Shown here piece after piece: positions 1 through 64,000 of a stretch of 64,000 bases of DNA. The translations under genes were made by a program, and so were the position numbers. How positions within the stretch are numbered: position 1 is the first letter of the stretch; each line of letters begins with the position of its first letter. The DNA comes from a virus. The stretch lies in UHGV virus genome UHGV-0036582; one strand, given 5' to 3'. The notes under the pieces are model-generated. The model was not told the origin of the DNA. It saw nothing but the letters and a program-made list of their open reading frames with translations, and did not search any database.

Positions 1-3000
1 GAAAACGTTGAGTGGTATAAAAATAACACTGACGCGATTAATGCTGCTGGCGACAAAGCTCGTGAGGCGGCGGCCAGTGCTGCCGCAGCAGCAGAAAGCG
101 CCAATACCGCTGGAGAAAAAGCCTCTCAAGCGTCTCAAAGTGCATCCGCTGCGGCATCTTCACAAAGTGCTGCAAGTGCGAGCGCAACTGCTGCGAAAAA
201 ATCTGAAACGAACGCACAAGCCGCAAAAGAAGCGGCAGCAGAATCAGCATCTGTAGCGTCGGCCAAAGCATCGGAGGCAGCAACATCTGCGTCCAGTGCC
301 TCTGCATCTAAGGATGCAGCCAAAGTATCAGAGACTAACGCTTCATCGAGCGCAAACGCGGCAGCATCATCGGCAACAGAAGCTGCAAATTCGTCTAAGG
401 CAGCAAAAACGTCAGAGACAAACGCAAAAGCATCTGAAACGGCCGCCGGGCAGAGTGCAAAGTCTGCAAACAGTTCGAAATCTGCGGCAGAAGCCTCAGC
501 AAGCGCAGCCTCAGCAAGCGCGGATAGTGCTTCATCAAGTGCAACAGCGGCAGGAAAATCTGCGGAAAGTGCATCGTCATCAGCGACAACAGCTACCACA
601 AAAGCGACAGAGGCGACGAGTCAGGCTACAGCTGCTAAAAATTCAGCATCGGCAGCAAAAGCCTCTGAAACAAATGCAAAGACTTCAGAAGACAATGCTG
701 CTTCCTCTAAGGCGGCAGCTGCTGAATCTGCAAGTTCTGCGTCTGCATCAGCTACCTCGGCATCCGCTTCAAAAGATGAGGCGACTAAACAGGCGTCAGC
801 AGCGAAGGGCAGTGCCACGACGGCATCCACAAAGGCAACAGAGGCGGCAGGCAGTGCGACGGCTGCATCTCAGAGCAAAACTGCTGCCGAATCTGCTGCG
901 ACCCGTGCAGAAGCAGCCGCAGATCGTGCTGAAGAGATTGCCGGTGCAGTTGCGATGGAAGACGCAACCCTTACAACTAAAGGTGTTGTGAAACTTAGTA
1001 GTGCGACAGATAGCACCAGTGAATCGCTGGCTGCAACGCCAAAGGCAGTTAAAGCAGCCAATGACAATGCGAATAGTAGGGTGCCATCTAACCGAAAAAT
1101 TAACGGGAAAGCACTGACTGCGGATATCACATTAACGCCGAAAGATATTGGCACTTTAAATTCAGTAACGATGTCTTTCTCTGGCGGGGCTGGGTGGTTC
1201 AAACTGGCTACGGTTACCATGCCACAAGCGAGTTCCATCGTTTACATTGCATTGATTGGTGGCGCTGGTTACAACGTCGGCTCCCCACAGCAGGCAGGCA
1301 TTTCAGAACTGGTTTTACGAGCAGGCAATGGAAACCCCAAAGGGATTACCGGAGCTTTGTGGAAGCGTACAGCCGTCGGATTAACGAATTTCGCCTGGAT
1401 CAACACATCCGGCGATAAATATGATATTTACGTTGAGATTGGCAATTATGCGACGAGTGTAAATATCCATTGGGACTGTACTGCAAATGCGTCAGTTTCT
1501 GTTTATACCTCGCCAACATATTCAGCGAGTAAGCCTTCCGGCGTTACCGATGGCGTTGTTTATACGGTGTATAGCTCACACCAGAAACCTACACCATCAG
1601 ATATTGGAGCACTGCCAACAACGGGAGGGACTATTTCAGGTCCGTTGGCTGTTACTGGTGGGATCACCGGAACATTAAATGGCAATGCAAGTACCGCTAC
1701 GAAATTGCAGACTGCAAGAACTATCGGCGGCGTGGCCTTCGATGGCTCTGCGAACATAAATTTGCCTGGTGTAAACACGGCAGGTAATCAGAGCACTACT
1801 GGTAATGCCGCAACCGCTACAAAACTTCAAACGGCAAGAACGATTGGTGGCGTTTCATTTAACGGAACTGCCAACATCGACTTGCCCGGAGTTAACAAAA
1901 CTGGCAACCAAAGCACCACAGGTAATGCTGCTACAGCTACTAAATTGCAGACTGCAAGAACCATCGGTGGTGTTAGCTTTGATGGCACTGCGAATATTAA
2001 TTTGCCAGGTGTAAATACGGCAGGTAATCAGAGCACTACAGGTAACGCGGCCACAGCGACCAAGTTGCAAACTGCTAGAACTATTAACGGGGTGTCGTTT
2101 AACGGCTCTGCGAATATTTCAATACCAACAATTACGTCCAGAGGACGCGTTACTGCGCTCACCGGTACAACACAAGGTGCTGCGACTGGATTGCAGATGT
2201 ACGAGGCATATAACAATGGCTACCCTTCGACTTACGGGAATGTGCTTCATCTTAAGGGCGCAACGGCCGTTGGTGAAGGTGAGTTGTTCATAGGTTGGAG
2301 CGGTACAAGTGGCGCTCATGCACCTGTACATGTACGTTCGCGACGAGATACGGATACATCCAGTTGGTCTGAATGGGCGCAAGTTTATACGTCCAAAGAC
2401 TCAATTCCAGGTGTTAATGCCACCGGTAATCAGAACACTACTGGCAACGCGGCAACCGCCACCAAATTGCAGACAGCGAGAAGAATTAACAATGTGGCTT
2501 TTGACGGCACGAAAGATATTACTCTAACGCCTGGTAATATCGGCGCTGCTGCTTCGTCTCAGGCATGGCTGAATACTGGCGATTCAGGACAATCATTATC
2601 CACATCGTCATTTATTACGCTGCTGCAAAATAACGGCGCATTCAATCAGCGTACATGGATTGCTCGCTGTTCGTGGGCTTATGCTAATAACGCCTCAATA
2701 CCGGATAGCGAAACAAAATGCGGCACTATTCCGCTTGCTGGCGCACTGATTGAAATAACCAGCTTTGGCATGACTAACTACACAATTAGGATCACCACCG
2801 CAACGACTACCAGCGTTTCCGGTGCAAAAGTAAACGCCGAATTTATTTACGTTTACAATGGGGATGGTTATTCGCCAGGCTGGCGCAGGCAGTACAATAC
2901 TAAAAACCTGCCGACGCCACTTGAGATAGGAACTTACAGCAAATCGGAGATTGACAATTTAAATAGGAATTTTCTCACATCGTCAAGACTTGAAGCTGGC

Positions 3001-3471
3001 TCGTTAGATGCAAACTTCCAGACGTTAACTTGTTATTATTTGCAAATATTCGACATTCAGACAACAACCGATAGTCCTAACATGTTCGTAAGTCCGATTG
3101 CTGGCTACAACATGGTTTTTCGTTCGACTTCATCCCGTCGATACAAGACGGATATCGAGTCTTTAGAGAACAAGTACGCGGACGAGCTGTTGAAACTTCG
3201 TCCTGTATGGTATCGCTCGACTTGTGAAAGGGACAGAAAGGACTGGGGACATTATGGCCTTATTGCAGAAGAAGTCGGAGAGATAGCACCGCAATATGTT
3301 CACTGGCGTCCTCTTACAGACGAAGATGATCCAAGTATAGCGTCTGATAATGGGATGGTTGCTGAAGGCGTGATGTATGACCGTCTGGTTGTTCCACTCA
3401 TTCACCATATTCAAAAACTGACAAAAAGGGTTGAGGAGCTTGAAGCGAAGTTAAATTCACCTGAAGAATAA
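1..3471 (+). CDS. Tail fibre protein, 5'-truncated by the window edge; Ala/Ser-rich N-terminal repeat region, internal 40-aa tandem repeats, C-terminal intramolecular-chaperone-like domain
   Basis: Frame 1 is open from base 1 to the stop at 3469-3471; the listed ORF 955..3471 is only its Met-initiated tail. N-terminal region is Ala/Ser/Thr/Lys-rich repeats. Five copies of GN(A/Q)(S/A)TATKLQTARTIGGV.F.G.ANI.LPGVN. C-terminus (YKTDIESLENKYADELLKLRPVWY...LEAKLNSPEE) resembles the self-cleaving chaperone domain of phage tail fibres and spikes. Confidence 0.8.
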   Translation, partial: ENVEWYKNNTDAINAAGDKAREAAASAAAAAESANTAGEKASQASQSASAAASSQSAASASATAAKKSETNAQAAKEAAAESASVASAKASEAATSASSASASKDAAKVSETNASSSANAAASSATEAANSSKAAKTSETNAKASETAAGQSAKSANSSKSAAEASASAASASADSASSSATAAGKSAESASSSATTATTKATEATSQATAAKNSASAAKASETNAKTSEDNAASSKAAAAESASSASASATSASASKDEATKQASAAKGSATTASTKATEAAGSATAASQSKTAAESAATRAEAAADRAEEIAGAVAMEDATLTTKGVVKLSSATDSTSESLAATPKAVKAANDNANSRVPSNRKINGKALTADITLTPKDIGTLNSVTMSFSGGAGWFKLATVTMPQASSIVYIALIGGAGYNVGSPQQAGISELVLRAGNGNPKGITGALWKRTAVGLTNFAWINTSGDKYDIYVEIGNYATSVNIHWDCTANASVSVYTSPTYSASKPSGVTDGVVYTVYSSHQKPTPSDIGALPTTGGTISGPLAVTGGITGTLNGNASTATKLQTARTIGGVAFDGSANINLPGVNTAGNQSTTGNAATATKLQTARTIGGVSFNGTANIDLPGVNKTGNQSTTGNAATATKLQTARTIGGVSFDGTANINLPGVNTAGNQSTTGNAATATKLQTARTINGVSFNGSANISIPTITSRGRVTALTGTTQGAATGLQMYEAYNNGYPSTYGNVLHLKGATAVGEGELFIGWSGTSGAHAPVHVRSRRDTDTSSWSEWAQVYTSKDSIPGVNATGNQNTTGNAATATKLQTARRINNVAFDGTKDITLTPGNIGAAASSQAWLNTGDSGQSLSTSSFITLLQNNGAFNQRTWIARCSWAYANNASIPDSETKCGTIPLAGALIEITSFGMTNYTIRITTATTTSVSGAKVNAEFIYVYNGDGYSPGWRRQYNTKNLPTPLEIGTYSKSEIDNLNRNFLTSSRLEAGSLDANFQTLTCYYLQIFDIQTTTDSPNMFVSPIAGYNMVFRSTSSRRYKTDIESLENKYADELLKLRPVWYRSTCERDRKDWGHYGLIAEEVGEIAPQYVHWRPLTDEDDPSIASDNGMVAEGVMYDRLVVPLIHHIQKLTKRVEELEAKLNSPEE
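1681..2160 (+). repeat. Four tandem 120-bp (40-codon) repeats inside the tail fibre gene, with a fifth diverged copy near 2444
   Basis: Repeat units begin at 1681, 1801, 1921 and 2041 (ggyaaygc..accgctac.aaa.tgca.actgc.agaac.at.gg.gg.gt); protein-level repeats GNQSTTGNAATATKLQTARTIGGVSF.GTANI.LPGVN. Confidence 0.85.
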
Positions 3472-3597
3472 ACAACCTCAACGAGAATTAGTTTAGAAAC
3501 AAGTTCTCATTAGTTTTTTAATATATATAGGTAAGTACACGCCTATTAATTGAGGGGTGAAATATGATATAAATCCGCCATCCCGATTTGGCTTTTC

Positions 3598-3933
3598 ATG
3601 GAGGAAAACATGTCGAACGAGATGGCGGGCGTTACAACAGAGCAAGTTGAGCGTATTGCCGCGATCGTTGCTCGGGAGGTTGTTGGCAAATTAGGTAAAG
3701 AGCTACGTGAAGAAATTGGCCAGGAGGTCAACGATCAGCTGAAAACCTACTTTGGTGATATGACCCCGGCGCAACATAGTATTCAACACTCCAACCTGGA
3801 CAAACTCCTTAACCGGTTAGATTCCATCTCAAGTGGGTTCTTTGGCGGCATTGTTTCTAAAATAACGTCGTTCATTATTACCGCACTGCTTTTGGGGTTA
3901 GCCGCGTATGGCGTAAAAAATGGACTGCAATAA
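3598..3933 (+). CDS. Small membrane protein with C-terminal TM helix, possible holin or lysis regulator
   Basis: 111 aa; hydrophilic N-terminus and one hydrophobic helix ITSFIITALLLGLAAYGV near the C-terminus; sits directly upstream of the putative endolysin and spanins. Confidence 0.35.
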   Translation: MEENMSNEMAGVTTEQVERIAAIVAREVVGKLGKELREEIGQEVNDQLKTYFGDMTPAQHSIQHSNLDKLLNRLDSISSGFFGGIVSKITSFIITALLLGLAAYGVKNGLQ

Positions 3934-3946
3934 CAGGAGATCAAGG

Positions 3947-4639
3947 ATGAAGACTCCGAGAGGCATTCGTAATAATAACCCCGGTAATCTTGATAAAGGA
4001 TCACCGTGGCAAGGTCTGGTTGCGAATCCAGACGAACCGCGCTTTTGCACGTTTAAAGACCCTGTTTGGGGGATTCGTGCACTGGCGGTGACTCTAATTA
4101 CCTACCACGACAAGCGTCGCGCAAAAGACGGCTCAAGTATCGATACCATTCGTGAAGTTATTGAACGTTGGGCACCGCCGAATGAAAACAACACTGACGC
4201 CTACATTAATGAGGTGTCTAAAGCCGTTGGTGTAACCGCAGACATGATTATCGATCTGCATGATTACGACATTCTTCGACCTTTGGTTGAGGCAATCATT
4301 CGCCATGAGAATGGGCGAGGTCCGCTAAAAACGCTGAACACCTGGTATGCGGCAGAAGTTATTGAGGAAGGTCTGCGTCGAGCTGGCGTCGTTAAGCCGG
4401 TGAAAACCGTGAAGGCTGTTCCTGTAACTAAAGAAACGGCAGGCGCAACTGTTACAGCAGGTATTGGTCTGGCGCAGCTGGCCGATGTTATGCCGCAGGT
4501 TTCCGCTGCTATGGATAAAGCACAAGGTCATATCTCTAGCGGGGATACAGTACGCATCATCTTCGGTATTGCCACTATTGTTGTGGCTGGATTTATCGCC
4601 TGGTCGCAGGTAAGAAGACACCAGAAAGGGATGGTCTAA
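3947..4639 (+). CDS. Putative endolysin or cell-wall hydrolase with C-terminal membrane anchor
   Basis: Start moved to the ATG at 3947, which has an AGGAG RBS at 3935-3939. N-terminal RNNNPGNL motif, C-terminal hydrophobic helix IIFGIATIVVAGFIAWSQV. The call rests mainly on position between the membrane protein and the spanin pair. Confidence 0.4.
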   Translation: MKTPRGIRNNNPGNLDKGSPWQGLVANPDEPRFCTFKDPVWGIRALAVTLITYHDKRRAKDGSSIDTIREVIERWAPPNENNTDAYINEVSKAVGVTADMIIDLHDYDILRPLVEAIIRHENGRGPLKTLNTWYAAEVIEEGLRRAGVVKPVKTVKAVPVTKETAGATVTAGIGLAQLADVMPQVSAAMDKAQGHISSGDTVRIIFGIATIVVAGFIAWSQVRRHQKGMV

Positions 4640-4640
4640 T

Positions 4641-4892
4641 ATGCTAGGCAGCCTGATGACAAAGCTAAAAGTTGCTTTGATTACGCTGGCTGCCGTTCTT
4701 TTCGTTCTGGTCGGCGCTTACACGATGGGCGGAAATGCGGCGCGACGAGCAATGGAAGAGAAGGCAAAACAGGAAGACAGGAAACGACTTCAAAGCACAG
4801 TGGACGTCAAAAATGAAACACTTGATGAGTTACGGCGCAAGGATGCTTCTACTGTTCATCATGAGTTGCACAATAAGTGGTTGCGTGATTAA
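4641..4892 (+). CDS. i-spanin (Rz-like): N-terminal TM helix plus periplasmic coiled coil
   Basis: 83 aa; TM helix LKVALITLAAVLFVLVGAYTM followed by a charged helical region; the o-spanin gene is nested in its 3' end in the +1 frame. Confidence 0.7.
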   Translation: MLGSLMTKLKVALITLAAVLFVLVGAYTMGGNAARRAMEEKAKQEDRKRLQSTVDVKNETLDELRRKDASTVHHELHNKWLRD

Positions 4893-5043
4893 GCCTCAAC
4901 CCGCTGGTGTGCTTTTCTGCGATGCGGCTACACCGCTATACATCAGCCGTGATGATCTCATGACCGAAGAGACTGAAAGAGAGGTGCTTTTTCACAATAT
5001 GATTGGGGAGCGATTGTGTGGATGGGGCAGAAAAGTGCCATAA
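4813..5043 (+). CDS. o-spanin (Rz1-like) outer-membrane lipoprotein, overlapping the i-spanin gene
   Basis: ATG at 4813 inside ORF 4735..5043; signal peptide MKHLMSYGARMLLLFIMSCTISGC with a lipobox Cys; Pro-rich mature part; classic overlapped Rz/Rz1 layout. Confidence 0.65.
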   Translation: MKHLMSYGARMLLLFIMSCTISGCVIKPQPAGVLFCDAATPLYISRDDLMTEETEREVLFHNMIGERLCGWGRKVP

Positions 5044-5217
5044 CAAAAGTGGCGTTTTCTAACATAAAATTTGCATATTATTAGAGCACAAGGTAGATTT
5101 GATGCATGGATGTCAAGTAAATCATACCTTGTTTTAATAAATCGACGCATACTCGTAGCCTCTAAACCGACAAGGTCGCCGCTATGACATAAAGTTATTA
5201 CCGGCTAAGGTGGAAAC

Positions 5218-5616
5218 ATGCATACTGCACTTAACGCATCTCGTTCTATTCAGACGATAAGAGACTGTACCAAGATGATCGCATCGGTTCCGTTGCGGCA
5301 TTGGAATGACTCGCTCCAAATTCGTGAAATGAACAAACCGGGTATGCTTAAGGATCAGCGTTTCATCGTTAACCTTAAAAGTGACGTTGAAGAAGGCAAG
5401 TTTACCATCAAATTGTTTGCAGAAATGATGGTGCTCAACAATCGGTTACGTTTTCTTGTTAAGCCAGAAAAACAGTTTCCCGATGTTGTGCGTTGTGAAC
5501 AGGATGCTTTCTATGAGATTGAAAGCAAAATAGCTAAATTTATCAAAGATAAATACCGCGTAGATGTTAAAATAGCGAAACTGGATTCATCTACGGATAT
5601 GCGGCTTGCTAACTAA
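5218..5616 (+). CDS. Hypothetical protein
   Basis: 132-aa ORF, no recognisable motif; stop abuts the next ORF start (TAAATG). Confidence 0.5.
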   Translation: MHTALNASRSIQTIRDCTKMIASVPLRHWNDSLQIREMNKPGMLKDQRFIVNLKSDVEEGKFTIKLFAEMMVLNNRLRFLVKPEKQFPDVVRCEQDAFYEIESKIAKFIKDKYRVDVKIAKLDSSTDMRLAN

Positions 5617-6393
5617 ATGTCACCATCATTCATAGCAGAGTATTCAAAAGTACTGTCTGGTTTCCCTGAATGTGAAGCAAGAGAGAAAATCAGAGTTGGC
5701 TACATGGTTAACTCTGATTTTTCTGTTTTACGGCTCACAGAGTGGTCCTTGATCGGGTCTAATTATGATTACTGTTTGACAGTGTCATTTGTAGGCGACC
5801 CTGATGCAGATTGGCTTCAAGAACATGCAATGGATCTTGACGAGCAGGGGTATTCAGAAGCAGAGATAGTTCATAGTGTTCGTGAATTAGTTGGTGATGA
5901 GCAAGAAGATGATGACGGCATTCAGATCGCCAGGTTCGTCTACAAACGATTCCAGTTTCGCTCACAAAAAGGCTCTCATCTTGGGGTCCAGATTAAAGGG
6001 GCATTTGTAACCCCTTCAAAGGAACAAAAGGGACTTGCTAGAAGAGTTTACAATTTCCTTCTCAATTGGCATGACCATGTGGTATGTGATGACCATCAGA
6101 CGGTTTACGGTGCCAGAATTTGGGCGGTCGGTATGCTTCTGGTCGGGCGTGTCCAAATCTATGACAATTTAAACAAAGAATTTATAGATGTCCTTGTTGA
6201 AGGTGGTATTGGGCAGAATGGCGTCAAACCGTGGGACGCGCTGCTATTGAGCAGCGAGGCCCAGTTACGTCACTGGAACCCTATGGCCGTCAGCATAGAC
6301 CCATCTAGTCAGATTCTCGCCATCATCTCCAAAGAAGACCGTCACATTGAAGTGGGCGTTACAACTTTTGACGCCAGGTCTACCAACCATTAA
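5617..6393 (+). CDS. Hypothetical protein
   Basis: 258-aa ORF translationally coupled to the preceding ORF; followed by a terminator. Confidence 0.5.
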   Translation: MSPSFIAEYSKVLSGFPECEAREKIRVGYMVNSDFSVLRLTEWSLIGSNYDYCLTVSFVGDPDADWLQEHAMDLDEQGYSEAEIVHSVRELVGDEQEDDDGIQIARFVYKRFQFRSQKGSHLGVQIKGAFVTPSKEQKGLARRVYNFLLNWHDHVVCDDHQTVYGARIWAVGMLLVGRVQIYDNLNKEFIDVLVEGGIGQNGVKPWDALLLSSEAQLRHWNPMAVSIDPSSQILAIISKEDRHIEVGVTTFDARSTNH

Positions 6394-6397
6394 TTCC

Positions 6398-6422
6398 TAA
6401 ACCCGCTTCGGCGGGTTTTTGA
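6398..6422 (+). terminator. Rho-independent terminator
   Basis: aaacccgc-ttcg-gcgggttttt: GC stem, tetraloop and T-tract directly after the stop at 6393. Confidence 0.75.
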
Positions 6423-6548
6423 TGTTTCAGTTTCTTTATCAACCTACTAATTAACCTTTACACCGCAGCCGTAGGCATTTAGGCTATATCACATATAAGA
6501 AAACAAGTTGTTTCAGACGATAATTATATACGCAAAGGGAACTCTCCA

Positions 6549-7217
6549 ATGACCAAGATCTTTGTGGTTGGCGGCACAAAGGGCGGGCCTGGCAAATCCA
6601 CCGTTGCCCAGCAAATTGCCGTTTGCCTGAAAGTCAAAAAGAAGAAGAAGGTTTATATCACTGATATAGATATTCAGCGCACGACAACAAGCTGGTGTGA
6701 AGACCGTCGACAGAACGAAGACCTTGAGCTGATTCCTTTTGCATACGTTCAGGATGACATCATTAAGCACCTAAAATCGCTTCAGGGTAGAGCTGAGTTT
6801 GTAGTGGTAGATGCTGGTGGCTTTGACTCCGAAATTCAGCGACAAGCGATGCTGATGGCCGACGTTATCATTATCCCGCTGCGTCCTAAGCGTCGTGATT
6901 TGAAATCTTTACGTGACATCGATCCTATTATCGACAATGTTCGTAATGTAAACGATAAAGTGAAGGTCCGCGCGGTCATGAACCAGTGCCCGGCTTTGCC
7001 ATCACAAGTGTCTCGCATTTTGGCGGCTAAAGAGATTGTCGAGACGTTTGGCATCGAGTCTGCGCCAGTCAATTTATATAACCGCAACGTCTATGATGAT
7101 GCGGAAGAGTCTGGTCGTTCTATCTTTGAAATGACCGGTAGCGAGCGCGACAAAAAGGCGGAAGCCGAGTTTGAAGAATTTGTAGATTATCTGTTGAGTC
7201 TGGAGGAAGAAGAATAA
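6549..7217 (+). CDS. parA: ParA/MinD-family partition ATPase
   Basis: Deviant Walker A motif KGGPGKST in MTKIFVVGGTKGGPGKSTVAQQIA; 222 aa; followed by a small overlapping ORF as in type Ib partition operons. Confidence 0.8.
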   Translation: MTKIFVVGGTKGGPGKSTVAQQIAVCLKVKKKKKVYITDIDIQRTTTSWCEDRRQNEDLELIPFAYVQDDIIKHLKSLQGRAEFVVVDAGGFDSEIQRQAMLMADVIIIPLRPKRRDLKSLRDIDPIIDNVRNVNDKVKVRAVMNQCPALPSQVSRILAAKEIVETFGIESAPVNLYNRNVYDDAEESGRSIFEMTGSERDKKAEAEFEEFVDYLLSLEEEE

Positions 7218-7576
7218 TGTCCATGAAAATGGGTGACCTAGCAAAGCGCAAAGAGTCTGATGCACCGGCTAAGAACACAACTCCTTTGCGCCAACCAGTC
7301 AGACCACAGGGACGCCCGACTCGTGGCAAAGAGAAAATTAAAAGCCGCACAATGTCACTGGAGGACGAATACTTCGAACTGCTGGAGATGATGAAGTTCA
7401 TCCCTCGCTTCGAGAAGTTCACTCGTTCTGACGTGATTCGAGCAGCCATTTTCCATCTGGCAGAGAAGTCACCGCAGGAAATCGAGGACATCGTGAAATT
7501 GAATGAGGCGATCACCGCTGCCGATGTCACGATGCGTACCGATGAAATCAAACGAGAGTTGATGAAGAAAGGTTAA
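7217..7576 (+). CDS. Small DNA-binding partition partner, ribbon-helix-helix-like (ParG-like)
   Basis: 119 aa, start overlaps the parA stop; basic N-terminus; C-terminal segment RTMSLEDEYFELLEMMK...RSDVIRAAIFHLAEK has a strand-helix-helix pattern. Confidence 0.45.
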   Translation: MSMKMGDLAKRKESDAPAKNTTPLRQPVRPQGRPTRGKEKIKSRTMSLEDEYFELLEMMKFIPRFEKFTRSDVIRAAIFHLAEKSPQEIEDIVKLNEAITAADVTMRTDEIKRELMKKG

Positions 7577-7579
7577 AAA

Positions 7580-7614
7580 TCATGCATTGGCGTAATGTAC
7601 GCGCCAATGCATGA
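7580..7614. terminator. 13-bp inverted repeat between convergent genes, possible bidirectional terminator
   Basis: tcatgcattggcg / cgccaatgcatga arms with a 9-nt loop; no clear T-tract. Confidence 0.4.
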
Positions 7615-7628
7615 GTACAATGTCAGTT

Positions 7629-8396
7629 TTATGCCGCGCTAACACTATGTTCAGTCCTAACCACTCCAACCTTCACAAAAGGGCTACCGTAGCTTGGTGG
7701 CTTCTTGATTAATTTGCCAACATACAGTTTTCTAATATGCTCATCGGCTATTCTGCCAACAAATTCATAACGTTTTGTGTCGGGGCCAAGAGCTATATCC
7801 CTTGTAAAGTACTGCTGAGAACCGGCTTTGACCCAGCATTCAATCTGATAAACTTCCATTATCAGCCCACCATATGTAGCGTAGGCATATTTGAGATTCT
7901 CGTCTCTTGGAACCTTTGCCCATACGCCACGCGTAGCTTCATATAATGCCAGAGCGGACATTCCTGACTTGTAGGTGCTGTTTAGCAGGAAGGCAAGACC
8001 GGCGTGCTCAGGAGCAATTTCAGTTTCCTCTTGCAGCACTAAGTGATGGTAGGCGTCCAGTGATATTCTGCCCATCATGGAACCACTTCCTCGTACCTTA
8101 TTCGTAAGCTCTCCGACCCCCATAAGGTCGATGCATGTCGCCTCAACAAGTTTGGCTGTGGTTTCATCCATACCATGACGAAGTATATCTATGCCTAATT
8201 TTTTATTAGCCAAAAGTTCTTTGATCCGCATGGATTTGGGAGAGTCATCGGGATACTTGATGTGATCGAGACAACGAGTCGATTTGCCTTTTCCTATGTA
8301 AAACGGTCTTTTCATCTTGTCTTCTGTATCATAGAGACAGTAAACATAGTATTTAGCCTTATCCAATGATCTCGCGTATACCGATAAATCGTCCAT
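7629..8396 (-). CDS. GIY-YIG nuclease-domain protein with an uncharacterised C-terminal domain
   Basis: N-terminus YYVYCLYDTEDKMKRPFYIGKGKSTRCLDH matches the GIY...YIG...R...H pattern; about 150 aa of unrecognised C-terminal sequence. Confidence 0.6.
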   Translation of the reverse strand: MDDLSVYARSLDKAKYYVYCLYDTEDKMKRPFYIGKGKSTRCLDHIKYPDDSPKSMRIKELLANKKLGIDILRHGMDETTAKLVEATCIDLMGVGELTNKVRGSGSMMGRISLDAYHHLVLQEETEIAPEHAGLAFLLNSTYKSGMSALALYEATRGVWAKVPRDENLKYAYATYGGLIMEVYQIECWVKAGSQQYFTRDIALGPDTKRYEFVGRIADEHIRKLYVGKLIKKPPSYGSPFVKVGVVRTEHSVSAA

Positions 8397-8504
8397 TATT
8401 GCATCTCTTAGCTACTGACTAATGCGTTCTATTTTACACATAAGTTTTTAATCAATTTAACAGGCTCAAAGTGTAGAGCTTCTGGGCGTCTAAGACGACA
8501 AGTT

Positions 8505-8562
8505 ATGCCTGCTTCTGTATATATTTAATAAGTTACTTATTATTTATATATACAGAAGCAGG
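8505..8562. repeat. Perfect 17-bp inverted repeat (cctgcttctgtatatat) around an AT-rich loop; a near-identical copy lies at 55689-55750
   Basis: Arms cctgcttctgtatatat / atatatacagaagcagg; the loop contains ataagttacttat, related to the genome-wide palindromic motif. Confidence 0.7.
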
Positions 8563-8671
8563 TCTTTTAAAAAGACACCCACCAGAACAACTCCCTTCCG
8601 TTTCCACTTCCAAAAACTGTCACCAGTCGCTATCATCCGCTCATTGTGATAAGTAAGTAACTACCTACCAG

Positions 8672-9421
8672 GTGAGCCACATGAGCCAAATCTTTTTCGA
8701 TACCATTGACAACGACCAGTACGACTTCATGACAGAGTGGAATACCGCTGTTATGGACAAGTGGGTCGCTGAAAACATTGGTTTGTCGCGCTGCAAAGAC
8801 GAGGCTGAACTCTTCGAGACGAAGTGGTTTGATTACCGCGATATGCATCCTCTCATGGCCACCTGTCTTTTTACGGAGGCATACAAACGTCAGTACTCAA
8901 ATATCATGCTGACGCACGGTCGCGAACACTTTGAAACAGCTCCGTTCACCACCGGGTTAAAACGCCTGCCTTATCAGGAGTTGTCGACTGCCAATAAAAC
9001 GTCTCTATGGAAAGCACGCCAGTTTGCTGACCGCTATTGCTGCTCATACGACTACTTTATCTCCACCGTTCTTTCCGCAGCTGCACGACGTCTGTGGGAC
9101 AAGCTGCCGCGTCCGCAGCATTTATGGCAGCCAGAACTGATTGAGATATTTGAAGAGAAATTAGCCAGACGCGCAATAACCCGTCTGGATGACTCTCTGG
9201 TTAGCTTTAAGCATATGGGAGACATGCAGTTCAACCCGATTCAGGAAAGCTATTTTGAGTGGATTCTGGAGCGTTTGCGCACCATCCCTCGCAGCAAGCG
9301 CATACGCGCAATTTTCTCCGCTATCTGGCTAATGGAAATCGTTCCAGAGCGCCTTATTTCCGCCCACTTTCCAGAAGAACTGGAAGAAGCACGGCGGTTT
9401 ATTGATCCCCTATCTAATTAA
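8672..9421 (+). CDS. Hypothetical protein upstream of the helicase gene (possible replication accessory factor)
   Basis: 249-aa ORF, no recognisable motif; position is the only basis for the suggested role. Confidence 0.45.
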   Translation: MSHMSQIFFDTIDNDQYDFMTEWNTAVMDKWVAENIGLSRCKDEAELFETKWFDYRDMHPLMATCLFTEAYKRQYSNIMLTHGREHFETAPFTTGLKRLPYQELSTANKTSLWKARQFADRYCCSYDYFISTVLSAAARRLWDKLPRPQHLWQPELIEIFEEKLARRAITRLDDSLVSFKHMGDMQFNPIQESYFEWILERLRTIPRSKRIRAIFSAIWLMEIVPERLISAHFPEELEEARRFIDPLSN

Positions 9422-9464
9422 CTAATACTAGAAAACAATTTGTTTAAAAAACAAAGGAAAGCAC

Positions 9465-10805
9465 ATGACCGAACTTTGCCATACAGGACGCGGGCTGTCC
9501 GAAGAGTTTGATGAAGATTTTCAGAACAGATTGACGGCCTATTTTTGTCGTGATCACGAGTTTCTTACTCGTGCTGGAGATCTGGTTGTACCTAGCCAAT
9601 TTGCCAATGCGGCCAATGCCATATTGGTTAATATGGTTTCGGGCTATTACCGTATGTACAAGAGCGCGCCCTCTTCATCTGCGATTCTGGATATGCTTAA
9701 GCGTGCGAAACGCGATAAGACTATCCGTGAGGAACTATTCGCCGATGTTGTTGCTGCGTTTAAGCGCATCCTTGCAGAAAAATTGTCTGATACCTCGTAC
9801 ATGGTTGACCAGGTATCAACCTTCGCAAAAAGCGTAGCGTTTGATGATGCTCTGATTAAGGCTGCTGAACTGAAAGAGAAGGGCGACTTTCAGGGGGCGA
9901 TGGCAATCATGGCCAAGGTTCAGCAGATTGGATCGAACGAAGCGACCGGAATCTATGACTACTACACCTCCGCAAGTGAGCGATTGAAAGCGCGTGAATA
10001 TGAGGCTTCAGAGGAGTATGTGCCAAACAGCATTACAACTGGACTCCCTCTGCTCGATAGGTTGCTGTACCAAAAAGGCTGGGCGAAGCGTGAAATGGTG
10101 CTCTTCATGGGGTTCGCTAAATCCGGTAAATCGACCGCAATGGGTGAGTTTTCCATAAACGCAACGCTTGCTGGCTACAATGTTCTGTATCTCTCGCTGG
10201 AGGTTCACACCAACATTTTGTCCGACCGCTTTGATGCAAGATTGTCGGAGACGGAAATGTCCAAGCTGGTGGAACGGCGCGATGAAGTTCATCGTAAGTT
10301 GGCAGAGTTGGGAGCCACTAAGGGGATTGGTAGTTTGTGGGTTGTTGAGCGTCCGTCAGGAAGTATGTCACCGGCAGATCTGGACCGTATGCTTAACAGT
10401 ATGAAAGCCAATGGCATGGTGCCTGACATGGTTGTTGTCGACTACGCAGATTTGATGCGTGCCAGTTATGACCTTCGTGATGATCGCGCCAATATTCGTA
10501 GTATCTACACCGATTTACGTGCTCTTTATGACAAGCATAACGTTGCTGGGATCACGGCATCGCAGACAAACCGTGAAGGTGGCGCGTCAGAAGTTGCCAC
10601 AATGATGCACGCCGCCGATAACATCGAAAAAGTACGTATTGCTGACCTGGTAATAACGATCAACAAAACCGAAGAAGAAGAAGCGAAAGGAGAGGCTCGT
10701 CTCTACTTTGCTGGTTCACGTAACCAGCAGGGTGGGATCAGCATTCGCGTTAAACAAAACCTCGAACAAATGCGTTTCATTGAGCGAATCTTAGACGTTA
10801 CCTAA
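9465..10805 (+). CDS. DnaB-like replicative helicase
   Basis: 446 aa; Walker A GFAKSGKST; RecA-fold C-terminal domain with the DnaB-typical VVVDYADLM segment; conserved leader aaaggaaagcacATG. Confidence 0.75.
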   Translation: MTELCHTGRGLSEEFDEDFQNRLTAYFCRDHEFLTRAGDLVVPSQFANAANAILVNMVSGYYRMYKSAPSSSAILDMLKRAKRDKTIREELFADVVAAFKRILAEKLSDTSYMVDQVSTFAKSVAFDDALIKAAELKEKGDFQGAMAIMAKVQQIGSNEATGIYDYYTSASERLKAREYEASEEYVPNSITTGLPLLDRLLYQKGWAKREMVLFMGFAKSGKSTAMGEFSINATLAGYNVLYLSLEVHTNILSDRFDARLSETEMSKLVERRDEVHRKLAELGATKGIGSLWVVERPSGSMSPADLDRMLNSMKANGMVPDMVVVDYADLMRASYDLRDDRANIRSIYTDLRALYDKHNVAGITASQTNREGGASEVATMMHAADNIEKVRIADLVITINKTEEEEAKGEARLYFAGSRNQQGGISIRVKQNLEQMRFIERILDVT

Positions 10806-10886
10806 AAAATAAGCGTGGAGAACACCTCCACGCTTGATTCATTTGTGAAACAACTTTTCTTTTGCCAAACCACAAAAGAAAAACAC

Positions 10887-12068
10887 ATGAGCCTTTATGT
10901 TATATCAACATTTAGGTTGGTCACAATATTGCCTGTTAAAAGTGGAATTATCGTGAGCGAGCTGAAAGAGCTAATTGCCGAATTAGATTTTGAACAATGG
11001 TTGGATACTGAAGGTATCGTTTATCGACGTGGAGGCGTGAGTGCTCGCGGTCGTGAAGTGAATATCAAGGAATGTCCGGTATGCGGCAGCTCCAACTGGA
11101 AGGTATATTTCAATCTGACCAGTGGCGTCGGCAAATGCTTTGCTGGTGATCATCCCGAAGAGATTCAGTTCAATAAGCTGGTCTTCCTCAAGCACTACAG
11201 CGGCAAATCACGACGACAGTTCGAGGAATATGTGCAGAACGCTCTTCTTTCCCAGGGGTGGGCACCAAAGAAAGAAGAGATAGTGCTTGCAAGCACAGTC
11301 GAGTTAGAGGGACCAGTTGCCCTCCCTCGTCATTACGAACTTCCTATAGATGGCCGTCTTCCAGACTATCTGGTTGAACGAAACATATCGCCTGAAATGG
11401 CAAAGTATTTTGACCTACGATACTGCGTCGAAGGCAAGCACGCTTATGTAGATCCGTATACAGATCAGGTAAAAGGACAGATATTCGATATGCGAATACT
11501 CATACCGGTTTACGATCTGGATGGGGTAATGAAGACATTTCAGGGACGAGACATTACCGGTACAGCAGAACGTCGCTACCTCTTTCCTATGCAGCTTCCA
11601 GCTTCAGGTAAGTTTCTCTACAACGGCCATAATGCAGTCGGCAAACAGACGGTAGTTGTCTGTGAGGGGGCGTTCGATGTTATGGGGGTCAAACGAGCTA
11701 TTTTTGACGAAGAAACATTACGTGATTACGTGGAACCAATAGGAACGTTCGGGATGCATCTATCTGGCAACACCACTCAGGATGCAGAAGATCAGCTGGG
11801 CGCGTTCCTGACGCTCAAGGCGCGTGGATTACGTAATGTGATCATGATGTGGGATAGTGAAAAGCAAGCTATACGCAACACTATGGCCGCAGCTAGGCGA
11901 CTCACAAGTATTGGCCTTAATGTCAAAGTTGCGTGTTTGGGCGAGGAAGGACTCGACCCCGGCGATGCGACACCGGGGCAGATTATCAAAGCCTACTATT
12001 GCGCAAAACCTTATTCACGACAGCTTGAACTCTTAAGCAAGGTGAAAGGCATTGCAGCACTAGTTTGA
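10887..12068 (+). CDS. DNA primase (zinc-ribbon plus Toprim)
   Basis: Start set at the ATG at 10887, preceded by aaaagaaaaacacATG; Zn-ribbon CPVCGSSNWKVY...C..DH; Toprim-like VVVCEGAFDVMG; lies directly after the helicase. Confidence 0.7.
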   Translation: MSLYVISTFRLVTILPVKSGIIVSELKELIAELDFEQWLDTEGIVYRRGGVSARGREVNIKECPVCGSSNWKVYFNLTSGVGKCFAGDHPEEIQFNKLVFLKHYSGKSRRQFEEYVQNALLSQGWAPKKEEIVLASTVELEGPVALPRHYELPIDGRLPDYLVERNISPEMAKYFDLRYCVEGKHAYVDPYTDQVKGQIFDMRILIPVYDLDGVMKTFQGRDITGTAERRYLFPMQLPASGKFLYNGHNAVGKQTVVVCEGAFDVMGVKRAIFDEETLRDYVEPIGTFGMHLSGNTTQDAEDQLGAFLTLKARGLRNVIMMWDSEKQAIRNTMAAARRLTSIGLNVKVACLGEEGLDPGDATPGQIIKAYYCAKPYSRQLELLSKVKGIAALV

Positions 12069-13097
12069 ACCAGTATTAGTCACGTAAACATTGACCGAAA
12101 ATGATTTAACTTCTGTGTTGAAGTTGTCAGTCATTACCGCGAGGTAGGCATTCTTGGTATCTCTGAATTGCTTCAGGATGATTTGAACGTTATCGGTGCA
12201 AACAAACGAGGTAGCCAGATTGCCTCCTTTCTCTGAAAAATCCTTTAGGAAAGTGCAGTCAATTTTGCCATCATTAGCGGTGAAGGTGGCATCATCACCC
12301 TGCCAGGTAAATGTTGCGTTAACGCCTTTATCAATGGATTTAGCAATAAGTCGCTGAGTGGAGGATTTTGCTTTAGATCTTGCTGCTGATGGTTGGTATT
12401 TACCGCTTTCTTTTAGTTCTGCAATGTAATCACAGCCATTTTTATCTTCTTTATCGCAAGCTGCCTGATAAAGCTCAGCTGCTTTTTTATAATCTTTTTT
12501 AACCCCTTCACCATACTCATACATAATGCCAAGATTCGCCAATGCAGATGCACTGCCTAGTTCGATTCCTTTTTTATAATACTCTATTGCCTTTTTGTAG
12601 CTTTTTGGCACGCCTGCGCCAACATAATATAACTGTCCTAAATATGACGCAGATTCAGGGTCGCCAGCCTCTACTGCAAGTTTGTGATATTTCAGGGAAA
12701 GTTTTTGGTCTTTCTTACCCGCAAGTCCTTTATGATAAATAACACCCAGATTGTGATAAGAGTTGCCTCCAGCTGCATCACCAGCTTTCTTAAAGAGTTC
12801 CTCTGCCTTTTTGAAATTTTTATCAACCCCATACCCAAGGGCATACATTATACCTAGAGCATTAAACGCTTCTTTGTTCCCCTTAGAAGTCGCCAGTTCA
12901 AGCCATTTTCTGGCTTCATCGTAGTTTTTTTCGACACCATGAATACCTTTCATATAGTCGATACCTAAAGCACTCTGTGACTCAACGTCGCCTGCTTTTG
13001 CCGCATCGATCAGCTTTTGTATTTCATAGGCATGTGCACTCCCCGAAACAAGTAATAGCGACAACATAAAGAAAGATATTGGTTTGAAATGTTTCAT
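12060..13097 (-). CDS. Secreted Sel1-like repeat protein
   Basis: Signal peptide MKHFKPISFFMLSLLLVSGSAHA; repeated units G..(A/S).(N/Y/A)LG..Y..G.GV.K(N/D/S)Y.(K/E)A..(W/L/Y) typical of Sel1/TPR-like repeats; C-terminal about 110 aa non-repeat. Confidence 0.7.
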   Translation of the reverse strand: MKHFKPISFFMLSLLLVSGSAHAYEIQKLIDAAKAGDVESQSALGIDYMKGIHGVEKNYDEARKWLELATSKGNKEAFNALGIMYALGYGVDKNFKKAEELFKKAGDAAGGNSYHNLGVIYHKGLAGKKDQKLSLKYHKLAVEAGDPESASYLGQLYYVGAGVPKSYKKAIEYYKKGIELGSASALANLGIMYEYGEGVKKDYKKAAELYQAACDKEDKNGCDYIAELKESGKYQPSAARSKAKSSTQRLIAKSIDKGVNATFTWQGDDATFTANDGKIDCTFLKDFSEKGGNLATSFVCTDNVQIILKQFRDTKNAYLAVMTDNFNTEVKSFSVNVYVTNTGSN

Positions 13098-13278
13098 TTT
13101 TGGATTTTCACAAGATGGTTAGGTGGTTGTGGCTACTCGGTGTAAGGCTTTGTAATCACCGATTGGTAAGGTTACTTCAATTTAGCTTAACTGTCAGCAT
13201 ACCCAATCGCCGAAAAGATAAGTAGATGATTACTTATTGGTGTGTAAGAATACTGCCATCTGTTAGCTAGGAGTTGGT

Positions 13279-14061
13279 ATGAAAGAAGAAATTAAGAGAT
13301 TAGCCTGCAACATCATTGATAAAACTGGTTTAGAAATCAGCGAGAGCAATCGGCTAGACATCATTGAAAAAGCCGTCAATACGGCAATGGATCATATCGC
13401 CACTCGTTTGGTCGAGATCCCGCTACCGGGGCTACCTTATCTGAAGGTTAAGTTGCGCGTATGGGGCGAACCTGCACATGCACGACGTTCTGCATTAGTT
13501 GTTTTTGTACGCAAAGAAAACTTACGAACTCTAAAAGTGCAGGTTGGGGCGTGGTTTGATGGCAGAGTCATCTATACAGATACCATTATCTGTCCTCCAG
13601 GTGACGAACATATTGAAGCCGTCATTCGAGAATCAATTCGAGCTATGCGCAGTTTAGCTTTGCTGGAAGACAAGCAAAACTTTGAAGATTACTTGCTGTC
13701 GGTAAAAGCTGAACCAACATTGTCTCTGAAAGCCGATTTCGTCACCCCGACAAATCTGTTGGAGGTTTTGATTAATAAAGGGGCTAATGATGCTGTAAAC
13801 CTAATCAGGGAAAGCGAATATTCGACTCTTTGCGACATGTGCAAAAGCCAGTTGGATCTTGTGCATATCATTGTTGATGCGGGGAAGGCGTGTGATGGCG
13901 TAATGGCGGAATTTGCTGGGAAGATGGTCAGGATTGCTAATGAATTACCGATGATAGAGCAAGAGGCCAAATCATACGCCACCAATCATGTCACAGAGCT
14001 TCTTGCCCCCTATCGCTTAGAAAGCGATCAGCGCAAGATGATTAGCTGGGGAAGTTGGTAA
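13279..14061 (+). CDS. Hypothetical protein
   Basis: 260-aa ORF, no recognisable motif. Confidence 0.45.
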   Translation: MKEEIKRLACNIIDKTGLEISESNRLDIIEKAVNTAMDHIATRLVEIPLPGLPYLKVKLRVWGEPAHARRSALVVFVRKENLRTLKVQVGAWFDGRVIYTDTIICPPGDEHIEAVIRESIRAMRSLALLEDKQNFEDYLLSVKAEPTLSLKADFVTPTNLLEVLINKGANDAVNLIRESEYSTLCDMCKSQLDLVHIIVDAGKACDGVMAEFAGKMVRIANELPMIEQEAKSYATNHVTELLAPYRLESDQRKMISWGSW

Positions 14062-14128
14062 GCTCTCTGTGTGTCGTTTTTTACGCAAATAATGATAGGT
14101 AAGCACAAGATTATTTCTGGCGGTAATT

Positions 14129-14599
14129 GTGAAAGCTGATTTGTCAAAAATCCCTTCTATTTCAGGAAATAACGGTTATTCACTTCGTTGTGAGGAAGTA
14201 AAGATAAACGGTGAGTCGGCATATTGCAGCTATTCCGTTTGCCAGCACACCATTCTTGCCTTCAAAGAAAACCGTCTTCCTCGAACTTCTTTCCAGTCGT
14301 GCGCAACCGCTATTAAAGCAGGCAAATGTAAGGCGTTAAAAATGATGGTTGAAGAGATTCGTAAAGGAGAATCTCTGTATTTCGAAGATATGACCGCACT
14401 CATTAAGGAGGTTGAAGAACGGAATAAACAAGCCAGAACTTTAAAACGAAAACGTGACAGTGTAACTATTAATAGCATGGTTAAGAAGAGCGCCACATCA
14501 CAAACATCGATCTCTGACGTGTATGCGGCATTGCTTGAAGAAACAACAAAAGAAACACATGAGCAAATCGATCAACATATGGAGGCAAAACAACAATGA
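14129..14599 (+). CDS. Hypothetical protein (start uncertain)
   Basis: 156-aa ORF ending where the ligase gene starts. Confidence 0.4.
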   Translation: MKADLSKIPSISGNNGYSLRCEEVKINGESAYCSYSVCQHTILAFKENRLPRTSFQSCATAIKAGKCKALKMMVEEIRKGESLYFEDMTALIKEVEERNKQARTLKRKRDSVTINSMVKKSATSQTSISDVYAALLEETTKETHEQIDQHMEAKQQ

Positions 14600-15918
14600 A
14601 AAAGTTGATCGCACTTAAGCATAAGCTGGACGAAATGAAAGCTATGGGAACCAATGCAAAAAAAGAGGCATTGGCCAACATGGATGACTTCGAGCAAAGC
14701 ATGGTTTCATTGATGCTCAACCCTTTCATCCGTTTTGGGGTAAAGAAATACAAAGTGGCAGAGCCGCTTAGTGAGTCCGTCCCAAGTGACGAAAAAGCCA
14801 TTGATGTACTGAATAAGCTGGCCTCTCGCGAGCTGACGGGGAACGCAGCAATAGCTGCTGTTGAGTCTATCGTGGCGTCAATGTGCGCCGATGGGCAGGA
14901 CGTGTTCCGTCGTTTCCTCTTAAAAGACCCGAAAGCGGGTGTTGGGATTAGCCTATGCAACAAGGTTTTTGAAAATCCCATTCCGAAATTCGAGGTGCAG
15001 CTGGCGTCACCGTATAAAGAAAAAGGCGACAAATACCCCTTCAAGCCAAACCCTAAAGCAAAATGGCCGATGATTGGCAGCCTTAAGCTCGATGGTTTGC
15101 GAGTAATTTGCGAGGTTATTGTTGACGAAGAAGAGGTTAACTTCCTTTCTCGTACTGGTAATCCAATCACGTCTCTCGATCACCTAAAGCCAGCCATGCT
15201 CGAATTAGGCAAACTTTCAGGCCACAAACACATCTTCTTCGATGGTGAAGGCACAGCCGGTTCATTTAACCAGTCCGTATCTGCATTGCGCAAAAAGAAC
15301 GTGCAGGCAATTGGCGCTATTTATCATGTTTTCGACTTCTTCCTACCGGAATGGCGAGCACAGGCTAAATCCAAAGAGTATGCAAAGACAGGTATGAAGC
15401 TGAAAGAGCGCCTGGCTATGCTCGTGGCGTTGTTCAAAAACGATCGCAGTGAAGGCTACGCACAAGACATTCACCTGCATCCGTTCTACATCATCCATAG
15501 CCACGAAGACTTCATCGAACGCTTCATGAAACGCCTGGACGATAACGAAGAAGGGGAGATGGGCAAAGATCCGAACTCTGTTTACGAGTTTAAACGTACC
15601 CGCAGCTGGTGGAAGTTAAAAGACGAAGATTCAGAAGATGGTGAAATTATCGATTTTGAGCCGGGCGACCCGGACTCTGGTTTTGCCAACACGCTTGGGA
15701 AAATTGTTATTCGTCTTGAAAACGGCGTCATCGTTCGTGCGAGCGGCATTAAGCATAAATATCTGGACGAGATCTGGAACAACAAAGAGAAGTACCGTGG
15801 TCGTATTGTCGAGGTTCATTGTCACGAGAAAACACCTGATGGCAGCTTACGCCACCCACGACTGAAATGGCCGCGTTGCTTACGCGATACCGAAGATCGA
15901 ATCGGAGATAAAGAATGA
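14596..15918 (+). CDS. ATP-dependent DNA ligase
   Basis: Adenylation motif I KLDGLR (SLKLDGLRVICEV); 440 aa; motif-like segments FDGEG and EGEMGKDPNSVYEFKRT. Confidence 0.75.
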   Translation: MKKLIALKHKLDEMKAMGTNAKKEALANMDDFEQSMVSLMLNPFIRFGVKKYKVAEPLSESVPSDEKAIDVLNKLASRELTGNAAIAAVESIVASMCADGQDVFRRFLLKDPKAGVGISLCNKVFENPIPKFEVQLASPYKEKGDKYPFKPNPKAKWPMIGSLKLDGLRVICEVIVDEEEVNFLSRTGNPITSLDHLKPAMLELGKLSGHKHIFFDGEGTAGSFNQSVSALRKKNVQAIGAIYHVFDFFLPEWRAQAKSKEYAKTGMKLKERLAMLVALFKNDRSEGYAQDIHLHPFYIIHSHEDFIERFMKRLDDNEEGEMGKDPNSVYEFKRTRSWWKLKDEDSEDGEIIDFEPGDPDSGFANTLGKIVIRLENGVIVRASGIKHKYLDEIWNNKEKYRGRIVEVHCHEKTPDGSLRHPRLKWPRCLRDTEDRIGDKE

Positions 15919-16130
15919 TCGTATTAAGTAAACGGGAGAAAGAAACGCTTCATGAAATAAGTAAGTGGCCGGAGTTCCCTGAGTACTGGAAGCCTAAAAC
16001 GCGAGCTAAGTTAGAGCGTTTAGGGTTGGTTGCAAACGTTTCTGAAACGTGGTGCTCGGCCAACTACCAGTTAACTGATAAAGGGAAATTATTGCTACAG
16101 CAATTAGTAGAATCAGGAGCCTTTAAATGA
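15915..16130 (+). CDS. Hypothetical small protein
   Basis: 71-aa ORF overlapping the ligase stop. Confidence 0.35.
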   Translation: MIVLSKREKETLHEISKWPEFPEYWKPKTRAKLERLGLVANVSETWCSANYQLTDKGKLLLQQLVESGAFK

Positions 16131-16275
16131 TTCCATACATCTCATTAGCTTTTATGGCTGGCTTCCTTATCGGCTTCGGCATCTGTCGTGATTTGATTAA
16201 GCAGGAACTTAAAACCAAAACACTGTGCATCGGGAAGCGTGTGTATCGGGTAGTTCATGAAACAAAGGTGAGAAA

Positions 16276-16566
16276 ATGAGTAATTTAACTTCTTGGGAAT
16301 GGTGGTTGGCAACCTATTTTATGGCAGCCGGAGTCGCATTCGCTTTTTACGTAGGGCAGTTAGTCGTAAAACTGCTGCTGATTAAATTTGCTAGCCATAA
16401 ACGTATTGATGATGGCCTGTGGCGTCTTGGTACCCTTGTGGAAACTCGCTACGGGCAACTTAATGAGAACGAAACCATTACTATCCAAGCGAAACGATTC
16501 ACTGCCACGATCACAAGAACACCTGATCGTAGAGTGGCCTTGATCAAAAAAGTCACAACCGAATAA
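16276..16566 (+). CDS. Hypothetical small membrane protein
   Basis: 96 aa with an N-terminal hydrophobic helix WWLATYFMAAGVAFAFYVGQLVV. Confidence 0.4.
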   Translation: MSNLTSWEWWLATYFMAAGVAFAFYVGQLVVKLLLIKFASHKRIDDGLWRLGTLVETRYGQLNENETITIQAKRFTATITRTPDRRVALIKKVTTE

Positions 16567-17342
16567 AAACATCTCGATAAGTATTTACTTACTTATCTTT
16601 TATGTATAAGATGACTTTGTTTTCGTTGAGACGCGACTGTTTGAACTTAAATACAAGTGCAAACGAAGAAGTCTATCTGGCAGTAGCCTAATAAGCCAAA
16701 CACCAGCGAGGTCAGTTTCCAGCCTCGTTACCGAAATGGGACACACTGAGCGAGTGTGATTGCAGAACGCAGGAGGGAACATTCATGTTCCCTCCGATGA
16801 AGTAACAGAATGGGCGGTTGGTATATTTTCAACTCCATATGACTCCCGGATTCTTAGCCACTGACCGCCCATCCTGTTACGTCATTTTGTTCAATTATGT
16901 CGTTTATACTGGGTTAAAAAGCGGCGACGTAGCCCGGCTGGTATGGTTAGCCAGCACACAACGTTGAGGCCATTACATTTTTATCAATTCTAAGGTTCTA
17001 TTCACAGAGATACCGGCGAGCGTTGATATGTAACATGTTGGGCAAACATTCAATCGGAGTAGTGGCCTCAACGTTGTGAAGACGGGATTGTTGTGTAGGT
17101 TTAACCACTGTTGCCATTGGTGCCTGTTTTCACAACAAATGATTCCATACATCACATTGTATAAATTACAAAGTAGGTGCTGTCCTCAGAAACATCATCT
17201 ACTTAAAGATTTTGCCTTCTATTGAGCGAAGTCGAAAACGTCTGGCACTAACGGAAAGTGCAAGTAGCGGTGCGTTTCCTGGCAGAAACTAACACCGCCG
17301 CGATTGGCACTGTTGAGTAATAAATACTGGCAGTGCTGAATT

Positions 17343-17417
17343 GATGGTGTAGCTCAGCGGTAGAGCAGTTGGCTGTTAACCAACTGGTCGGTGGTTCGAA
17401 TCCACCCACCATCGCCA
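17343..17417 (+). tRNA. tRNA-Asn (anticodon GTT)
   Basis: Hand-folded cloverleaf: acceptor gatggtg/caccatc, D-arm gctcagcggtagagc, anticodon stem gttgg/ccaac with loop ctGTTaa, T-arm ggtggttcgaatccacc, encoded CCA. Confidence 0.8.
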
Positions 17418-17422
17418 ATTTA

Positions 17423-17509
17423 GGGGAGTTAGTCCGTAGGGGCAGCGGGGTAGACTGTAAATCTACTGTCATTGCGACTCGGGTGGTTCGACTCCATCAC
17501 TCCCCACCA
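17423..17509 (+). tRNA. tRNA-Tyr (anticodon GTA), long variable arm
   Basis: Acceptor ggggagt/actcccc, anticodon stem gtaga/tctac with loop ctGTAaa, long variable arm, T-loop ttcgact, encoded CCA. Confidence 0.7.
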
Positions 17510-17513
17510 AATT

Positions 17514-17589
17514 GCCGGTTTAGCTCAGTTGGTAGAGCGCCTGCCTTGTAAGCAGGATGTCAGCGGTTCGAGTCCGCTAACCGGCACCA
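17514..17589 (+). tRNA. tRNA-Thr (anticodon TGT)
   Basis: Acceptor gccggtt/aaccggc, D-arm gctcagttggtagagc, anticodon stem cctgc/gcagg with loop ctTGTaa, T-arm agcggttcgagtccgct, CCA. Confidence 0.8.
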
Positions 17590-17814
17590 ATACAACGATA
17601 AGATCATTACGGTTAATCGTCGTTCATGTGCACAATGACTGGTCGAAAGGTAGTGATCTTACCGTTGTGGTGGATTCGCAGACTGATGCGATAGCTTTCT
17701 TGGATGTTAGGGAAATGCGGCCGCAAATCTTCCCTTTCGCGAGCGGTGATCGTCCGTAGTCCTAATTGGCTGCACCGTATGCCGGAGATTCAGTACCGGC
17801 CACCACAACGGCCG

Positions 17815-17901
17815 GAGAGTAGGGAGCATGGTGCTCAAGCGGTCTTGAAAACCGTCCCATTGCGCAAGCGATGATGGTTCGATTCCATTACTCTCCGCCA
17901 G
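17815..17901 (+). tRNA. tRNA-Ser (anticodon TGA), long variable arm
   Basis: Acceptor ggagagt/actctcc, anticodon loop ctTGAaa, long variable arm, T-arm gatggttcgattccatt, CCA; some stems rely on G-U pairs, so less certain. Confidence 0.6.
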
Positions 17902-18054
17902 ACACAGCGTTGAGCGGTTTGGCCTTTTAATCAACTCGATTAAGACTCCGCTAACATAAACCAGACCGCTCAACGCTGTGATAGACAATTACGGCAGACG
18001 TTCTTAACCATAGCTTGCTAACATCCTAGCAACACTTTTTTCAGCGCAAAATTC

Positions 18055-18078
18055 AAAGGGGCTTCGGCCCCTTTTTTG
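18055..18078. terminator. Bidirectional rho-independent terminator between the tRNA cluster and the convergent minus-strand gene
   Basis: aaaggggc-ttcg-gccccttttttg: GC stem with an A-tract on one side and a T-tract on the other. Confidence 0.8.
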
Positions 18079-18092
18079 TTGAACAGTGCAAT

Positions 18093-19355
18093 TTACTTTG
18101 CATAGTCGCCCAATTTTAATATTTCGCGCTTATATTCATTAACCATGCTACTGGATTCAGTATAAATTCGATTTAAAAGATTATCGTTATCTTTATTTTC
18201 ATTTATCTTAATTAGTGCTAATTTATATTCATAGTCATCAAATGCCACAATTAAATGGTGGCCTGGGATTATATCTTCGTCACTCTTAAAGTATATATCT
18301 TCAAGTATGTAATCTAGTTGATTAGATTTTCTTTTCTCGATGTAATCTTCAGCCATAGCTATTACATCATTCCTGTCATTTAACCTGTTTTTTTCGGAAG
18401 GCACATCTTCGTAATGTTGCACGATTGAACAACCAATAAGGCGTGGGATGTAAACGTCAAAATGAGTAACTCTATCATTCGCGGTTTTAAGTAGTTCCTC
18501 AAAGTAGTTTCTTACATGTAAAGGCAACTTCTCAAAGTAATCATTAATTATAGGAGAACAAGGAGTTTTATAATTCATAAGAACCGACGGTACGAGCTTT
18601 GGGTGTCGAAACATCCAGTCCCTTTTAACGTCCGATGGAACATAATAACTTTTAATGATATTATCAAAATAATTTATCATTCGAGATTTGAATATTTTGT
18701 TGAATCTAAGGTTTATGAATGTATCCAGATAAGGCATATTTGAATAAGCATCATCAAAAAATATTTCATCATTGAAAAAATCATATTTATTCAATAAACA
18801 ACACAGTTTTTCCGAATTAATATGTTCACAATAATCGATTTTTAATCCAAAGATAGCAATGATCAACTTCATCTGAGGTGGGATTTTAAAAATTAATTGT
18901 GACACATACGCTCTTTTTTCCTTGAGACATTCCCCATCAATATAAAATGAACCATCCACATACTCAAATATATTAATAATATGCTTCACATACTGTATTA
19001 CCTCATGCTGTCTTACCAATGGATAATATAGTCTATGTAACTCATCGCTGTTTAAATTAATTTTGTGTTTATCGATAATTTGTTTTGCAAGAAGACATAA
19101 CTCATCATGTTGATTTAATAAGGAATCAAACCATTGTTTAAATGCACTCTTTCGCATTTCGAACAATGATTCAGTTGTTAATTGAAGGGCTGAAAAAGCT
19201 GCTTTTGCACTTTTTCTCGCTTCGTAGGCATTCCATGCTGTTGCTATAAAAGCAAATGCTGTAGCCAATGTTCCAACAGTTTGACCATTTAAAACAACCC
19301 AATCCCAAAAAATGACGGTGAGCAGTAGTATAATAATGAAAATTAAAAAAGGCAT
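18093..19355 (-). CDS. Low-GC membrane-anchored protein of unknown function (two N-terminal TM helices, about 350-aa cytoplasmic domain)
   Basis: 420-aa ORF, visibly far more AT-rich than its neighbours; TM helices FLIFIIILLLTVIFWDWVVL and LATAFAFIATAWNAY; Asn/Tyr/Phe/Lys/Asp-rich remainder with no recognisable catalytic motif. Confidence 0.6.
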   Translation of the reverse strand: MPFLIFIIILLLTVIFWDWVVLNGQTVGTLATAFAFIATAWNAYEARKSAKAAFSALQLTTESLFEMRKSAFKQWFDSLLNQHDELCLLAKQIIDKHKINLNSDELHRLYYPLVRQHEVIQYVKHIINIFEYVDGSFYIDGECLKEKRAYVSQLIFKIPPQMKLIIAIFGLKIDYCEHINSEKLCCLLNKYDFFNDEIFFDDAYSNMPYLDTFINLRFNKIFKSRMINYFDNIIKSYYVPSDVKRDWMFRHPKLVPSVLMNYKTPCSPIINDYFEKLPLHVRNYFEELLKTANDRVTHFDVYIPRLIGCSIVQHYEDVPSEKNRLNDRNDVIAMAEDYIEKRKSNQLDYILEDIYFKSDEDIIPGHHLIVAFDDYEYKLALIKINENKDNDNLLNRIYTESSSMVNEYKREILKLGDYAK

Positions 19356-19529
19356 GTATGTATTTCACTCTACTAACTATAAAATATTAGGCTAATGTTA
19401 ACCAAACAATGCCTTAATTAATAGATTGATCGAGGCTTTAATAGCTTTATAATGCAGACTGTAAAGATAAGTATGCACATACCTATCTTCTTTGTAAGTA
19501 AAGTTGCATATCAATTCTATGAGGTAACA

Positions 19530-19775
19530 ATGACGATCACTATCTACGGACGAGATAACTGCTCATACTGCAAACGTGCGGTCGAGCTGGCGAAGCAACT
19601 AAAGGGACATGGCTACGGTGATTATGAGTACATCGACATCACCACTGCCGGTATCGACAAGGAAAAACTAAGTGAAATTGTTGGTAAACCGGTAGAGACT
19701 ATCCCCCAAGTGCTGATCGATGGCCAACCGATTGGCGGATACACAGAACTGGCTGCATACGTCAGCACCCTCTGA
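19530..19775 (+). CDS. Glutaredoxin or NrdH-like redoxin
   Basis: Start set at the ATG at 19530; MTITIYGRDNCSYCKRAVELAK with a CxxC active site (CSYC); about 81 aa; GG pair near the C-terminus. Confidence 0.7.
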   Translation: MTITIYGRDNCSYCKRAVELAKQLKGHGYGDYEYIDITTAGIDKEKLSEIVGKPVETIPQVLIDGQPIGGYTELAAYVSTL

Positions 19776-19779
19776 TTTT

Positions 19780-19805
19780 AACGGCTCACAGGAGCCGTTT
19801 TTATT
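19780..19805 (+). terminator. Rho-independent terminator
   Basis: aacggctc-acag-gagccgtt followed by tttttatt. Confidence 0.75.
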
Positions 19806-19855
19806 CCCACCAAACTCACTCCCGTTTCCCTTAAAATTCAAAAAACAACGTCAAA

Positions 19856-19886
19856 ATGATTCCATACCTACTATGTATGGAATCAT
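19856..19886. promoter_or_regulatory. Candidate tyrosine-recombinase core site: 12-bp perfect inverted repeats around a 7-bp spacer
   Basis: atgattccatac-ctactat-gtatggaatcat, about 100 bp upstream of the recombinase gene; geometry resembles lox/dif-type sites. Confidence 0.4.
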
Positions 19887-19985
19887 TGCTGAAAATGAGT
19901 TACTTTTACTCTTGATCCTATAAGAATCTATGCCTAATATACTGTTTACTTATACAGTGCATCGGCGTAACTCGGTGATTGTCAT

Positions 19986-21089
19986 ATGAAAAATAGCTTT
20001 GACAGAGCACGCGCTGCGGAGAACACCTCAAAAGAGGCGATAGAGTATCTCGAAAGAGCATCTCAAATGCAGGCCGTTATGATCTCCCAGGTCAGCAATG
20101 ACATGAGATTCTCGGACGCATTCATGTTATTCACTCGCTTATCTCTGCTGATAACCAGACGTCGGCCAGAGATCGCTGTTCATTGTATTTTGATACATGT
20201 TTTGCCGCACCTTGCCGATGTAAAAGTAAGTGACATTAATAGGTTCATGGTGAACCAACTGGTCAACCCACTAATACTGGATGGCAAAATTGTTATGGGC
20301 CGCCGCGTTTTCTCTCTGATGAAGCAGTTCCTTAGCTGGTGCGCCTTCCAGGGGATGATAGACGTGTCACCGTTAAACGATATGTCACTTAACAATGTTG
20401 CCGGTGGCGCAAAGCCCACACCTCGCGAGCGGAAGCTGACCGACGCAGAGGTATGGGTGTTCTGGAATATATGGGACTACTTCAATGTGTGCGCTGGTAC
20501 AAAATGGGCGGCCAGGCTATGTCTTGTATCCGCAAGACGACCTGACGAAGTACTGCGGGCTAAAAAAAGTGAGTTCAACCTCCAGCGTGGGGTTTGGAAT
20601 CAAGGCAAGAGAAACAAATCAGCCCGTGAGCATTCTCTGCCTTTAAGCACATTAATGCGCACATGCATTGAAGAGTTATTCGAATATGGTAAAGGCAGCC
20701 AGTGGCTTGTGCCTTCGAATAAAAAAATCGGGAATGATCTTCCGATGTCTAAAGTGGCAATAGCCCAGGCATTACGCCGTATCCTGGAACGACCAGAACT
20801 GATGGAGCTTGAGCCATTTACACCCCGAGATTTGCGTCGTACTGCGCGTAGTTACTTCCCAGCATTAGGCATAAGCCAGGAGGTATCACGCAAAATCATG
20901 AACCACAGTCTTGAGGGGATAGATCGGGTCTACGACCGGCACGATTATATGGACGAGATGCGAGACGCCTTAGAAAGTTTCTCGACGTACATCGCATCAA
21001 TCGTAGAGCAACCGGATTTAGACGAAATTGACCACAAATTCAAGGGAGATCGTCTATCAACAGAGCTTATTCGTGTAAATTTTTCATAG
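19986..21089 (+). CDS. Tyrosine recombinase (integrase or resolvase family)
   Basis: Segments consistent with the catalytic R..K..H.R..H..Y set: VSARRPDEV, PRDLRRTARS, MNHS, RVYDRHDY. Confidence 0.75.
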   Translation: MKNSFDRARAAENTSKEAIEYLERASQMQAVMISQVSNDMRFSDAFMLFTRLSLLITRRRPEIAVHCILIHVLPHLADVKVSDINRFMVNQLVNPLILDGKIVMGRRVFSLMKQFLSWCAFQGMIDVSPLNDMSLNNVAGGAKPTPRERKLTDAEVWVFWNIWDYFNVCAGTKWAARLCLVSARRPDEVLRAKKSEFNLQRGVWNQGKRNKSAREHSLPLSTLMRTCIEELFEYGKGSQWLVPSNKKIGNDLPMSKVAIAQALRRILERPELMELEPFTPRDLRRTARSYFPALGISQEVSRKIMNHSLEGIDRVYDRHDYMDEMRDALESFSTYIASIVEQPDLDEIDHKFKGDRLSTELIRVNFS

Positions 21090-21470
21090 AGACTTTATGG
21101 CCTCAACAACCTTTTGTGATGCGCCTTTCTCTTTACCGAATCGCTCGTTATATGCAGCAAGAACCTGTTTTTCGTCCTCGTTAAGAGGCGCAGTGCCTTC
21201 TTTGTATAAAAATGCTGCGAGTTCAGGTTGGCGTTCTTCCAGCACCATCATCATAAGACGACTTGGCTCAATACCCAGCGCCAGCGCCAGCGGACGAACC
21301 TTATCGATAGGCAAAGGAATTTTGCCACTTTTAATTAAAGAAAGGTTGTTGGCATTTTTATAACCAATAAGTCTAGCTATTTGGGCCTGACTCATAGGTG
21401 AGGATTCAATCAGCCCTGCGATAAAAGCAGCATAGCGACTTTCTATAAATTCAATCTTGTTGTCAGACAT
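21084..21470 (-). CDS. Helix-turn-helix DNA-binding protein, possible transcriptional regulator
   Basis: 128 aa; HTH-like segment SQAQIARLIGYKNANNLSLIKSGK; convergent with the recombinase gene. Confidence 0.5.
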   Translation of the reverse strand: MSDNKIEFIESRYAAFIAGLIESSPMSQAQIARLIGYKNANNLSLIKSGKIPLPIDKVRPLALALGIEPSRLMMMVLEERQPELAAFLYKEGTAPLNEDEKQVLAAYNERFGKEKGASQKVVEAIKSL

Positions 21471-21721
21471 TGTTACAACCTTTGCGCGTTTAATTCTCTC
21501 TGGTAAGTGCTTACCGATATTACATCAAAGGTTAGGGTTGTAAAGCTATTATCATTTTTTTCGGCAGGCACTTGTAAGACCGAGCAAAGGCCCACGCATG
21601 GAGAAAAACTAGCCCAAAATAGGTAAGAAAATTAACTTGCATCTGATATGGATGTATTCAGTATTGATATAATTTTTAGTAGTATTCCTTACCATAGTAT
21701 AAGTTAGAATGGATTGATTGA

Positions 21722-21934
21722 ATGAACACCACTATTTCCAGCCTAATCGCTCTTGAGATCGGACACGTACAAAAATTAGCTGATGAATGTGTAGCTGACA
21801 TTCTCACCGATCTACCGAATGAGCAGATTCAGGTTGGTGTGAATGACACAACTGGCTTTATATTCGAACTTAACAACAAACGCTTCACGCTTCTCAATAC
21901 CGGCTCCGGGTCTTTAGCCGTCAGAATCTGTTAA
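21722..21934 (+). CDS. Hypothetical small protein
   Basis: 70-aa ORF after an AT-rich intergenic region. Confidence 0.3.
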   Translation: MNTTISSLIALEIGHVQKLADECVADILTDLPNEQIQVGVNDTTGFIFELNNKRFTLLNTGSGSLAVRIC

Positions 21935-22032
21935 CCCCTCTTCTCCCTGCGCGAATGGCTTAGTTCCCTGTTCGCGCAGTGCTACATTAAACATACTAGT
22001 AAATAATTTGTTTTCATAACAAAGGATTAGCC

Positions 22033-24132
22033 ATGTCTAAAAAACGTTCCATCAAAGAGGTTCAGGACTTCCGTGACAGTGTAAAACGAGTAGTCGCTCT
22101 CCTTTCAGGTAAAAACATCCCTGTTGCAGAACGAGGGGACGACGCTTATGTACGCTATAACGATGATGGAGAGCCAATTCTCGTAAACATCCCATCAATC
22201 CCGGATAACGCAACACCAGCATTGATGAATGCTGTGCGCGGATTTCTCGATCATGAGGTTGCTCACATTTTGTTTACCGATATTCATGTGTCCAACAAAA
22301 TGAGAGAAAAAGGACGCGTTCCTTCCTGGTCGCTATGGAATGCCTTAGAAGACGTGTTTATCGAGCGAAAAATGGGGCAGGTCTTTAACGGAACAAGACG
22401 TAATCTGATGGCAACTCAGCGCCTTATAATCGAAAAAGTCTTTAAACCAAAGGCTTCAGAGGCTATTACTTATTGTGGCAAAGATCAGCGCGCGCTTTTT
22501 CTAAACTTCTTTCTCTGTCCGGTTGTAAGAGCCTGGGATGGCCAAGCACCGTTCGTAGATTTCATGGATGAATACTGGCCTGTCATTGAGAAACCAATTT
22601 CATTATTAAAAGAACATGGTATCGATGTGGCCGTGCGTAACATGTCTTGCACCGGGGATTGTTTAAAGGTGGCTGCGACCATCGCTAAGATCCTCAAAGA
22701 CACAGAAAGTGAAAGCAAAGGTAAGGAGTCAGCTCCGGGAAAAACTTCCGATCCTTCAGACGCTGATCACGCGGATTCCTCTGGAGAAGGCGATGAAGAT
22801 CACAAGACACCCGAATCGTTAGATAATCACATATCTATTAAAGAAAATTCAAAAGGTAAGCACAAATACGATAATAACAACAGTGATAATTCAGATAACT
22901 CTGAATCATCAGAAACAATATTCGATGATACAGAAAATGATAAAGAGGTATCAGATTCTGGTGCTTCTGATAACGCGGCGTCAGAAGCATTGACCACTGA
23001 CCACGAAAAAAGAAAATCGACAGAAGACGGCTCTTCAGACATTCCAACTCCGTCAAAAATGAGTCTGGAAGAGGCTTTAGAGGAGTTGGATAGCATGGAA
23101 GATGAAGTCGGAGGCATGACAGAAGATGCGCTATCCGAAACGATTAAAAGCGAGTTAACAGAAAGCTCGAAAAGCGAATACAGGCCATACAATCGCTCAT
23201 ACGACTTCATCGGCTCGATTGATCAGGCAGAAGCCCATATCAAACGGCTTATTAAAACATTCTCCGATATTGATTTAGGTGGATATCCAATCAGCCGTTA
23301 TCGCATCGTTCCTGAAGGCAACCAACTCTTCGACAAATATATTGAAAAGCACCTTTCGTCAGGTGTTTCGTCGACGCTGGCAAAAGACCTGGAACGTGCA
23401 ATAGCAAGCAGAAACAGAGTTCAGTTTATACCTGGCCAGCGTCGGGGGCGCATTCATGGTTCAAGTATCTACAGATTAACAATGAATGATGATCGCGTGT
23501 TTCGTAAAAAAGAAGAATCTAAAGCCGTTAACGCCTGTGTTCAACAAGTGATTGATTTATCAGGTTCAATGAGTGGTATAACGATACAATTGGCTCTTGC
23601 AAGTGCATATACCATCGCCGATGCCCTTGATCGAATAAATGTTCCCAACATTATCACCGGCTTCACTACATTTGGTAGTCATATGGCGGCAGGAGAACTT
23701 AAGGCTGTCAAGTATGAGTTCTCTCGCTTTGAATCTTTAATGCTACCTATCATCAAAAATTGGAATGAAAAGGTAAATTCTCGCGAAGTTCGCTCACGTA
23801 TGGGGTGCGTAGGCTACACATTCCCACTTCTTAATAACGTGGATGGTGAAAGCATAGCCAGCCTTGCATCGTTATTTTCCGGTCGCATGGAGGACAGGAA
23901 GATCATGCTTGTTCTGAGTGATGGCGCGCCGTGGGCTGTTGGGAGAGGTTTTGACGCTCATTTGCGTTCGGTTGCGAAGCAAATTGAAACGCAGACTGAT
24001 ATTGATTTGATGGCAATTGGCATCATGACTGACGCACCGGAGAGATTTTACTCAAATCATGCCCTGGTAACGAGCGTTGATAGTCTTGGTTCATCTGTAG
24101 TTACTGAACTATCTCGTATCATTTTAAAGTGA
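22033..24132 (+). CDS. vWA-domain protein (CobT-like) with acidic low-complexity linker
   Basis: 699 aa; MIDAS-like motif DLSGSMSG; central Asp/Glu/Ser-rich tract; followed by an AAA+ ATPase gene, the usual CobS/CobT-like pairing seen in large phages. Confidence 0.65.
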   Translation: MSKKRSIKEVQDFRDSVKRVVALLSGKNIPVAERGDDAYVRYNDDGEPILVNIPSIPDNATPALMNAVRGFLDHEVAHILFTDIHVSNKMREKGRVPSWSLWNALEDVFIERKMGQVFNGTRRNLMATQRLIIEKVFKPKASEAITYCGKDQRALFLNFFLCPVVRAWDGQAPFVDFMDEYWPVIEKPISLLKEHGIDVAVRNMSCTGDCLKVAATIAKILKDTESESKGKESAPGKTSDPSDADHADSSGEGDEDHKTPESLDNHISIKENSKGKHKYDNNNSDNSDNSESSETIFDDTENDKEVSDSGASDNAASEALTTDHEKRKSTEDGSSDIPTPSKMSLEEALEELDSMEDEVGGMTEDALSETIKSELTESSKSEYRPYNRSYDFIGSIDQAEAHIKRLIKTFSDIDLGGYPISRYRIVPEGNQLFDKYIEKHLSSGVSSTLAKDLERAIASRNRVQFIPGQRRGRIHGSSIYRLTMNDDRVFRKKEESKAVNACVQQVIDLSGSMSGITIQLALASAYTIADALDRINVPNIITGFTTFGSHMAAGELKAVKYEFSRFESLMLPIIKNWNEKVNSREVRSRMGCVGYTFPLLNNVDGESIASLASLFSGRMEDRKIMLVLSDGAPWAVGRGFDAHLRSVAKQIETQTDIDLMAIGIMTDAPERFYSNHALVTSVDSLGSSVVTELSRIILK

Positions 24133-24227
24133 ACAAAACAGCCTTAATGATAAGTAACCACTTACGATAGATAATGATATATTTATATAAGAAGTTGAAC
24201 GCTCATTAGAGAACAAAGGAAAAACGC

Positions 24228-25463
24228 ATGACGACTACTGCACTGCAAAATGAAAAAAATCCTTCTGATTACCTTGTTTGCAAGTGGTGCGGCAAATCAT
24301 TTCACTATTTTAAGTCCCATGTAGCCAATGGTAATTGCGAGGGCATTCCTGAGTCAGTAAAAGATGCCGATCCTGACACCGTACTGAAAATGTACACAAC
24401 GCAGTTTCCAGATGAACCAACGCTATCGAAAAAGGCACTTGATGCAATTCAAGCTAAACGTGCCGAGCAAAAAAGCGAAATGGCCAAATCTTCTGGCTTG
24501 ACCAGTAGCCCTGGCTACACAGGCACAGTTGAGTACAAGACAGATCTGGTCGCAGCTCACGAACTGCTAAACGTAACGGTGGAAGAACTCGGAACAAAAC
24601 GTGGGACGCCGCTCATGGTTAGCGTCAACGTCAATACGCCGTATCCAGAGTTCGTTCCCGAAGTGAAGAAAGGCTACGTATATGGCGACTTCGAACTGAT
24701 CAAAGATATTTTCATGATGCTTGAACTTGGCATACCTGGCTATTTGTGGGGTCATGCAGGAACAGGCAAATCGTCATTGCCTACACAGCTATGTGCTTTG
24801 CTCAATCGTCCGTTGATCCGTGCCCAACATACAGCATCAATGGAAGAGGCACATGTTACGGGGCAAATTCTGGCGCGTGATGGCTCTACGTATTTCGAAC
24901 CTGGCTTGCTTGCGCTCGCAATGAAGCATGGCTGGGTTTACCTCGCAGATGAATACGACTTTGCGTTTCCACAAATTCTTGGCGTGTATCAGCCAGTGCT
25001 GGAAGGTGAAGCGTTGGTCATCAAAGAGGCAACTCCAGAATGGCGTCGCATTACTCCGCATGAACGGTTTGCTTTCATTGGCACTGGCAACACGAACGGA
25101 TCTGGTGATGAAACCGGCTTGTACCAGGGTACAAACATCCAGAACGCCGCGAACTTTTCGCGTTTTGGCATCGTTTCGAATGTGAAATACATGAGCAAAG
25201 ACGCAGAGATCAACATGTTGACAAATGCAGGCATCGTGGATGAATACGCTGAAAAGATGGTTAAGTTTGCCGGTATCGTTCGCGATGGATACGAAGAACA
25301 CCTTATTAGTCAGCCAATTGGCCCTCGTGAACTTTTGTTGTCGGCCAAGATTGGAATGATGCGAGGCGACTTTGTGACAGGTATTGAGCGTTCTTTCATT
25401 AACAAACTCCCTTCAGCTTCTGCACAAGCGGCTCGTGAAGTTGTTCAAAAAATATTTGGTTAA
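24228..25463 (+). CDS. MoxR/CobS-like AAA+ ATPase with N-terminal zinc-ribbon
   Basis: Walker A GHAGTGKSS, Walker B-like WVYLADEYD; N-terminal CKWCG...GNCEG cysteine cluster. Confidence 0.7.
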   Translation: MTTTALQNEKNPSDYLVCKWCGKSFHYFKSHVANGNCEGIPESVKDADPDTVLKMYTTQFPDEPTLSKKALDAIQAKRAEQKSEMAKSSGLTSSPGYTGTVEYKTDLVAAHELLNVTVEELGTKRGTPLMVSVNVNTPYPEFVPEVKKGYVYGDFELIKDIFMMLELGIPGYLWGHAGTGKSSLPTQLCALLNRPLIRAQHTASMEEAHVTGQILARDGSTYFEPGLLALAMKHGWVYLADEYDFAFPQILGVYQPVLEGEALVIKEATPEWRRITPHERFAFIGTGNTNGSGDETGLYQGTNIQNAANFSRFGIVSNVKYMSKDAEINMLTNAGIVDEYAEKMVKFAGIVRDGYEEHLISQPIGPRELLLSAKIGMMRGDFVTGIERSFINKLPSASAQAAREVVQKIFG

Positions 25464-25465
25464 TC

Positions 25466-25669
25466 GTGCGTAAAGGATGTTTCGGCTCTCTTATCGCTGC
25501 TTCTGAAACTGGTAAGGCTTGTCTGGTGTGTCCAGACAAGCCCGATTGTCACCAATCAGCAAAAGAAGTTGCGATTTCGATGCATGGGAAGTTCGTAGGC
25601 TTCCCCAATGACAAAATCAAAAAAACCAGAAAGGTAAAAACACATGAAGGCACTGATGGTTCGAACTGA
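25466..25669 (+). CDS. Hypothetical small Cys-rich protein
   Basis: 67-aa ORF with C..C...C.C..C pattern; overlaps the dnaE start. Confidence 0.3.
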   Translation: MRKGCFGSLIAASETGKACLVCPDKPDCHQSAKEVAISMHGKFVGFPNDKIKKTRKVKTHEGTDGSN

Positions 25670-28600
25670 CTTCTCACTTGGGGAGTCGGCTCTAAAAGCA
25701 GAAAACGCGGTGAAGATTGCCAGAGAAGCTGGCTACACCGCTGTAATTTCAGCAGATAGCATGAATATTGCGAGCGTTATTCCACTACAACGTGCCGCTG
25801 GTGACGACATGGCGGTTATTTGTGGTGTGAAACTAAACATTGTTGATGATCCCACATACGAGCACCGGGCTAAACTTGCTAAAGAATCTATGAGATGTAT
25901 GGAATCATTAGAGCGGGGACGTAACTACTCGTTTACCGCTCTAATTAAAAATGAGCAAGGATATCGCGACATCTGCGAACTAATGACGGTGGCCAACACA
26001 CGAGAACAGTTCTACTTTGTACCGCGTCTCTCGCTCGAACAGTTGGTTTCTACATATGCCAAAGGCAACATCATCCTGCTCACTTCCGACATCGGTAGCG
26101 TGTTCCAACGCAACGATTTTGCAAAAATCATAAGCTCACTGATTACAGCGGGCGGGAAAGACAACTTCTATAGCGTGGTTTATCCGCACCCTACCCCATT
26201 CTACGACCAGATTAACGTCCGAGCGATGAAAGTAGCCAGCGCACTGAAAATAGAGCCAGTAGCGTTCTATCCCGCTTATTACGAATCGATCGACGATGCA
26301 GACATTAAAGACATTGCGCACATGGTTACGAACAACATAAAAATCGACCAGCCGCATCGTCTGCGTATCCCCCACCAGCGAGATAACGCCATCAATGGTC
26401 GTCGCCATCTCCTTGAGGCGCTTAAAGCCTTCTCCGTTCGCATGGATGTGCCGGTAACAGCTGCAATGGCCTCAACAACGCAGGACTCCATTATCGATGC
26501 CTGCACATGGCGCTGGCATGAATTGCCACCAGCACTGCCCAAGATGGCAGACGACGAACCTGCAACGCTGATGAAACTGGCTGTTGCAGGGCTGCGTAAA
26601 CGTCTTACCACAAAAGAGTTTGGATACACACCACCTGCTTCTGAGAACAGGGTTTATGTTGAGCGGCTAAAGTACGAAATGGACACGCTGACTCGCCTGG
26701 GATTCTGTGGTTACTTCCTGATGGTACGCGATCTGATGAATCACAGCCGTGAAACTGGCATTCCTGTCGGGCCTGGTCGTGGTTCCTCTGCCGGTTCTCT
26801 GGTGGCGTGGTGCATAGGCATAACCAACGTCGACCCAATCCGTCACGGTCTTCTGTTTGAGCGTTTCATCAACCCTGAGCGTCTCGACTTGCCGGATGCG
26901 GACTTGGACTTCAGCCAGGCACGTCGCCATGAGGTGATCGAGTATCTGAATGAACGCTACGGCGAAGATTACGTTGCAGGCATTCCGAACTTCACCTACC
27001 TGGGCGCAGCCTCTGCACTACGTGACACCGCTCGTATTTATGGTGTGGAGTCCGCAGATATGGCGGTATCAAAAGAACTGAAGAACGTCGAGGATGATAG
27101 CCTTCCATTGGAAGAGCTGCGCGAACAACTGGCAAGTCTCGACAAATACGCAACAAAATATCCTGATGCATTCAATGCAGCCTGCAAGTTACAAAGCCTT
27201 ATGCGTGGCTTTGGTAGACATGCGGCAGGGATGATCGTAGCAGGTGTTCCTCTGACAGAACGTACACCGGTTGAACGCCGTGGTGACGCGCGTTGTATCG
27301 CATTTGACAAGCGTTACTGCGAGGCTATGGGCCTAATTAAGCTGGACGTACTTGGTCTGGCAACTCTCGATTTGCTCGATAGTGCAAAACGCTACATAAA
27401 AGAGAACACAGGTGAAGATATCAATCTTGATGCCATTTCTCTTGAAGATCGCAAGGTGCTGGATGGTTTTGCTGCTGGGTACACTCAAGGTGTTTTCCAG
27501 CTTGAATCAGGCCCAATGCGCAAGCTGCTTAAAGATTTAGGTGGTGGAATTGAGCCAATGAGCTTTAAAACGGTTGTTGCTACGACTGCGCTCTTCCGGC
27601 CGGGTCCAATTCAGTCAGGCATGTTGGATGACTATGTTTCTGTAGCCAAAGGCTTTATGACGCCGGAATCATTACACCCCGTTCTTGATGAACTTACCGC
27701 AGAAACAAATGGCGTGATTCTCTATCAGGAACAGACGATGAACGCGACTCGATTGCTTGCTGGCTTCACAATGGCTGAAGCTGACGGCGTTCGTAAAGCG
27801 ATCGGCAAAAAAGACATGGAAAAAATGAAGAGCATGGGCGAGAAGTTCATCGTTCAGGCTCAAGCTGGCTGGATAGACGTTGAGCTGGAAGATGGCACTA
27901 CACAGCGCATTCACCGTGCGGAACATTTTAAATGCGAAGACGGAACTCTGAAAACTGTCGAAGAGGCACTTGAGTACGGCGCAAAACTACCTATAAACGC
28001 AGTACGCGTTACAGCGTCACATCCAGGGCTATCAGAGATGAAAGCGAAGGAGATCTGGACCGCATTCGAAAAGAATGGTGCCTACCAGTTCAACAAATCA
28101 CACTCTGTTGCTTACTCCTTAATCAGTTATCAATCTATGTGGTTGAAAACTCATTATCCCGCGGAGTTCTTCGCTGCTGCTCTCACTATTCTTGGCGAAG
28201 ATAAACACCAGGGGCTGGTTAAAGATGCGCTGACCTATGGTATTCGCGTATTGCCACCAGACGTTAACGTGTCATCTAACCGAATCGAGATCCGCACGCT
28301 TGAAGATGGCAGCCAGGTGCTGTATGCGCCCTTCTCTGCTGTGAAAGGGTGTTCTGAGAATGGCTGCCAAGCCATCATGAGAGCGCGAGAAAAAGTTGGC
28401 GGCAAATTCGAGTCACTGGCGCAATTCGAAGAAGCTGTCGAGAAACGTGCCTGTAATAGTCGAGTGCGCGAATCACTGCAAAAAGTAGGTGCGTTTGCAT
28501 CCATCGAGCCAGGTAGTCTGCCAGCAACTGATCCAGAGCGTCTCCGCGACCAGGCTGAATTGATGGGAAACCTTGTCATAGACGCAGTTAAAGCCTCACG

Positions 28601-29162
28601 TCCGTTTGAGATGAACCCCAAACGTTCGGCTGAGATTAACGTGCTCATGACACGGATGGCGGCTGAAATGGGATTAGGTGATGAACTAATCCGCCCTAGC
28701 ATTGGCATTAAGCCGAAAATCATGATCATTCTGGACAATGCGAACGGCAATGATGCTCGAACCGGTTACTTTATGGAGAACGGATACGACGACTTTAAGG
28801 CCAAGCTATTGACGGCTGGAGATTTACGCATGGGCGATCTCTATGTCACAGGCGTTTGCAAGAAGGTTAAAGACAAAGAAAAAGACTACACCAAAGACGA
28901 GATCGGCCAGTTCACCGACTTTATACGTGAAGAGATCAATCTGGTGCGTCCGACCTATGTGCTGACGTGTGGCAGCCGGGCAACGGCATTGTTTAACAAC
29001 AAAAACAAGCCATCCGATTTGGTCGGCAGGAAGGAGTACCTTCCAGACCTTGACGTTACTGTCTTTTACGGGTTTAACCCCAACATTCTTTACTTCAGAC
29101 CTGAAGAGGGAGAACGACTAGAAGCGATATTAGCCGACGTAGCAGAAACCATTAAGACGTGA
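25644..29162 (+). CDS. dnaE: DNA polymerase III alpha subunit (DnaE-type C-family polymerase)
   Basis: 1172 aa; palm region [38 protein letters not shown]...LPDADLDF closely matches bacterial DnaE; PHP-like N-terminus. Confidence 0.9.
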   Translation: [1172 protein letters not shown]

Positions 29163-29170
29163 TCCCATAA

Positions 29171-29196
29171 ACATGGCCTCTATGGCCATGTTTTCC
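29171..29196 (+). terminator. Hairpin after dnaE, probable terminator
   Basis: aacatggcc / ggccatgtt stem then ttttcc; weak T-tract. Confidence 0.5.
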
Positions 29197-29287
29197 CTTA
29201 TCCCCTCATATCCCCTATCCTCGAACTCCTTGCCTTATCATCACAATGATATAATCAATATAAAATGATAAGTAAAAAGGAAAGCAC

Positions 29288-29719
29288 ATGATCACCGATA
29301 TTTACGAGAAAATAATGTCTGATCTCGAGTTTGACCGAGACAATCTGGAGGAAGTCTGGCGTAGACAACCCCGCCTTTTAATGGAGTATGGCTCAAAACT
29401 CGCTCATGCAGAAAGAAGTGTCGCAGAGGCAAAACTTAACCTTGAAGCTGTTGAAGCAAAGCTATACGACACAGAGCGTAAGAACTTGAGTATGAACGGC
29501 ATTAAGTTCAACGAGTCTGTACTGGACGCTAAGGTTAAAACAAACCCACAGTATCTGTCTAAACGGCAGAAGTTGGATGAAGCACGGCACATCGCAGACA
29601 TATACAAACATGCTGTCGCCGCCTTTTCGCATCGCCGAGACATGATCGTTCAGGCGTCAAAGATGGCCATCGTTGAATTAGAGCGATTAGGCTCTGAACG
29701 CTTTATTACTCCCCGTTGA
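29288..29719 (+). CDS. Hypothetical protein (predicted coiled coil)
   Basis: 143 aa; conserved leader aaaaggaaagcacATG. Confidence 0.45.
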   Translation: MITDIYEKIMSDLEFDRDNLEEVWRRQPRLLMEYGSKLAHAERSVAEAKLNLEAVEAKLYDTERKNLSMNGIKFNESVLDAKVKTNPQYLSKRQKLDEARHIADIYKHAVAAFSHRRDMIVQASKMAIVELERLGSERFITPR

Positions 29720-29836
29720 TTTTTGATAGATAATAAGTAAGTACTGATCTATCATTTAACAGCTCGAAAGAGCCACGAATGAACGAAAGCCCAACGCGCA
29801 TAGCGCCATCGGCCAAATCACAACAAGGAGAAACAC

Positions 29837-30865
29837 ATGTCTAAGACATTACTTGATTTGCTTAACAAAACTCGTGAAGACATTGCCGCCAAACGTGGTA
29901 ACAACGTTGATCTGACTCGCTTAAAAGACGGCGTCAACTATATCCGCATCTTCCCGAATAAAGACGACCCAAACGGTAAGTTCTTCCAGACTTTCGGTAT
30001 GCACTACGTTAAGTATCAGAACGAGGAAGGTAAAGAAGCAACCAACGCTTATATTTGTGAGCAACATACTCACGGTCGCGCTTGTCAGCTATGCGAAATG
30101 GTGATGGAAGGTCGCGCTCGTCACAAGGGTAACAAAGCAATGGAAGAACGCATCGGTCAAATGCGTGCCACTCCTCGCTACCTGGTCAACGGCATTCTTT
30201 CTGCTCGTGAGGATTTCGCAGATGCTGAGAAATGCCAGTTAATCGAGCTGCCGTCTACTGTATTCGATGATATCTGCAAAGCAATCACCGAAGACATCGC
30301 TGATGATATCGGCAATCCACTGAGCAAAGAGGAAGGCTACGCATTCCTGATTAAACGTACTGGCTCTGGTCGCGATACCAAATATGACGTCTCGCCTAAG
30401 CGTAAAGTCTACAAAGGCGATATCGAAGATAAATTCTGGAATACCCAGCATGATCTGATCGCATACGCAAATCAGGCTGATGAAACTCGTCTTCTGTCGA
30501 CAGTTCGCACTATGGGTCGTCTGATTGGCATCGCTGCACCAACTGCCGCAGCATCTGCACCAGCAATTTCCTCAACCGCGAAAACATCGGCTGCGGCACT
30601 ACCTGGATTTGGCTCTGTCACTGGTCATACAGAAGGAGCGACGGCTGTAGCAACCGCGCACACACCGGCTTCTGAACCAACCAGTCTGGTTGATGAAGAA
30701 ATCCTCCGTGCCGTTGAAACTGAATTTAAACCAGAGGCAAGTTCCGCTGCCGTTGCTGTATCAGTCAAAGAGTCTGAAGCAGTCGCAGCGACATCTGTAG
30801 CAACCGCATCTGCGACGGAAGATGAAGGTCTGGATGACCTACTGAGAGAGCTGGACTCTCTGTAA
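29837..30865 (+). CDS. Putative single-stranded DNA-binding protein (gp32-like) with acidic C-terminal tail
   Basis: 342 aa; Cys/His cluster CEQHTHGRACQLCE suggests a Zn site; Ala/Ser/Thr-rich linker; acidic terminus EDEGLDDLLRELDSL as in SSB interaction tails; sits inside the replication block. Confidence 0.5.
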   Translation: MSKTLLDLLNKTREDIAAKRGNNVDLTRLKDGVNYIRIFPNKDDPNGKFFQTFGMHYVKYQNEEGKEATNAYICEQHTHGRACQLCEMVMEGRARHKGNKAMEERIGQMRATPRYLVNGILSAREDFADAEKCQLIELPSTVFDDICKAITEDIADDIGNPLSKEEGYAFLIKRTGSGRDTKYDVSPKRKVYKGDIEDKFWNTQHDLIAYANQADETRLLSTVRTMGRLIGIAAPTAAASAPAISSTAKTSAAALPGFGSVTGHTEGATAVATAHTPASEPTSLVDEEILRAVETEFKPEASSAAVAVSVKESEAVAATSVATASATEDEGLDDLLRELDSL

Positions 30866-30881
30866 TCCCATTACGTGACCA

Positions 30882-30910
30882 GTAAGGCGTCTACGGACGC
30901 CTTACTTTTT
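30882..30910 (+). terminator. Rho-independent terminator
   Basis: gtaaggcgtc-tacg-gacgccttac then ttttt. Confidence 0.75.
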
Positions 30911-30925
30911 GGAAGGAATGTACCG

Positions 30926-31870
30926 GTGAATTATCTCTTCGTAGATGGCAATAGCCTGGGTTATTACCACCAACAATCTGACAAATTGCACAACGGCGAA
31001 ATGGAAGTACAGGCTGCTTTCGGCTTTGTTAAGAACGTCCGTCGTTATGCCTCCATCCTCCATGCCCGACCTATGATTCTTTGGGATGGATTTAGTGACA
31101 AGCGTCGCGACTTTTACCCGGACTACAAAGCAAATCGCGACGACGATCCTGATATGAAAAAGATGAAGGAAGGCTTTGCTATCCAGAAGCCATACATCCT
31201 CAAAATGATGACCGCGCTTGGTGTTAACCAAATCATTGCAAAAGATGCAGAAGCGGATGATCTGGCCGGGCTGCTGGTATCCCGCATGGCACCGCAGCCA
31301 ACCGTTGAACACATCTATCTGTTAACAGGCGATAGCGACTGGCTTCAGTTAGTTCGCGAAAACGTAAGCTGGGTAAGCCTGCGTGAAGACGCCAAAAACA
31401 AGCAGGTTAATTTTGAGCAATTTGCGGAGCTGACAGGATTCGCCACGCCTCGCGCATTTTTGGAAGCAAAAGCATTACAAGGCGATAACTCGGACAACAT
31501 TAGCGGTGTTGGTGGCATTGGTGCTGGCGGTGCGAAAGAGCTGCTGCATGAATGGGGAAGTGTCGCAACGATGGTACGCGGCATCAACGACGGCTCAATC
31601 GTGGTTAATAAAGGGCGTCATAAGACCGCCTTCAACAAACTAGCGAAGAATGCCTTCAACGAGAAAACAGGCTGTCGAATGCTCGAAGCGTTCAAGAGAA
31701 ACATCACCCTAATGAACCTGATTGAGACGAAGTTTCCGCCTACCGAAATCGAAACAATCAAAGGCAATCGTGACGTGAAAGCATTCGAGCAACTGTGCTA
31801 CGAGCTGAATTTCCGTTCGTTCCTTGAAGACCTTGAAGTGTTTGTTCTTCCATTCGAAAGGTATTGCTAA
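30926..31870 (+). CDS. 5'-3' exonuclease / flap endonuclease (RNase H-like, FEN family)
   Basis: Start set at the GTG at 30926 (GGAAGG RBS at 30911-30916) because the ATG at 30875 lies inside the upstream terminator hairpin. Motifs LFVDGNSLGYY and helix-hairpin-helix GDNSDNISGVGGIGAGGAKELL. Confidence 0.8.
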   Translation: MNYLFVDGNSLGYYHQQSDKLHNGEMEVQAAFGFVKNVRRYASILHARPMILWDGFSDKRRDFYPDYKANRDDDPDMKKMKEGFAIQKPYILKMMTALGVNQIIAKDAEADDLAGLLVSRMAPQPTVEHIYLLTGDSDWLQLVRENVSWVSLREDAKNKQVNFEQFAELTGFATPRAFLEAKALQGDNSDNISGVGGIGAGGAKELLHEWGSVATMVRGINDGSIVVNKGRHKTAFNKLAKNAFNEKTGCRMLEAFKRNITLMNLIETKFPPTEIETIKGNRDVKAFEQLCYELNFRSFLEDLEVFVLPFERYC

Positions 31871-32136
31871 TGCTTAAATCGATTATCAATGGCGCTACAA
31901 CCACCCCTGCCCAACTGGCAAAAGAGATTGTCTTTTATCACGGTGAGTACGCTGTCATCGCACTGCCGTCAATTCTAGGCGCTGCCGGAATGAAAGCGAC
32001 AGATCGCGAGTTTGGATTAGTCAGCGAGCAGGTCGTAAAAATCCTCGCTCGTGTATCCAGACTCCTTAACCACGATGCGATTGTATTCGACGAATCCGCC
32101 GCTTTAAAACGAATCAACGAAACAAAAGGAGCCTGA
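31864..32136 (+). CDS. Hypothetical protein
   Basis: 90-aa ORF between the exonuclease and recombinase genes. Confidence 0.4.
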   Translation: MLMLKSIINGATTTPAQLAKEIVFYHGEYAVIALPSILGAAGMKATDREFGLVSEQVVKILARVSRLLNHDAIVFDESAALKRINETKGA

Positions 32137-32138
32137 TC

Positions 32139-33212
32139 ATGGCAAAAGGAAAATCCGCACTGGCACTTGCTCTGAAAAAGAAAATCGGTAGCAACGACGA
32201 AATTCAGAAAGTAACTCATTGGATTGATACAGGCTTTCCACCGTTAAACAAAGCTATTTCTGGTCGTTACGATGGCGGCTTCCCATGTGGTCGTATCGTC
32301 GAAGTATTCGGTCCTCCAAGTGCAGGGAAAACGTTCCTTGCAACAGCAGCGATGATCTCCGCTCAAAAACAAGATGGTCTGGCGGTATTCCTCGATCATG
32401 AAAACAGTTTTGACGTTGGCCTGGCTGTAGCCAATGGCCTGAACGCAGATGAGGATGACGGTCAGTGGGTATACAAGCAGCCTGATACCTTCGAAGACTC
32501 TGTAGAGTTGATCGGCACAATTCTTAAATTGGTACGTGATGAAGAGCTTATTCCTGAATCAGCACCTATCTGTATCGTGGCTGACTCACTTGCGTCTATG
32601 GTTCCGAACTCCAAAGCCGAGAAGTTCGAAAAGATGGCTGAAGGCACTGCCAAAGACAAAGATCAGCTAAACATGAACGACAATACGGCACTGGCTCGTG
32701 CGACAAGTGCGAACTTCCCTACTCTGGCTTTGTGGGCACGCAAATACAACGCCTGCATCATCTTCTTGAATCAGGTTCGCACAAAAATCGGTGTAATGTT
32801 TGGCGACCCTACTACGTCGCCAGGTGGAGATTCACCGAAGTTCTACGCTTCTGTACGTATCCGTCTTGGTGCATCGGTGATGAAGGATGGTAAAGAGAAG
32901 ATCGGCCAGGACGTAGGCGCAGAATGCATCAAAAACAAAGTTGCACCACCGTATGGTAAATGCACCTGGAAATTCTACTTCGATCCTACTCGTGGCCTCG
33001 ACGTTATCGAATCGCTCGTCGAGTACATGCTGGAAGAAGGATACCTGCCAAAGAACGCCAGCGGGCGAGTTGAAATTGGTGACAAGAAATACACCAAATC
33101 GCAGATCGTCGAGATGTATCGGGAGAAGCCACTGGCTGAAATCATTGCGGCTTTGCAGGCAATCGACGACCGAAGAGCAAAAGACAACCCCACCGAGTCA
33201 GTAGAAGAGTAA
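32139..33212 (+). CDS. RecA/UvsX-like recombinase
   Basis: RecA-type P-loop GRIVEVFGPPSAGKTFLA; 357 aa. Confidence 0.8.
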   Translation: MAKGKSALALALKKKIGSNDEIQKVTHWIDTGFPPLNKAISGRYDGGFPCGRIVEVFGPPSAGKTFLATAAMISAQKQDGLAVFLDHENSFDVGLAVANGLNADEDDGQWVYKQPDTFEDSVELIGTILKLVRDEELIPESAPICIVADSLASMVPNSKAEKFEKMAEGTAKDKDQLNMNDNTALARATSANFPTLALWARKYNACIIFLNQVRTKIGVMFGDPTTSPGGDSPKFYASVRIRLGASVMKDGKEKIGQDVGAECIKNKVAPPYGKCTWKFYFDPTRGLDVIESLVEYMLEEGYLPKNASGRVEIGDKKYTKSQIVEMYREKPLAEIIAALQAIDDRRAKDNPTESVEE

Positions 33213-33216
33213 ACAC

Positions 33217-33242
33217 AAGGCGTCCACAGGACGCCTTTTTTA
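33217..33242 (+). terminator. Rho-independent terminator
   Basis: aaggcgtcc-aca-ggacgcctt then tttttt. Confidence 0.8.
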
Positions 33243-33304
33243 TCTCTTGAAAATATATAAGTACTTACTTATTATTTTCGCATAACAACCACATAGGAAA
33301 ACAC

Positions 33305-33505
33305 ATGATCAAAATCTATCTATTGGCAGTAGCCACAGGCCTTTCAGTGGCTCTCATCTACGGTTTACTGGTTCCGTCGCTGATTTCTACCAAGAGTGAT
33401 TTAGCCGTCATGTTTGGAGTTATCGTTGGTTTTGGTGCTCCTGTAATCGGTCTTATTGCTGGTCGTAAGTTTATCAACTCATTAATCAAAGCAAAGGGGA
33501 AATAA
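33305..33505 (+). CDS. Small two-TM membrane protein
   Basis: 66 aa; helices IYLLAVATGLSVALIYGLLV and VMFGVIVGFGAPVIGLIAG; immediately upstream of the SPFH lipoprotein gene. Confidence 0.5.
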   Translation: MIKIYLLAVATGLSVALIYGLLVPSLISTKSDLAVMFGVIVGFGAPVIGLIAGRKFINSLIKAKGK

Positions 33506-33508
33506 GTA

Positions 33509-34339
33509 ATGAAGAAAGGTTTACTTGCAGTTGCTCTGGCGGCTATTTGCACAATGGGTCTTACTGGCTGTGATCGCGTGGAGCCTGGATACGTTGGCAT
33601 CAAAGTAAACAAATTAGGTGAAGACAAAGGGATCGGTGAAGTGGTTGGCGTTGGTCGCCAATGGACAGGTCTTAACACCGAACTTTACGTATTCCCGACC
33701 TTCAAACAAATGAAGACCTACGACGAGCCGTTCACATTCCAGATGAGTGACGGTACTGCTATTGGTCACAAAATTGGCGTTGCGTATCTGGTTAATCGTG
33801 ACAAGGTAACGACGGTGTTCCAGACCTATCGCAAAGGCGTAGACGATATCACCGAATCAGATCTGCGTCAGAAAATTGCCGACTCTCTAAACCGTTTGGC
33901 CAGCCGTATGACCACTGACTCATTTATCGACGGTGGTAAGGCGCAATTGCTGGACAACGCACTGAAAGATATTCAGAAAGAGATGTCTCCGGTTGGTATT
34001 GAGGTACTGAGCCTGTCATGGGTTGGAAAGCCTGATTACCCAAAAACCGTCATTGAATCTATCAACGCCAAAGTAACGGCTAACCAGCGTACTCTGCAAC
34101 GTCAGCAGGAAGTTGAACAGCGTAAAGCTGAGGCGAATATGCTACGTGAACAGGCTAATGGTGAAGCTGATGCTATCCGTGCTCGTGCGCAAGCAGAAGC
34201 CGACGCCATTCGTCTGCGCGGTGAAGCTCTGCGTCAAAACCCGAACGTTATGGAGCTGGAAGCCATCAATAAATGGAATGGCCAGTTACCGCAGTACATG
34301 ACTCAAGGGGCTAACACTCCTTTCATTACAGTGAAATAA
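33509..34339 (+). CDS. SPFH/band-7-like lipoprotein
   Basis: Lipoprotein signal MKKGLLAVALAAICTMGLTGC; central domain followed by a coiled-coil Ala/Glu/Arg/Gln-rich region typical of SPFH proteins. Confidence 0.55.
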   Translation: MKKGLLAVALAAICTMGLTGCDRVEPGYVGIKVNKLGEDKGIGEVVGVGRQWTGLNTELYVFPTFKQMKTYDEPFTFQMSDGTAIGHKIGVAYLVNRDKVTTVFQTYRKGVDDITESDLRQKIADSLNRLASRMTTDSFIDGGKAQLLDNALKDIQKEMSPVGIEVLSLSWVGKPDYPKTVIESINAKVTANQRTLQRQQEVEQRKAEANMLREQANGEADAIRARAQAEADAIRLRGEALRQNPNVMELEAINKWNGQLPQYMTQGANTPFITVK

Positions 34340-34357
34340 CTCTCATTAAGAAGATCA

Positions 34358-34383
34358 GGCGTCCAGTTGGACGCCGTTTTATT
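34358..34383 (+). terminator. Rho-independent terminator
   Basis: ggcgtcc-agtt-ggacgcc then gttttatt. Confidence 0.75.
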
Positions 34384-34434
34384 CTCGTTATTATCACACA
34401 CAAGAAAACAATTTGTTAAAAGGTTAAGTTAATT

Positions 34435-35259
34435 ATGCCCAACCACATTACAAACGAAATCCGAGTCATAGGTGGTACAAATAAACAACGCTTAGATTTC
34501 ATACGTGCCATAACTAACAAAAAAGGTCTAATTGACTTTAATACCATTTGCAGACGTCCGAAAAGTATAGAAATGGAAGAAAACAATCATATCAGGCGCA
34601 TGGCCTCTGCAATGGCGGGCGAAACAGTTTACGACCACATGTTCGGTGAATTAAAGACTCCAGAACAGGTCGAATTAGCTATGCGTGAATCAGGAATGAC
34701 ACGCAAGGAAATTCGCAAAATCAAAGAGCAGGCTCTTATGCGGCTTGAGAATTATCGTCGCTATGGCTATTACTCATGGTTTGACTGGTCGCGAGCTAAT
34801 TGGGGAACAAAATGGAATGCCTACAACATCGAAATGCCCGTAAAACGTATCCCTACACGTATTAAGTACGGCCATAATTTCCGCCATACACACGTTCGAG
34901 CATATGCAAAACGAATCTATAAAAAACGTCTTGCAAGACATGCCGCAACTGGTGGTGAGTTGGTGATTCGCTTTGAAACAGCCTGGTCTATGCCAAAACC
35001 AATTTATCAAGCGATGGCTAGAAAGTTCCCGCACCTTGAGTTTGTAATACGTTATGCAGACGAAGACTTCGGCAATAACTGCGGATTCATTTTACTTCGC
35101 AACGGCAAATGGGAATATGACTACATTGCACCGGCGAATAACAAACAATCGTCAGAAGAAAAAATCAAATGGCGCAAGTTCGCCTTTGAGTTATGTTGTC
35201 CTGGTATCACTCCACAAGAATACGGTCTAAATGAAGAATACGAATACGCCGGATATTAA
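34435..35259 (+). CDS. Hypothetical protein (Trp-rich motif SWFDWSRANWGTKWNA)
   Basis: 274-aa ORF in a slightly AT-richer accessory block; no recognisable motif. Confidence 0.45.
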   Translation: MPNHITNEIRVIGGTNKQRLDFIRAITNKKGLIDFNTICRRPKSIEMEENNHIRRMASAMAGETVYDHMFGELKTPEQVELAMRESGMTRKEIRKIKEQALMRLENYRRYGYYSWFDWSRANWGTKWNAYNIEMPVKRIPTRIKYGHNFRHTHVRAYAKRIYKKRLARHAATGGELVIRFETAWSMPKPIYQAMARKFPHLEFVIRYADEDFGNNCGFILLRNGKWEYDYIAPANNKQSSEEKIKWRKFAFELCCPGITPQEYGLNEEYEYAGY

Positions 35260-35306
35260 AAAAAATTGTCATTTAGCTTTACGCATGAAGCATAGAGGTT
35301 AATAAG

Positions 35307-36047
35307 ATGAAAAGAAAAATTGAAGAACCAAAAACGACTCTTAATAAACATGGGGAAAAAATTCAAACACATCCAGCGTTCGGTCTTGTGAAAACAAGCC
35401 GTGTTAGCACAACTGGCATTCGCCTATTTGATTCAGAACTGGAACATAGAGACTATATTGAAATAGGCGTTTACGAGGCGGAACTGTCCTTAGACAATGA
35501 ACGAACCCGCCCACAAAGAAGTTGCAATAGACGGCCTTTAGTTGAAATTAGACTTAGCCAGGCACAATGGGCTGCTATGGTTAGCAGTTTTGGAGTGGGC
35601 GAAGGTGTGCCATGCACTATTTCATATAAAACCATTGGAGACTCAATTAGAGTTCATGATATTGCCGAGCAAAAAAGTATTCGGCAAAAATTCAACGATC
35701 AAATAAAGGCCGCTACGAATAGTGAGATTGATCGACTTAATCAGCAAGTTTCAGAGCTAGGTGAACTTGTGAAAAAAGGAAGAGCTGGAAAACGTGACCT
35801 TGAAGAACTATATAGAAAACTAGCATCTGCTGTAGCTAACCTTCCTGAAAATCTGTGCTTTGCTACCGAATTAATGCAGGAACAAATGGATGAAATTGTC
35901 TCTTCTGGAAAGGCGGAGATTGAGGCGTATGTTGCGGGCACGGTTATGCGTAAAGGGTTAGCAGCATTAGGCACAGAATCATGCATTAACGATGATCCTA
36001 CTGTCTCTATCACCAAAATGGAAAGCGGTAAAGAATTACTGCCATAA
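35307..36047 (+). CDS. Hypothetical protein
   Basis: 246-aa ORF. Confidence 0.45.
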   Translation: MKRKIEEPKTTLNKHGEKIQTHPAFGLVKTSRVSTTGIRLFDSELEHRDYIEIGVYEAELSLDNERTRPQRSCNRRPLVEIRLSQAQWAAMVSSFGVGEGVPCTISYKTIGDSIRVHDIAEQKSIRQKFNDQIKAATNSEIDRLNQQVSELGELVKKGRAGKRDLEELYRKLASAVANLPENLCFATELMQEQMDEIVSSGKAEIEAYVAGTVMRKGLAALGTESCINDDPTVSITKMESGKELLP

Positions 36048-36114
36048 ATGCATCTGAGGTACTGACAATGCTTTTAATTCAACCTGGGTTCGGTTTAAAG
36101 ATAAAAAAGGGCAT

Positions 36115-36456
36115 ATGTTTGGTGAGCGAGATTCCAAACGAAAAATTCTGTCTATTCGATTACCATTTATCACCATTCATTGGTTAAACAGAGAGTCAAC
36201 CGATTATTGGTATAAATGCGCAAGAGCAGCATTTAACGACCCTGACTGGTTTGTAGAAAATCACCACGCGGTTCGTCAGGCAAAAAGAAAGGCTAATACG
36301 ACATATATGAAGGCATATCAGGATGCCTGGGAAGAACATCGTGGCCGATACCAAAAAAACATTGAAAAACTTGAATCAGAAAATATGGACCTAAGAAGAA
36401 AACTCGGTGAAGCACGTCGAGACATCGAAGCATATAAACGTCTTGTATCGGAGTGA
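36115..36456 (+). CDS. Hypothetical protein with C-terminal coiled coil
   Basis: 113-aa ORF. Confidence 0.4.
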   Translation: MFGERDSKRKILSIRLPFITIHWLNRESTDYWYKCARAAFNDPDWFVENHHAVRQAKRKANTTYMKAYQDAWEEHRGRYQKNIEKLESENMDLRRKLGEARRDIEAYKRLVSE

Positions 36457-36517
36457 ATATATCTTTGCTTTATTTTTTCAAAGGTGATTATTTTCCTATT
36501 TATAAGGAGAAGTAAAC

Positions 36518-36943
36518 ATGGCAGCAATTAAGAAACTCTACGATGCCGCAAACGCGGCTCTGGATGTTATTGATGATGAAGTATCAAAAGGCTTTCCTGA
36601 ACCTGATTGGGCGCATCAGCTACGAAACGCTATCGCAGAAATGACCCCATCAGATCCACCCCCCGACGAGACAAACTGGCAGCGATTCATCCGTATGTAC
36701 GCTCAGGAAATAGGTCCAACGCCAACGGCAGAGCAGGCAATGCTGCTGAAATACTTCAAAGAGGCGGGAGAGGATTTACCAATTGATGACTCAGCATATT
36801 GGTTCCACTGCGCATGGCGTAAGTATGACGTGATATTCACACAAGGCATGGGAAGCAAAGATATGGTTGTGTGGCATCTACTCCATATAGACACAGCCGT
36901 TGACAGAGTTATTGAACAGTTTTTCCCTAACCAAGAAGATTGA
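36518..36943 (+). CDS. Hypothetical protein
   Basis: 141-aa ORF with an RBS-like AAGGAGAAG leader. Confidence 0.45.
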   Translation: MAAIKKLYDAANAALDVIDDEVSKGFPEPDWAHQLRNAIAEMTPSDPPPDETNWQRFIRMYAQEIGPTPTAEQAMLLKYFKEAGEDLPIDDSAYWFHCAWRKYDVIFTQGMGSKDMVVWHLLHIDTAVDRVIEQFFPNQED

Positions 36944-36998
36944 TCGCCTATTCATAACTAACAAAATAAGTAAACACTAACCACAAAAGGAAAAACAC

Positions 36999-37274
36999 AT
37001 GAGAGTTTTAGTTCGAATCGTTACCAGCACTGTCTATGACGTGTTTCCGCTTTTTATGGTCAAAGTCGATGGCCTTAACGATGAAGAAACTGACGCGCTG
37101 ATCCAGCGTATTCTCGTTGAATATACAGGTCATGACGCTGATTCAGTGATGGTTGATGATGATGGTGTTTGTTGGCATAACGGCAACTGTTGGTACGTAG
37201 AAGAGACTCAACAAATCAGTGATGAAGATGCCGCACATCTTGAGCGTATTTTAAGCATCAGCACTTTTGAGTGA
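36999..37274 (+). CDS. Hypothetical protein
   Basis: 91-aa ORF with conserved leader aaaggaaaaacacATG. Confidence 0.45.
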   Translation: MRVLVRIVTSTVYDVFPLFMVKVDGLNDEETDALIQRILVEYTGHDADSVMVDDDGVCWHNGNCWYVEETQQISDEDAAHLERILSISTFE

Positions 37275-37313
37275 GTTTACAGTAAAATTTATATAAGTTA
37301 GTATCTACCTATC

Positions 37314-37493
37314 ATGAAGATTTTTATTGAATACTTGTTACTCATCGTTTCAATAGCTTTTGTCATCGACTGCATTTTCACCGGTGTCATTCGTAAAGTC
37401 TTTTCCCCGGTGAACGACGTAGTCATAAACGCTTTGGCTATCGTGCTCGTATTTAATTCAGCATTTGATGTAATCAAAGAGGTGGCAGCATGA
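37314..37493 (+). CDS. Small hydrophobic (two-TM) protein
   Basis: 59-aa ORF MKIFIEYLLLIVSIAFVIDCIFTGV...; its stop overlaps the next start (ATGA). Confidence 0.3.
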   Translation: MKIFIEYLLLIVSIAFVIDCIFTGVIRKVFSPVNDVVINALAIVLVFNSAFDVIKEVAA

Positions 37494-37825
37494 AGGCCAT
37501 CCCATTCGCGCTGTTGTTCCTTTCTTCGATTGTTGTGGCCGACACCACTGTTTATCAGTGTGAAATGTCTGTAGCCGACGTTAAGAATGGCGCTCTTACC
37601 GACGTCATAAAAGCACCATATGGAGCGATGGTCGTAGACAGCGGCGACCAGTTCTATGTTGTGCGTGACGATCGAGTGTTGTCATCCCCATATCTCACAA
37701 ATCGTAATGGCAAATTAACCGGCGTCGGAGAAGACCACTTCGTATACAACAAATACAAGGGCTTCTATGGCGTTCACGCTTCTCAGCAAAGCTACCTTTT
37801 CGATGACTGCAAGGAGGTTGGGTAA
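37490..37825 (+). CDS. Secreted protein of unknown function
   Basis: Signal peptide MKAIPFALLFLSSIVVA; 111 aa; two Cys in the mature part. Confidence 0.45.
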   Translation: MKAIPFALLFLSSIVVADTTVYQCEMSVADVKNGALTDVIKAPYGAMVVDSGDQFYVVRDDRVLSSPYLTNRNGKLTGVGEDHFVYNKYKGFYGVHASQQSYLFDDCKEVG

Positions 37826-38037
37826 TGGCATTAACACTGGCAGGTCTGGAAATCGAGAAAACAAGCGGCTACTGGCGTGCTAAGGGTTTCAAGCAGCCTG
37901 GCATTCTTGAGCGTCTGGAACGTGAAGATGGGTATATCGTCCACCAGCGGCGTGAATGGCGTATGTACGATCCAGAAACAGGAAAACTGACTACAAAAGC
38001 CGGAACACTTTGGGGTCTGTTGAAGAAAATACACTAA
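37825..38037 (+). CDS. Hypothetical small protein
   Basis: 70-aa ORF overlapping the previous stop. Confidence 0.4.
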   Translation: MALTLAGLEIEKTSGYWRAKGFKQPGILERLEREDGYIVHQRREWRMYDPETGKLTTKAGTLWGLLKKIH

Positions 38038-38083
38038 ATGCAAACTGACTGCGGCTCGTTCCGCAGTCATATTTCATAGTCGT

Positions 38084-38618
38084 CACCGCTGACAGCATAC
38101 ACAATCAACTACCGCTGATAGCATATCGAGAGTCTATCTCACCGCTCACAGCATACTTTACTCGATTTTTTACCGCTGACAGCATACTTAAGAAATTGCA
38201 TGAATAATGTGTCCCGGTATGGGTATAACCAGAACAAAATTACCGCTGGCAGCATACGAATGTCTGACATATACCATTAATTACCGCTGATAGCATATCC
38301 AAACAAAAATTCCTCAATAAAACACCGCTGACAGCATACGTTCTATCAGGGAGTAGCAGGCAATAAATGCCTTTCACTACAAGCAATCAGCGCAATAGCA
38401 ATAGAATGTTAGTGAGCGCAAACCTATATGGAATGCACTCTTCGAGGTTAGTAACCACTGGGGAGGTATGACAGAGCATTGAGTGGTGATAGATGATTTA
38501 CCGCTCACAGCATACGTTCATCTCACTATACCGCTGGTAGCATATCTTTAACCGTTCACAGCATACTTTTCAGAAAAATAGCCGCTGATAGCATACATTT
38601 CACCGCTGACAGCATATC
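38084..38618 (+). repeat. Iteron array: about 12 direct copies of a 16-bp repeat (consensus ACCGCTGACAGCATAC) downstream of rep
   Basis: Copies at about 38085, 38111, 38141, 38172, 38242, 38283, 38324, 38490, 38530, 38551, 38581 and 38602, all in one orientation with irregular spacing, plus an approximately 150-bp repeat-free spacer at 38340-38489. Confidence 0.85.
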
Positions 38619-39711
38619 AAAGCAGTTTGAGACTATTGGAAAGGATCTCAATCATCTTGATATTTTCAGGCGTCAAATTCTGCGAAAGTTCGGTTATCTT
38701 GTTGATAATGTTCTGTTTGGCATCAATTTCCCCAGCTTTCTCATCTGGTTTTTTGGGTTCGATGTCTTCAGGTTTTGGCGGTGCGACTTTGAGTTTTGGA
38801 TTGCGGCTGTGAATCTGGATATAGATCGACCGCCCACGCTTAATCTCGCTGTATTCGAGATAGCCCAAATCTTGGAGAGCTTTTAAGCCGTTACGTATAG
38901 TCTGATTCTGCGAGCTGACATTCCTGCTACTCAAATTGAGTCGCGCACGCAATCGAGCAAGCGATACCGGCGCAGGCTTGGTTGGAAGACTTTCGATGAA
39001 GGTGTACAGAGCCTGTGCTGTTTCTTTGCGTGGTAGCTTATTGATAACCTTTAACTGCAAAAGAACCTTATGGTCAAAGCGATATAGTTCGGCCAGCTTC
39101 GGTTCTGCATAGAACACCACCGTATCTTTCTGCTCGTTGTAGTCCACGCTATTGATGAGGTGCACCATCAGAAGCGAGATCTTGTTAGAGCCGTCGACGT
39201 TCTTTTCTTCATACGTTCTCTGGAAAGACAGAGTTGTACGCATGATCTTCAAAAGACTGTTTGTAAGCCGGTCGCGGAGTGTTTTGCGGATCTGTGACGA
39301 TGGATAGCCACAAAACTTAGCAAATTTCGTGATGCTTAACTCGACACGACCGTTAGGTTCGCCGTATTCTGCCAGCGAACGCACAACGCCCACCCACGTT
39401 TTGAAATCATGATCCATGTCGAGACGAGGACCGGTTATCTTGATATCGGAATAGCCTTCAGAACGGGCTACTTCGAGCTGGACAAGCTCCTTTGAAGCAT
39501 CGATCTCATTTGGCTTGTTACGTTTACTGTATTTTGTTCCCTTAAGCGTGGGGACGAACAACCCCAGTCGCATCAACGCAATTGGTTGGACTGTATTGTT
39601 GCTATTAGGGACAAGTTCCCCTGTGTACAATTCAAGGGAACCTTCTTCAAAGTTGTCGATGTTATCTTCTACTTCTTTGTTATTTTTACCTTTTTTATTT
39701 TTTGTGGACAT
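38617..39711 (-). CDS. repA: Plasmid-type replication initiator (Rep) flanked by iterons
   Basis: Start set at the ATG at 39711 (MSTKNKKGKNNK...) because longer starts would run through the upstream iterons; 364 aa; iteron clusters on both sides. Function inferred from this architecture, not from recognised motifs. Confidence 0.6.
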   Translation of the reverse strand: MSTKNKKGKNNKEVEDNIDNFEEGSLELYTGELVPNSNNTVQPIALMRLGLFVPTLKGTKYSKRNKPNEIDASKELVQLEVARSEGYSDIKITGPRLDMDHDFKTWVGVVRSLAEYGEPNGRVELSITKFAKFCGYPSSQIRKTLRDRLTNSLLKIMRTTLSFQRTYEEKNVDGSNKISLLMVHLINSVDYNEQKDTVVFYAEPKLAELYRFDHKVLLQLKVINKLPRKETAQALYTFIESLPTKPAPVSLARLRARLNLSSRNVSSQNQTIRNGLKALQDLGYLEYSEIKRGRSIYIQIHSRNPKLKVAPPKPEDIEPKKPDEKAGEIDAKQNIINKITELSQNLTPENIKMIEILSNSLKLL

Positions 39712-39731
39712 GTGGACACCTTTGTCATTCA

Positions 39732-39833
39732 ACCGCTGACAGCATACTTGATTTGCCGCTGACAGAATACCAAAAACAGTTGGCAGCATACGGTGAACCG
39801 CTGACAGACTATCAATTACCGCTGACAGCATAC
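39732..39833 (+). repeat. Second iteron cluster (4-5 copies) immediately upstream of rep, probable promoter/operator and origin
   Basis: accgctgacagcatac at 39732 and 39818; variants gccgctgacagaatac at 39755, accgctgacagactat at 39797; a partial copy tggcagcatac at 39781. Confidence 0.8.
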
Positions 39834-40032
39834 ATGAACATGACTTCAGACCAGTCGTGGCGCGGCTTACAGCGATCGGGGATCTTATTTGATCTATATA
39901 AGGATCTATCTATGGATCTCTTTATTAGGATCTATCCTGTGGATATGTGAATAATTAAAACAGGCATTTACTACCTTCGGCGCACCTGGTGGGTTATCGT
40001 TGCCTCGGCTAACAATCACAGAAAAATGACAT

Positions 40033-40677
40033 ATGGATCTAAAACGCACGCGCTGGGTTCGTCGTCTTGAAGACGGCTCCTACACTATCGAATCAAATTC
40101 CAACCTGAATAAGCAGAAGTTGCTTTGTGACATCTGCGGTATAGCGGCGAAGTGCCCGATCTACGAAACCAGAATTAAACTTGATAAGGCTGGTGTGAAT
40201 TTTCATTTAAACAGTTGCATCAGGTACGTTCCATTACTCGCATTTCGTAAACCGATCATCGGATTGGATGCTCCCTACTTCAACACACTCCGTTCAGGTG
40301 TGACGTGGCGAGATCGTTTATCACCAGACAAGCTGATTTGCCTCGTATCCGCAGACACAGGGAAAATCATCCGTTTTGGGAAAGTAGACAAGGTTTACTC
40401 AGGCCCAGTAGACGAAATGTTGCGGAAACACAGCCGGTTTAATCATCTCTGTATGGGTGGTGAGAAAATCGAGAAGGTAGAAGAAGTGATCCGCAAATCC
40501 TACGGACACTTTCTGACCAAAGATAGCCTGCTCACCGCAATCTACATCAGACATGTAAAACGTGAGTTCGACCTCGAATACCACAGCGAAGAAGAGCTTA
40601 ACCTTGTTGACCCACGTCCAAAAGCTGGCGTCATAAGCATAAACGCAGCGCGTAAAAAGCCCACTGACGCGCTGTAA
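40033..40677 (+). CDS. Hypothetical protein
   Basis: 214-aa ORF between rep and sbcD. Confidence 0.45.
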   Translation: MDLKRTRWVRRLEDGSYTIESNSNLNKQKLLCDICGIAAKCPIYETRIKLDKAGVNFHLNSCIRYVPLLAFRKPIIGLDAPYFNTLRSGVTWRDRLSPDKLICLVSADTGKIIRFGKVDKVYSGPVDEMLRKHSRFNHLCMGGEKIEKVEEVIRKSYGHFLTKDSLLTAIYIRHVKREFDLEYHSEEELNLVDPRPKAGVISINAARKKPTDAL

Positions 40678-40931
40678 CCCTCCAGATCGTATATTGGCGT
40701 AGATAGAATCTACGCCTCCTCAAAATAGCTCTCATAGCGTTCTACAGTGATCCTGTCTTATTTTTAGTCATACAGACAAGCAAAGTTGCGCCACAATAAA
40801 TAGGTATATACTTACTTATAAATTTTGTATATTAAGATGCTCGTTTCATTCCTAACATACCGTTATGCATAGTTGTTTACCTTCTCATTGCTCTTAAAAT
40901 TTGTATCAAAATAACCACAAAGGAAAAACAC

Positions 40932-42017
40932 ATGACTTTGCCATACGGCGTCATTTCTGACTGCCACTACCACAAATGGGATGCGTTCTCCACGACGAAC
41001 GCAGAGGGGCTTAACTCCAGACTTGAAATACAGTTGGAAGCAACGAAAGAAGCAGCCATCGCCATGAAGAAGGCCGGTTGTAAGTACATGTTGGTTGCCG
41101 GTGATACATTTCACGTCCGAGGAACTGTGTCCCCTTCTGTTTTGCATTACGTAACTGAAACGTACAAGTGGATTATCAACGAGCTTGATCTGACAGTAGT
41201 AATGCTGGCCGGTAATCACGATCTTGAAACCAACGATTCAGTATATAGCGCCAACGCAGCAGCATCGCTGAGTTCTATCGGCGTGGTAATCGTATGTGGC
41301 AAACGCCCACACTCAATAAAAATTGGTGATGTGACTGTCCACCTGATTAGCTGGCGTAACAATCATGCGGAGCTTATCAGCGATCTGAAAGCATTACGTA
41401 AGAGCGTAGAAGGTGATAATCATGACGTTGTTATCCATACATCCATTAACAAAGCCATTCCAACAATGCCTGACGTCGGTATCGATGCGCAGGAGTTAAA
41501 GGATATCGGCTTTCGTCTCGTGCTTAGTGGGCATTACCACAACCACAAAGAGGTCATTCCTGGAGTTATCAGTGTCGGTGCGCTGACCCATCAAAATTGG
41601 GGAGATGTTGGATCTCTGGCTGGTTACATGATCGTAAACCCGGACGGCAGTTTCAGTCACTACGAAACCAGTGCGCCTAAATTCATTAACCTGGAAGATT
41701 ATGTTGCCGATGACCAAATTCGCGGCAACTACGTGCGTTTCCGCGCCGTAATTGAGAACGATGAAGAAGGCATTAAGTACCAGAACATCCTCAAAACAAT
41801 GGGTGCAAAAGGTGTCGTGTGCAACTTCATCCGTAAGTCATCAATGATGGAAGGGACAGCAAGCGCAACGGAAACCAGCAAAATCGATAGCCTGGGAGAG
41901 TCGGTATCTGCTTATTGCAAGATTGTCCACGATACTGACGGCGGATTTGATCTGAGCAAGTTGGATATTTTGTGTCAGGAAATCCTCACCGAAGCGGAGA
42001 GTTCGGAGGCTGTGTGA
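40932..42017 (+). CDS. sbcD: SbcD/Mre11-like nuclease (calcineurin-like metallophosphatase)
   Basis: Metallophosphatase motifs GDTFHVRG, LAGNHD and GHYH; directly precedes the SbcC-like ATPase gene. Confidence 0.75.
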   Translation: MTLPYGVISDCHYHKWDAFSTTNAEGLNSRLEIQLEATKEAAIAMKKAGCKYMLVAGDTFHVRGTVSPSVLHYVTETYKWIINELDLTVVMLAGNHDLETNDSVYSANAAASLSSIGVVIVCGKRPHSIKIGDVTVHLISWRNNHAELISDLKALRKSVEGDNHDVVIHTSINKAIPTMPDVGIDAQELKDIGFRLVLSGHYHNHKEVIPGVISVGALTHQNWGDVGSLAGYMIVNPDGSFSHYETSAPKFINLEDYVADDQIRGNYVRFRAVIENDEEGIKYQNILKTMGAKGVVCNFIRKSSMMEGTASATETSKIDSLGESVSAYCKIVHDTDGGFDLSKLDILCQEILTEAESSEAV

Positions 42018-42246
42018 GGCAAAGTCGTTATGGGAGCTTTCGAGACTTTGCCATCACGATGAAAAGACTTGAACGAGGCCAGACGGTGATGTTTCACAAG
42101 CCCTACCCGCCACAAGGAAATCCCGTAGCGTTTTATCTTGGAAGGTTAACCAGAAAAGGCGTATTGAGGCGCAGATCCTTCCCGGCGCATACGGAGTTCA
42201 GATTGAAAGAAGGTCAAAAGCTAACACACGGTATCAAAGGTGTTAT

Positions 42247-44163
42247 ATGAAGTTTTTAAAGCTCCAGGTTGAGAATTTTATGGCTATCGCCAGCGCGGAG
42301 GTCGAGTTAGATCAGCGTGGTTTAGTGCTCATTCAGGGTGTTAATAGTGATGATAGTTCCGCATCAAGTAATGGCTCTGGAAAGTCAACGCTAATGAATA
42401 GCCTGATGTGGTGTCTTTATGGCGAAACAGCTCATGGTGTGAAGGGTGACGATGTGTTGTCTACCGACCATGAAAAGAACTGTCGTGTTGCAGTAACCAT
42501 CGAGGATGAAGGCAAGAGATATGCGATCATTCGTCACCGTAAACACAAAGAGTTCAAAAATCGGCTTATCGTTCGTGGTGAAGACGGCGATATGACGAAA
42601 GGCAAAGATGCGCTGACGCAAGAGTTCGTCGAGCGTCTGATCGGTGCATCTAAAGAGGTTTTCATGGCTTCCATCTATGCGAGCCAAGAAGCTATGCCAG
42701 ATTTACCTGGAATGTCCGACAAAAACCTCAAAACCATCGTAGAAGAAGCCGCTGGCGTTGACAGACTGACACGCGCCTACGCTATTGCTCGTGAGCGAGC
42801 TAATGCAGCTGCCGCACGTATGGATGTGGTTAAAACCAAATTGGAGTCGACAATCTCGACCATTGAGGCAACACAGTCAGAAATTGAGTCAGCGAAAGCC
42901 TCCTCTGAATCATGGGAGCAAGAGCGTTCTAAACGTTATGACGATGCCCTGGCTGGGCTGGCCAGTGCCGAAGTTGAGTTAACGGAAGTTGAACTTGAGA
43001 TCCGCACTCTTCCCGAACAGATCCGTGATACCGAGAAGGCAATCGAAAGTGAGCGCAAAAAGTTAGCCTCAAAAGAAGAACATGACGCCAAGTTGCTCAA
43101 AGTTCGTGGTGCGATAACTGATATTCGGGCAAGCATCAAAGCTACAGAAAATAGTCAGGCTGATGCAATGAACCGCGCGCGTAATTTTAAGACCAAAGCA
43201 GAAGAGGTTGGTACTAAAGTGGGATCACCATGCCCTACTTGTGGCAAAGCCTACTGCGAAGAAGATCTATCAACGGTGAAGGAGAATTTCATTGAACAAG
43301 CACGTCAGGAAATTGGTCAGGCGAAGACACTTGCAGAGGCAATGGCTAAACACAAAACGAATCTTGAGAAAGCGTTAAGCATTGAGTCTGCCCTTGTTAA
43401 AACGACACCTGATGTAACGGCTATCATTGCCCGGATTGAAGAGCTTACGAAACAACTCTCATCTTTGCGTCATCGTGAGAAGGAGGTTGTTGCTATTGAG
43501 TCTCTTGTGACTCGTGCTCGTACTGAGGTCGATCGTATATCAAAAGAGATTAATCCGTTTATTGCTCTTATCGCCAGACACGAAGATAACCTGGTATCCA
43601 GTAAGTCTACCTTCAAGTCCTTAAAAGATGAGTTGAAGGCTATTCAGGAACAAACGTTGCTATTGGAAAAAGCTCGTCAGGTCTACTCTCCTGCCGGGGT
43701 GCGTTCTCATATTTTGACGTCTGTTACGCCTTTCCTGAATACACGCACTGCCGAGTATCTCAATACGTTGTCTGACGGGAATATTACTGCTGAGTGGTCG
43801 ACGATGGATGTCACTAAAAAAGGTGAGTATCGCGACAAATTCAACATTAGTGTGCAGAAGAAAGGTTCAAGTAAGTCGTTCCAGACCCTCTCTGGTGGTG
43901 AGAAGCGGAAGGTTCGCATTGCGTGTTCTTTGGCATTGCAGGATCTGGTTAGTAACCGGGCGAGTAAAAACATCGATTTGTTTATCGGCGACGAAATTGA
44001 CGATGCACTCGATACAGCCGGTCTTGAACGCCTCATGGGTATTTTGGAGTCCAAAGCTCGCGAGCGAGGTACTGTGCTGATTATCTCCCATAAAGAGATG
44101 AAGTCATGGTTCCGGGAAACTATTACGCTGGAAGTTAAAGAGGGGCGCAGCTATGTCGTTTAA
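42247..44163 (+). CDS. sbcC: SbcC/Rad50-like SMC ATPase
   Basis: N-terminal Walker A GSGKST (NGSGKSTLMNSL); long coiled-coil middle; C-terminal signature LSGGEKRKVRIACSLAL and Walker B-like DLFIGDEIDDALD. Confidence 0.8.
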   Translation: MKFLKLQVENFMAIASAEVELDQRGLVLIQGVNSDDSSASSNGSGKSTLMNSLMWCLYGETAHGVKGDDVLSTDHEKNCRVAVTIEDEGKRYAIIRHRKHKEFKNRLIVRGEDGDMTKGKDALTQEFVERLIGASKEVFMASIYASQEAMPDLPGMSDKNLKTIVEEAAGVDRLTRAYAIARERANAAAARMDVVKTKLESTISTIEATQSEIESAKASSESWEQERSKRYDDALAGLASAEVELTEVELEIRTLPEQIRDTEKAIESERKKLASKEEHDAKLLKVRGAITDIRASIKATENSQADAMNRARNFKTKAEEVGTKVGSPCPTCGKAYCEEDLSTVKENFIEQARQEIGQAKTLAEAMAKHKTNLEKALSIESALVKTTPDVTAIIARIEELTKQLSSLRHREKEVVAIESLVTRARTEVDRISKEINPFIALIARHEDNLVSSKSTFKSLKDELKAIQEQTLLLEKARQVYSPAGVRSHILTSVTPFLNTRTAEYLNTLSDGNITAEWSTMDVTKKGEYRDKFNISVQKKGSSKSFQTLSGGEKRKVRIACSLALQDLVSNRASKNIDLFIGDEIDDALDTAGLERLMGILESKARERGTVLIISHKEMKSWFRETITLEVKEGRSYVV

Positions 44164-44911
44164 ATTAAGCCGCTCGCAGTTTTTGCAGGTATTTGCAGTG
44201 ATGCAGTCGATAAAACTGATCAATGGGCATACTTCCAATGGTGCGGCTCCACGTATTCTGTGGGGCAGCAACAATATTGACGGAGTACAATTCGCCGCGT
44301 TGCTTGGTCTAATATCCGAGACGCCATTGATGCAAAGTTTGAAATCACTACCACCTGGATGTATTGCGCCGATCCTGATTAATCCTTTTGTTGAGGGGGG
44401 ATATCTTCCCAACGTCGGGCCTGGGTTTATTGCATCCCATGAAACTGAAGATCTTAACATTAATAGCGAAGGGTTCTTTGGGGGAATGGGTGCGCATCAC
44501 TGTATGGCTTTCACGAACCTTATTCGACTTGCCAATAAGCGGGTGGATAGTTTGGCATCGCCAGGTGATGCTTTTACTGGTTTCCTTATCCAAAGGAGGG
44601 ATAAAAAGTACAGTGCGGACAAACTACAGTTTGTTGGTAAGTATGGAGAAATGGTAGAAATCGAACTTCAGCTCCCTCATGTTTTAGCAAACGATAGTGC
44701 AGACAGTCGGAGGCTGTTGGGCATCATGCGTCATTTCATAGCAAGTGGTGTTAAACATGCCGCAGATAAACATGCCGTAGATAAACGTGTCACGCAGGAA
44801 AATGAGTATTCAGACTTTGCAAACTCTCCCCAACCAACGTTGCAAACGGCAATAGTAACCAATTCGTTGGAGGCGAGATTATTGGAAAACCCTATATGGG
44901 GAACATGGTAA
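44153..44911 (+). CDS. Hypothetical protein
   Basis: 252-aa ORF overlapping the sbcC stop. Confidence 0.45.
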   Translation: MSFKLSRSQFLQVFAVMQSIKLINGHTSNGAAPRILWGSNNIDGVQFAALLGLISETPLMQSLKSLPPGCIAPILINPFVEGGYLPNVGPGFIASHETEDLNINSEGFFGGMGAHHCMAFTNLIRLANKRVDSLASPGDAFTGFLIQRRDKKYSADKLQFVGKYGEMVEIELQLPHVLANDSADSRRLLGIMRHFIASGVKHAADKHAVDKRVTQENEYSDFANSPQPTLQTAIVTNSLEARLLENPIWGTW

Positions 44912-44920
44912 GGAGACTAT

Positions 44921-45490
44921 ATGAGTAAAAAAATCAGCGTAGTTGGTGTTGATCCCTCAATGAGCAACTTTGGGCTTGCTGTGGGCACTTTAGACCTTGA
45001 GACGGACGAACTTGAGATTCACGGCCTTACTCTTGTTGAGACTAAAGCGGGGAGTAACAAAAAGACCGTTCGTGTGAACAGTGACGATCTGCGCCGAGCC
45101 AGTGAAATATGGCGTGTTGCGAAGCCAATCATTGATAAGGCAAATATGGTTTTTTGTGAGCTACCGGTTGGGAGCCAAAACTCTCGTTCGCAGACGTCTT
45201 ACGGTATTTGTATCGGTGTACTTGCGTGTGTGGATAAGCCATTGATCCAGGTTACTCCAAACGAAATCAAGCATTTTGTCGGCAATAAACTTACTACATC
45301 GAAAGAAGAGATTATCCAGTGGGCTACGAAAAAACACCCTAAAGCACCGTGGCTGCGTCGTAAGCAATCTGGACAGGATGTTCTCGTGAACAAAAACGAA
45401 CATTTGGCTGATGCGGTGGCTGCCATCCATACCGGTATGCAAACAGATCAGTTCCGCCAGGTGCGCGATGTTCTTAAGTCTCTCATTTGA
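44921..45490 (+). CDS. RuvC-like Holliday-junction resolvase
   Basis: N-terminal VVGVDPSMSNFGLAV and C-terminal HLADAVAAIHTG match the RuvC-fold pattern. Confidence 0.55.
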   Translation: MSKKISVVGVDPSMSNFGLAVGTLDLETDELEIHGLTLVETKAGSNKKTVRVNSDDLRRASEIWRVAKPIIDKANMVFCELPVGSQNSRSQTSYGICIGVLACVDKPLIQVTPNEIKHFVGNKLTTSKEEIIQWATKKHPKAPWLRRKQSGQDVLVNKNEHLADAVAAIHTGMQTDQFRQVRDVLKSLI

Positions 45491-45524
45491 TTTCATTGAT
45501 AGGTAAGTGCTTATCTATTAACAT

Positions 45525-45556
45525 GGGCCACTATATTTAGTGGCCCTCTTTATTTG
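45525..45556 (+). terminator. Rho-independent terminator
   Basis: gggccact-atattt-agtggccc then tctttattt. Confidence 0.7.
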
Positions 45557-45563
45557 GTGATAC

Positions 45564-47879
45564 ATGATAAGCATCGTAAAACGTAACGGCCAAACAGAGC
45601 CGTTATCCGAAGAAAAATACAACCGCGTCGTAATGTATGGCGTAGAAGGCATTCGTGGTGTAAGCGCATCCGCTGTAGCAATGGGAGCTGCGGCCAGCAT
45701 TTTTGATGGGATGACCACCAGCCAGTTGCATGAGGCTTTGGTTAAATCTGCCGCTGATTTGATCTCACCAGAAGCACCAAATTACTCACAGGTGGCTGCC
45801 CGCCTGAACATTTTTAAAATCCGCAAAGATGCCTTCGGTCGTTACGACTATCCGAACTTCTACCAACACATTGTCAAGAACGTTAACAAGGGCGTTTATG
45901 ACAAGGATTTGCTGACACATTATTCGTTTGAAGAGATCGAAGAACTCGGCAATTACATTAAGCCGAAACGTGACGATCTTTTTGGCTATGCAGCTACGGT
46001 GCAGTTGCAAAGCAAATACCTCGTTCAAAACCGTGTTACTGGTGAGATTCATGAGGGGCCGCAACATATCTATATGCTGGTAGGCATGTGTCTGTTCCAG
46101 AATTGGGAAGACGACTGCGCTGGCAAAACACGTATGGAGATGGTCAAAGGTTTCTATGACGTTACAAGTACGTTCAAACTGTCTCTGCCCACACCAATCA
46201 TGGCCGGCGTCCGTACTCCAACCCGTCAGTTCTCCAGTTGTGTGCTGATTGAGTCTGGCGATAGTCTGAAAGGGATTAGTGCAGCTTCAGCCGCAATTAT
46301 CGACTACGTTTCACGTCGTGCTGGAATTGGTATTGGTTTTGGCCGTATCCGTGCGCTGGGCAGCGAGATCCGCAATGGTGAAGCCACCCATACTGGAGTT
46401 ATTCCATTCCTGAAGCATTTCCAGACGGCTGTTAAATCTTGTTCGCAAGGTGGTGTTCGTGGTGGCGCAGCAACAGCGTTTTACCCGATCTGGCATCTTG
46501 AAGTTGAAAGTCTGCTGGTGGTGAAAAATAACCGTGGTATTGATGAAAACCGCGTTCGCCATCTTGATTACGGCGTCATGAGTAACCGTCTAATGTACCG
46601 TCGACTCGTCAGAAGCGAGAACATCACTCTGTTCAGCCCGCATGATGTGCCTGATATGTACGAAGCCTTCTTCACAGACCAGGAGCTGTTTGAAAAGCTG
46701 TACCATAAATACGAAGCCGATGATTCAATTCGCAAGAAGTCAGTACCTGCCATTGAGCTGTTCTCATCTCTGATGCAGGAACGAGCGTCCACGGGCCGAA
46801 TTTATATTGCGAACGTCGATCATATTAATGAGCATGGCGCTTTCATTCCTGCTCTTGCACCTGTTCGCCAGTCAAACCTGTGTATGGAGATCACCCTACC
46901 CACCCGTCCACTGGCATTTACCGACGACCCGAACGGTGAGATCGCGCTATGCACTTTATCCGCTTTTAACCTCGGAGCCATCCGTTCACTGGAGTCTCTT
47001 AAAGAGGTGGCGTTCTATGCCGTTGCTGCACTGGATTCGTTACTGGATTATCAAGACTATCCGATGGAGGCAGCCGAAGTGCCTGCCAAAGCTCGTCGTA
47101 GCTTGGGAATTGGTGTAACCAACTTTGCTTATTACCTGGCAAAGAATGGCGTTCGTTATTCTGATACCGCTGGCAATAAACTGGTGCATGAAACGTTCGA
47201 AGCTATCCAGTATTACCTTCTTGATGCCAGCTGCCGACTTGCTGAAGCAAAAGGTGAGTGTGACTGGTTTGAGCAGACCAAATACGCAATTGGTCAGTTG
47301 CCGATCGACCATTACCGTTCTTCATTAGACGAAAGTGGCGAAACCAACTTTGAGTTAAAGATGCCGTGGGAAGAACTGCGTGAACGTATTGCAAAATACG
47401 GCCTTCGCAACTCCACACTGACGGCACAAATGCCATGCGAGACTTCCAGCCAGATCACTAATTCCACCAACGGCATCGAACCGCCTCGTGGCCCGGTGTC
47501 AGTGAAATCTTCTAAGGACGGCATCGTCAAGATGGTCGTGCCTGAGTTTGAAAAACTGAAGGAACAGTATGAATACCTGTGGGATATGCCGGACAACCGC
47601 GGCTATCTGACAAAGGTGGCGATCATCCAGAAGTTCTTTGACCAGGCTATTTCAGCCAATACCAACTATGACCCTTCTCGCTTTGAAGGCGATAAAGTCC
47701 CAATGATGACGCTACTGTCAGATTTGCTTCTCGCCTACAAGATGGGAGTTAAAACGCTTTACTACCACAACACCAGAGATGGGGCAGGAAAGCGTGATGA
47801 CGACGAACCGCAGAATCCACTGACGCAAGCTGTAGCCGTCGAGCCAGAAGATGAGTGCGACGGAGCCTGCAAAATCTGA
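45564..47879 (+). CDS. nrdA: Ribonucleoside-diphosphate reductase large subunit (class Ia)
   Basis: 771 aa; N-terminal ATP-cone (IVKRNGQTEPL); catalytic region FSSCVLIESGDSL and NLCMEITLP; C-terminal Cys pair. Confidence 0.9.
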   Translation: MISIVKRNGQTEPLSEEKYNRVVMYGVEGIRGVSASAVAMGAAASIFDGMTTSQLHEALVKSAADLISPEAPNYSQVAARLNIFKIRKDAFGRYDYPNFYQHIVKNVNKGVYDKDLLTHYSFEEIEELGNYIKPKRDDLFGYAATVQLQSKYLVQNRVTGEIHEGPQHIYMLVGMCLFQNWEDDCAGKTRMEMVKGFYDVTSTFKLSLPTPIMAGVRTPTRQFSSCVLIESGDSLKGISAASAAIIDYVSRRAGIGIGFGRIRALGSEIRNGEATHTGVIPFLKHFQTAVKSCSQGGVRGGAATAFYPIWHLEVESLLVVKNNRGIDENRVRHLDYGVMSNRLMYRRLVRSENITLFSPHDVPDMYEAFFTDQELFEKLYHKYEADDSIRKKSVPAIELFSSLMQERASTGRIYIANVDHINEHGAFIPALAPVRQSNLCMEITLPTRPLAFTDDPNGEIALCTLSAFNLGAIRSLESLKEVAFYAVAALDSLLDYQDYPMEAAEVPAKARRSLGIGVTNFAYYLAKNGVRYSDTAGNKLVHETFEAIQYYLLDASCRLAEAKGECDWFEQTKYAIGQLPIDHYRSSLDESGETNFELKMPWEELRERIAKYGLRNSTLTAQMPCETSSQITNSTNGIEPPRGPVSVKSSKDGIVKMVVPEFEKLKEQYEYLWDMPDNRGYLTKVAIIQKFFDQAISANTNYDPSRFEGDKVPMMTLLSDLLLAYKMGVKTLYYHNTRDGAGKRDDDEPQNPLTQAVAVEPEDECDGACKI

Positions 47880-47986
47880 CATATGGTGGGGGATATCCCC
47901 ACCTTCTCTTTGATTTGTAAGCCTTGTTTAAACACATAAGATAACAACTTGTTTAAACGCACCAAAAAAAGAAAAAGGAAAAACAC

Positions 47987-49129
47987 ATGTCATATTCAAC
48001 GTTCCGTTTGGGTGCTAATGATGCAACCAAAGAGCCTATGTTCCTCGGACAATCTGTCAACGTGGCACGTTACGATCAGCAAAAATACCGTGATTTTGAA
48101 AAGTTGATTGAACGTCAATTGTCTTTCTTCTGGCGGCCGGAAGAAGTTGATATTTCGAGCGATCGTATCGACTTCAACACGAAGCTGCGGGACCACGAAC
48201 GTCACATTTTTCTGAGCAATCTCCGTTATCAAACGTTACTCGATTCAGTTCAGGGACGTAGCCCAAATGCAACGCTGCTGCCGCTTATCTCTATTCCTGA
48301 ACTGGAAACGTGGGTTGAAACGTGGTCTTTCTCTGAGACTATCCATAGCCGTAGCTACACCCACATTATTCGTGGCATGGTGGACGATCCGAGTATTGTT
48401 TTTGACGGTATTGTTACGGATGAAGAAATCATCAACCGAGCGATCAGTATCTCTGCTGAATATGACAGGCTTTATGGGATGACATGCGAGCGCCAGTCGT
48501 TAGGTGAGAAGGAGTTTGAACGTCTGTACGTAAATGAATATGGCTGGGAGCCATACCCTTTGCATCGTCAGCTTTTCCGCACGTTGGTGTCCATTAATGC
48601 GCTTGAGGCGATCCGTTTCTATGTAAGTTTTGCATGTACGTTTGCCTTTGGCGAACGGAAGTTGCTTGAGGGTAACACCAAAATTATGCGCTTTATTGCC
48701 CGTGATGAAGCTCTGCATTGCGAAGGAACTGAACGCATGATCCGCTTCATGCGTACCGGTCGCGAAGGTTTATTGTGGAAAGAGATTGCTGCTGATGAAG
48801 AAAACGTCATTTACGACACCATGAAATCAGTCGCCGAACAAGAAATGAACTGGGCAGACTATCTCTTCAAAGACGGTTCGATGATTGGTTTAAACGCGGA
48901 TATTCTGAAGACCTATGTAAAATACCGCACCAATCTGGCTATGAATCGTCTTGGCCTGAAGGCTTTATTTCCAGAAGTTACCACAGATCCGCTGGTCTGG
49001 ATGAACAAGTGGTTGTTAACCGACACACTGCAAATTGCACCACAAGAGGCAGAGCAAAGCACATATCTGGTAGGTCAGATCGATTCTACCGTGGATAAGG
49101 CTTCTCTAAGCCAGTTTGCAGACCTGTAA
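47987..49129 (+). CDS. nrdB: Ribonucleoside-diphosphate reductase small subunit (class Ia)
   Basis: 380 aa; di-iron/radical-site region [19 protein letters not shown] and IARDEALH. Confidence 0.9.
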
Positions 49130-49206
49130 ACCGATACAAAGCATTATGTGGCCTGGCAACGCTGGGCCACAATGGATCACAAGAATTAAGAAGGAACAAA
49201 ACTAGC

Positions 49207-50076
49207 ATGAACTTTACCAAACTGACTGACCACCTGAAACTTGCCACCGATCGTCTCATTGGATTTAAGCCAGAACCATATGAGTTGCATGAAGGTCATG
49301 GTGTAGCTACTGAAAGTATTTACAAGATGGTCGATCAGTTTCATGAACTCTTCCAGCATCCGAGACGCGTTATGCCGACACCAGAGCTGCTTCGTCTCCG
49401 TGCAAGCCTGATTCATGAAGAAGCTGTAGTGGAAGGTATTCCAGCCGCAATGAATGGGGATATTGAGCAACTGCTGGATGCAATGGCCGACTTTTTATAC
49501 GTTGGTGTTGGTACGATGGTCGCCATCAAAGGTGGTATTTCTACCGGCATGACCTATTACACGCAGGAACAGAGCATTGATCGCTTTATGCAGACAATTT
49601 TTGTGCCCGGTAACACTGTTTTCGATGATATGGCAATGCCATTTCAGGAAGCTCGTGAGGCGTCATATATGCTCGAAGAGCTGGCAGATAAACTTGAGAA
49701 CAAGACTGTTAAGGATTCTGAGCTGATTCAGGAACTGCGCCGTGTCATGAACAAAATCTATGTGGCGTGCATGATGACCTATCGACTGGCTGATTTCCTC
49801 GGTATCAATGTAGTCGAGCTGGTTGGCGAAATTCATCGGTCTAACATGACAAAATTATGGCCTGCTGATGTCGAGGAACGTCGCCAGGCTGTGGCCAACT
49901 GCAAATACGACTCTTCAGACCTGGGATTTCGCCATGCTGATGGTACCGATAAGATGATCGGTTTTCGAATTTCCGATGGAAAGATTCTGAAGTCTCCAAC
50001 CTATAGTGATGTCGATTTATCCTCCTTTGTTGAGCAAGCTAAAGCCTCAGCAATGTACGGAATGATCAAAAAATAA
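49207..50076 (+). CDS. Possible MazG-like all-alpha nucleotide pyrophosphohydrolase
   Basis: 289 aa; acidic helical segments EEAVVEG...DIEQLLDAMADFLYV loosely resemble the MazG/HisE EExxE...D motif; tentative. Confidence 0.3.
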   Translation: MNFTKLTDHLKLATDRLIGFKPEPYELHEGHGVATESIYKMVDQFHELFQHPRRVMPTPELLRLRASLIHEEAVVEGIPAAMNGDIEQLLDAMADFLYVGVGTMVAIKGGISTGMTYYTQEQSIDRFMQTIFVPGNTVFDDMAMPFQEAREASYMLEELADKLENKTVKDSELIQELRRVMNKIYVACMMTYRLADFLGINVVELVGEIHRSNMTKLWPADVEERRQAVANCKYDSSDLGFRHADGTDKMIGFRISDGKILKSPTYSDVDLSSFVEQAKASAMYGMIKK

Positions 50077-50144
50077 TTGTAGGTAGTTATCTATCTATGT
50101 ATATTGTGTTAGCGCGTTAAATTCCTGAAACAACTATTCGTTTT

Positions 50145-50169
50145 GGTGGCCTATGGCCACCATTTTTTT
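50145..50169 (+). terminator. Rho-independent terminator
   Basis: ggtggcc-tat-ggccacc then attttttt. Confidence 0.8.
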
Positions 50170-50219
50170 ATCTATCTGGCCTTGTTCCCTCAATAAATGT
50201 AAACTCACGCAATGAATAA

Positions 50220-51350
50220 GTGATTACTTATCTTTGTGAGGTTTTTGTGTCACTCCTTTTGAATCGTGAGCATACGAACGGTCAGGTAACAAACGCATCG
50301 TATGCAAAAGTTATTGAGACGGTGCTTAAAAGCGGCGTGCAGGCTGATGATCGCACAGGCACTGGTACTTTAAGCACCTGCTACGTTCCCTCTTACTACA
50401 TGCTTACTGGTGGGACTGTGCCGCTTATTTCTGGAAAGGCGGTAAATCTTAAGCCACTGCTTGTCGAACTTGAGTGGTATCTGAAAGGCACGGGCAACAT
50501 CCAATTTCTCAAGGATAACGGCGTTAAGATTTGGGATGCATGGGCCGATGAGAATGGCGATTTGGGGCCGGTTTACGGTAAGCAGTGGCGTCGATGGGAA
50601 GATACCCGCATCGTGAGCCATAGTGAATATCTGAGCAAGATCGCTACTTTCCGTGAACGCGGGTACAAAGTCGAGGGATACCTGGGTATCAGTGAAGATC
50701 GCGTAGTGCTGTCCCGTGAAATCGATCAGCTACAGCGTATTGTCGATACACTGCGCACGAACCCTACCGATCGTCGCATCATGCTTAACGCATGGAACGT
50801 AGGCGAGCTTGAGGATATGAAACTGCCACCTTGCCACTTTGTCTTCTCTTTGTGGAGTCGTGAACTGGATTTTGAAACCCGTTTAACGATGGCAACTGAC
50901 ATTGGTCTACAACACAGTCGCCTCGGTTATGAGTCTATCTACACCAAGATGCTATACGATCTGGAGATGGACGGCAGTGTTACTGAAACTGAACTGGATG
51001 AACTTGGAATCCCCAAACGCATCCTCAACTCCTGCCTCGTACAGCGTAGCGTAGACACTTTTGTTGGTATGCCATTCAATATTGCTGGCTATGGCATTCT
51101 CACTCATTTTCTCGCGAAGATTACGGGTCACATGGCCGGTGCATTTGTGCATTTTGGCTTTGACGTGCATTTGTACAACAACCACATGGAAGGTGTGTGT
51201 GAGCTAATGCAACGACAGGCTCCAGAGCATTCAGATCCGGTCGTTATATTCCCTAATGAATGGTCTGAGCTGGATGATTTCAAATGGGACGAGATTCTTA
51301 TTCTTGGCTATGCCCCTCTACCGTGGATCAAGGTTCCAGTGGCGGTGTGA
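50220..51350 (+). CDS. thyA: Thymidylate synthase homologue with insertions (start codon uncertain)
   Basis: DRTGTGTLS, WADENGDLGPVYGKQWRRWE, NAWNVGELEDMKLPPCH and MPFNIAGYG match ThyA blocks; two insertions of about 30 and 45 aa relative to E. coli ThyA as recalled. Confidence 0.8.
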   Translation: MITYLCEVFVSLLLNREHTNGQVTNASYAKVIETVLKSGVQADDRTGTGTLSTCYVPSYYMLTGGTVPLISGKAVNLKPLLVELEWYLKGTGNIQFLKDNGVKIWDAWADENGDLGPVYGKQWRRWEDTRIVSHSEYLSKIATFRERGYKVEGYLGISEDRVVLSREIDQLQRIVDTLRTNPTDRRIMLNAWNVGELEDMKLPPCHFVFSLWSRELDFETRLTMATDIGLQHSRLGYESIYTKMLYDLEMDGSVTETELDELGIPKRILNSCLVQRSVDTFVGMPFNIAGYGILTHFLAKITGHMAGAFVHFGFDVHLYNNHMEGVCELMQRQAPEHSDPVVIFPNEWSELDDFKWDEILILGYAPLPWIKVPVAV

Positions 51351-51351
51351 T

Positions 51352-51765
51352 ATGGCAAGAGGTATGTATGTCTTATGCGAAATTGAAGGTGTGCTGGCAA
51401 ATACCAGCCATCGTAAATCTGTATCTGACTCGGATGCAGGCCAATTCATTGCCGGTGATGAACTCATTTTCCCCACCAGCCGTATGTTGCGTGGTTTTGC
51501 TCGCTCAGGGGCTGAAGTGGTGCTTATCAGTAGCCGCTCTGAAACTCTTGAAGCGCCCACTAAACGATGGCTGAAAGATTTTGGTGTTGATTACGACTGG
51601 CTTCACCTCGTACCGAATAGCACTAGTTATGAGAAGCATATTAAGCGCACATTAGCGGAGCATAAAGGCGATCTGCTTATCGCTGCGCTGGTGCACGATC
51701 CTCGACTCCGTGCCGCTTTAGCTGACTCACATCATAGACCGGTCATCTATGAGGTGAGCAAATGA
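51352..51765 (+). CDS. Hypothetical protein between thyA and the DHFR gene
   Basis: Start set at the ATG at 51352, just after the thyA stop; the listed start at 51256 would overlap thyA by about 95 nt; 137 aa. Confidence 0.45.
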   Translation: MARGMYVLCEIEGVLANTSHRKSVSDSDAGQFIAGDELIFPTSRMLRGFARSGAEVVLISSRSETLEAPTKRWLKDFGVDYDWLHLVPNSTSYEKHIKRTLAEHKGDLLIAALVHDPRLRAALADSHHRPVIYEVSK

Positions 51766-52238
51766 AGATGATAGCTGCTGTTGGCCGTAACTATGAGATC
51801 GGCATAGCGAACGAACTGCCCTGGCGTTGTTCTACCGATCTGAAGCTATTTAAGAGACTCACCAAAAACGCCACTGTCGTTATGGGGCGTAAAACGATGG
51901 AAAGTCTCAAACGCCCTCTTCCAGAGCGTCATAACCTCGTTTTGACGCGCTCTCATGGCTTTGTACCAAATGGATTCTACCCTGCTGGTGTGGATGATGT
52001 GTTGCGATTACCAGAGCCTGTGTGGGTGATTGGCGGGGAACAAATTTACTCGCTATTCATGCCGCATGTTGAAGAGATTTGGCTCTCCCACATCGGCGTT
52101 GATGTGCCAAACGCCGATGCATTCTTCCCGGCAAGCATGATGCGTAATTTAGGCTTTGTGCCTGTTGAAACAGCTTATACCCAACGAGCCAGCGAGGAAG
52201 AGCCTGGCTTTTCGCAGATCGTATACAGAAGGTCGTAA
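51762..52238 (+). CDS. folA: Dihydrofolate reductase
   Basis: N-terminus MKMIAAVGRNYEIGIANELPWR..DLKLFKRLT and VVMGRKT match the DHFR signature; 158 aa; adjacent to thyA. Confidence 0.85.
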   Translation: MKMIAAVGRNYEIGIANELPWRCSTDLKLFKRLTKNATVVMGRKTMESLKRPLPERHNLVLTRSHGFVPNGFYPAGVDDVLRLPEPVWVIGGEQIYSLFMPHVEEIWLSHIGVDVPNADAFFPASMMRNLGFVPVETAYTQRASEEEPGFSQIVYRRS

Positions 52239-52882
52239 TGGATTACCGGATTGGGATCACTGGTGCTCAGGGCAGTGGGAAAACAACCCTGGCTAAATAT
52301 ATCGACAAACATTACGGAATCCCTTACGTGGATGCTGGTGTCGGAAGTTTGATGAGCCGCCTCGGTGTTCGAGTAGGTGATTCTATGCCTCTATATGAGC
52401 GGCTTCAGATTCAAATGGAAATAGCAAAGCATATAGAGCTACTTACGCGTGGTGCTGAAGGCTTTGTTATCGATCGCACACCTGCTGATGTTATGGCCTA
52501 CACGTTGGATTTGGTCGGCCATACAAATGAAGATCGGTGTATTGAGTTAGCCCTCGATATCGAAAAGTTTTGCCACAAAACTGCTATTTCAAACTTTAAC
52601 GCCATTGCTGGCCTACGCCCGGGGGTCGCTCTCTCAGAGCGAGATTACTTGCGGTCACAACGAGCATCATTAGACCGTCTGTATGTCGCTCGTATTGATG
52701 CGTTGATGTGCGGGGAACTGACAAAAATTCACCTGCATCCGCAAAGGGGAGATCTGCAAACCTTCGTCGTTTCCAACCGGTATCGCACAGTTGAAGCAAG
52801 AGCCAGATCAGTGATGAGAATGCTAGATAACGCGGTAGAAAAGATAGAAAACCGGTTCTGTGGCCGAGTGACCGTTCATTAG
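52238..52882 (+). CDS. P-loop nucleotide kinase (deoxynucleoside monophosphate kinase-like)
   Basis: Walker A GITGAQGSGKTT at the N-terminus; 214 aa; lies in the nucleotide-metabolism block. Confidence 0.5.
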   Translation: MDYRIGITGAQGSGKTTLAKYIDKHYGIPYVDAGVGSLMSRLGVRVGDSMPLYERLQIQMEIAKHIELLTRGAEGFVIDRTPADVMAYTLDLVGHTNEDRCIELALDIEKFCHKTAISNFNAIAGLRPGVALSERDYLRSQRASLDRLYVARIDALMCGELTKIHLHPQRGDLQTFVVSNRYRTVEARARSVMRMLDNAVEKIENRFCGRVTVH

Positions 52883-52943
52883 AAATTGTTCGCCTCTTCG
52901 ACATTGCGACAATAAAACTCTCAAAATGGGTTAAGGATAAAAA

Positions 52944-53363
52944 ATGTTTAGTGAAATGTTGCTTGAAGATGAACTGGATCGGAAAACAACAGAGGCTTTG
53001 ATTCGTGTAGCGGACGAACATTCCCGGTCGCTTATGAGCGATCGAGAGGCTCGTCTGGCTATTCGTGCCATATTCGAAACTGCGCAGGGGCTTGTTGGTA
53101 CACAAGTGGGTGAAGCCATTAACATCGCCATGTCTCAGTTCAGTGAAGGCAGTAAAAAGTCTCTGTTTCCTATGCATTTGATGCTGGCTGGTGGCACGGT
53201 GCTTTATATCTCTGTTTGTCTGGATAGCAACCAAATCAATATTCTCAACACTGTGTCAGGTAAGTGGAAAGATCCGATTGTCTGTGAAACCAGTGAAGAA
53301 ACTTTGAAAAAAGCGGCTCAATTTGTACGTAGCGCACTACTTAAGGGCGCTAAGAAGTTGTAA
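52944..53363 (+). CDS. Hypothetical protein
   Basis: 139-aa ORF. Confidence 0.45.
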   Translation: MFSEMLLEDELDRKTTEALIRVADEHSRSLMSDREARLAIRAIFETAQGLVGTQVGEAINIAMSQFSEGSKKSLFPMHLMLAGGTVLYISVCLDSNQINILNTVSGKWKDPIVCETSEETLKKAAQFVRSALLKGAKKL

Positions 53364-53372
53364 GGAGTTCTG

Positions 53373-53930
53373 ATGACAACGATTGTTGCAGGCATCGATA
53401 TCGAGTCTACGGGACTGGATTTCCTTGCTGGTCATAAAATTATTGAAATCGCAATTACCCGCTATGAACTGGAGACACAGAGACATATTGATAGTCTGGA
53501 GATGCGTTTTAACCCTCGCAGAAACATAGATCCGAAAGCTCAAGCCGTTCATGGCATTTCATTGGAACAGCTCGCAGCTGAACCTTTGTTGTCAAATCAT
53601 GCCAGCGAAATTGGCGCTTATATGGGGGCATGTAGTGTGTGGGTTGCTCATAACGGCGAAGCATTTGATATACCATTTATTCGACACGAGTTTTCAGGGT
53701 ATGGAGTAAGACTGCCAGAAGTTCCTGTTATAGATACTATGTTATCGGGATTGTGGGCCACAGAAGACGGTAAACGTCCCCGCCTTGAAGAGTTGGCCTT
53801 CTCTCTTGGCTATATATACGATCATGCCAAAGCACATAGTGCCTTATATGACACAAACTTAATGATGCAATGCTTCTTTAAGGCACGTAATAAGTACGGA
53901 TTTTTTAAATTACCCTCTGAAATTGTGTAA
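53373..53930 (+). CDS. DnaQ-like 3'-5' exonuclease (DEDDh family), candidate proofreading subunit
   Basis: Exo I GIDIESTGL, Exo II WVAHNGEAFDIPF, Exo III HSALYD. Confidence 0.75.
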   Translation: MTTIVAGIDIESTGLDFLAGHKIIEIAITRYELETQRHIDSLEMRFNPRRNIDPKAQAVHGISLEQLAAEPLLSNHASEIGAYMGACSVWVAHNGEAFDIPFIRHEFSGYGVRLPEVPVIDTMLSGLWATEDGKRPRLEELAFSLGYIYDHAKAHSALYDTNLMMQCFFKARNKYGFFKLPSEIV

Positions 53931-53934
53931 AACA

Positions 53935-53972
53935 AAAGCCTACTTTAAAAAGTTTAAAGTAGGCTTTCTTTT
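53935..53972 (+). terminator. Rho-independent terminator
   Basis: aaagcctactttaaa-aag-tttaaagtaggcttt then ctttt. Confidence 0.7.
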
Positions 53973-54088
53973 AAAGAACAGTCGCCTTTCAATCATTTCC
54001 TGCCTGTATTTAATACTTTTCCGCCTGATAGGTTTAGTCAAAATGCAGCCATCGAAACGCAAATGTAACCAAACAGAAGGAGACTTAC

Positions 54089-54898
54089 ATGAGTTCGGTT
54101 GAAAATGTAATGACAAATGATGATCTGGACGAGCTGACAGCCATGTTGCAATCACTTGATGAACCAGTAAAAAAAGCTGCACAGGTTGAAAATACTGATG
54201 ATATTGACGATCTGCTGCTCGGCCTAGATGCTGGCGTAGCCATGAGTTCTGATGATGTTGCCGAAGAACTGTTCAATGAAGAAAAAGCAGGTGATTTCAG
54301 CTCTGCTTTAAATGAGTTGGAGTTAGCGCATGAGCCTATAAACGTAATTAACGCTGAAAGTGTTGAAGCTGCCGAAAACGAGCCAGAACAATTGGGATTT
54401 ATTGAGGTTGAAGAGTGTGTTGAGGTTAATGATGAATTAAAAGTTCAACAGTCAAATGATAGCAATACAAATAAAAAAGCTCGTACTGCAAGAGGTCCTC
54501 GTTTTACTTTAAGTGATAAAGATGATTCGTTTTTCAATAAAGCGGGCTTAGAAAAAGATATTTTCTTAGACGCTTACGATAACGCGCCTGTCAAAGCAAA
54601 GGATAAGATATTAAACCTTCTTAATTGGTTTAGCGGAGGTCCAGATATTAGTGTTTACACGGTAATTTCCATGAGACACCTTCTCACAGAAAAGAAGGCT
54701 ACAAGTAATAGTATTAAGATTGCTTTAATGAGCAATCCAGAAAAACCGTATCCGCTTAATACTGCGTCAACTCAGGCTGGGCAAATGATGGCTGTATTTC
54801 CAGCGACAGGAATTGCCGTTAGAGACGGTGGAAATCTAACATTGAACGAAGAATCACCGATCGTTAAGAAGTTTGTCGCGGAGTACACTATTGGATGA
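54089..54898 (+). CDS. Highly acidic protein of unknown function
   Basis: 269 aa; N-terminal half dominated by Asp/Glu (DDLDELTAMLQSLDE...DDIDDLLLGLD...); lies upstream of the Dam-like methyltransferase. Confidence 0.5.
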   Translation: MSSVENVMTNDDLDELTAMLQSLDEPVKKAAQVENTDDIDDLLLGLDAGVAMSSDDVAEELFNEEKAGDFSSALNELELAHEPINVINAESVEAAENEPEQLGFIEVEECVEVNDELKVQQSNDSNTNKKARTARGPRFTLSDKDDSFFNKAGLEKDIFLDAYDNAPVKAKDKILNLLNWFSGGPDISVYTVISMRHLLTEKKATSNSIKIALMSNPEKPYPLNTASTQAGQMMAVFPATGIAVRDGGNLTLNEESPIVKKFVAEYTIG

Positions 54899-55081
54899 CG
54901 TTCCCCTACTTAAAATAAAGCCCATAGAGAGCTTTATAGTACTGGGTAAGCCAATCACATACCCAGCACTACAAAAACGCGCCAGAGAGCTTCTCGTTTG
55001 CATTTCTGGCGCGTTTTATTTGATTGCCAGACATAAAATCAAATGCAAAAATAGGTATATACTTACCTATCGAGAAAGAAG

Positions 55082-55675
55082 ATGATTGCAGCCGAAAAAA
55101 TCAAACAGCGAAAGCGCGACAACTCTCTTCGTGACCTCTGGAGAACACCTGACTGGCTGTTTTCTGCCATTCAACGTTATCTTGGAGTGACATTTGATGT
55201 TGACGTTGCCTGCAACAAGGACAATGCAAAGCTGCCTAATTTCATAGGCGTTGAGCGTGATGCTTTGAAATCTGAATGGGGACAGCCAGGTACAATTGCC
55301 TTCCTAAATCCACCCTACTCCAAAATCTCCCCCTGGATTGATGCGGCTATACGTGAGCAGGCTCGCGGAGTTACAACAGTGATGCTAATTCCTCAATCCC
55401 TAGATACAAAGTGGTATGAGCGTGCAACAGAGTGTGCGAATGAGACGATTATTCTGTCTGGTGGCCGCGTAGCGTTTGTCGAGCCTGACGTAAATCTGGG
55501 TCAGGTAGAAGTAAACATCAACCCAGGTGGCAGTATGCTCGTTGTTTTTCGAGGATTCTGTCAGGACGCTGGGCACTCTATAAGCAAGATCCCTTTGGAC
55601 GTCATGAAAAGTCTGGGAGGGTATGATCCTGCGAATGTGATCAGGAAAAAAAGACCATCAAAGAAGGCTGCTTAG
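55082..55675 (+). CDS. Phage Dam-type DNA N6-adenine methyltransferase
   Basis: Catalytic motif NPPY in IAFLNPPYSKISPWIDAAIRE; 197 aa. Confidence 0.7.
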   Translation: MIAAEKIKQRKRDNSLRDLWRTPDWLFSAIQRYLGVTFDVDVACNKDNAKLPNFIGVERDALKSEWGQPGTIAFLNPPYSKISPWIDAAIREQARGVTTVMLIPQSLDTKWYERATECANETIILSGGRVAFVEPDVNLGQVEVNINPGGSMLVVFRGFCQDAGHSISKIPLDVMKSLGGYDPANVIRKKRPSKKAA

Positions 55676-55688
55676 TTTGTTCTGGCGT

Positions 55689-55750
55689 CTGTAATTAGCC
55701 TGCTTCTGTATATATAAATAACTACATATTAATTATTAATATACGGAAGC
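55689..55750. repeat. Second copy of the 17-bp-arm inverted repeat (agcctgcttctgtatat / atatacggaagcaggct)
   Basis: Arms share the core cctgcttctgtatat with the element at 8505-8562; one arm mismatch; AT-rich loop. Confidence 0.65.
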
Positions 55751-55836
55751 AGGCTGTTTTGTATCAGAGACTCCAGACCTGAACATCACTACAGAATCCA
55801 CTAGAACCCCTTCCCAGACGCTTTAAAATCGATTTT

Positions 55837-56091
55837 ATGAACCACTTTAAGGAAACCAACATGTCATACCCGACTAATGTCGTTGCGCTCGTAGAGAGCG
55901 ATTTTCTGGCCCAGGCTCGTGAAATGATGAAAGATCGTGAGCAGGCTTTCAACTTGTACGAATGGGCAATTAAGTGCTTGCATCTTGGCGAGCATCGCGA
56001 ACTTGTTGAACAGCTTTTAGGTGAGTTGATCAATGAGGTGTTTGCCTTGAATGTTCAACTACATGGTAGAGAAAATAATCAATCACAATGA
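55837..56091 (+). CDS. Hypothetical small protein
   Basis: 84-aa ORF. Confidence 0.4.
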   Translation: MNHFKETNMSYPTNVVALVESDFLAQAREMMKDREQAFNLYEWAIKCLHLGEHRELVEQLLGELINEVFALNVQLHGRENNQSQ

Positions 56092-56675
56092 TAGATAAGT
56101 ACAAACTATTCATAAAGTGAATTGTAAGTGCTAAGATCTGATAGTTTCCAGTCGTAGACTGGAGACTCGACCTGATGGGTGGGGGTAAGCGTCACTGGCG
56201 TCAGGTTTAAAAAAGCTCACTACCAGCGTAGAACTGGTGCCGTTTAGGTGTCGGGGAAGGGGGGAACCAAAGTGAGCAGAGACAAGGGTCACTTTATGAT
56301 TGTCGAGTCTGGGGTGTTTCGAGAGGTTGAATCCAGTACTCCCCTTCATAAAGTGTGGGAAGATCTCGGTTCTGGGGTGCTGTCATCCATAACTTCCCAA
56401 GTCTAAGCTGGCAGTAGACTTAGACCATAACTTTTCAGGTTATGAAACGACCAGGTTGGTGAGAGATTTTTATACTCACCTCCCTGGGAGAGTATTACCT
56501 GAAAAGACAACCTCTCACTTCGTTCGAGGTGAACTTCACTCACTTCGTTCGTTCAGTTCAGGTTTATAAAAACCTGTTCTGGGAAGTAATTTGTTTATTT
56601 TAATAATTATTAACACGCACGCGTGTGCGCACGCGCGAGGAAAAATCGGCGCGGCGCTTGATTCAGGAGTTTATA

Positions 56676-57265
56676 TGACGACGAAGACACCAGCCCGATC
56701 GCAAGCAAAAACTCGCAAAAAAGCCAAAAACAAAAATTCCCCCCGCACCAATCCCACAACGCCTGTCGTAGAGTTCAATCCCCAGCTTAAAACCGTGAAA
56801 ATCTTTAGTGATGGCTCTTGCCTTAAAAATCCGGGTGGCCCGGGCGGTTACGGTATCGTTCTCCAGTATCGTGGTGAGGAACGCGAGTTCTCAGATGGTT
56901 TTCATAGCACCACCAATAACCGCATGGAGATGATGGGGGCACTTATCGGGCTGGAGCGTTTGAAATATCCATGCAACGTTATTTTGCACTCTGATAGCCA
57001 GTATCTGAAAAACGGCATGACACAGTGGATGAAATGGTGGAAACGCAATGGATGGATGACTTCTGACAAAAAACCGGTAAAGAATGTTGATCTGTGGAAG
57101 CGTCTGGATGAGGCCGCAAGTCGACATAATGTTCGCTGGAAGTGGGTTAAAGGCCACGCCGGGCATCGTGAAAATGAAATATGCGATCGACTCGCGAAGA
57201 TCGCAGCTTTTTCAGCAGCAGATATGCCTCACAAGAAAGATATTGGTTTTGTTTATAATAAGTAG
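56676..57265 (+). CDS. rnhA: Ribonuclease HI
   Basis: Start set at the ATG at 56676; [26 protein letters not shown] and [20 protein letters not shown] match RNase H catalytic blocks. Confidence 0.85.
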
Positions 57266-57413
57266 TAAGTAAGTGTTTACCTATCATTTTAAATCATGTA
57301 TCTTATCGGCGTCAGGATGACAATGTGTCGGTAAGACACAGTTCCAGGATGGAACGAGAAAGGCGGCTGGCAATCGCCAGCCGCAACTCTTTCTGACACT
57401 GGATGGGGTCCAC

Positions 57414-57908
57414 ATGGCACGTCAAACCTATTTCACTTCTGCAACTAAACGTCCTCGTTCTTTACGTCAAATTTTGGCCGAATTATTTAGCGGTCGTGTT
57501 ATGTCACGTCTTGATGAACTAGAGACTACCGTTCGGTTGCTGAATGAACGTTTAGATAATCAAGCGTCAGTTGTTGCGAACGTGGGGGCGATTGTTGCCT
57601 CTGGTTCTTCACGCGAAGCGAAAAGTACACGGCCTTTAGTGAAGGAGAAAAACAACAAGGACAGTTCGAATGGAAAATTTTCAAAGAAAGAGGCTGAAAC
57701 CAATGGCCTACGTTCTCATTATAGTTTCACTGGCGACGGTAGCCGTTCCAGCCGGCCAGAGCCTTTTGATGCCGGATTCATCCATCACCACACCTTCGTC
57801 GACGACAATTACCACCACTCCAGTGGAGCGTCCTGTCACTCTGGATGGGATGGCGGTGGATGCGATACCTCAAGTTCATCCAGTTACTCAGGATCATGCT
57901 GTGACTAA
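57414..57908 (+). CDS. Hypothetical protein; C-terminal half may be a non-coding read-through
   Basis: 164-aa ORF; N-terminal 80 aa look protein-like, C-terminus is a Ser/Gly/Cys/His low-complexity tail; an overlapping ORF in another frame (57670..57921) encodes a signal-peptide-like protein. Confidence 0.3.
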   Translation: MARQTYFTSATKRPRSLRQILAELFSGRVMSRLDELETTVRLLNERLDNQASVVANVGAIVASGSSREAKSTRPLVKEKNNKDSSNGKFSKKEAETNGLRSHYSFTGDGSRSSRPEPFDAGFIHHHTFVDDNYHHSSGASCHSGWDGGGCDTSSSSSYSGSCCD

Positions 57909-57917
57909 GGCGGTTGT

Positions 57918-58106
57918 ATGAACTGGTTTTCAAATCACTTTGGAAAAATTTGGCTGGCAATTCTTGCCCTTATGGTCGCCGGTTGGGTATCGAACATTAT
58001 AAAACTTGTTTGCTCTGGCGATCTCCAGTTTCAGGCTGGCATGACCTTGGCTCGTGTAGTTGGGATTTTTATTTTTCCAGTCGGTTCGGTACTTGGTTAT
58101 TTCTGA
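57918..58106 (+). CDS. Small membrane protein
   Basis: 62 aa; two hydrophobic helices (IWLAILALMVAGWV and VVGIFIFPVGSVLGYF); ATGA overlap with the upstream frame. Confidence 0.4.
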   Translation: MNWFSNHFGKIWLAILALMVAGWVSNIIKLVCSGDLQFQAGMTLARVVGIFIFPVGSVLGYF

Positions 58107-58199
58107 CGGTTGTTAGTGCATATGCATTGACCGTCTCTGCGTAAGCAATTTATGTAACCAGAAAACAATTTGTTTTGACAAATAGCAAAAGGAAAACAC

Positions 58200-58625
58200 A
58201 TGTTAGGTTTCTTCAAAAAGAAAACTCGTAAAGCTGTTATCGAAGTCAAAAAAATGGAGAACCGTGATGCGGTTGAGGCCACCGTGTGGGGCGCGTACAT
58301 GATCTCCTATGCCGACGGCACATGTGACGCAAAAGAAATTGCCATTCTTGAGAAGACAATTGCAGCTCTGCCTGCGTTTTCTCCGTTTGCTGGTGAAATT
58401 GCCCAAATGAGCGCCAATATCCGTGCTCGTTACGAAGCGTCCCCTCGTTCTGCTAATGCACAGGCTATTCGTGAGCTGTCTGATATTGCGGGTACTCCAG
58501 AGGCGGTCGATGTTCTGTGTCTGTGCCTTGATATTGCCGATCAGGACGGCATTGGTGAACAAGAAGAGCAGGCACTGAAAAAGATCGCCCAGGCGCTTCA
58601 GTTGTCACTGGATGCTTATCTCTAA
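58200..58625 (+). CDS. TerB-like domain protein
   Basis: 141 aa; helical protein with paired acidic motifs (SYADGTCDAKE and DIADQDGIGEQEE) resembling the TerB fold; conserved leader aaaaggaaaacacATG. Confidence 0.4.
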   Translation: MLGFFKKKTRKAVIEVKKMENRDAVEATVWGAYMISYADGTCDAKEIAILEKTIAALPAFSPFAGEIAQMSANIRARYEASPRSANAQAIRELSDIAGTPEAVDVLCLCLDIADQDGIGEQEEQALKKIAQALQLSLDAYL

Positions 58626-58783
58626 TGCTTGAGAGATTCCGGCTTGTGATCGTCATTGCTCTTCTGGTGATGGCGGTGTTGGTGGATTTTACGGGAAAGA
58701 TGATGTCTGTCATTTCTGATGGCGTCCTCATTGGTTTGGCGATCTACTTCGCTTATCCGTTAGTTCGTAAAGCAAAGTGTTAA
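58625..58783 (+). CDS. Small two-TM membrane protein translationally coupled to the TerB-like gene
   Basis: 52-aa ORF below the ORF-track cutoff; start overlaps the upstream stop (TAATG); MLERFRLVIVIALLVMAVLVDF...VLIGLAIYFAYPLV. Confidence 0.35.
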   Translation: MLERFRLVIVIALLVMAVLVDFTGKMMSVISDGVLIGLAIYFAYPLVRKAKC

Positions 58784-58785
58784 TG

Positions 58786-58812
58786 ACAAGGGCCAAATGG
58801 CCCTTGTGTTTC
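58786..58812 (+). terminator. Rho-independent terminator
   Basis: acaagggcc-aaat-ggcccttgt then gtttcg. Confidence 0.65.
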
Positions 58813-58922
58813 GTTGACCGAAATAGAGAGTTTGCACCTTTACGTTTAGCTTGCTCCCCTTTTATGCCACATCACAATAAAGCCAATAAGAAAACAACTT
58901 GTTTAAGCATTAGGAAAAACAC

Positions 58923-59492
58923 ATGTGCAAGAAATGCAAAGCGATAGCTGATGAACAAAACGCCTTATTCGAAGAAATGGATGCTAATGAACTGGTCAAA
59001 ATGTTAGCCATTCTTCGAGGAATAGAAGACGTTTCCATATTTGAGAGAGTGGTTACAGCACTTAATTTTGAGTCCACCTTTGAAGAGCCAACTCAGGTTG
59101 TAGCTTTAGCACATCATTTCGGTGTTCATTATCTTGCTGAAAAAGAGCGCGCTGATAAGTTGCAGGCGACTTTGGATATGGTGAGCGAGACTCAACGAAC
59201 TGATGACACTAACAAGAGTGAGGCGATTATTGCCAGCAAAGATCGTGAAATTGCTGGGCTTAAATCCTCTCTAACGATGTTGATGTCTGCGTTCAATCTT
59301 ATGTCTTCTCAGGCGGGTTATAAAATGCCATCACTAAACAGCGATGATCCGATGGCCGTTCGTCAGCTTTTGGGAGCAATGGCCGACCAACTCGACGACA
59401 CAAAGAGTCGGCTTGAAGACATGATGCGTGAGTTAAGCCATCGACATAACCTCGCAACACAGCCACACAAAGCCTTTCAAAGCTCTAATTGA
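58923..59492 (+). CDS. Hypothetical protein
   Basis: 189-aa ORF with leader ggaaaaacacATG. Confidence 0.45.
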   Translation: MCKKCKAIADEQNALFEEMDANELVKMLAILRGIEDVSIFERVVTALNFESTFEEPTQVVALAHHFGVHYLAEKERADKLQATLDMVSETQRTDDTNKSEAIIASKDREIAGLKSSLTMLMSAFNLMSSQAGYKMPSLNSDDPMAVRQLLGAMADQLDDTKSRLEDMMRELSHRHNLATQPHKAFQSSN

Positions 59493-59547
59493 TCTGATAT
59501 GGCCGCATGATCGGCCATATTGTGTTGATAAAAAACAAGGATGAAAA

Positions 59548-59829
59548 ATGGCATACGGTACAGGGATTTACAACAATAAAGGAATTAACGTTACTGGCTT
59601 CCTTACTCCTATTTTTTTTCTTGATCGATTTACGGCGTCATCAGGCTCTAAGACGTACTCCAATCCGCCACCGGGTAAATCGCTACATGCCGTGTGGTCA
59701 TTGATGCCTCTTAACAACGACAACTACATTAATTTACCTGTTCCAACAGTTACTATTAATGGAAATACGGTTAGTTGGTCAAATTTATATACGGGGCTTG
59801 GTTCTTACATATACACATACTGGGGATAA
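59548..59829 (+). CDS. Hypothetical Asn/Tyr/Gly-rich protein (AT-rich gene)
   Basis: 93-aa ORF; lower GC than the surrounding genes. Confidence 0.4.
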   Translation: MAYGTGIYNNKGINVTGFLTPIFFLDRFTASSGSKTYSNPPPGKSLHAVWSLMPLNNDNYINLPVPTVTINGNTVSWSNLYTGLGSYIYTYWG

Positions 59830-59831
59830 TT

Positions 59832-60446
59832 ATGTTCGGGATGTCAATTACTCAATCAGATGGAAGTTTGTGGATGAGTCCAGAATTTACTCCGCAAAAT
59901 CTGATTAATAAAGGGACAATGTCTACATCTAAAGGTTCTGTTTTTCAAACATCAATCCCATCAAACAAATCATGCTTTTTCTTCATAAAAAGCAGTAATA
60001 AGGCGAACATGATGTTTATTCATGAGCATAGTAACGGATACAATGCTCTCAGATTGCATCAGGTAAATGGTAGCCCCGGAACAATAACAGTTTATGCTTT
60101 TTCTGATATGGTGTTACCACATTCTGGCTATGGCATTGCCATGTATAACAGCGCAGGCGCAATGGTGTATCACGGTGAGATGATGCCCCTTGATGCGAAA
60201 CTTATCACTATTTCGGACCCTCAATTTACCATAGATGTGGGGTATCCGTGTGCGGTAATGCCTGCTATGGTTGGGGTTTATAACTATAGACGAACCGATT
60301 ACGACAGACCTGTCTATGTAACTATGACCGGTGCAACTGGAAACCAAGTATATAACGGTCAATGGTATTCCGGTAATGTCACATGGGATATTAAGAAGAT
60401 TTATACAAACAAAATCCTGGTTATAAATACCTCAAAGTATGATTAG
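59832..60446 (+). CDS. Hypothetical protein (AT-rich gene)
   Basis: Start set at the ATG at 59832, directly after the previous stop; 204 aa. Confidence 0.4.
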   Translation: MFGMSITQSDGSLWMSPEFTPQNLINKGTMSTSKGSVFQTSIPSNKSCFFFIKSSNKANMMFIHEHSNGYNALRLHQVNGSPGTITVYAFSDMVLPHSGYGIAMYNSAGAMVYHGEMMPLDAKLITISDPQFTIDVGYPCAVMPAMVGVYNYRRTDYDRPVYVTMTGATGNQVYNGQWYSGNVTWDIKKIYTNKILVINTSKYD

Positions 60447-60508
60447 CAAATACCTTTATTTAAAGGATTGCCTGTTAATTTCTATTTAGCACCTTTTCAT
60501 TTTTGAAA

Positions 60509-60550
60509 TAATTGCACCATTAAACAAATCTTTTCTTAATGGTGCAATTA
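60509..60550 (+). promoter_or_regulatory. Perfect 15-bp-stem hairpin covering the translation-initiation region of the methyltransferase gene
   Basis: taattgcaccattaa ... ttaatggtgcaatta; the right arm ends at the A of the ATG at 60550. Confidence 0.5.
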
Positions 60551-62235
60551 TGAATACAGCTCTTTCCATCATCGACGATGCCAACTCAAACACTGCTATC
60601 GATTATCGTCAGGAAATGAACGTCATCCACGAAATTGTGGCCGAGTGCGAGAAGGAGATCGCCTTCATGTATCAGGTTCACGACTTCGTTTATGGAGACG
60701 AACGCCACAACATGATTAATCGCCTGCTGCAACTGAACCACCGACCAGATGAAGAACGCTCACGTTTGAATCGAGCTTGGCTGGATAAAGTCGATCTGGA
60801 ATGGGTGAAACAGAATATTTGGGCCGAGTACTGGAGGAAGGTCACGGATATGACTAACGTTCTGCTGATCATGCCAGCTTCCCGTCGCGACGAGTGGCGT
60901 GAGCAGTTTATCGAGGGTAAGCAGGAAGTCATCAAAACTGACAGAACCGGCTATCAGATGAAGGTAAAAGAGTTCGTTGGTGTACCGGAGTTCAAAGCAG
61001 AAACGGTCATACCCACGATGCTTAATTTGCTGAATGACAGGCACAAATATCTCTCTGAGCGCGTGTATGGCTTGTTTAAGGCGCTGAGTCCTGCGCACAA
61101 GACAAATAAGACAAACGGTTTCAGCGAACGTCTGATAATCGCTGACTGCATTTCTGATTTCTGGCGGGACAGCGTTAGTGTGAACTATCGCAAAGAGGAC
61201 TATATCGACGATCTGCGTGTCTTGCTTCATTTCTTCGCGCACAAAGAATTTATTACCATCAACCGCACTGCTGAGGTGCTATCAGCTGCGTATCGGGCAA
61301 ACGACTGCCAGACCGGTGACTGGATGAACGTCGATGGAAATCTGATGCGCGTGAAGATGTTCAAGAACGGCAACGTTCACTTTGAAATACATCCTGACGT
61401 GGCCTGGAAGTTGAATGAGGTGCTGGCTTACAGTATGCCTGCTGCAATCCCCGCGCCATGTCGCACCGCGCCAAAAACACGGGCACCAAAGCAGTTCGGG
61501 TTAATCCAGAAGACGATCTCCGTGCCGGTTCGCACTGCGCTTCGTGACGGGCGATTGAGCAAAGACAAAGGCGTATGGTACTTCTCTGATTCAGCTCTCC
61601 AGAAGTCGCAGGTGGAAGAGCTTGAGCGCACACTGAGCTTCATTGGCGGCGTGCAGGAGAAAAAGCACTGGCAGTTCCCGTATGACATCGTCCATACGCT
61701 AAATACGATTGTGGCTACCGGTTTAATACCGGATACAAAATCACACCAGTTCTACCCTACCCCACGCTTGATTGCTGAGTACGTTGCCAGAGCCACTGAA
61801 TTGAAGTCTGGTGAGAAGCTGCTGGAGCCTCAAGCCGGACGTGGGGATCTTCTGGCCTATATTAACGCCGATCTGGAAGATGTTACCTGCATAGAAATCG
61901 CACCTCTCTTCGCTGATATCCTGCGTGGAAAAGGGTATACGAACACGATTTGCTGCGACTTCATAAAGTGGTCTGAGGACAACGTAGGTTATCAGTTCGA
62001 CAAAATCGTTATGAACCCGCCGTATTCGCTTGGTCGTCATAGAGAGCACACGCTGGCTGCGCTGGGGCATCTGAAAGTCGGCGGGCGTCTTGTAGCAGTA
62101 TTGCCGGGCACTGCGCCAATACTGGACTGGATGACGATGGATAATTACGTTTATGCCAGAGGGAAGTCGTTTACCAACGAGTTTGAAGACACAGGGATCA
62201 CAGTCAGCGTATACGTTTTCAAACGCGTTAAATGA
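60550..62235 (+). CDS. Orphan DNA methyltransferase (N6-adenine type) fused to a large N-terminal domain of unknown function
   Basis: C-terminal 150 aa carry QFYPTPRLIAEYV, SAM-binding LLEPQAGRGDLL and catalytic IVMNPPY; the N-terminal 400 aa or so have no recognisable motif. Confidence 0.7.
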   Translation: MNTALSIIDDANSNTAIDYRQEMNVIHEIVAECEKEIAFMYQVHDFVYGDERHNMINRLLQLNHRPDEERSRLNRAWLDKVDLEWVKQNIWAEYWRKVTDMTNVLLIMPASRRDEWREQFIEGKQEVIKTDRTGYQMKVKEFVGVPEFKAETVIPTMLNLLNDRHKYLSERVYGLFKALSPAHKTNKTNGFSERLIIADCISDFWRDSVSVNYRKEDYIDDLRVLLHFFAHKEFITINRTAEVLSAAYRANDCQTGDWMNVDGNLMRVKMFKNGNVHFEIHPDVAWKLNEVLAYSMPAAIPAPCRTAPKTRAPKQFGLIQKTISVPVRTALRDGRLSKDKGVWYFSDSALQKSQVEELERTLSFIGGVQEKKHWQFPYDIVHTLNTIVATGLIPDTKSHQFYPTPRLIAEYVARATELKSGEKLLEPQAGRGDLLAYINADLEDVTCIEIAPLFADILRGKGYTNTICCDFIKWSEDNVGYQFDKIVMNPPYSLGRHREHTLAALGHLKVGGRLVAVLPGTAPILDWMTMDNYVYARGKSFTNEFEDTGITVSVYVFKRVK

Positions 62236-62296
62236 TAGGTAAATACTTACCTAATTTGTGTAAGAATGTAGTTACTAAACGATAAGAGAAAAACAC

Positions 62297-63001
62297 ATGA
62301 ACAACCTCCAGTTAGAGCATTTTAACGTCACAGGCCATTCTGATTTTCCTTTCAAGTTTACATTGAAAGGTTATGCAGAGGATGCGGTAGGCCAGATCAT
62401 TATTGATAAAGGCATCGTTAAGTTTGAGGGGGATTTTGATGAATCCGCGAAAACATTCATAGACTTCGTTGCCAAACGTTGGAGCGAGCAATGGAAAAAC
62501 CTGGAAAAGCGCGCCAATGAGTTTGATCGGTTCATGGATGCAATGGATACAGCAAAAGAGGCTCTTGATGCCGGGACTCCGTTAGATCTGGAGTCACTTT
62601 TCAACGGCGAAGTGGCCTCTGCGATGTTTGCCACCATGTTCGCGGGTGAGTTCGTCCGCAGCGGTGCCAAAAACTACCTTGAGCTGGATTACAACGTCCC
62701 TGCAATTGGCGATTTCGTCGTTACCATCCAACGCAAAGAAGGTAAGACGCCAGGTGAACGCGTCGCAGAGCTTGAGGCCGTTGTGGATCAGCGTAACGGA
62801 GAGTGTGACCGTTTGATCAACGAGCTTCATGCACTTCGGGAAGAAAGAATATGTGCGGGTAGCAATACACGTAATGCAGCGGATATCTACTTCCAGTTAG
62901 TTGAGGAATGCCAGATTCCACCAGGTGGCTCTCTTGTCGATTACGTCAGACATTTAATGGCGGAAGTTAACTCCAGCCATAAAGATGGTGAGGTGCGCTG
63001 A
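62297..63001 (+). CDS. Hypothetical protein
   Basis: 234-aa ORF with leader gagaaaaacacATG. Confidence 0.45.
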   Translation: MNNLQLEHFNVTGHSDFPFKFTLKGYAEDAVGQIIIDKGIVKFEGDFDESAKTFIDFVAKRWSEQWKNLEKRANEFDRFMDAMDTAKEALDAGTPLDLESLFNGEVASAMFATMFAGEFVRSGAKNYLELDYNVPAIGDFVVTIQRKEGKTPGERVAELEAVVDQRNGECDRLINELHALREERICAGSNTRNAADIYFQLVEECQIPPGGSLVDYVRHLMAEVNSSHKDGEVR

Positions 63002-63381
63002 TGTTTGGCATTGACGCACAGCGTATAGCCGCTTTTGCAAAAAGCCCTCTTGATAATCCCTTGTCTCGTAGTGAGCAAATGGAGCTGGCAAGGCTTTTTC
63101 TTCACATTCAAAAACAGGCAGACATTTTCAATAACATGCCTAATCAACCTATTCTGGATGGTCACATCCAGATGGTCATTAACAGTCATGAGAAAGGCTG
63201 GGCTGCAATCGTCCCCTGCACAATTACATACAAGTTGGCGAAAGAGGTTCAAGAGTTTCGAAAAGCCAGTGTCGAATCGGAGTCTACCAAAGCCGCAATA
63301 AACACTCTTATTCGCATGGGGTTCACATGGACCGGTGGAGCCTACTGGCAAGCACCTCACCCCATTTTATCCGGCAATTAG
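63001..63381 (+). CDS. Hypothetical protein
   Basis: 126-aa ORF overlapping the previous stop. Confidence 0.45.
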   Translation: MFGIDAQRIAAFAKSPLDNPLSRSEQMELARLFLHIQKQADIFNNMPNQPILDGHIQMVINSHEKGWAAIVPCTITYKLAKEVQEFRKASVESESTKAAINTLIRMGFTWTGGAYWQAPHPILSGN

Positions 63382-63500
63382 ACGCTACAAATCCTTCGGC
63401 ATGAATAAATAAAGGCCATAAGTTGTGGCCTTAAATAAATTGTTTTCTACCTTTTCTTATTTGTGAAAATAACCACAACTAGAAAACAACGGAGTTAAGA

Positions 63501-64000
63501 ATGTCTAGTATTTCCGAAGCTCATATGTTCGCCGCTGGCGCTCATGGTGGCGTTGGTCAGAAAAGAAAATATACCGGCGAAGACTACATCAACCACCCGG
63601 TTGCTGTCCGAGAGATTGTTGCATTGCATGACGGAACCGTGGAGATGCAAATCGCGGCGCTTCTGCATGATGTGGTCGAAGACACCCATGTAACCATAGA
63701 GATGGTTCGTGATCACTTCGGTGAGCGCGTAGCTGAAATGGTTCAGGCTCTGACCAACATTGCAAGGCCAGAAGACGGCAATCGAATACAGCGTTTCATC
63801 ATCAATGTCCGGGAGCTGGAGCAAAATCTCGACATGCAGACGCGCATGATCAAGCTGGCTGACCTGCTCGACAATACCTCTTCTATCGTGAGTCGCGATC
63901 CCGAGTTTTCAGCTGTCTACCTCGCAGAGAAAGAACTGATGCTGGACGTACTCTTTCACGGCAAAGAGATTGGTGCCAATGCTGATGTTGTCGAGTACAT
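63501..64000 (+). CDS. HD-domain hydrolase of the RelA/SpoT type (small alarmone hydrolase-like), 3'-truncated by the window edge
   Basis: Not in the ORF track because it runs off the window. ATG at 63501; translation MSSISEAHMFAAGAHGGVGQKRKYTGEDYINHPVAVREIVALHDGTVEMQIAALLHDVVEDT...KLADLLDN matches the HD pyrophosphohydrolase signature. Confidence 0.6.
   Translation, partial: MSSISEAHMFAAGAHGGVGQKRKYTGEDYINHPVAVREIVALHDGTVEMQIAALLHDVVEDTHVTIEMVRDHFGERVAEMVQALTNIARPEDGNRIQRFIINVRELEQNLDMQTRMIKLADLLDNTSSIVSRDPEFSAVYLAEKELMLDVLFHGKEIGANADVVEY

Follow-up and report, generated by a model that had tools for sequence, protein, structure and literature searches.

The question raised by this locus is why one and the same hairpin should stand at two distant positions in a stretch of viral DNA, and what it does at either place. 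The stretch, referred to below as the window, comprises the 64,000 nucleotides analysed from the virus genome UHGV-0036582. The explanation that we favour, with somewhat better than even confidence, is that the hairpin is a factor-independent terminator of the + strand, or an insulator, between blocks of genes. Several properties of the element go beyond what this explanation needs, and they are weighed below against other readings.

The hairpin family and its genomic setting

The presence of the same hairpin at two distant loci had been claimed in a first-pass annotation and was borne out. All 17 arm pairs are complementary at site 1, and 16 of the 17 at site 2, where the sole mismatched pair is T·G (U·G on the + strand). 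The position originally given for site 2 (55689-55750) was shifted by about 5-8 nt, and the arms, which had been called identical, are not strictly so (Table 1). The element is about 55 nt long and combines a 17-bp GC-clamped stem, whose arms read CCTGCTTC ... GAAGCAGG, with an upper stem of 7-8 bp; the interior is AT-only at site 1, where it has a sub-stem of its own, and AT-rich at site 2. A shuffle test of the arm core CCTGCTTCTGTATAT rules out a chance likeness of the two hairpins: with up to two mismatches allowed, the core occurs four times in the window (two sites on two strands), 0.15 occurrences are expected from shuffles, and four were reached in 0 of 100 shuffles. In a wider alignment the similarity between site 1 and site 2 takes in the AT-rich interior along with the rest of the ~55 nt and goes no further than the hairpin edges. 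The predicted folds of the + strand have energies of -29.4 kcal/mol (site 1) and -31.2 kcal/mol (site 2), corresponding to z = -8.0 and -5.8 against shuffles.

Table 1. Features at and around the two hairpin copies, in window positions.
Feature	Position	Strand	Remarks
GIY-YIG domain gene	7629..8396	-	transcribed away from site 1; lineage-specific cargo
Left bracket TTCTGGG	8480..8486		upstream of site 1
Site-1 hairpin	8508..8562	+	arms 8508-8524 / 8546-8562, 17/17 complementary, 21 nt between
U-rich tail TCTTTT	8563..8568	+ only	directly 3' of site-1 stem
Right bracket CCAGAAC	8582..8588		downstream of site 1
Promoter-like TTCCAA-17 nt-TATCAT	8608..8636	+	ahead of gene starting 8681 (ATG); by eye
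Phage Dam methyltransferase gene (PF05869)	55082..55675	+	last gene ahead of site 2
Left bracket TCTGG	55681..55685		upstream of site 2
Site-2 hairpin	55697..55755	+	arms 55697-55713 / 55739-55755, 16/17, 25 nt between
U-rich tail GTTTTGTAT	55756..55764	+ only	3' of site-2 stem; also given as (C)TGTTTTGT
Right bracket CCAGACC	55773..55779		downstream of site 2; second copy CCCAGAC 55813-55819

Escherichia phages CMS-2020a and PhiR41_1 match the window region at 98% identity, and Cyrano and Salmonella phage SSU5 are related to it; judged by this kinship in sequence, the window is part of an SSU5-type phage-plasmid. Scanning complete genomes and relatives for the arms, as the first-pass annotation had suggested, uncovered further copies, three per complete genome: at 13435, 45582 and 75115 in PhiR41_1 and at 33458, 78304 and 103263 in SSU5. 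A covariance model of the hairpin, built from 20 distinct copies, likewise finds exactly two copies in the window and three per complete genome. The runner-up scores are 16 bits in the window and 23 bits in a relative, with nothing else above 24 bits, and neither the model nor a word search detects a third or degenerate copy within the window. The third copy (site 3) lies in the part of the genome outside it.

A first 15-mer scan of IMG/VR viral contigs was unspecific, with a paired hairpin in 40 of 120 loci, and all 40 of these hairpins map to the same three syntenic intergenic sites. The family is found in 798 plasmid records from seven genera (Klebsiella, Escherichia, Enterobacter, Yersinia, Salmonella, Citrobacter, and Cronobacter), the plasmids being almost all non-mobilizable and about 100-115 kb in size. 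It is present in 260 of 5,426 complete E. coli genomes (~5%); SSU5-type plasmids account for 1,386 of the 1,390 places in E. coli; dispersed copies were not seen, and chromosomes carry virtually none. Among relatives we saw no presence/absence polymorphism, empty sites or new insertion sites, and no duplicated flanks (target-site duplications) around the hairpin. The three syntenic sites and the near-exclusive distribution on plasmids mark the hairpin as a constant part of a single replicon lineage rather than a dispersed repeat. The arm sequence occurs in no paper of the literature searched, and no Rfam 15 family scores above its gathering cut-off, the matches being generic and resembling miRNA precursors (best 27 bits against a cut-off of 45.6).

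Each copy stands where one of three large + strand gene blocks meets the next. Site 1 separates the partition genes and cargo from replication, site 2 separates DNA metabolism from accessory genes, and site 3 separates a ParB-like/ATPase operon from the packaging and structural genes. The proposal that the hairpins sit at module boundaries therefore stands in general, and it stands for site 2, which does follow the Dam methyltransferase gene. It fails for site 1 as originally worded: the GIY-YIG gene that site 1 was said to follow is on the minus strand, its start codon is 112 nt from the hairpin, and site 1 thus lies upstream of that start codon, between divergent genes. The hairpin begins 21-27 nt 3' of a + strand stop codon at window site 2, at site 1 of Cyrano and SSU5, and at site 3 of PhiR41_1 and SSU5, and the distance from hairpin to next start codon is 106-120 nt at every site and in every lineage. 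In particular, site 2 starts 21-23 nt past the Dam stop and 107 nt ahead of a conserved 76-codon gene. Site 1 is 118 nt ahead of the first gene of the replication block (a helicase gene is next), and in relatives it lies 22-24 nt past a + strand gene (CYRAN_30, after the parA operon, in Cyrano; SSU5_037 in SSU5). Site 3 lies 25 nt past an 88-codon gene and 115-117 nt ahead of the small terminase gene.

To the left of site 1 the window loses its homology to Cyrano and SSU5, either right at the edge of the hairpin or within about 30 nt of it. Window positions 7629-8507 form a variable cargo region between the partition genes and site 1, which holds the minus strand GIY-YIG gene here, a different + strand gene in Cyrano and four genes in SSU5. 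A perfect 13-bp inverted repeat with a 9-nt loop (TCATGCATTGGCG / CGCCAATGCATGA, 7580-7614) occupies the gap where the ParA-partner gene (ending at 7576) and the GIY-YIG gene (ending at 7629) converge; it is likely a bidirectional terminator unrelated to the hairpin family.

Other inverted repeats were noted elsewhere in the window. Two of them (53930-53972 and 54974-55017) resemble terminators but have no sequence relation to the hairpin family; they come after the epsilon-exonuclease gene and the ORF at 54089-54898. Two more (16797-16885 and 17903-17980) have arms of 20-22 nt that are 91-95% complementary and 38-45 nt apart. A near-perfect 16-bp palindrome (AATGATTCCATACCTA / TATGTATGGAATCATT, 19855-19887) is, by mapping to PhiR41_1, near an integrase-like gene.

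Conservation, interior flips and the flanking bracket

The arms are 93-100% identical across lineages, compared with 77-83% for adjacent coding DNA, 64-83% for the spacer, and 63-96% for the hairpin interior. The inner stem varies at only two positions among 34 distinct extended copies. The variable stem pair is U·G in 21 copies, U-A in six, C-G in three, and C·A in four, and the closing pair is A-U in 15, G-C in seven, G·U in five, and A·C in seven.

At window site 1 the interior reads as the exact reverse complement of that found in relatives whose flanks are 97-98% identical. The interior is flipped in five of the 34 copies, and at the variable pair two of these have C·A, three have U-A and none has U·G; the U·G copies are all unflipped (21/21), with one orientation relative to the + strand. 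This pattern is expected if a hairpin is inverted and the pair is then restored on the + strand. The flips with later pair restoration show that the palindrome forms intrastrand hairpins in DNA. The interior flips in this hairpin, which are newly described here, are a mutational by-product and not a function. In the E. coli group the site-1 and site-3 hairpins share one sequence over their full 55 nt, whereas the Klebsiella/Salmonella-type relatives have site-1 copies with a different interior; this suggests that at least one conversion between hairpin sites may have occurred.

The hairpins are flanked at all three sites by a short bracket. TCTGG(G) is found 18-27 nt upstream in 19 of 24 distinct contexts, and CCAGA(C/A) 15-29 nt downstream in 20 of 24, against a background of 5-6% per side and 0.25% for both sides together. 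Even several site-1 left flanks that are otherwise unrelated carry the motif. In the minimum-energy folds of the three E. coli-group sites it forms an outer helix, giving a structure of 100-115 nt that encloses the U tract (z = -6.8 to -9.7). Complementarity of the flanks reaches significance at site 3 (z = -2.9 to -4.1) and, in SSU5, at site 2 (z = -6.0), and not at the two window copies (z = -1.2 and -0.6). A co-varying RNA helix was rejected as an account of the bracket, the pairing being significant at some sites only and swaps of flanks between lineages making no difference; the bracket is better treated as a conserved motif than as a co-varying helix. The motif CCCAGAC is not enriched genome-wide (five occurrences per strand in 108 kb), and its occurrences cluster near the hairpins.

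The spacers beyond the hairpins were also compared. Those after sites 1 and 2 share, by eye only, CCAGAAC...CCCTTCC...CCAGNCGCT. A duplicated cassette of terminator and promoter was rejected, the alignments of the window spacers not being significant against shuffles (p = 0.18, 0.08, and 0.26). The promoter-like sequence after site 1 is conserved across divergent relatives; a consensus promoter scan does not call it, and its match to the -35 element is weak. Between site 3 and the small terminase gene, PhiR41_1 (L122 5637-5753) carries, just ahead of the terminase start, two direct repeats AAACAAGTTG(G/T)TT and a short GC-rich hairpin AGAGCGC-N6-GCGCTCT followed by GTGTGTTTT. These repeats and this hairpin look like a leader attenuator or a terminase-binding region.

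Termination and the competing explanations

Both window copies have the hallmarks of an intrinsic terminator, a stable GC-rich stem-loop and a U-rich tract directly 3' of it on the + strand. In the 9 nt after the site-1 stem the mean number of T residues is 6.1 on the + strand (range 5-7) and 3.9 on the minus strand; after the site-2 stem the means are 5.5 (mostly 5-6) and 3.3, respectively. Since the U-rich tails are on the + strand only, the window copies look like + strand terminators. A bidirectional terminator had been proposed, and of this proposal the termination is supported, by the tails and by expression data from a relative, and the bidirectionality is contradicted by the U-poor minus strand. 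A co-directional gene lies upstream at site 2, and at site 1 in Cyrano and SSU5, and is absent at window site 1. There the hairpin, next to the divergent GIY-YIG gene and with no + strand gene ahead of it, can only be an insulator or a leftover.

The expression data are published gene-level RNA-seq values for Cyrano in strain LF82 (PMC9928086, supplementary table). For CYRAN_30, upstream of site 1, the log2 values are 5.8, 5.74, 8.61, 8.97, 10.42, 10.15, 9.85, 9.78, 9.97, and 10.14, and for CYRAN_31, downstream of it, they are 2.32, 2.88, 2.90, 2.91, 2.56, 2.65, 3.06, 2.99, 3.91, and 4.19 (PMC9928086, supplementary table). Expression thus falls about 8- to 230-fold across site 1 in 10 of 10 samples (PMC9928086). 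The 193-bp gap between the two genes contains no other terminator candidate. The Cyrano genes that flank sites 2 and 3 are both near background in lysogeny in the LF82 RNA-seq, so that a drop is readable at site 1 only. We infer that the drop at Cyrano site 1 arises because transcription terminates at the hairpin, and that the other two sites act alike. The Klebsiella p2 paper offers no expression values.

The same LF82 table contains an observation of a different kind. CYRAN_43 (Cyrano OV696614.1 40268-40822, minus strand), near the integrase and putative repressor genes, is by far the top Cyrano transcript, at about 720-fold over the prophage background in lysogeny, and may be a non-coding or regulatory RNA.

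If the hairpin terminates transcription, the 17-bp GC-clamped stem and the AT-rich upper stem would fold into a very stable hairpin in the + strand transcript, and at sites 1 and 2 the U-rich tail directly 3' of it would halt read-through from block to block. The upstream mRNA would probably keep a protective 3' hairpin. The palindrome also acts as a DNA hairpin in replication; its interior has been inverted several times, including at window site 1, and at least one copy of the hairpin was apparently overwritten by another.

A plain terminator does not account for everything observed. The sequence of the arms is conserved beyond what pairing needs, and invariant arms are at odds with a plain terminator because terminators need pairing, not a set sequence. 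Simple termination explains neither the bracket nor the near-fixed distance to the next start codon. Moreover, a U tract is lacking on the + strand of site 3 in both lineages (3-4 T in 9 nt), and one variant of site 2 (L082) has a poor one (2 T in 9 nt after the stem).

These properties would be explained if hairpin and bracket formed a sequence-specific block-boundary element through which a putative factor of the phage-plasmid switches the three blocks together, from the silent plasmid state to lytic expression. Such an element, which we consider unlikely, could work through regulated termination or antitermination, or through an operator or insulator complex, and it would account for the invariant arms, the bracket, the fixed distance of ~117 nt to the gene that opens each block, and the U-less hairpin at site 3. 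The more specific version, to which we give slightly less weight, is that the hairpin terminates in lysogeny and that a putative phage-plasmid protein, reading arms and bracket, relieves or imposes the block at the three junctions together. It draws on an arm sequence fixed beyond structural need, a bracket far above background and at regular distances, and a distance of ~106-120 nt from hairpin to start codon that is kept at three paralogous sites though their spacers are not significantly similar. It is also consistent with the retention of the site-3 hairpin without a U tract, and with the position of the copies at the head of three blocks that need silence in lysogeny and expression in the lytic cycle. 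However, no candidate for the factor was found, the small neighbouring genes belonging to families whose function is unknown; elsewhere in the genome, single arms that might be operator half-sites are not above expectation; and homogenisation between copies or genomes could mimic constraint on the sequence.

The conserved arms and bracket could instead be a candidate binding site in double-stranded DNA, that is, an operator, an architectural site or a dispersed centromere, occupied by a dimer or tetramer and perhaps extruded as a cruciform. An AT-only interior with GC clamps favours cruciform extrusion, the repeated interior flips show that the DNA forms hairpins in vivo, and site 1 is within about 1 kb of the parA operon. 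The phage-plasmid N15 has several dispersed centromere palindromes, which would be comparable. We nevertheless consider a DNA-level site improbable, as the U·G asymmetry and the U tracts on the + strand point to a role at the RNA level. For a centromere in particular, the sites used by small ParA proteins are usually arrays of short repeats beside the par operon, whereas two of the three hairpin copies are 30-46 kb away from it, and the ParA partner is not confirmed as a ribbon-helix-helix protein: the 119-aa product encoded after parA (7217-7576), which had been labelled ParG-like, lacks any Pfam match, and the PHROG to which it belongs is one of unknown function. At the RNA level, processing by RNase III or retroregulation, in which the predicted helix of ~25 bp, extended by the bracket in read-through RNA, would be cut by RNase III, has a similarly low probability in our view. 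Such cleavage would part the mRNAs of the blocks, as in T7, or make read-through RNA unstable, as at lambda sib. The predicted inner helix would be long enough by the criterion of at least 20 bp, and both the bracket-based outer helix in the folds of the E. coli-group sites and the significant flank complementarity at site 3 and SSU5 site 2 fit this proposal; the lack of significant complementarity at the two window copies and the lack of co-variation between lineages argue against it.

We attach very little probability to the remaining group of explanations, namely the footprint of a small (MITE-like) mobile element, a recombination site, or a packaging or replication signal. A palindrome with a TCTGG/CCAGA bracket could pass for an element with terminal repeats, and the variable cargo region adjoins site 1. 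The footprint of a mobile element, which had been among the original proposals, is rejected on distribution: the hairpin occupies only three fixed syntenic positions in seven genera, and the many dispersed copies, polymorphism and target-site duplications that characterise MITEs are not seen. As recombination sites, three direct repeats would cost the replicon a third of its genome. The thought of a packaging signal comes from the linear SSU5 record (NC_018843.1), which starts and ends inside the site-3 hairpin (L126 3258-3299, L124 1-23), at a point about 115 nt ahead of the small terminase gene. The record ends might hint at a physical end of the DNA, but palindromes are common break points of assemblies, and an assembly break at the palindrome is the simpler explanation, given a T4/P22-like large terminase and three copies per genome. 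For the same reasons a cos site of the lambda type at site 3 is disfavoured, TerL being of the Terminase_6N/Terminase_3 type. Two further classes were rejected on their motifs. Integron attC sites have RYYYAAC ... GTTRRRY cores at the base of the stem and an integron integrase near, and the arms CCTGCTTC ... GAAGCAGG lack the GTTRRRY core; a LexA box (CTGT-N8-ACAG) does not fit either, CTGT (8515-8518) and ACAG (8552-8555) being 33 nt apart.

Relation to known systems and implications

Like the intrinsic terminators of enterobacteria and their phages, the preferred + strand terminator has a GC-rich stem base, a U-rich tail on the coding strand (sites 1 and 2), a position about 20-25 nt past a stop codon and, in a relative, a drop in expression across it. 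It differs from them in its unusually long stem (17 bp plus the upper stem of 7-8 bp), in the recurrence of one sequence at three loci across genera, and in the bracket, the fixed distance to the gene and the U-less site 3. The boxB hairpins of lambda nutL and nutR, and the putL and putR sites of HK022, are similar in that the same conserved hairpin sequence heads separate blocks of a temperate phage. Lambda N acts on identical boxB hairpins at nutL and nutR. However, boxB is a hairpin of 15 nt that does not itself terminate, and we identified no boxA-like element, N-like protein or upstream promoter here; the likeness is one of logic only.

With the RNase III sites of T7 and with lambda sib the hairpins share the repetition of similar long hairpins between phage gene blocks and, with sib, an extended structure that is possible in read-through RNA only; they differ in that their outer helix shows no co-variation and is weak in the two window copies. 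The REP/BIME and ERIC elements are also imperfect palindromes in transcribed intergenic DNA that can stabilise upstream mRNA, but they are set apart by distribution, with tens to hundreds of chromosomal copies against three fixed copies in one plasmid lineage. The interior flips resemble the micro-inversions of hairpin loops known from non-coding chloroplast DNA and from quasipalindrome template switching in E. coli, in that the interior is the exact reverse complement in relatives that are 97-98% identical and the U·G pair changes with the flip as expected.

SSU5-type phage-plasmids occur commonly in clinical Enterobacteriaceae, and how their lytic genes are silenced during plasmid life is poorly understood. 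The hairpins at the three block junctions provide a testable handle on the transcriptional layout of these replicons and a landmark for their annotation, which also locates the variable cargo region left of site 1. A terminator between blocks is in itself ordinary, yet the sequence of this one is kept more tightly than a plain terminator needs. If it is true that a dedicated factor reads the arms, then this factor would be a simple genome-wide switch; if there is no such factor, then the hairpins would represent a well-conserved family of terminators.

Follow-up and report, generated by a model that had tools for sequence, protein, structure and literature searches.

Bacterial tmRNA (SsrA; RF00023 in Rfam, with the two-piece forms RF01849, RF01850 and RF04321) places its resume codon, GCA, behind an A-rich linker that contains A(-6), U(-5) and A(-4). 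The codon opens a 10-codon tag, which runs from AN(D/E) to a hydrophobic end in A and is under protein-level selection; its stop codon lies within a helix, and pseudoknots come after it. The phage RNA considered here has all of these features. It differs from bacterial tmRNA in that its tag ends in LAVA rather than ALAA, in that a 5' segment of about 25–50 nt is antisense to the tmRNA of the host, and in that it scores far under every Rfam gathering threshold and is not called by ARAGORN. Moreover, it could not be charged, since it lacks an acceptor stem, a T-arm and CCA.

Other known systems resemble parts of the element. A survey of RefSeq phages and plasmids described phage-borne tmRNAs that are either complete or consist of the tRNA-like half only, and proposed that the partial tmRNA carried by phage DS6A interferes with the host system. 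The present element is likewise a piece of the trans-translation machinery carried by a phage, but it is the messenger half, joined to an antisense leader, and it resides in phages of Enterobacterales, where the survey did not flag it. Antisense oligonucleotides to tmRNA, such as those of ribosome display and cell-free systems, suppress trans-translation in vitro (PMC3384345). Like these, and like trans-acting antisense sRNAs, the element is predicted to pair with the single-stranded start of the tag region of tmRNA; unlike them, it is natural and phage-encoded, and it is joined to pseudoknots and to a template for a substitute tag. Finally, the RNase III stems of rRNA operons and of phage T7 early RNA are perfect stems of 20–25 bp enclosing variable RNA between functional RNAs, as are those found here (where cleavage is predicted), and a tRNA 5' end closes the region, as in polycistronic transcripts punctuated by tRNAs. 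Neither system has a known counterpart to the constant arms and hypervariable "cargo" seen in relatives of the phage region.

The region and its long hairpins

The window, that is, the whole stretch of 64,000 nt that was analysed (UHGV virus genome UHGV-0036582), is an SSU5-type phage-plasmid. The region of interest lies between a 96-aa ORF that ends at 16566 and the gene for tRNA-Asn that starts at 17343, and all features discussed are on the + strand. The first-pass annotation had called 16570–17342 poor in ORFs, and indeed the region has no ORF longer than 60 aa and no conserved ORF at all. The three inverted repeats it listed are all present, 1–6 nt away from where they were placed and mostly longer than noted: a perfect palindrome (11 + 2 + 11) at 16772–16795, arms of 22 nt (91% complementary) at 16797–16818 and 16864–16885 with a gap of 45 nt, and arms of 20 nt (95% complementary) at 16957–16976 and 17059–17078 with a gap of 82 nt. 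Upstream of these repeats, at 16619–16770, is a tmRNA-like tag module that the annotation did not mention.

The idea that the region encodes a structured non-coding RNA is supported both by folding and by comparison. The 725-nt RNA folds with an energy of -253.5 kcal/mol, as compared to -198 ± 8 for shuffled sequences (z = -6.6). In an alignment of 13 diverged copies from the SSU5 family, pairing is 99.3% over the 114 predicted pairs, and compensatory double changes occur at 13 of them, a level of covariation reached by none of 500 shuffles, with slid controls giving 0–3 such pairs.

The palindrome forms a perfect hairpin (I12, 16772–16795), in which four of nine pairs have compensatory changes in the SSU5 family. 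It is followed by a long hairpin (I1, 16797–16885; z = -5.0) whose stem of 22–25 bp is nearly invariant in sequence and whose 45-nt loop is variable; its 25 pairs are 100% paired, seven with G-C/G-U changes and one with a compensatory change. RNAalifold then predicts a helix, UUAUGUCGUU/GGCGACGUAG (16895–16904/16923–16932), and a hairpin, GCUGGU-7 nt-GCCAGC (16937–16955), both 100% paired, the latter with one compensatory change from G-C to A-U. The next long hairpin (I3, 16957–17078; z = -6.3) has a 20-bp stem, three compensatory pairs and a structured loop of 82 nt, and belongs to a family of long hairpins of the form CACAAC...GUUGUG, its arms resembling those of the lambdoid family. In relatives the arms of this family are constant and the cargo hypervariable. 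The remainder (17079–17342), which runs up to the 5' end of tRNA-Asn, is less conserved, with small covarying hairpins (helices 10–14) and one motif, AUGAUUCCAUACAUC at 17140–17154, that is invariant in alignment A2. Two other readings of the hairpins were considered and set aside: the core-site motifs of integron attC-like elements or MITEs do not fit the constant-arm hairpins, and the tRNA-like hairpins gave no Rfam match to Y RNA (YrlA).

Beyond the region come tRNA-Asn (17343–17417), tRNA-Tyr (17423–17509), tRNA-Thr (17514–17589), a long hairpin of 24 bp (I2, 17587–17673), a tRNA-like module that I will call module C (17662–17811), tRNA-Ser (17814–17900), a long hairpin of 20 bp (I4, 17903–17980) and an intrinsic terminator (18055–18081). 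Since this is the single strong terminator that follows, the structured region and the tRNA genes probably share one transcription unit. At its upstream end a promoter-like sequence, TTTACT-17 nt-TAAGAT (16584–16612), was recognized by eye and is kept in the SSU5, pMT1 and Enterobacter copies. It matches the consensus at 8 of 12 positions and therefore falls below the threshold of the scanning tool, which made no call; better promoters occupy the same place in Michonne (TTGACA-17-TAAGAT), Rouille (TTGACA-17-TAATCT) and Vi01 (TTGTCA-17-TATAGT). Transcription would thus be expected to begin near G16619.

The stems of I1, I3, I2 and I4 all form near-perfect RNA duplexes of some two turns or longer, of the kind that RNase III would cut, and the end of the region would coincide with the RNase P site of tRNA-Asn. 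The roughly 570 nt downstream of the tag module comprise I12, I1, a junction of three helices that includes I3, and the 3' domain; they are conserved structured spacers, which probably serve to process and stabilize pieces of the transcript. The proposal that the region is a tRNA-processing leader fits at best its 3' two thirds.

The tag reading frame and its helices

The tmRNA-like core (16619–16770) comprises an A-rich resume signal, the resume codon GCA, the tag, a helix at the stop and a pseudoknotted hairpin. The tag frame (16659–16694; GCA AAC GAA GAA GUC UAU CUG GCA GUA GCC UAA UAA) reads ANEEVYLAVA followed by two stops. Its region aligns to nucleotides 79–125 of E. coli ssrA with 32 identities in 47 nt, and the similarity is confined to those 47 nt. 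Directly before it stands the resume signal, AAAUACAAGU followed by GCA in the window and AUAAAU followed by GCA in relatives. The sequence AUAAAU-GCA-AAC-GA agrees with the Rfam consensus for permuted and alpha tmRNA, and the frame-setting A(-6), U(-5) and A(-4) are kept in most groups. The single-stranded A-rich linker before the resume codon is of the tmRNA type.

Tags in relatives include ANEDTYLAVA, ANDNQYLAVA, ANEEMYLAVA, ANDEQFLAVA, ANDNVFLAVA and ANDAQFLAVA, among others. Among relatives anchored on downstream sequence only, the numbers of variable sites at codon positions 1, 2 and 3 are 2, 4 and 8 out of 10, and the tag frame has 8 synonymous alternative codons, the other two frames 0 and 3. 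The stop may be TAA, TAG or TGA. The frame has no conserved start codon, and in SSU5-type copies an in-frame UAA stands two codons upstream of it. A short frame that bears a coding signature and ends in stops, with no start codon, suggests selection at the level of the peptide and implies that the tag is translated.

Could the signal come from something more ordinary? One candidate is a conventional small ORF or leader peptide, for some groups have an ATG or GTG in the -1 frame that overlaps the resume codon (giving MQTKK.IWQ and a stop). That ORF was rejected for its pattern of substitution, with 0–3 synonymous and 22–24 non-synonymous alternatives in the -1 frame, and for a start (ATG, GTG or CTG) and a stop that are not conserved, the stop being lost in the GTG variants. 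The other candidate is a fragment of host ssrA left over from integration. Many phages integrate at ssrA; however, the element has promoters of its own and occurs in virulent phages and in phage-plasmids that do not integrate, and its phage-specific ...LAVA tag is unlike the E. coli ANDENYALAA, quite apart from the shortness of the similarity to ssrA. Small ORF and leftover together have very little probability.

Around the last codons of the tag and the stop codons, RNAalifold predicts a helix, UGGC/GCCA (16678–16698), comparable to helix 5 of tmRNA; it is 100% paired, with G-C/G-U variation, in alignments A2 and A4. The hairpin Hb follows (16706–16741; stem 16706–16711/16723–16728), and its loop UUCC (16717–16720) would pair with GGGA (16738–16741) to form a pseudoknot. 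In 26 relatives outside the SSU5 family, hairpin and pseudoknot are 99.7% paired and five pairs have compensatory changes (variants CCAG:CUGG, CCGA:UCGG and CCAA:UUGG), a result matched by none of 500 shuffles, with slid controls giving 0. These positions are invariant in the SSU5 family, and so the pseudoknot in the window rests on homology. RNAalifold places a further hairpin, Hc (ACACU/AGUGU, 16743–16757, in a domain extending over 16743–16770), whose loop GCG (16750–16752) may form a second, weak pseudoknot with UGC (16761–16763), of 3 bp at most in the window. In relatives, sequences read directly by eye show the Hc stem and the pairing of its loop with downstream sequence to covary (GGCCC:GGGC, GGCCCUGA:UCAGGGC, GGCGGGAG:CUCCCGCC and GCCCAC:GUGGGC). 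A helix at the stop and pseudoknots downstream thus accord with the layout of tmRNA, the phage pseudoknots being at most putative counterparts of PK2–PK4.

The core is kept in at least four unrelated groups of phages. The window region is 98% identical in Escherichia phages Cyrano and CMS-2020a, is conserved in SSU5, in Y. pestis pMT1 and in phage-plasmids of Klebsiella and Enterobacter, and matches 773 plasmids. Of 50,697 phage records, 677 contain a match to the lambdoid core. Among 5426 complete E. coli genomes, 350 carry the core, which is nowhere annotated. Model phages are among the carriers, which include HK620, Felix O1-like and Vi01-like phages, SSU5 and the Y. pestis plasmid pMT1. 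Searches of the full-text literature, whose coverage is incomplete and in which absence is not proof, found no description of the element. It appears, then, that a family of tmRNA-derived RNAs is widespread in enterobacterial phages and has gone unnoticed so far.

This distribution bears on whether the region is no more than an ordinary structured stretch, leader or spacer, within a phage tRNA operon, with hairpins for processing or stability and a likeness to tmRNA that has no present function. Four tRNA genes and then a single terminator do follow the region directly, its 20–25-bp stems suit RNase III, and in other phages the core often adjoins tRNA genes. It does not always do so, about 60% of the lambdoid copies having no tRNA gene within 1.1 kb, and a spacer would not account for a core that recurs in unrelated groups, whose frame looks coding and whose pseudoknots covary. 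I consider an ordinary spacer very unlikely.

The search for a tRNA-like domain

The region has no recognizable tRNA-like domain. With default settings, ARAGORN found four tRNAs and no tmRNA. Rfam searches of 16400–18200 in the window and of three relatives, both at the gathering threshold and at E ≤ 10, returned tRNAs and sub-threshold tmRNA matches and no tRNA-like domain. The tmRNA matches are confined to the tag and score 10–11 bits (RF00023), 17–18 bits (RF01849 and RF01850) and 20–30 bits (RF04321), none attaining a gathering score (47–84 bits). Neither a cloverleaf nor an acceptor stem and T-arm with T-loop was found in 16570–17342, nor any acceptor stem with G3-U70 and 3' CCA, as expected of a one-piece tmRNA; in the place where a two-piece tmRNA would have its upstream acceptor piece there are the 96-aa ORF and the promoter. 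When the thresholds of ARAGORN were relaxed to 70–80%, the tag was picked as part of tmRNA calls, which were rejected because their tRNA-like domains fall inside coding sequence. A match to the permuted model in Michonne borrows its T-arm from an ordinary tRNA-Ile and has no complementary acceptor strand, and a permuted tmRNA formed with an upstream tRNA or with hairpin A was rejected for want of such a strand or of CCA. As for the degenerate tRNA-like elements suspected in the first-pass annotation, Rfam and ARAGORN gave no tRNA or tRNA-like gene within 16570–17342. In some relatives, long hairpins of this family do carry tRNA-like T-arms.

Those relatives raise the possibility that the element is one part of a self-sufficient tmRNA in two pieces, a neighboring phage module (the T-arm hairpin cargo or module C) supplying the tRNA-like domain. 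In L014/L104, L019, Carvaje and L190 the core is closely followed by an acceptor-like stem with a canonical T-arm abutting it, and L014-type copies have G-U as the third pair of this stem. The module C of HK620 and L106 includes ACCA in its sequence, that of lambdoid phages ends in ...CACCACA-A-CCA, and the weak matches to the permuted Rfam model point the same way. Against this, the groups have no such module in common: in Felix-type copies the flanking genes are ordinary tRNA-Ile and tRNA-Arg, no T-loop is present in the window's I1 or I3, the window's module C has no CCA, and the hairpin cargos are hypervariable. Each acceptor-like stem, moreover, has both of its strands within a single module and closes as a hairpin, and so offers the coding piece no partner with which to pair. 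A split tmRNA made wholly by the phage is distinctly unlikely.

The leader and the host tmRNA

The leader (16619–16658) consists of two blocks antisense to E. coli tmRNA and then the A-rich linker, ending AUACAAGU, that carries the resume signal. The first block, GUUUUCGUUG (16619–16628), is complementary to nucleotides 95–104 of the tmRNA and the second, GCGACUGUUU (16633–16642), to nucleotides 82–91, so that RNAduplex predicts two 10-bp helices on ssrA 81–105. No complement of the leader, of the sort that might close a stem like helix 2, was found elsewhere in the window.

All 55 distinct leader variants, from at least four phage groups, map to ssrA 55–107, which contains the resume codon and the frame-setting nucleotides. 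On host tmRNA their duplexes have a mean energy of -33 kcal/mol, on their own tag region of -14. Energy by itself is uninformative here, because random 30-mers commonly reach -26 to -34 kcal/mol against ssrA, and for this reason I relied on the comparison of host with self and on Watson-Crick-only alignment to the reverse complement of ssrA, judged against 1000 dinucleotide shuffles. The alignments gave p = 0.001 for L014, 0.002 for Rouille and L068, 0.004–0.008 for Felix-type and Vi01 leaders and 0.015 for HK620, with sense-strand scores at background. The window's own leader taken alone is not significant (p about 0.12, Watson-Crick only; z = -1.4). The case for antisense accordingly rests on the relatives, and these are of common descent rather than independent.

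The groups differ in which portions of the same antisense sequence they keep. Variation in the SSU5 family clusters in the predicted 4-nt internal loop AGAC, Felix-type leaders have a mismatch within the GCGAC block, and substitutions are illustrated by Erwinia phage Rouille, with GCUUCUAUUUUU as compared to GCGACUAUUUUU in the reverse complement of E. coli ssrA. By these comparisons the leader is a better complement of host tmRNA than of its own RNA, and the preference is conserved across relatives, as would be expected of an antisense RNA.

The reading I favor, tentatively and at somewhat less than an even chance, is that 16584–18081 is a single operon of non-coding RNA and tRNAs, in which 16619–16770 specifies a tmRNA-derived RNA, reduced to the messenger half, that docks on host tmRNA through its antisense leader. 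The phage RNA would be held by base pairing, and the host tmRNA would supply the alanine-charged tRNA-like domain, the binding of SmpB and entry to the ribosome. The duplex would hide, on the host molecule, the frame-setting U85 and A86, the resume codon and the first codons of the tag, and would leave the phage resume signal and tag frame 15 nt past its end (up to about 36 nt in other groups), beside host pseudoknot 1. With the host tag hidden and the phage tag so positioned, rescued ribosomes would translate the latter in place of the former. That the element serves phages of Enterobacterales in this way as a parasitic tag cassette, silencing the host tag and causing AN(D/E)xx(Y/F)LAVA to be appended, has a slightly lower chance still.

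Some considerations weigh against the proposal. The ribosome would have to load a template held to tmRNA by pairing alone, and leaders of the lambdoid type would unfold host pseudoknot 1 as well. The phage tag, with its hydrophobic end ...VA, still looks like a degradation tag, and therefore what would be gained by swapping tags is not evident: tags that end in LVA are strong ClpXP degrons. The phage tag also keeps the SspB-type positions reported by Flynn et al. (2001).

A simpler account is that the RNA is purely antisense, its leader blocking or destroying host tmRNA (for example by RNase III acting on the duplex) and turning off host tagging, with the tag a relic or a decoy for SmpB or S1. 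The complementarity to ssrA, the effect of antisense oligonucleotides in vitro and the lack of a tRNA-like domain are all in keeping with this. But neither relic nor decoy would be expected to show a codon-periodic pattern, and the tag frame is under purifying selection at the protein level, third-position and conservative changes being found in that frame only, with three different stop codons at one place and A(-6), U(-5) and A(-4) kept in most groups. I regard pure antisense as unlikely. On its antisense part alone, the element would be, to my knowledge, the first natural anti-tmRNA.

Whatever its function, the element could join the libraries of RNA families, through which regions of phage genomes that now seem empty would become annotated. 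If the docking model is true, then phages re-code the tag of ribosome rescue, a new type of interaction between virus and host at the ribosome. If the phage tag is indeed the template, the complex would be a natural hybrid tmRNA assembled in trans, and a new route by which viruses reprogram ribosome rescue and proteolysis.

A tmRNA-like tag frame upstream of the tRNA genes

Between the end of a 96-aa ORF (16566) and tRNA-Asn (17343) there are just short, unconserved ORFs, in keeping with the ORF-poor region of the first-pass annotation, and its reading of this region as structured RNA also stands, although it overlooked a tmRNA-like tag module at 16659-16694. The module reads GCA AAC GAA GAA GUC UAU CUG GCA GUA GCC UAA UAA, or ANEEVYLAVA followed by two stop codons, as compared to ANDENYALAA in the tag of E. 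coli tmRNA. The tag stretch aligns at 32 of 47 positions with nt 79-125 of E. coli ssrA (the tmRNA gene), no other part of which matches, and apart from tRNAs Rfam gives nothing in the region but sub-threshold tmRNA-family hits located at the tag.

A sample of tags anchored solely on downstream sequence gave 22 distinct tags from 117 loci. Of the 10 sites at each codon position, 2 vary at position 1, 4 at position 2, and 8 at position 3, and there are 8 synonymous alternative codons in the tag frame (in the sets AAC/AAT, GAT/GAC, GAA/GAG, TTC/TTT, GCA/GCC, GTA/GTG, and GCC/GCT/GCG) as against 0 and 3 in the other two frames. Replacements are conservative (D/E, Y/F) or limited to codons 4 and 5, and the stop codon may be TAA, TAG, or TGA. 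The tag is, to judge from this pattern of substitution, under protein-level selection. In copies of the SSU5 type an in-frame UAA stands two codons 5' of the tag, and the overlapping ATG/GTG/CTG start is not kept among relatives. A(-6), U(-5), and A(-4) ahead of GCA are retained in most groups. The frame is no ordinary ORF and behaves like that of a tmRNA tag.

The suggestion of degenerate tRNA-like elements fared less well: neither Rfam nor ARAGORN, with relaxed thresholds included, gave a tRNA-like domain in the region. Relaxed ARAGORN calls of such a domain fell within coding sequence and were rejected for that reason. Promoters are predicted directly 5' of GUUUUCG in copies from SSU5-type, Felix-type, and Erwinia phages and about 95 nt further 5' in Vi01-type copies, and Felix-type copies are flanked by ordinary tRNAs. 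Together with the lack of calls, this placement argues for an RNA without a 5' acceptor strand. Phage ssrA was described by Hudson, Lau and Williams (2014) in mycobacteriophages and Bacillus phage G alone, along with an RNA in DS6A consisting only of the tRNA-like domain; the present element is the opposite, the messenger half by itself.

Conserved structure in the core and its surroundings

The core (about 16619-16770 in the window) contains, in the 3' part of the tag, a helix UGGC/GCCA that encloses the stop codons and, 3' of the tag, a hairpin (Hb), whose loop pairs with downstream sequence to form a pseudoknot, and a second hairpin-plus-pseudoknot. Across 26 copies from outside the SSU5 family, the stop helix, Hb, and its pseudoknot are 99.7% paired with five compensatory pairs (31 cells), a level reached by 0 of 500 shuffles and by no slid control. 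The second pseudoknot, read by eye, covaries as well (GGCCC:GGGC, GGCCCUGA:UCAGGGC, GGCGGGAG:CUCCCGCC, GCCCAC:GUGGGC). One relative, L190, carries an acceptor/T-arm minihelix, GCACACAACTGAGTGGCGGTTCGAATCCGCAGGTGTGC, immediately 3' of the core (6975-7022), which could be an RNase P signal setting the 3' end of the core.

The three inverted repeats noticed earlier were all found, at slightly shifted coordinates: the perfect palindrome I12 (11+2+11; 16772-16795), I1 with 22-nt arms that are 91% complementary (16797-16818/16864-16885), and I3 with 20-nt arms that are 95% complementary (16957-16976/17059-17078). The region folds at -253.5 kcal/mol, as compared to -198 +/- 8 in shuffles (z = -6.6), and the hairpins I1 and I3 have z values of -5.0 and -6.3. 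An RNAalifold structure of 13 diverged SSU5-family copies, with one long-range helix taken out, comprises 114 pairs, which are 99.3% paired; 13 show compensatory double changes, in I12 (4), I3 (3), I1 (1, plus 7 G-C/G-U changes), and a GCUGG hairpin (1). None of 500 shuffles equals this, and slid controls give 0-3 compensatory pairs. Since the repeats are thus conserved with covariation in the SSU5 family, they are RNA structures, as had been proposed.

Conserved parts specific to the family are I12, I1, a junction formed by a helix (16895-16932), a hairpin (16937-16955), and I3, and a 3' domain with the invariant motif AUGAUUCCAUACAUC (17140-17154). I3 and, further downstream, I2 and I4 are members of one hairpin family (arms CACAAC-...-AUUAC/GUAGUG-...-GUUGUG), which in lambdoid phages combines constant arms with a hypervariable cargo of 40-90 nt that in some carries a canonical T-arm. 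These hairpins are probably RNase III/RNase P-type processing and stability modules.

Several details of these hairpins may be added. The constant arms of about 20 nt (CACAAC-AGGTAAGAGCATT ... AGTGCTCTTTCC-GTTGTGGTG) occur at 16957-17078, 17587-17673, and 17903-17980 in the window, and in relatives L004 (1620-1740), L006 (1621-1715), L014, L019, L026, and others. The layout, with more than 10 unrelated cargo sequences of 40-90 nt and, in some of these, a T-arm directly adjoining the 3' arm, resembles a cassette scaffold for small structured RNAs. In an IMG/VR copy (L118, 3543-3704), a deletion joins the 5' arm of I12 to I1 (GGAGGGAACAGAATGGGCGG), which shows that at least one natural variant can dispense with I12. 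Within the 5' arm of I1, GGGCGGTTGG (16813-16822) has the same sense sequence as nt 53-62 of E. coli ssrA (5' strand of pseudoknot 1), so that the partner arm is complementary to that host segment; the match may be a coincidence.

Operon context and distribution

The window is an SSU5-type phage-plasmid, and the region is 98% identical to that of Escherichia phages Cyrano and CMS-2020a. The non-coding region, 73%-82% identical in Salmonella phage SSU5, Y. pestis pMT1, and Klebsiella and Enterobacter phage-plasmids, is conserved in 773 plasmid and 317 phage records and is nowhere annotated. It is followed by tRNA-Asn, Tyr, and Thr, a long hairpin, a tRNA-like module, tRNA-Ser, and a second long hairpin. 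Since the sole strong intrinsic terminator lies beyond these (18055-18081), 16584-18081 looks like a single non-coding operon.

The tRNA-like module (17662-17811; about 1745-1815 in L004) is closed by a 12-bp stem, CCGTTGTGGTGG/CCACCACAACGG, and has two hairpins that are conserved and covary. Its lambdoid counterpart ends in ...GCCGGC-CACCACA-A-CCA, with discriminator and CCA both encoded; in the window this end is replaced by pairing and tRNA-Ser comes next. With 46.6 bits, the latter (UGA; 17813-17900) stays just under the 47-bit threshold of the Rfam tRNA-Sec model, and it falls below the gathering threshold of the tRNA model; a class II tRNA-Ser is the simplest reading. The tRNA block (17340-17924) is about 92% identical to tRNA regions of the P1-like phages P7 and D6, which are without the tmRNA-like part, an identity that points to swapping of tRNA modules between the SSU5-type and P1-like families. 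The pMT1 copy is broken off right after I3 (about 2007-2020 in its locus) by the caf1R/F1-capsule locus, its core and promoter intact. Beyond the terminator come a 420-aa ORF (18093-19355, minus strand) in sequence AT-rich by eye, a glutaredoxin-like ORF, and a tyrosine-integrase-like ORF (19986-21089, plus strand; integrase in the Cyrano annotation); 18093-21089 looks like a variable accessory region.

BLAST of the region matched a sub-segment of about 110 nt (about 16607-16761) in unrelated phages: in HK620 between pR'/qut and the holin gene, in Citrobacter phage Michonne within a tRNA cluster, and in Klebsiella phage Carvaje 5' of tRNA-Ser. A pattern scan of IMG/VR found more than 120 loci, and the lambdoid core is present in 677 of 50,697 phage records. 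Carriers include Felixounavirus, Mooglevirus, Kolesnikvirus, Ackermannviridae, several siphoviruses, and P22/lambda-like phages; in lambdoid prophages the core sits within the stretch of late leader that separates Q and the holin gene. Among 5426 complete E. coli genomes, 350 have the core, at 141 places on chromosomes and 219 on plasmids. Annotation does not flag the core in the carrier records inspected (SSU5-type, HK620, Michonne, Carvaje, E. coli genomes), and a full-text literature search of incomplete coverage found no published description.

A leader antisense to host tmRNA

The leader (16619-16658) may be compared with the reverse complement of E. coli ssrA nt 107-54, GUAGUUUUCGUCGUUUGCGACUAUUUUUUGCGGCUUUUUACGAGG...., lower case marking mismatches to it: CAGUUUUCGUCacGUUaGCGACU..UUUGCGGaCUUUUUA in the lambdoid L014, UAGUUUUCGUuagcguaGCGuCUAUUUU in Felix-type phages, GUAGUUUUCGUugggUaUGCuuCUAUUUUU in Erwinia phage Rouille, CAGUUUUCGUCauaGUUaGCGgCUgUUUUU in L068, and GUUUUCGUUGagacGCGACUGUUU in the window. 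Two 10-bp helices are predicted between the window leader and ssrA 95-104 and 82-91, spanning U85/A86, the resume codon G90-C91, and tag codons 3-5. The 55 distinct leaders without exception map to ssrA 55-107, and their mean duplex energy is -33 kcal/mol on the host as compared to -14 on the tag region of the phage itself, though energies of the former class are common for random 30-mers against ssrA. The GCGAC block fits host AGUC|GC, not the phage's own AAAU, AAGU, or AACU before the resume codon. Watson-Crick-only alignment to the ssrA reverse complement, judged against 1000 dinucleotide shuffles, gave p = 0.001-0.015 in seven relatives, which share ancestry and are not independent, with sense scores at background; the SSU5-type leader alone gave p of about 0.12. 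The sites that vary within the SSU5 family are those of the predicted internal loop (4 nt) and the ends of the helices. The leader is, on these sequence comparisons, antisense to host tmRNA.

In Ackermannviridae (L206, L208, and Vi01 at about 478-560), the antisense block UUUUCGUUC is held in a 23-bp hairpin with an upstream sense-like copy, GAACGAAAAGC. Such a hairpin might serve the leader as an intrinsic mask or as a site for RNase III.

Flynn et al. (2001) reportedly found the determinants for SspB to be A, A, N, D, and Y, positions that the phage tag retains. Its C-terminus is LAVA rather than the ALAA of E. coli, and since tags ending in LVA are strong ClpXP degrons, the phage tag may or may not alter the fate of the proteins that carry it. 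Antisense oligonucleotides at this site of tmRNA block trans-translation (PMC3384345). I infer that the phage RNA docks on host tmRNA by pairing of its leader and that the phage tag then serves as template. Because the duplex would be antiparallel, the phage linker and resume codon would emerge on the pseudoknot-1 side of the masked host resume region, and in the resulting hybrid the phage tag template would come after the host tRNA-like domain, helix 2, and (in the SSU5 type) an intact pseudoknot 1. Such docking would account jointly for a translated tag that has no tRNA-like domain and for a leader antisense to the tmRNA of the host.

Follow-up and report, generated by a model that had tools for sequence, protein, structure and literature searches.

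Why an E. coli phage-plasmid should carry tRNA genes for Asn, Tyr, Thr and Ser, and why a gap should separate the last two of them, are the questions raised by this locus. An earlier note on the window (the whole 64,000-nt stretch of viral DNA analysed here) proposed that the tRNAs compensate codon usage or bypass tRNA-cleaving defences, and that the gap may hide a degenerate tRNA. Taken by itself, the set of tRNAs is routine, one more case in which codon supply fits Thr and Ser but not Asn and Tyr. The wider value lies in the spacer: such ‘non-coding gaps’ consist of two recurrent RNA modules, one of them a strongly conserved tRNA-shaped fold.

The four tRNA genes and the array around them

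According to ARAGORN, the 64-kb window contains four tRNA genes and no others. All of them are + strand genes and lie where the earlier note had placed them: tRNA-Asn (GTT) at 17343-17417, the type II tRNA-Tyr (GTA) at 17423-17509, tRNA-Thr (TGT) at 17514-17589 and an atypical type II tRNA-Ser (TGA) at 17814-17900. The spacer between the Thr and Ser genes is present as well, with a length of 224 nt (17590-17813) instead of the 225 reported. The 3′ CCA is encoded in all four genes. The Thr, Asn and Tyr genes exceeded the gathering score of the Rfam tRNA model (76.5, 75.5 and 39.7 bits, respectively), while the Ser gene fell below the threshold of this model; on the tRNA-Sec model, which has a gathering score of 47, it obtained 46.6 bits. 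Position 8 of the Ser gene is occupied by A, not U, and its D-arm consists of a 4-bp stem with a short loop of 5 nt. It alone among the four was tested for compensatory changes; between its E. coli and Klebsiella versions such changes occur at two acceptor pairs (pair 5, A-U to G-C; pair 6, G-C to A-U) and at one pair of the D-stem (A-U to G-C). Since these changes keep the fold, the gene is a real, constrained gene of the tRNA type. Its anticodon, long variable arm and G73 suggest serine identity. In the record of phage D6, the amino acid of the tRNA-Ser was left uncalled by tRNAscan-SE. All four tRNA genes are real, and such a set is ordinary for phage-plasmids of this kind.

The element is an SSU5/Cyrano-like E. 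coli phage-plasmid (identity with the phage-plasmid CMS-2020a, 98.4%; with Cyrano, 97%), and 146 plasmid records contain 80% or more of the locus. Genes for a ligase, a glutaredoxin and an integrase are found in the neighbourhood, and the replicon is unrelated to that of phage P1. The locus forms the 3′-terminal, untranslated part of an operon on the + strand. It is ∼1.5 kb long and extends from about 16570 to an intrinsic terminator at 18055-18082 (+), an 8-bp GC-rich stem followed by a T-run, which closes the array. No terminator was found within the array, and no sigma-70 consensus promoter in 16400-18200. Past the terminator lies a convergent ORF of 420 aa (18093-19355, − strand), which falls only in phrog_18168, a group of unknown function, and has no Pfam or PADLOC match.

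Besides the four tRNA genes, the array contains three paralogous hairpins of ∼20 bp (HpA, HpB and HpC) and one copy of an RNA module designated M2. In the untranslated leader 5′ of the tRNAs there is a further hairpin at 16797-16885 (+) with 22-nt arms (inverted repeat I1, 91% complementary; −36.5 kcal/mol, z = −5.8), identical in sequence in phage Cyrano. The paralogous hairpins, all on the + strand, are located at 16957-17078 (HpA; 20-bp stem CACAACGTTGAGGCCATTAC / GTAGTGGCCTCAACGTTGTG, inverted repeat I3, 95% complementary, z = −5.9), at 17592-17669 in the first half of the spacer (HpB; ACAACGATAAGATCATTAC / GTAGTGATCTTACCGTTGT, inverted repeat I2, z = −4.2) and at 17903-17980 (HpC; 20-bp stem CACAGCGTTGAGCGGTTTGG / CCAGACCGCTCAACGCTGTG, inverted repeat I4, 95% complementary, z = −9.7). 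Their arms are 20-24 nt long and 83-95% complementary, with z-scores from −4.2 to −9.7; the mid-stem differs among the three, with compensatory changes. HpC is conserved at this place, 3′ of tRNA-Ser, both in Cyrano and in phage-plasmids from Klebsiella. Directly 3′ of HpA we found a small stem-loop at 17073-17136 (+; closed by GUUGUGAAGAC / GUUUUCACAAC, inverted repeat I11, z = −2.9). It occupies the slot that M2 or a shortened version of it (mini-M2) takes after Hp hairpins in related loci, and may be related to M2.

Each of the three hairpins has the ∼20 bp of near-continuous dsRNA used as the criterion for an RNase III site, and we predict that they serve as processing sites of this type. 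The assignment draws on homology to one site, approximately placed: the counterpart of HpB in the K-12 prophage Qin is a homologous hairpin, located at the RNase III site 5′ of DicF. The 190-nt DicF species of the Qin dicBF transcript is RNase III-dependent (PMC10448788). We located the Qin site by the reported RNA size only, the published coordinate 813/814 (PMC10448788) not being matched to the K-12 sequence; the hairpin (L167: 4173-4258) spans the expected 5′ end of the 190-nt species (4435 − 190 + 1, about 4246). Integron attC-like sites were also considered for the hairpins and rejected on inspection, as GTTRRRY and RYYYAAC occur in HpC in the wrong order.

Comparison with related elements indicates how the array changes. 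Cyrano lacks the Tyr gene, with CCAA(T) repeats flanking the indel. It lacks HpB+M2 too, the junction repeats there being CACCA-A(C/T)ACAAC and the flanking tRNAs being retained. Tyr and HpB+M2 are thereby shown to be presence/absence modules, joined at short repeats that start with a tRNA-type CCA end. Because the Cyrano arrangement is Thr, 8 nt, Ser, M2 is dispensable for having the Ser gene. The order in P7 and D6 is Asn, Thr, ∼450 nt and then Ser, and in Klebsiella relatives Asn, Hp, mini-M2, Ser. The tRNA cluster is a mosaic cassette that the element shares with P1, P7 and D6. In P1 and P7, the genes trnA-Asn, trnT-Thr and trnI belong to the C1-controlled ban operon. CRISPRi knock-down of trnT, plp and upl, the equivalent region of P1, left lytic growth in the laboratory unaffected (PMC10695390).

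A conserved tRNA-shaped RNA in the spacer

A degenerate tRNA in the spacer, as suspected earlier, was not recovered: ARAGORN relaxed to 80% of its threshold found nothing there, and no Rfam tRNA match appeared at E ≤ 10. At 70%, ARAGORN made 10 calls in a 1,650-nt region, the four real tRNAs and six of noise level, one of which (Ile-aat, over HpB) lies in the spacer. At E ≤ 10 cmscan returned no tRNA-clan match either in the spacer or in the minimal member of the M2 family. The idea was right in spirit, as the spacer holds a conserved tRNA-shaped RNA under selection.

This RNA, M2 (17664-17809, +), is the only match of our covariance model R1 in the window (72.4 bits, E = 5.6e-16). It is closed by the 7-bp helix P1 (17666-17672 / 17801-17807), inside which follow a D-like hairpin, P2 (17676-17680 / 17687-17691, loop L2 17681-17686), a variable insert at the position of the anticodon arm (17692-17780) and a 5-bp T-like hairpin, P3 (17781-17785 / 17796-17800, loop L3 17786-17795), all on the + strand. 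The sequence ACUGA of L2 (17682-17686) pairs with UCAGU of L3 (17790-17794). In the model, P3 would stack on P1 to form a 7 + 5 bp unit resembling the acceptor/T-arm.

Family members were gathered by a pattern-seeded search. Among 64 distinct members, pair counts gave 93.9-95.0% paired, and 9-10 pairs are changed on both sides; none of 500 shuffles reached the observed level, and slid controls gave 26-56%. The G-U pairs form on the tRNA strand only. The insert is hypervariable, with lengths of 7 to 161 nt, and its variants group into discrete types that recur. It is dispensable, given that the minimal member has an insert of just 7-12 nt. The ends of M2 stay near-invariant from Enterobacterales to Burkholderiales while the insert changes freely. 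Outside its training set, R1 recovered members located 5′ of dicB (32.6 bits) and 5′ of tciA/terB (29.9-34.6 bits). M2 is thereby shown to be one of a large family of phage RNAs in which the fold covaries, the insert is hypervariable and the ends are near-invariant.

M2 matches no catalogued Rfam 15 family: neither the window nor 20 other M2-bearing loci gave a match at gathering score, for this module or for the hairpins. At E ≤ 10, M2 and the hairpins matched fragments only (a RydB hairpin at 13.7 bits and AgvB at 16 bits). RydB was considered as a relic of M2 and rejected as a member, the two having in common just a 17-nt P3-like hairpin (10.3 bits, E = 0.08). A full-text literature search with M2 core sequences returned a single unrelated primer; keyword searches led to papers on the Pas sRNAs and on a catalogue of 10,006 candidate viral RNAs (PMC10690425), and none of the texts found in this way described the M2 motif.

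Copies of M2 occur in more than 120 viral contigs, in 137 phage records and in prophages of Gamma- and Betaproteobacteria; one member is included in the dicF-dicB spacer of K-12, and positions 1649454-1649581 of the K-12 genome are a copy. In unrelated phages M2 precedes tRNAs with four different specificities by 7-21 nt, and in the window tRNA-Ser begins 7 nt after helix P1. No tRNA lies within 300 nt of most copies (107 of 138), and M2 is also present in virulent phages with no tRNA nearby, so its role is not specific to tRNA-Ser. It is followed by an intrinsic terminator in 28 of 106 cases and by a DicF-like sRNA in 14 of 106; no conserved protein neighbour was found across the loci examined. 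Other M2 sites are just 3′ of the early-left promoter beside cI-like repressors and in the pR′ late leader of HK620. An HpB homologue with at least 17 of 20 complementary bases precedes M2 in 47 of 128 loci (1 of 128 for shuffled arms), and the Hp/M2 pair builds the gaps in tRNA/sRNA regions of P1-like, SSU5-like, lambdoid, Jedunavirus and Ackermannviridae phages.

Possible roles of the tRNAs and of M2

Codon usage was compared between 64 ORFs of the window and 42 K-12 genes. The frequency of ACA is 16.4 versus 5.4 per 1000 (3.0-fold) and that of TCA 13.9 versus 5.2 (2.7-fold); enrichment of Asn and Tyr codons is only 1.2- to 1.3-fold. The absence of any codon bias, which the earlier note had named as evidence against its proposal, is thus not observed. 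Compensation of codon usage holds for two of the tRNAs, as Thr(UGU) and Ser(UGA) are shown to decode codons used about three times more by the element than by E. coli, and is weak for the other two. There are several asn and tyr genes in E. coli; with so small an enrichment, codon supply is a weak reason to carry Asn and Tyr genes and explains them poorly. It also leaves the element's rarest codons unserved: those with the highest enrichment, AGA (6.3-fold), AGG (4.5-fold) and ATA (3.9-fold), have no tRNA in this set.

We are inclined, with somewhat better than even confidence, to read the locus as an array of exchangeable RNA modules in which M2 is a tRNA-like processing or stabilising module and the tRNAs serve mainly codon supply. 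The whole array would be transcribed as a single precursor. The long hairpins would be cut by RNase III, as at the homologous hairpin 5′ of DicF in Qin, and the tRNAs would be released by RNase P and the tRNA 3′-end enzymes; their main job would be to add decoding capacity for the AT-richer codon usage of the element itself. M2 appears to copy the acceptor/T-arm geometry, with its 7-bp stem on a 5-bp T-like stem and a loop-loop ‘elbow’, and by virtue of this geometry may be handled by the same host machinery. Its recognition by RNase P would be a matter of geometry, since M2 has no CCA tail and is invisible to ARAGORN and to the Rfam tRNA model. As a stable, self-folding processing or insulating module, M2 might define and protect the ends of its neighbours, here the atypical tRNA-Ser, elsewhere other tRNAs, DicF-like sRNAs or the dicB and tciA mRNAs. 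A processing or stabilising module of this kind is the most likely function that we infer for M2. A pure processing role leaves the near-invariance of the ends from Enterobacterales to Burkholderiales unexplained.

More tentatively, and at rather less than even confidence, M2 may represent an undescribed, widespread class of phage RNA, a tRNA-shaped scaffold using the host tRNA machinery as a general processing/stabilising cassette or as a tRNA decoy in the conflict between phage and host. If so, the dicF-dicB spacer of K-12 and plp/upl of P1 would belong to this class as well, having been taken until now for spacer or for protein-coding sequence. A processing handle would explain how many small RNAs are made from one phage transcript and would offer a natural RNA scaffold for engineering; a decoy would be a new player in tRNA-centred phage defence. 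We suggest that P1 plp/upl be re-annotated, that the unannotated tRNA-Ser of P7 be added and that the leader of the cell-division inhibitor gene dicB be re-read.

Another reading, doubtful as an account of the set, is that the tRNAs, and in particular Tyr and Asn, restore pools that defences or toxins cleaving tRNA have destroyed; such replenishment could act alongside codon supply. Candidate attackers are retron-Eco7 PtuAB, acting on tRNA-Tyr, and colicin E5-type nucleases, acting on GUN/QUN tRNAs. The precedent is that retron-Eco7 effectors degrade tRNA-Tyr and that highly expressed T5 tRNA-Tyr rescues infection (PMC11555353). The Tyr gene of the window is an accessory insertion, and it is closer to phage copies than to host tyrU (63% identity): it has 98.9% identity to the Tyr gene of the P1-like Ro157c2YLVW, 88-92% to tRNA-Tyr of T4-like and rV5-like phages and 79% to that of T5-like phages. 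Judging by sequence identity, it belongs to a phage-borne lineage common to 1,388 phage records.

The anticodon loops speak about the route that a bypass could take. Escape from anticodon nucleases by loop mutation, of the type described in PMC10264068, was rejected, as all four 7-nt loops equal those of K-12 asnT (CUGUUAA; 64% overall identity of the Asn gene), tyrU (CUGUAAA), thrU (CUUGUAA; 80% identity of the Thr gene) and serT (CUUGAAA). The set therefore contains no nuclease-escape variants, and replenishment is the sole remaining route. The same identity of the loops counts against it, because a nuclease that reads the loop should also cut the phage copies. Moreover, Thr(UGU) and Ser(UGA) are better accounted for by codon use, and no known defence, anti-defence or anticodon-nuclease gene was found adjoining the tRNA cluster. 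Bypass by replenishment is possible for Tyr, and tRNA-Tyr on a phage-plasmid may be regarded as a candidate anti-retron factor.

Less probable still is a function of M2 in trans, as a tRNA mimic or as a scaffold: the core would bind a conserved protein of the host or of a defence system, for example a nuclease that recognises tRNAs, a modification enzyme or a site on the ribosome, and the insert would be cargo or a specificity domain. The extreme conservation of the core in Gamma- and Betaproteobacterial prophages and in both virulent and temperate phages would fit, as would the discrete types of the 7- to 161-nt insert, the lack of a conserved protein neighbour and the terminator that often follows M2, as in a stand-alone small RNA gene. 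We know of no binding partner of M2. The insert, which the minimal member shows to be dispensable, lacks complementarity to same-strand flanks: the longest match averaged 9.2 nt versus 9.0 nt for shuffled sequences, with 1 of 89 inserts beating its shuffles, so a role as antisense regulator of nearby sequence was rejected too.

We consider it quite improbable that Hp+M2 forms a nut- or rrn-like antitermination signal shielding long untranslated transcripts from Rho, with the boxA-like TGCTCTTT in the Hp 3′ arm and with hairpin P2, 12 nt later, as boxB. The basis of the comparison is the rrn boxA sequence, whose core is included in the consensus of the Hp 3′ arm, CAGTGCTCTTTCCGTTGTG; YGCTCTTW is found in 30 unique contexts out of 95, the arrays are long stretches without translation, and M2 occupies the early-left and HK620 pR′ positions named above. 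This boxA-like string is, however, locked in a very stable ∼20-bp stem and present in only a third of copies; HpB of the window has TGATCTTA (also given as UGAUCUUA), and HpA and HpC are further from the consensus. In the prophage locus examined for this (L163), no N-like protein is encoded after M2, YfdP being without an arginine-rich motif. Intrinsic terminators commonly follow M2, evidently acting as ends, and a convergent gene follows here; helices P1 and P3 and the loop-loop pairing, all conserved, have no counterpart in nut sites. The put RNA of HK022 was rejected as a relative by its described architecture, two adjacent stem-loops of ∼35 nt (∼70 nt in all; PMC9378689) versus the closed three-helix junction of M2. 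The same report presents the put stem-loops as a V-shaped unit of ∼70 nt just 3′ of an early promoter (PMC9378689).

That the spacer is evolutionary debris devoid of RNA function (a decayed tRNA, a recombination scar or shuffling junctions) is hardly credible: the right end of M2, ACCGGCCACCACAAC, does resemble the 3′ end and trailer of tRNA-Thr (ACCGGCACCAACACAA in Cyrano), T-arm-like GGTTCGAATCC segments occur inside some Hp interiors, Cyrano keeps the flanking tRNAs while lacking HpB+M2, and laboratory work found the P1 equivalent non-essential (PMC10695390), but compensatory and G-U changes keep three helices and the loop-loop pairing on one strand only, and the ends stay near-invariant in hundreds of unrelated phages with the insert free to change, a pattern of selection on the RNA fold and not of decay.

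Comparison with known systems

The hairpin upstream of DicF in Qin (Faubladier 1990; PMC10448788) shares with the Hp hairpins the base of the arms (CAYAAC...GTTGTG) and the mid-stem (AAGMGCA / TGCKCTT), as well as a ∼20-bp stem around a variable interior in an untranslated stretch of a phage operon beside small RNAs. Cleavage was mapped in Qin only, and the three hairpins of the window have different mid-stem sequences, kept by compensatory changes. The T5 tRNA-Tyr that counters retron-Eco7 (PMC11555353) is likewise a phage-borne tRNA-Tyr(GUA) of the same broad lineage, with ∼79% identity of the window gene to T5-like copies; the context here differs in being a temperate phage-plasmid.

The closest arrays are those of P1, P7 and D6, whose Asn and Thr genes (trnA-Asn and trnT-Thr in P1/P7) are homologous to those of the window at about 92-94% identity and stand in the same order. 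Their untranslated arrays contain the same hairpin and M2 modules, and in P7 and D6 the same atypical tRNA-Ser(UGA) comes after M2. The window has in addition a tRNA-Tyr, a shorter spacer with one Hp+M2 unit and, unlike P1/P7, no tciA, ban or tRNA-Ile downstream. The P1-like JL22 has three M2 copies detected by R1 and one mini-M2, versus the single M2 of the window.

Known tRNA mimics and tRNA-like handles include the Y RNA YrlA, the RNase P-cut C4 precursor of P1/P7 and CI precursor of P4, mascRNA and the tRNA-miRNA units of herpesviruses. In common with them, M2 has an acceptor/T-arm coaxial stack (7 + 5 bp, as modelled) and an elbow-like loop-loop contact, and it sits in a polycistronic non-coding transcript beside other small RNAs. 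The Rfam models of YrlA and C4 do not match M2, and YrlA ends in a Ro-binding stem, whereas M2 ends in an acceptor-like stem. M2 further differs in that its elbow is a 5-bp Watson-Crick loop-loop helix instead of a T-loop/D-loop contact, in having no CCA tail, and in that a hypervariable insert replaces the anticodon arm.

The tRNA genes and their transcription unit

Across the whole window ARAGORN detected four tRNA genes, each of them on the + strand: tRNA-Asn(gtt) at 17343-17417, tRNA-Tyr(gta) at 17423-17509, tRNA-Thr(tgt) at 17514-17589 and tRNA-Ser(tga) at 17814-17900. The coordinates match those in the earlier note exactly; the Thr-Ser spacer described there is present as well, with a length of 224 nt, not 225. 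The first three genes scored 75.5, 39.7 and 76.5 bits, respectively, with the Rfam tRNA model (gathering score 29). The tRNA-Ser gene is atypical: it had no match to this model and reached 46.6 bits with the tRNA-Sec model only, just below the cut-off of 47. Its ARAGORN drawing has A8 and a short D-arm, and in the D6 record the amino acid of the tRNA-Ser was not called by tRNAscan-SE. Between E. coli and Klebsiella, three compensatory pair changes in the acceptor stem and D-stem, with constant anticodon, variable and T-arms, show it to be a tRNA-type gene under constraint.

Over the 1.2-kb locus the window shares 98.4% identity with ‘Escherichia phage CMS-2020a’ and about 97% with phage Cyrano (both ∼108 kb, with primase, ligase, glutaredoxin and integrase as neighbours). 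It was found again in 1,105 plasmid records, nearly all non-mobilizable and ∼90-120 kb; judged by these sequences, the replicon is an SSU5/Cyrano-type phage-plasmid. The ORFs upstream of the tRNAs (13279-16566) are all on the + strand, no terminator-like site was found between them and the tRNAs, and a strong intrinsic terminator (18055-18074) follows, which places the tRNAs at the untranslated end (∼1.5 kb) of a + strand operon. A search of 16400-18200 for a sigma-70 consensus promoter found none.

The untranslated leader before tRNA-Asn (775 nt, near-identical in Cyrano) has its features within 16567-16950, namely a perfect 11-bp palindrome (16772-16795) and a 22-bp hairpin (16797-16885; fold z = −5.8); no promoter was identified in this interval. 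The next ORF after the terminator, 18093-19355 (−), is convergent on the tRNA array, AT-rich and 420 aa long; it belongs to phrog_18168 (unknown function), has neither a Pfam nor a PADLOC match, and is absent from Cyrano at the equivalent position. Placed between the tRNA array and the integrase, it resembles a variable accessory gene.

Codon usage in 64 window ORFs (17,644 codons) was compared with that in 42 annotated K-12 genes (14,790 codons). ACA and TCA, the codons best read by Thr(UGU) and Ser(UGA), occur at 16.4 and 13.9 per 1000 in the window versus 5.4 and 5.2 in K-12 (3.0x and 2.7x), while the differences are small for the codon totals of Asn (46.0 versus 37.6; 1.2x) and Tyr (33.7 versus 26.0; 1.3x). 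The most enriched codons, AGA (6.3x), AGG (4.5x) and ATA (3.9x), have no matching tRNA in the cluster. Both thrU and serT, which we take to be the sole K-12 genes for these Thr and Ser isoacceptors, are present in the K-12 regions examined. The earlier note, correct in its tRNA finding, thus keeps part of its interpretation: codon supply is well supported as a reason for the Thr and Ser genes and weakly for Asn and Tyr.

All four anticodon loops equal those of K-12 asnT, tyrU, thrU and serT (identity over the bodies is 51-80%), so this comparison gives no sign of escape by loop mutation as described for mycobacteriophage tRNAs (PMC10264068). Replenishment has a precedent in T5, whose own tRNA-Tyr restores infection when retron-Eco7 PtuAB degrades tRNA-Tyr (PMC11555353). 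The tRNA-Tyr of the window is of a phage-borne lineage that has members in 1,388 phage records; its identity is 88-92% to T4-like and rV5-like, 79% to T5-like and 63% to host tyrU sequences. By this analogy, defence bypass through replenishment, compatible with the other roles, is possible but doubtful. The P1 trnT and adjoining region proved non-essential on knock-down in the laboratory (PMC10695390).

Structure of the Thr-Ser spacer

The degenerate tRNA once suspected in the spacer (17590-17813) was not found: ARAGORN at 80% of threshold detected no extra tRNA, and cmscan at E ≤ 10 gave no tRNA-clan match there. At 70% of threshold, ARAGORN made ten calls in a 1,650-nt region, the four real tRNAs and six at noise level. 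Instead, two parts make up the spacer: the long hairpin HpB (17592-17669) and M2 (17664-17809), an element with several helices. M2 belongs, unexpectedly, to a large and strongly conserved family of tRNA-shaped phage RNAs.

In the M2 consensus, a 7-bp closing helix P1 (UGUGGUG/CACCACA) is followed by a linker (AAU), helix P2 (GCGCA, loop GGCUGA, UGCGC), an insert of 7-161 nt (median 70) and helix P3 (GCCGG, loop AGAUCAGCA, CCGGC), which runs straight into the 3′ strand of P1. Among 64 distinct aligned sequences 93.9% of cells pair and nine pairs are altered on both sides, values to be judged fairly on P3, the P1 3′ strand, the free positions and the 3′-seeded set, because the search pattern fixed the 5′ half of most sequences. 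None of 500 shuffles reached any of the measures, and slid controls were 26-56% paired. The loops are complementary (GCUGA/UCAGC; ACUGA/UCAGU in the window), and with a 5-bp loop-loop helix added pairing is 99.1%. The single variable pair of this helix is GC in 56, GU in 5 and AU in 3 sequences; two sequences beyond the alignment have A opposite C. G-U pairs of M2 are on the tRNA strand only.

Modelled on tRNA, the closing stem continuous with the 5-bp P3 hairpin would correspond to the acceptor/T-arm stack, P2 would occupy the D-arm position, the insert would stand in place of the anticodon and variable arms, and the loop-loop helix would form the elbow. The smallest natural member (7-12 nt insert) folds into exactly the same three-helix junction, and for this reason we consider M2 to be tRNA-shaped. 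It is not a tRNA, with no anticodon arm, no CCA tail and no match by tRNA detectors. A recurrent insert type, AGCTAGATGGTGAGGTAATGGCTCACCATGGCGACGA (compared loci L112, L122 and L134), may resemble part of 16S rRNA, at about nt 240-290.

HpB has two paralogues, HpA (16957-17078) and HpC (17903-17980), all three with the stem base CACA(A/G)CG...CG(T/C)TGTG. Their mid-stems differ yet remain complementary (GAGGCC/GGCCTC in HpA, AAGATC/GATCTT in HpB, GAGCGG/CCGCTC in HpC), and all fold far more strongly than shuffled sequence (z = −5.9, −4.2 and −9.7, respectively). In many other phages, too, M2 has a hairpin of this family upstream, with very diverse arms; in 47 of 128 M2 contexts 17 or more of the 20 arm positions are complementary, versus 1 of 128 with shuffled arms. 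The K-12 prophage Qin contains a homologous hairpin upstream of dicF (L167:4173-4258, z = −3.1). The 190-nt DicF species is lost in an rnc mutant (PMC10448788), and its expected 5′ end (∼L167:4246) falls within the 3′ arm of the Qin hairpin; by this homology and RNA size, the Hp elements are putative RNase III sites. The interiors of some hairpins (L166:2419-2500, and upstream contexts of L050, L069, L134 and L143) contain a T-arm-like GGTTCGAATCC stem-loop, which gives these hairpins the look of remnants of tRNAs whose ‘acceptor’ stem is very long.

Distribution of M2 and mosaic structure of the cluster

The window M2 matches part of the P7 and D6 spacers at 97.5% identity and, at 75% and with several compensatory changes, an intergenic stretch of Klebsiella Jedunavirus BUCT_49532. 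The 5′-end pattern GTGGTGNATNCGCAGNCTGATGCG occurs in at least 120 IMG/VR contigs among the matches listed. A 3′-end seed retrieved 19 genomes (one per species), 18 of which have the near-invariant 5′ end. Represented among them are Pectobacterium, Serratia, Pantoea, Aeromonas, a Moraxellaceae MAG and the Burkholderiales Xenophilus, Ramlibacter and Undibacterium. For Massilia no match to the relaxed 5′ pattern was obtained, yet something close to the motif can be seen upstream. M2 is present in 137 phage records, including HK620, mEp460, Stx phages, P1-like phages, Klebsiella siphoviruses and 158-160-kb Ackermannviridae.

The covariance model built for M2, R1, detected the element once in the window (72.4 bits) and not at all in Cyrano. 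Outside the training set it matched the K-12 dicF-dicB spacer (L167:4455-4582, 32.6 bits, E = 6e-6) and the tciA/terB leaders of P7, D6 and JL22 (29.9-34.6 bits). The K-12 copy, a distant member, lies at NC_000913.3 1649454-1649581 between dicF and the dicB start in Qin; the variant before tciA/terB in P1-like phages is the same as this one. P1-like JL22 carries an Hp/M2 array between tRNA-Thr and tciA, with three R1 copies and one reduced ‘mini-M2’. Since this array (L166:2543-2875) lies beneath the opposite-strand ORFs plp and upl, these P1-type ORFs may be mis-annotations.

Other contexts are the region close downstream of early-left promoters beside cI-like repressors, the HK620 pR′ late leader upstream of tQ, tRNA operons, and long unannotated stretches in virulent phages. 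In BUCT_49532 (L004:2363-3157) M2 directly follows a free-standing HNH endonuclease gene, in an opposite-strand insertion among baseplate and tape-measure genes, an arrangement suggesting that mobile cassettes can carry M2. Of 138 M2 instances, 31 have a tRNA on the same strand no more than 300 nt away; several unrelated phages have a gap of just 7-21 nt from the end of M2 to the following tRNA (Ser-UGA, Arg-UCU, Met/Ile-CAU or Ser-GCU). Among 106 unique contexts, the 120 nt downstream of M2 include an intrinsic terminator in 28 and a DicF-like sequence in 14.

M2 gave no match to an Rfam 15 family, either in the window or in 20 other loci. RydB was rejected as a relative, a P3-like hairpin being all that is common to both: the K-12 rydB hairpin GCCGGAGAUAAGCGCCGG (L196:2223-2239) nearly equals that of P3, and the rest of M2 is absent. 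HK022 put, a two-hairpin RNA of ∼70 nt, was set apart by its described architecture. The Rfam AgvB model weakly matched (16 bits) a CA-rich flank after M2 and a terminator at L138:6620-6704. Searches of full-text literature, incomplete in coverage, with M2 core sequences and keywords found no description; a catalogue of 10,006 candidate viral RNAs (PMC10690425) lay outside them.

Gene order differs among relatives: Asn, Thr, an 8-nt gap and Ser in Cyrano (neither Tyr nor spacer); Asn, Thr, about 450 nt and Ser in P7 and D6; Asn, Tyr and Thr in P1-like Ro157c2YLVW; Asn, a 147-nt block and Ser in Klebsiella relatives. Relative to Cyrano, the indel edges are ...GCCAA|T... and ...ACCAAAT|T... for Tyr, and CACCAA(T/C)ACAAC (left) and CACCACAAC (right) for the spacer. 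Such edges and orders show that modules are gained and lost at short repeats beginning with a tRNA-type CCA end. The P7 tRNA-Ser(tga) (AF503408, L002:4551-4637), called by ARAGORN 7 nt past M2, is absent from the record's annotation. In Klebsiella SSU5-like elements (phage-plasmid vB_KpnS_p4727, L191:1064-1206) a hairpin and a mini-M2 stand between Asn and Ser, without Thr and Tyr. The mini-M2 of such plasmids, whose P3 loop in vB_KpnS_p4727 is AGAUAAGCA, precedes the same tRNA-Ser as in the window; R1 did not detect the mini form, so the family is larger than R1 shows.

A candidate processing module and its alternatives

We lean towards a mechanism in which the array would be a single precursor, opened by RNase III at the Hp stems, with RNase P and 3′-end enzymes freeing the tRNAs. 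The same enzymes would handle M2 because it presents tRNA geometry, and M2 would serve its neighbours (here the atypical tRNA-Ser) as a stable module for processing and insulation that folds on its own. The tRNAs would provide chiefly ACA and UCA decoding capacity and, less so, capacity for Asn and Tyr codons. The analysis establishes the tRNAs, the codon bias, and the fold and family of M2, from which cleavage, stability and the role of M2 are inferred.

M2 could instead be a trans-acting tRNA mimic or scaffold, which we think unlikely; its inserts have no excess complementarity to flanking sequence. The commonest Hp 3′ arm, CAGTGCTCTTTCCGTTGTG (many loci), includes TGCTCTTT, which is the boxA core of the antitermination signal in rRNA operons; 30 of 95 contexts contain YGCTCTTW, and the HpB 3′ arm in the window (17650-17669) carries TGATCTTA. 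The frequency of this core would favour an antitermination signal of nut/rrn type made of Hp and M2, a role that seems quite improbable to us. That the spacer is debris or a set of DNA-level recombination junctions is hardly credible.

The locus is of more interest than its tRNA set alone, because the spacer holds a conserved tRNA-shaped RNA together with RNase III-type hairpins. The tRNA set itself is ordinary, phage-plasmid cassettes of this kind being already known from P1.
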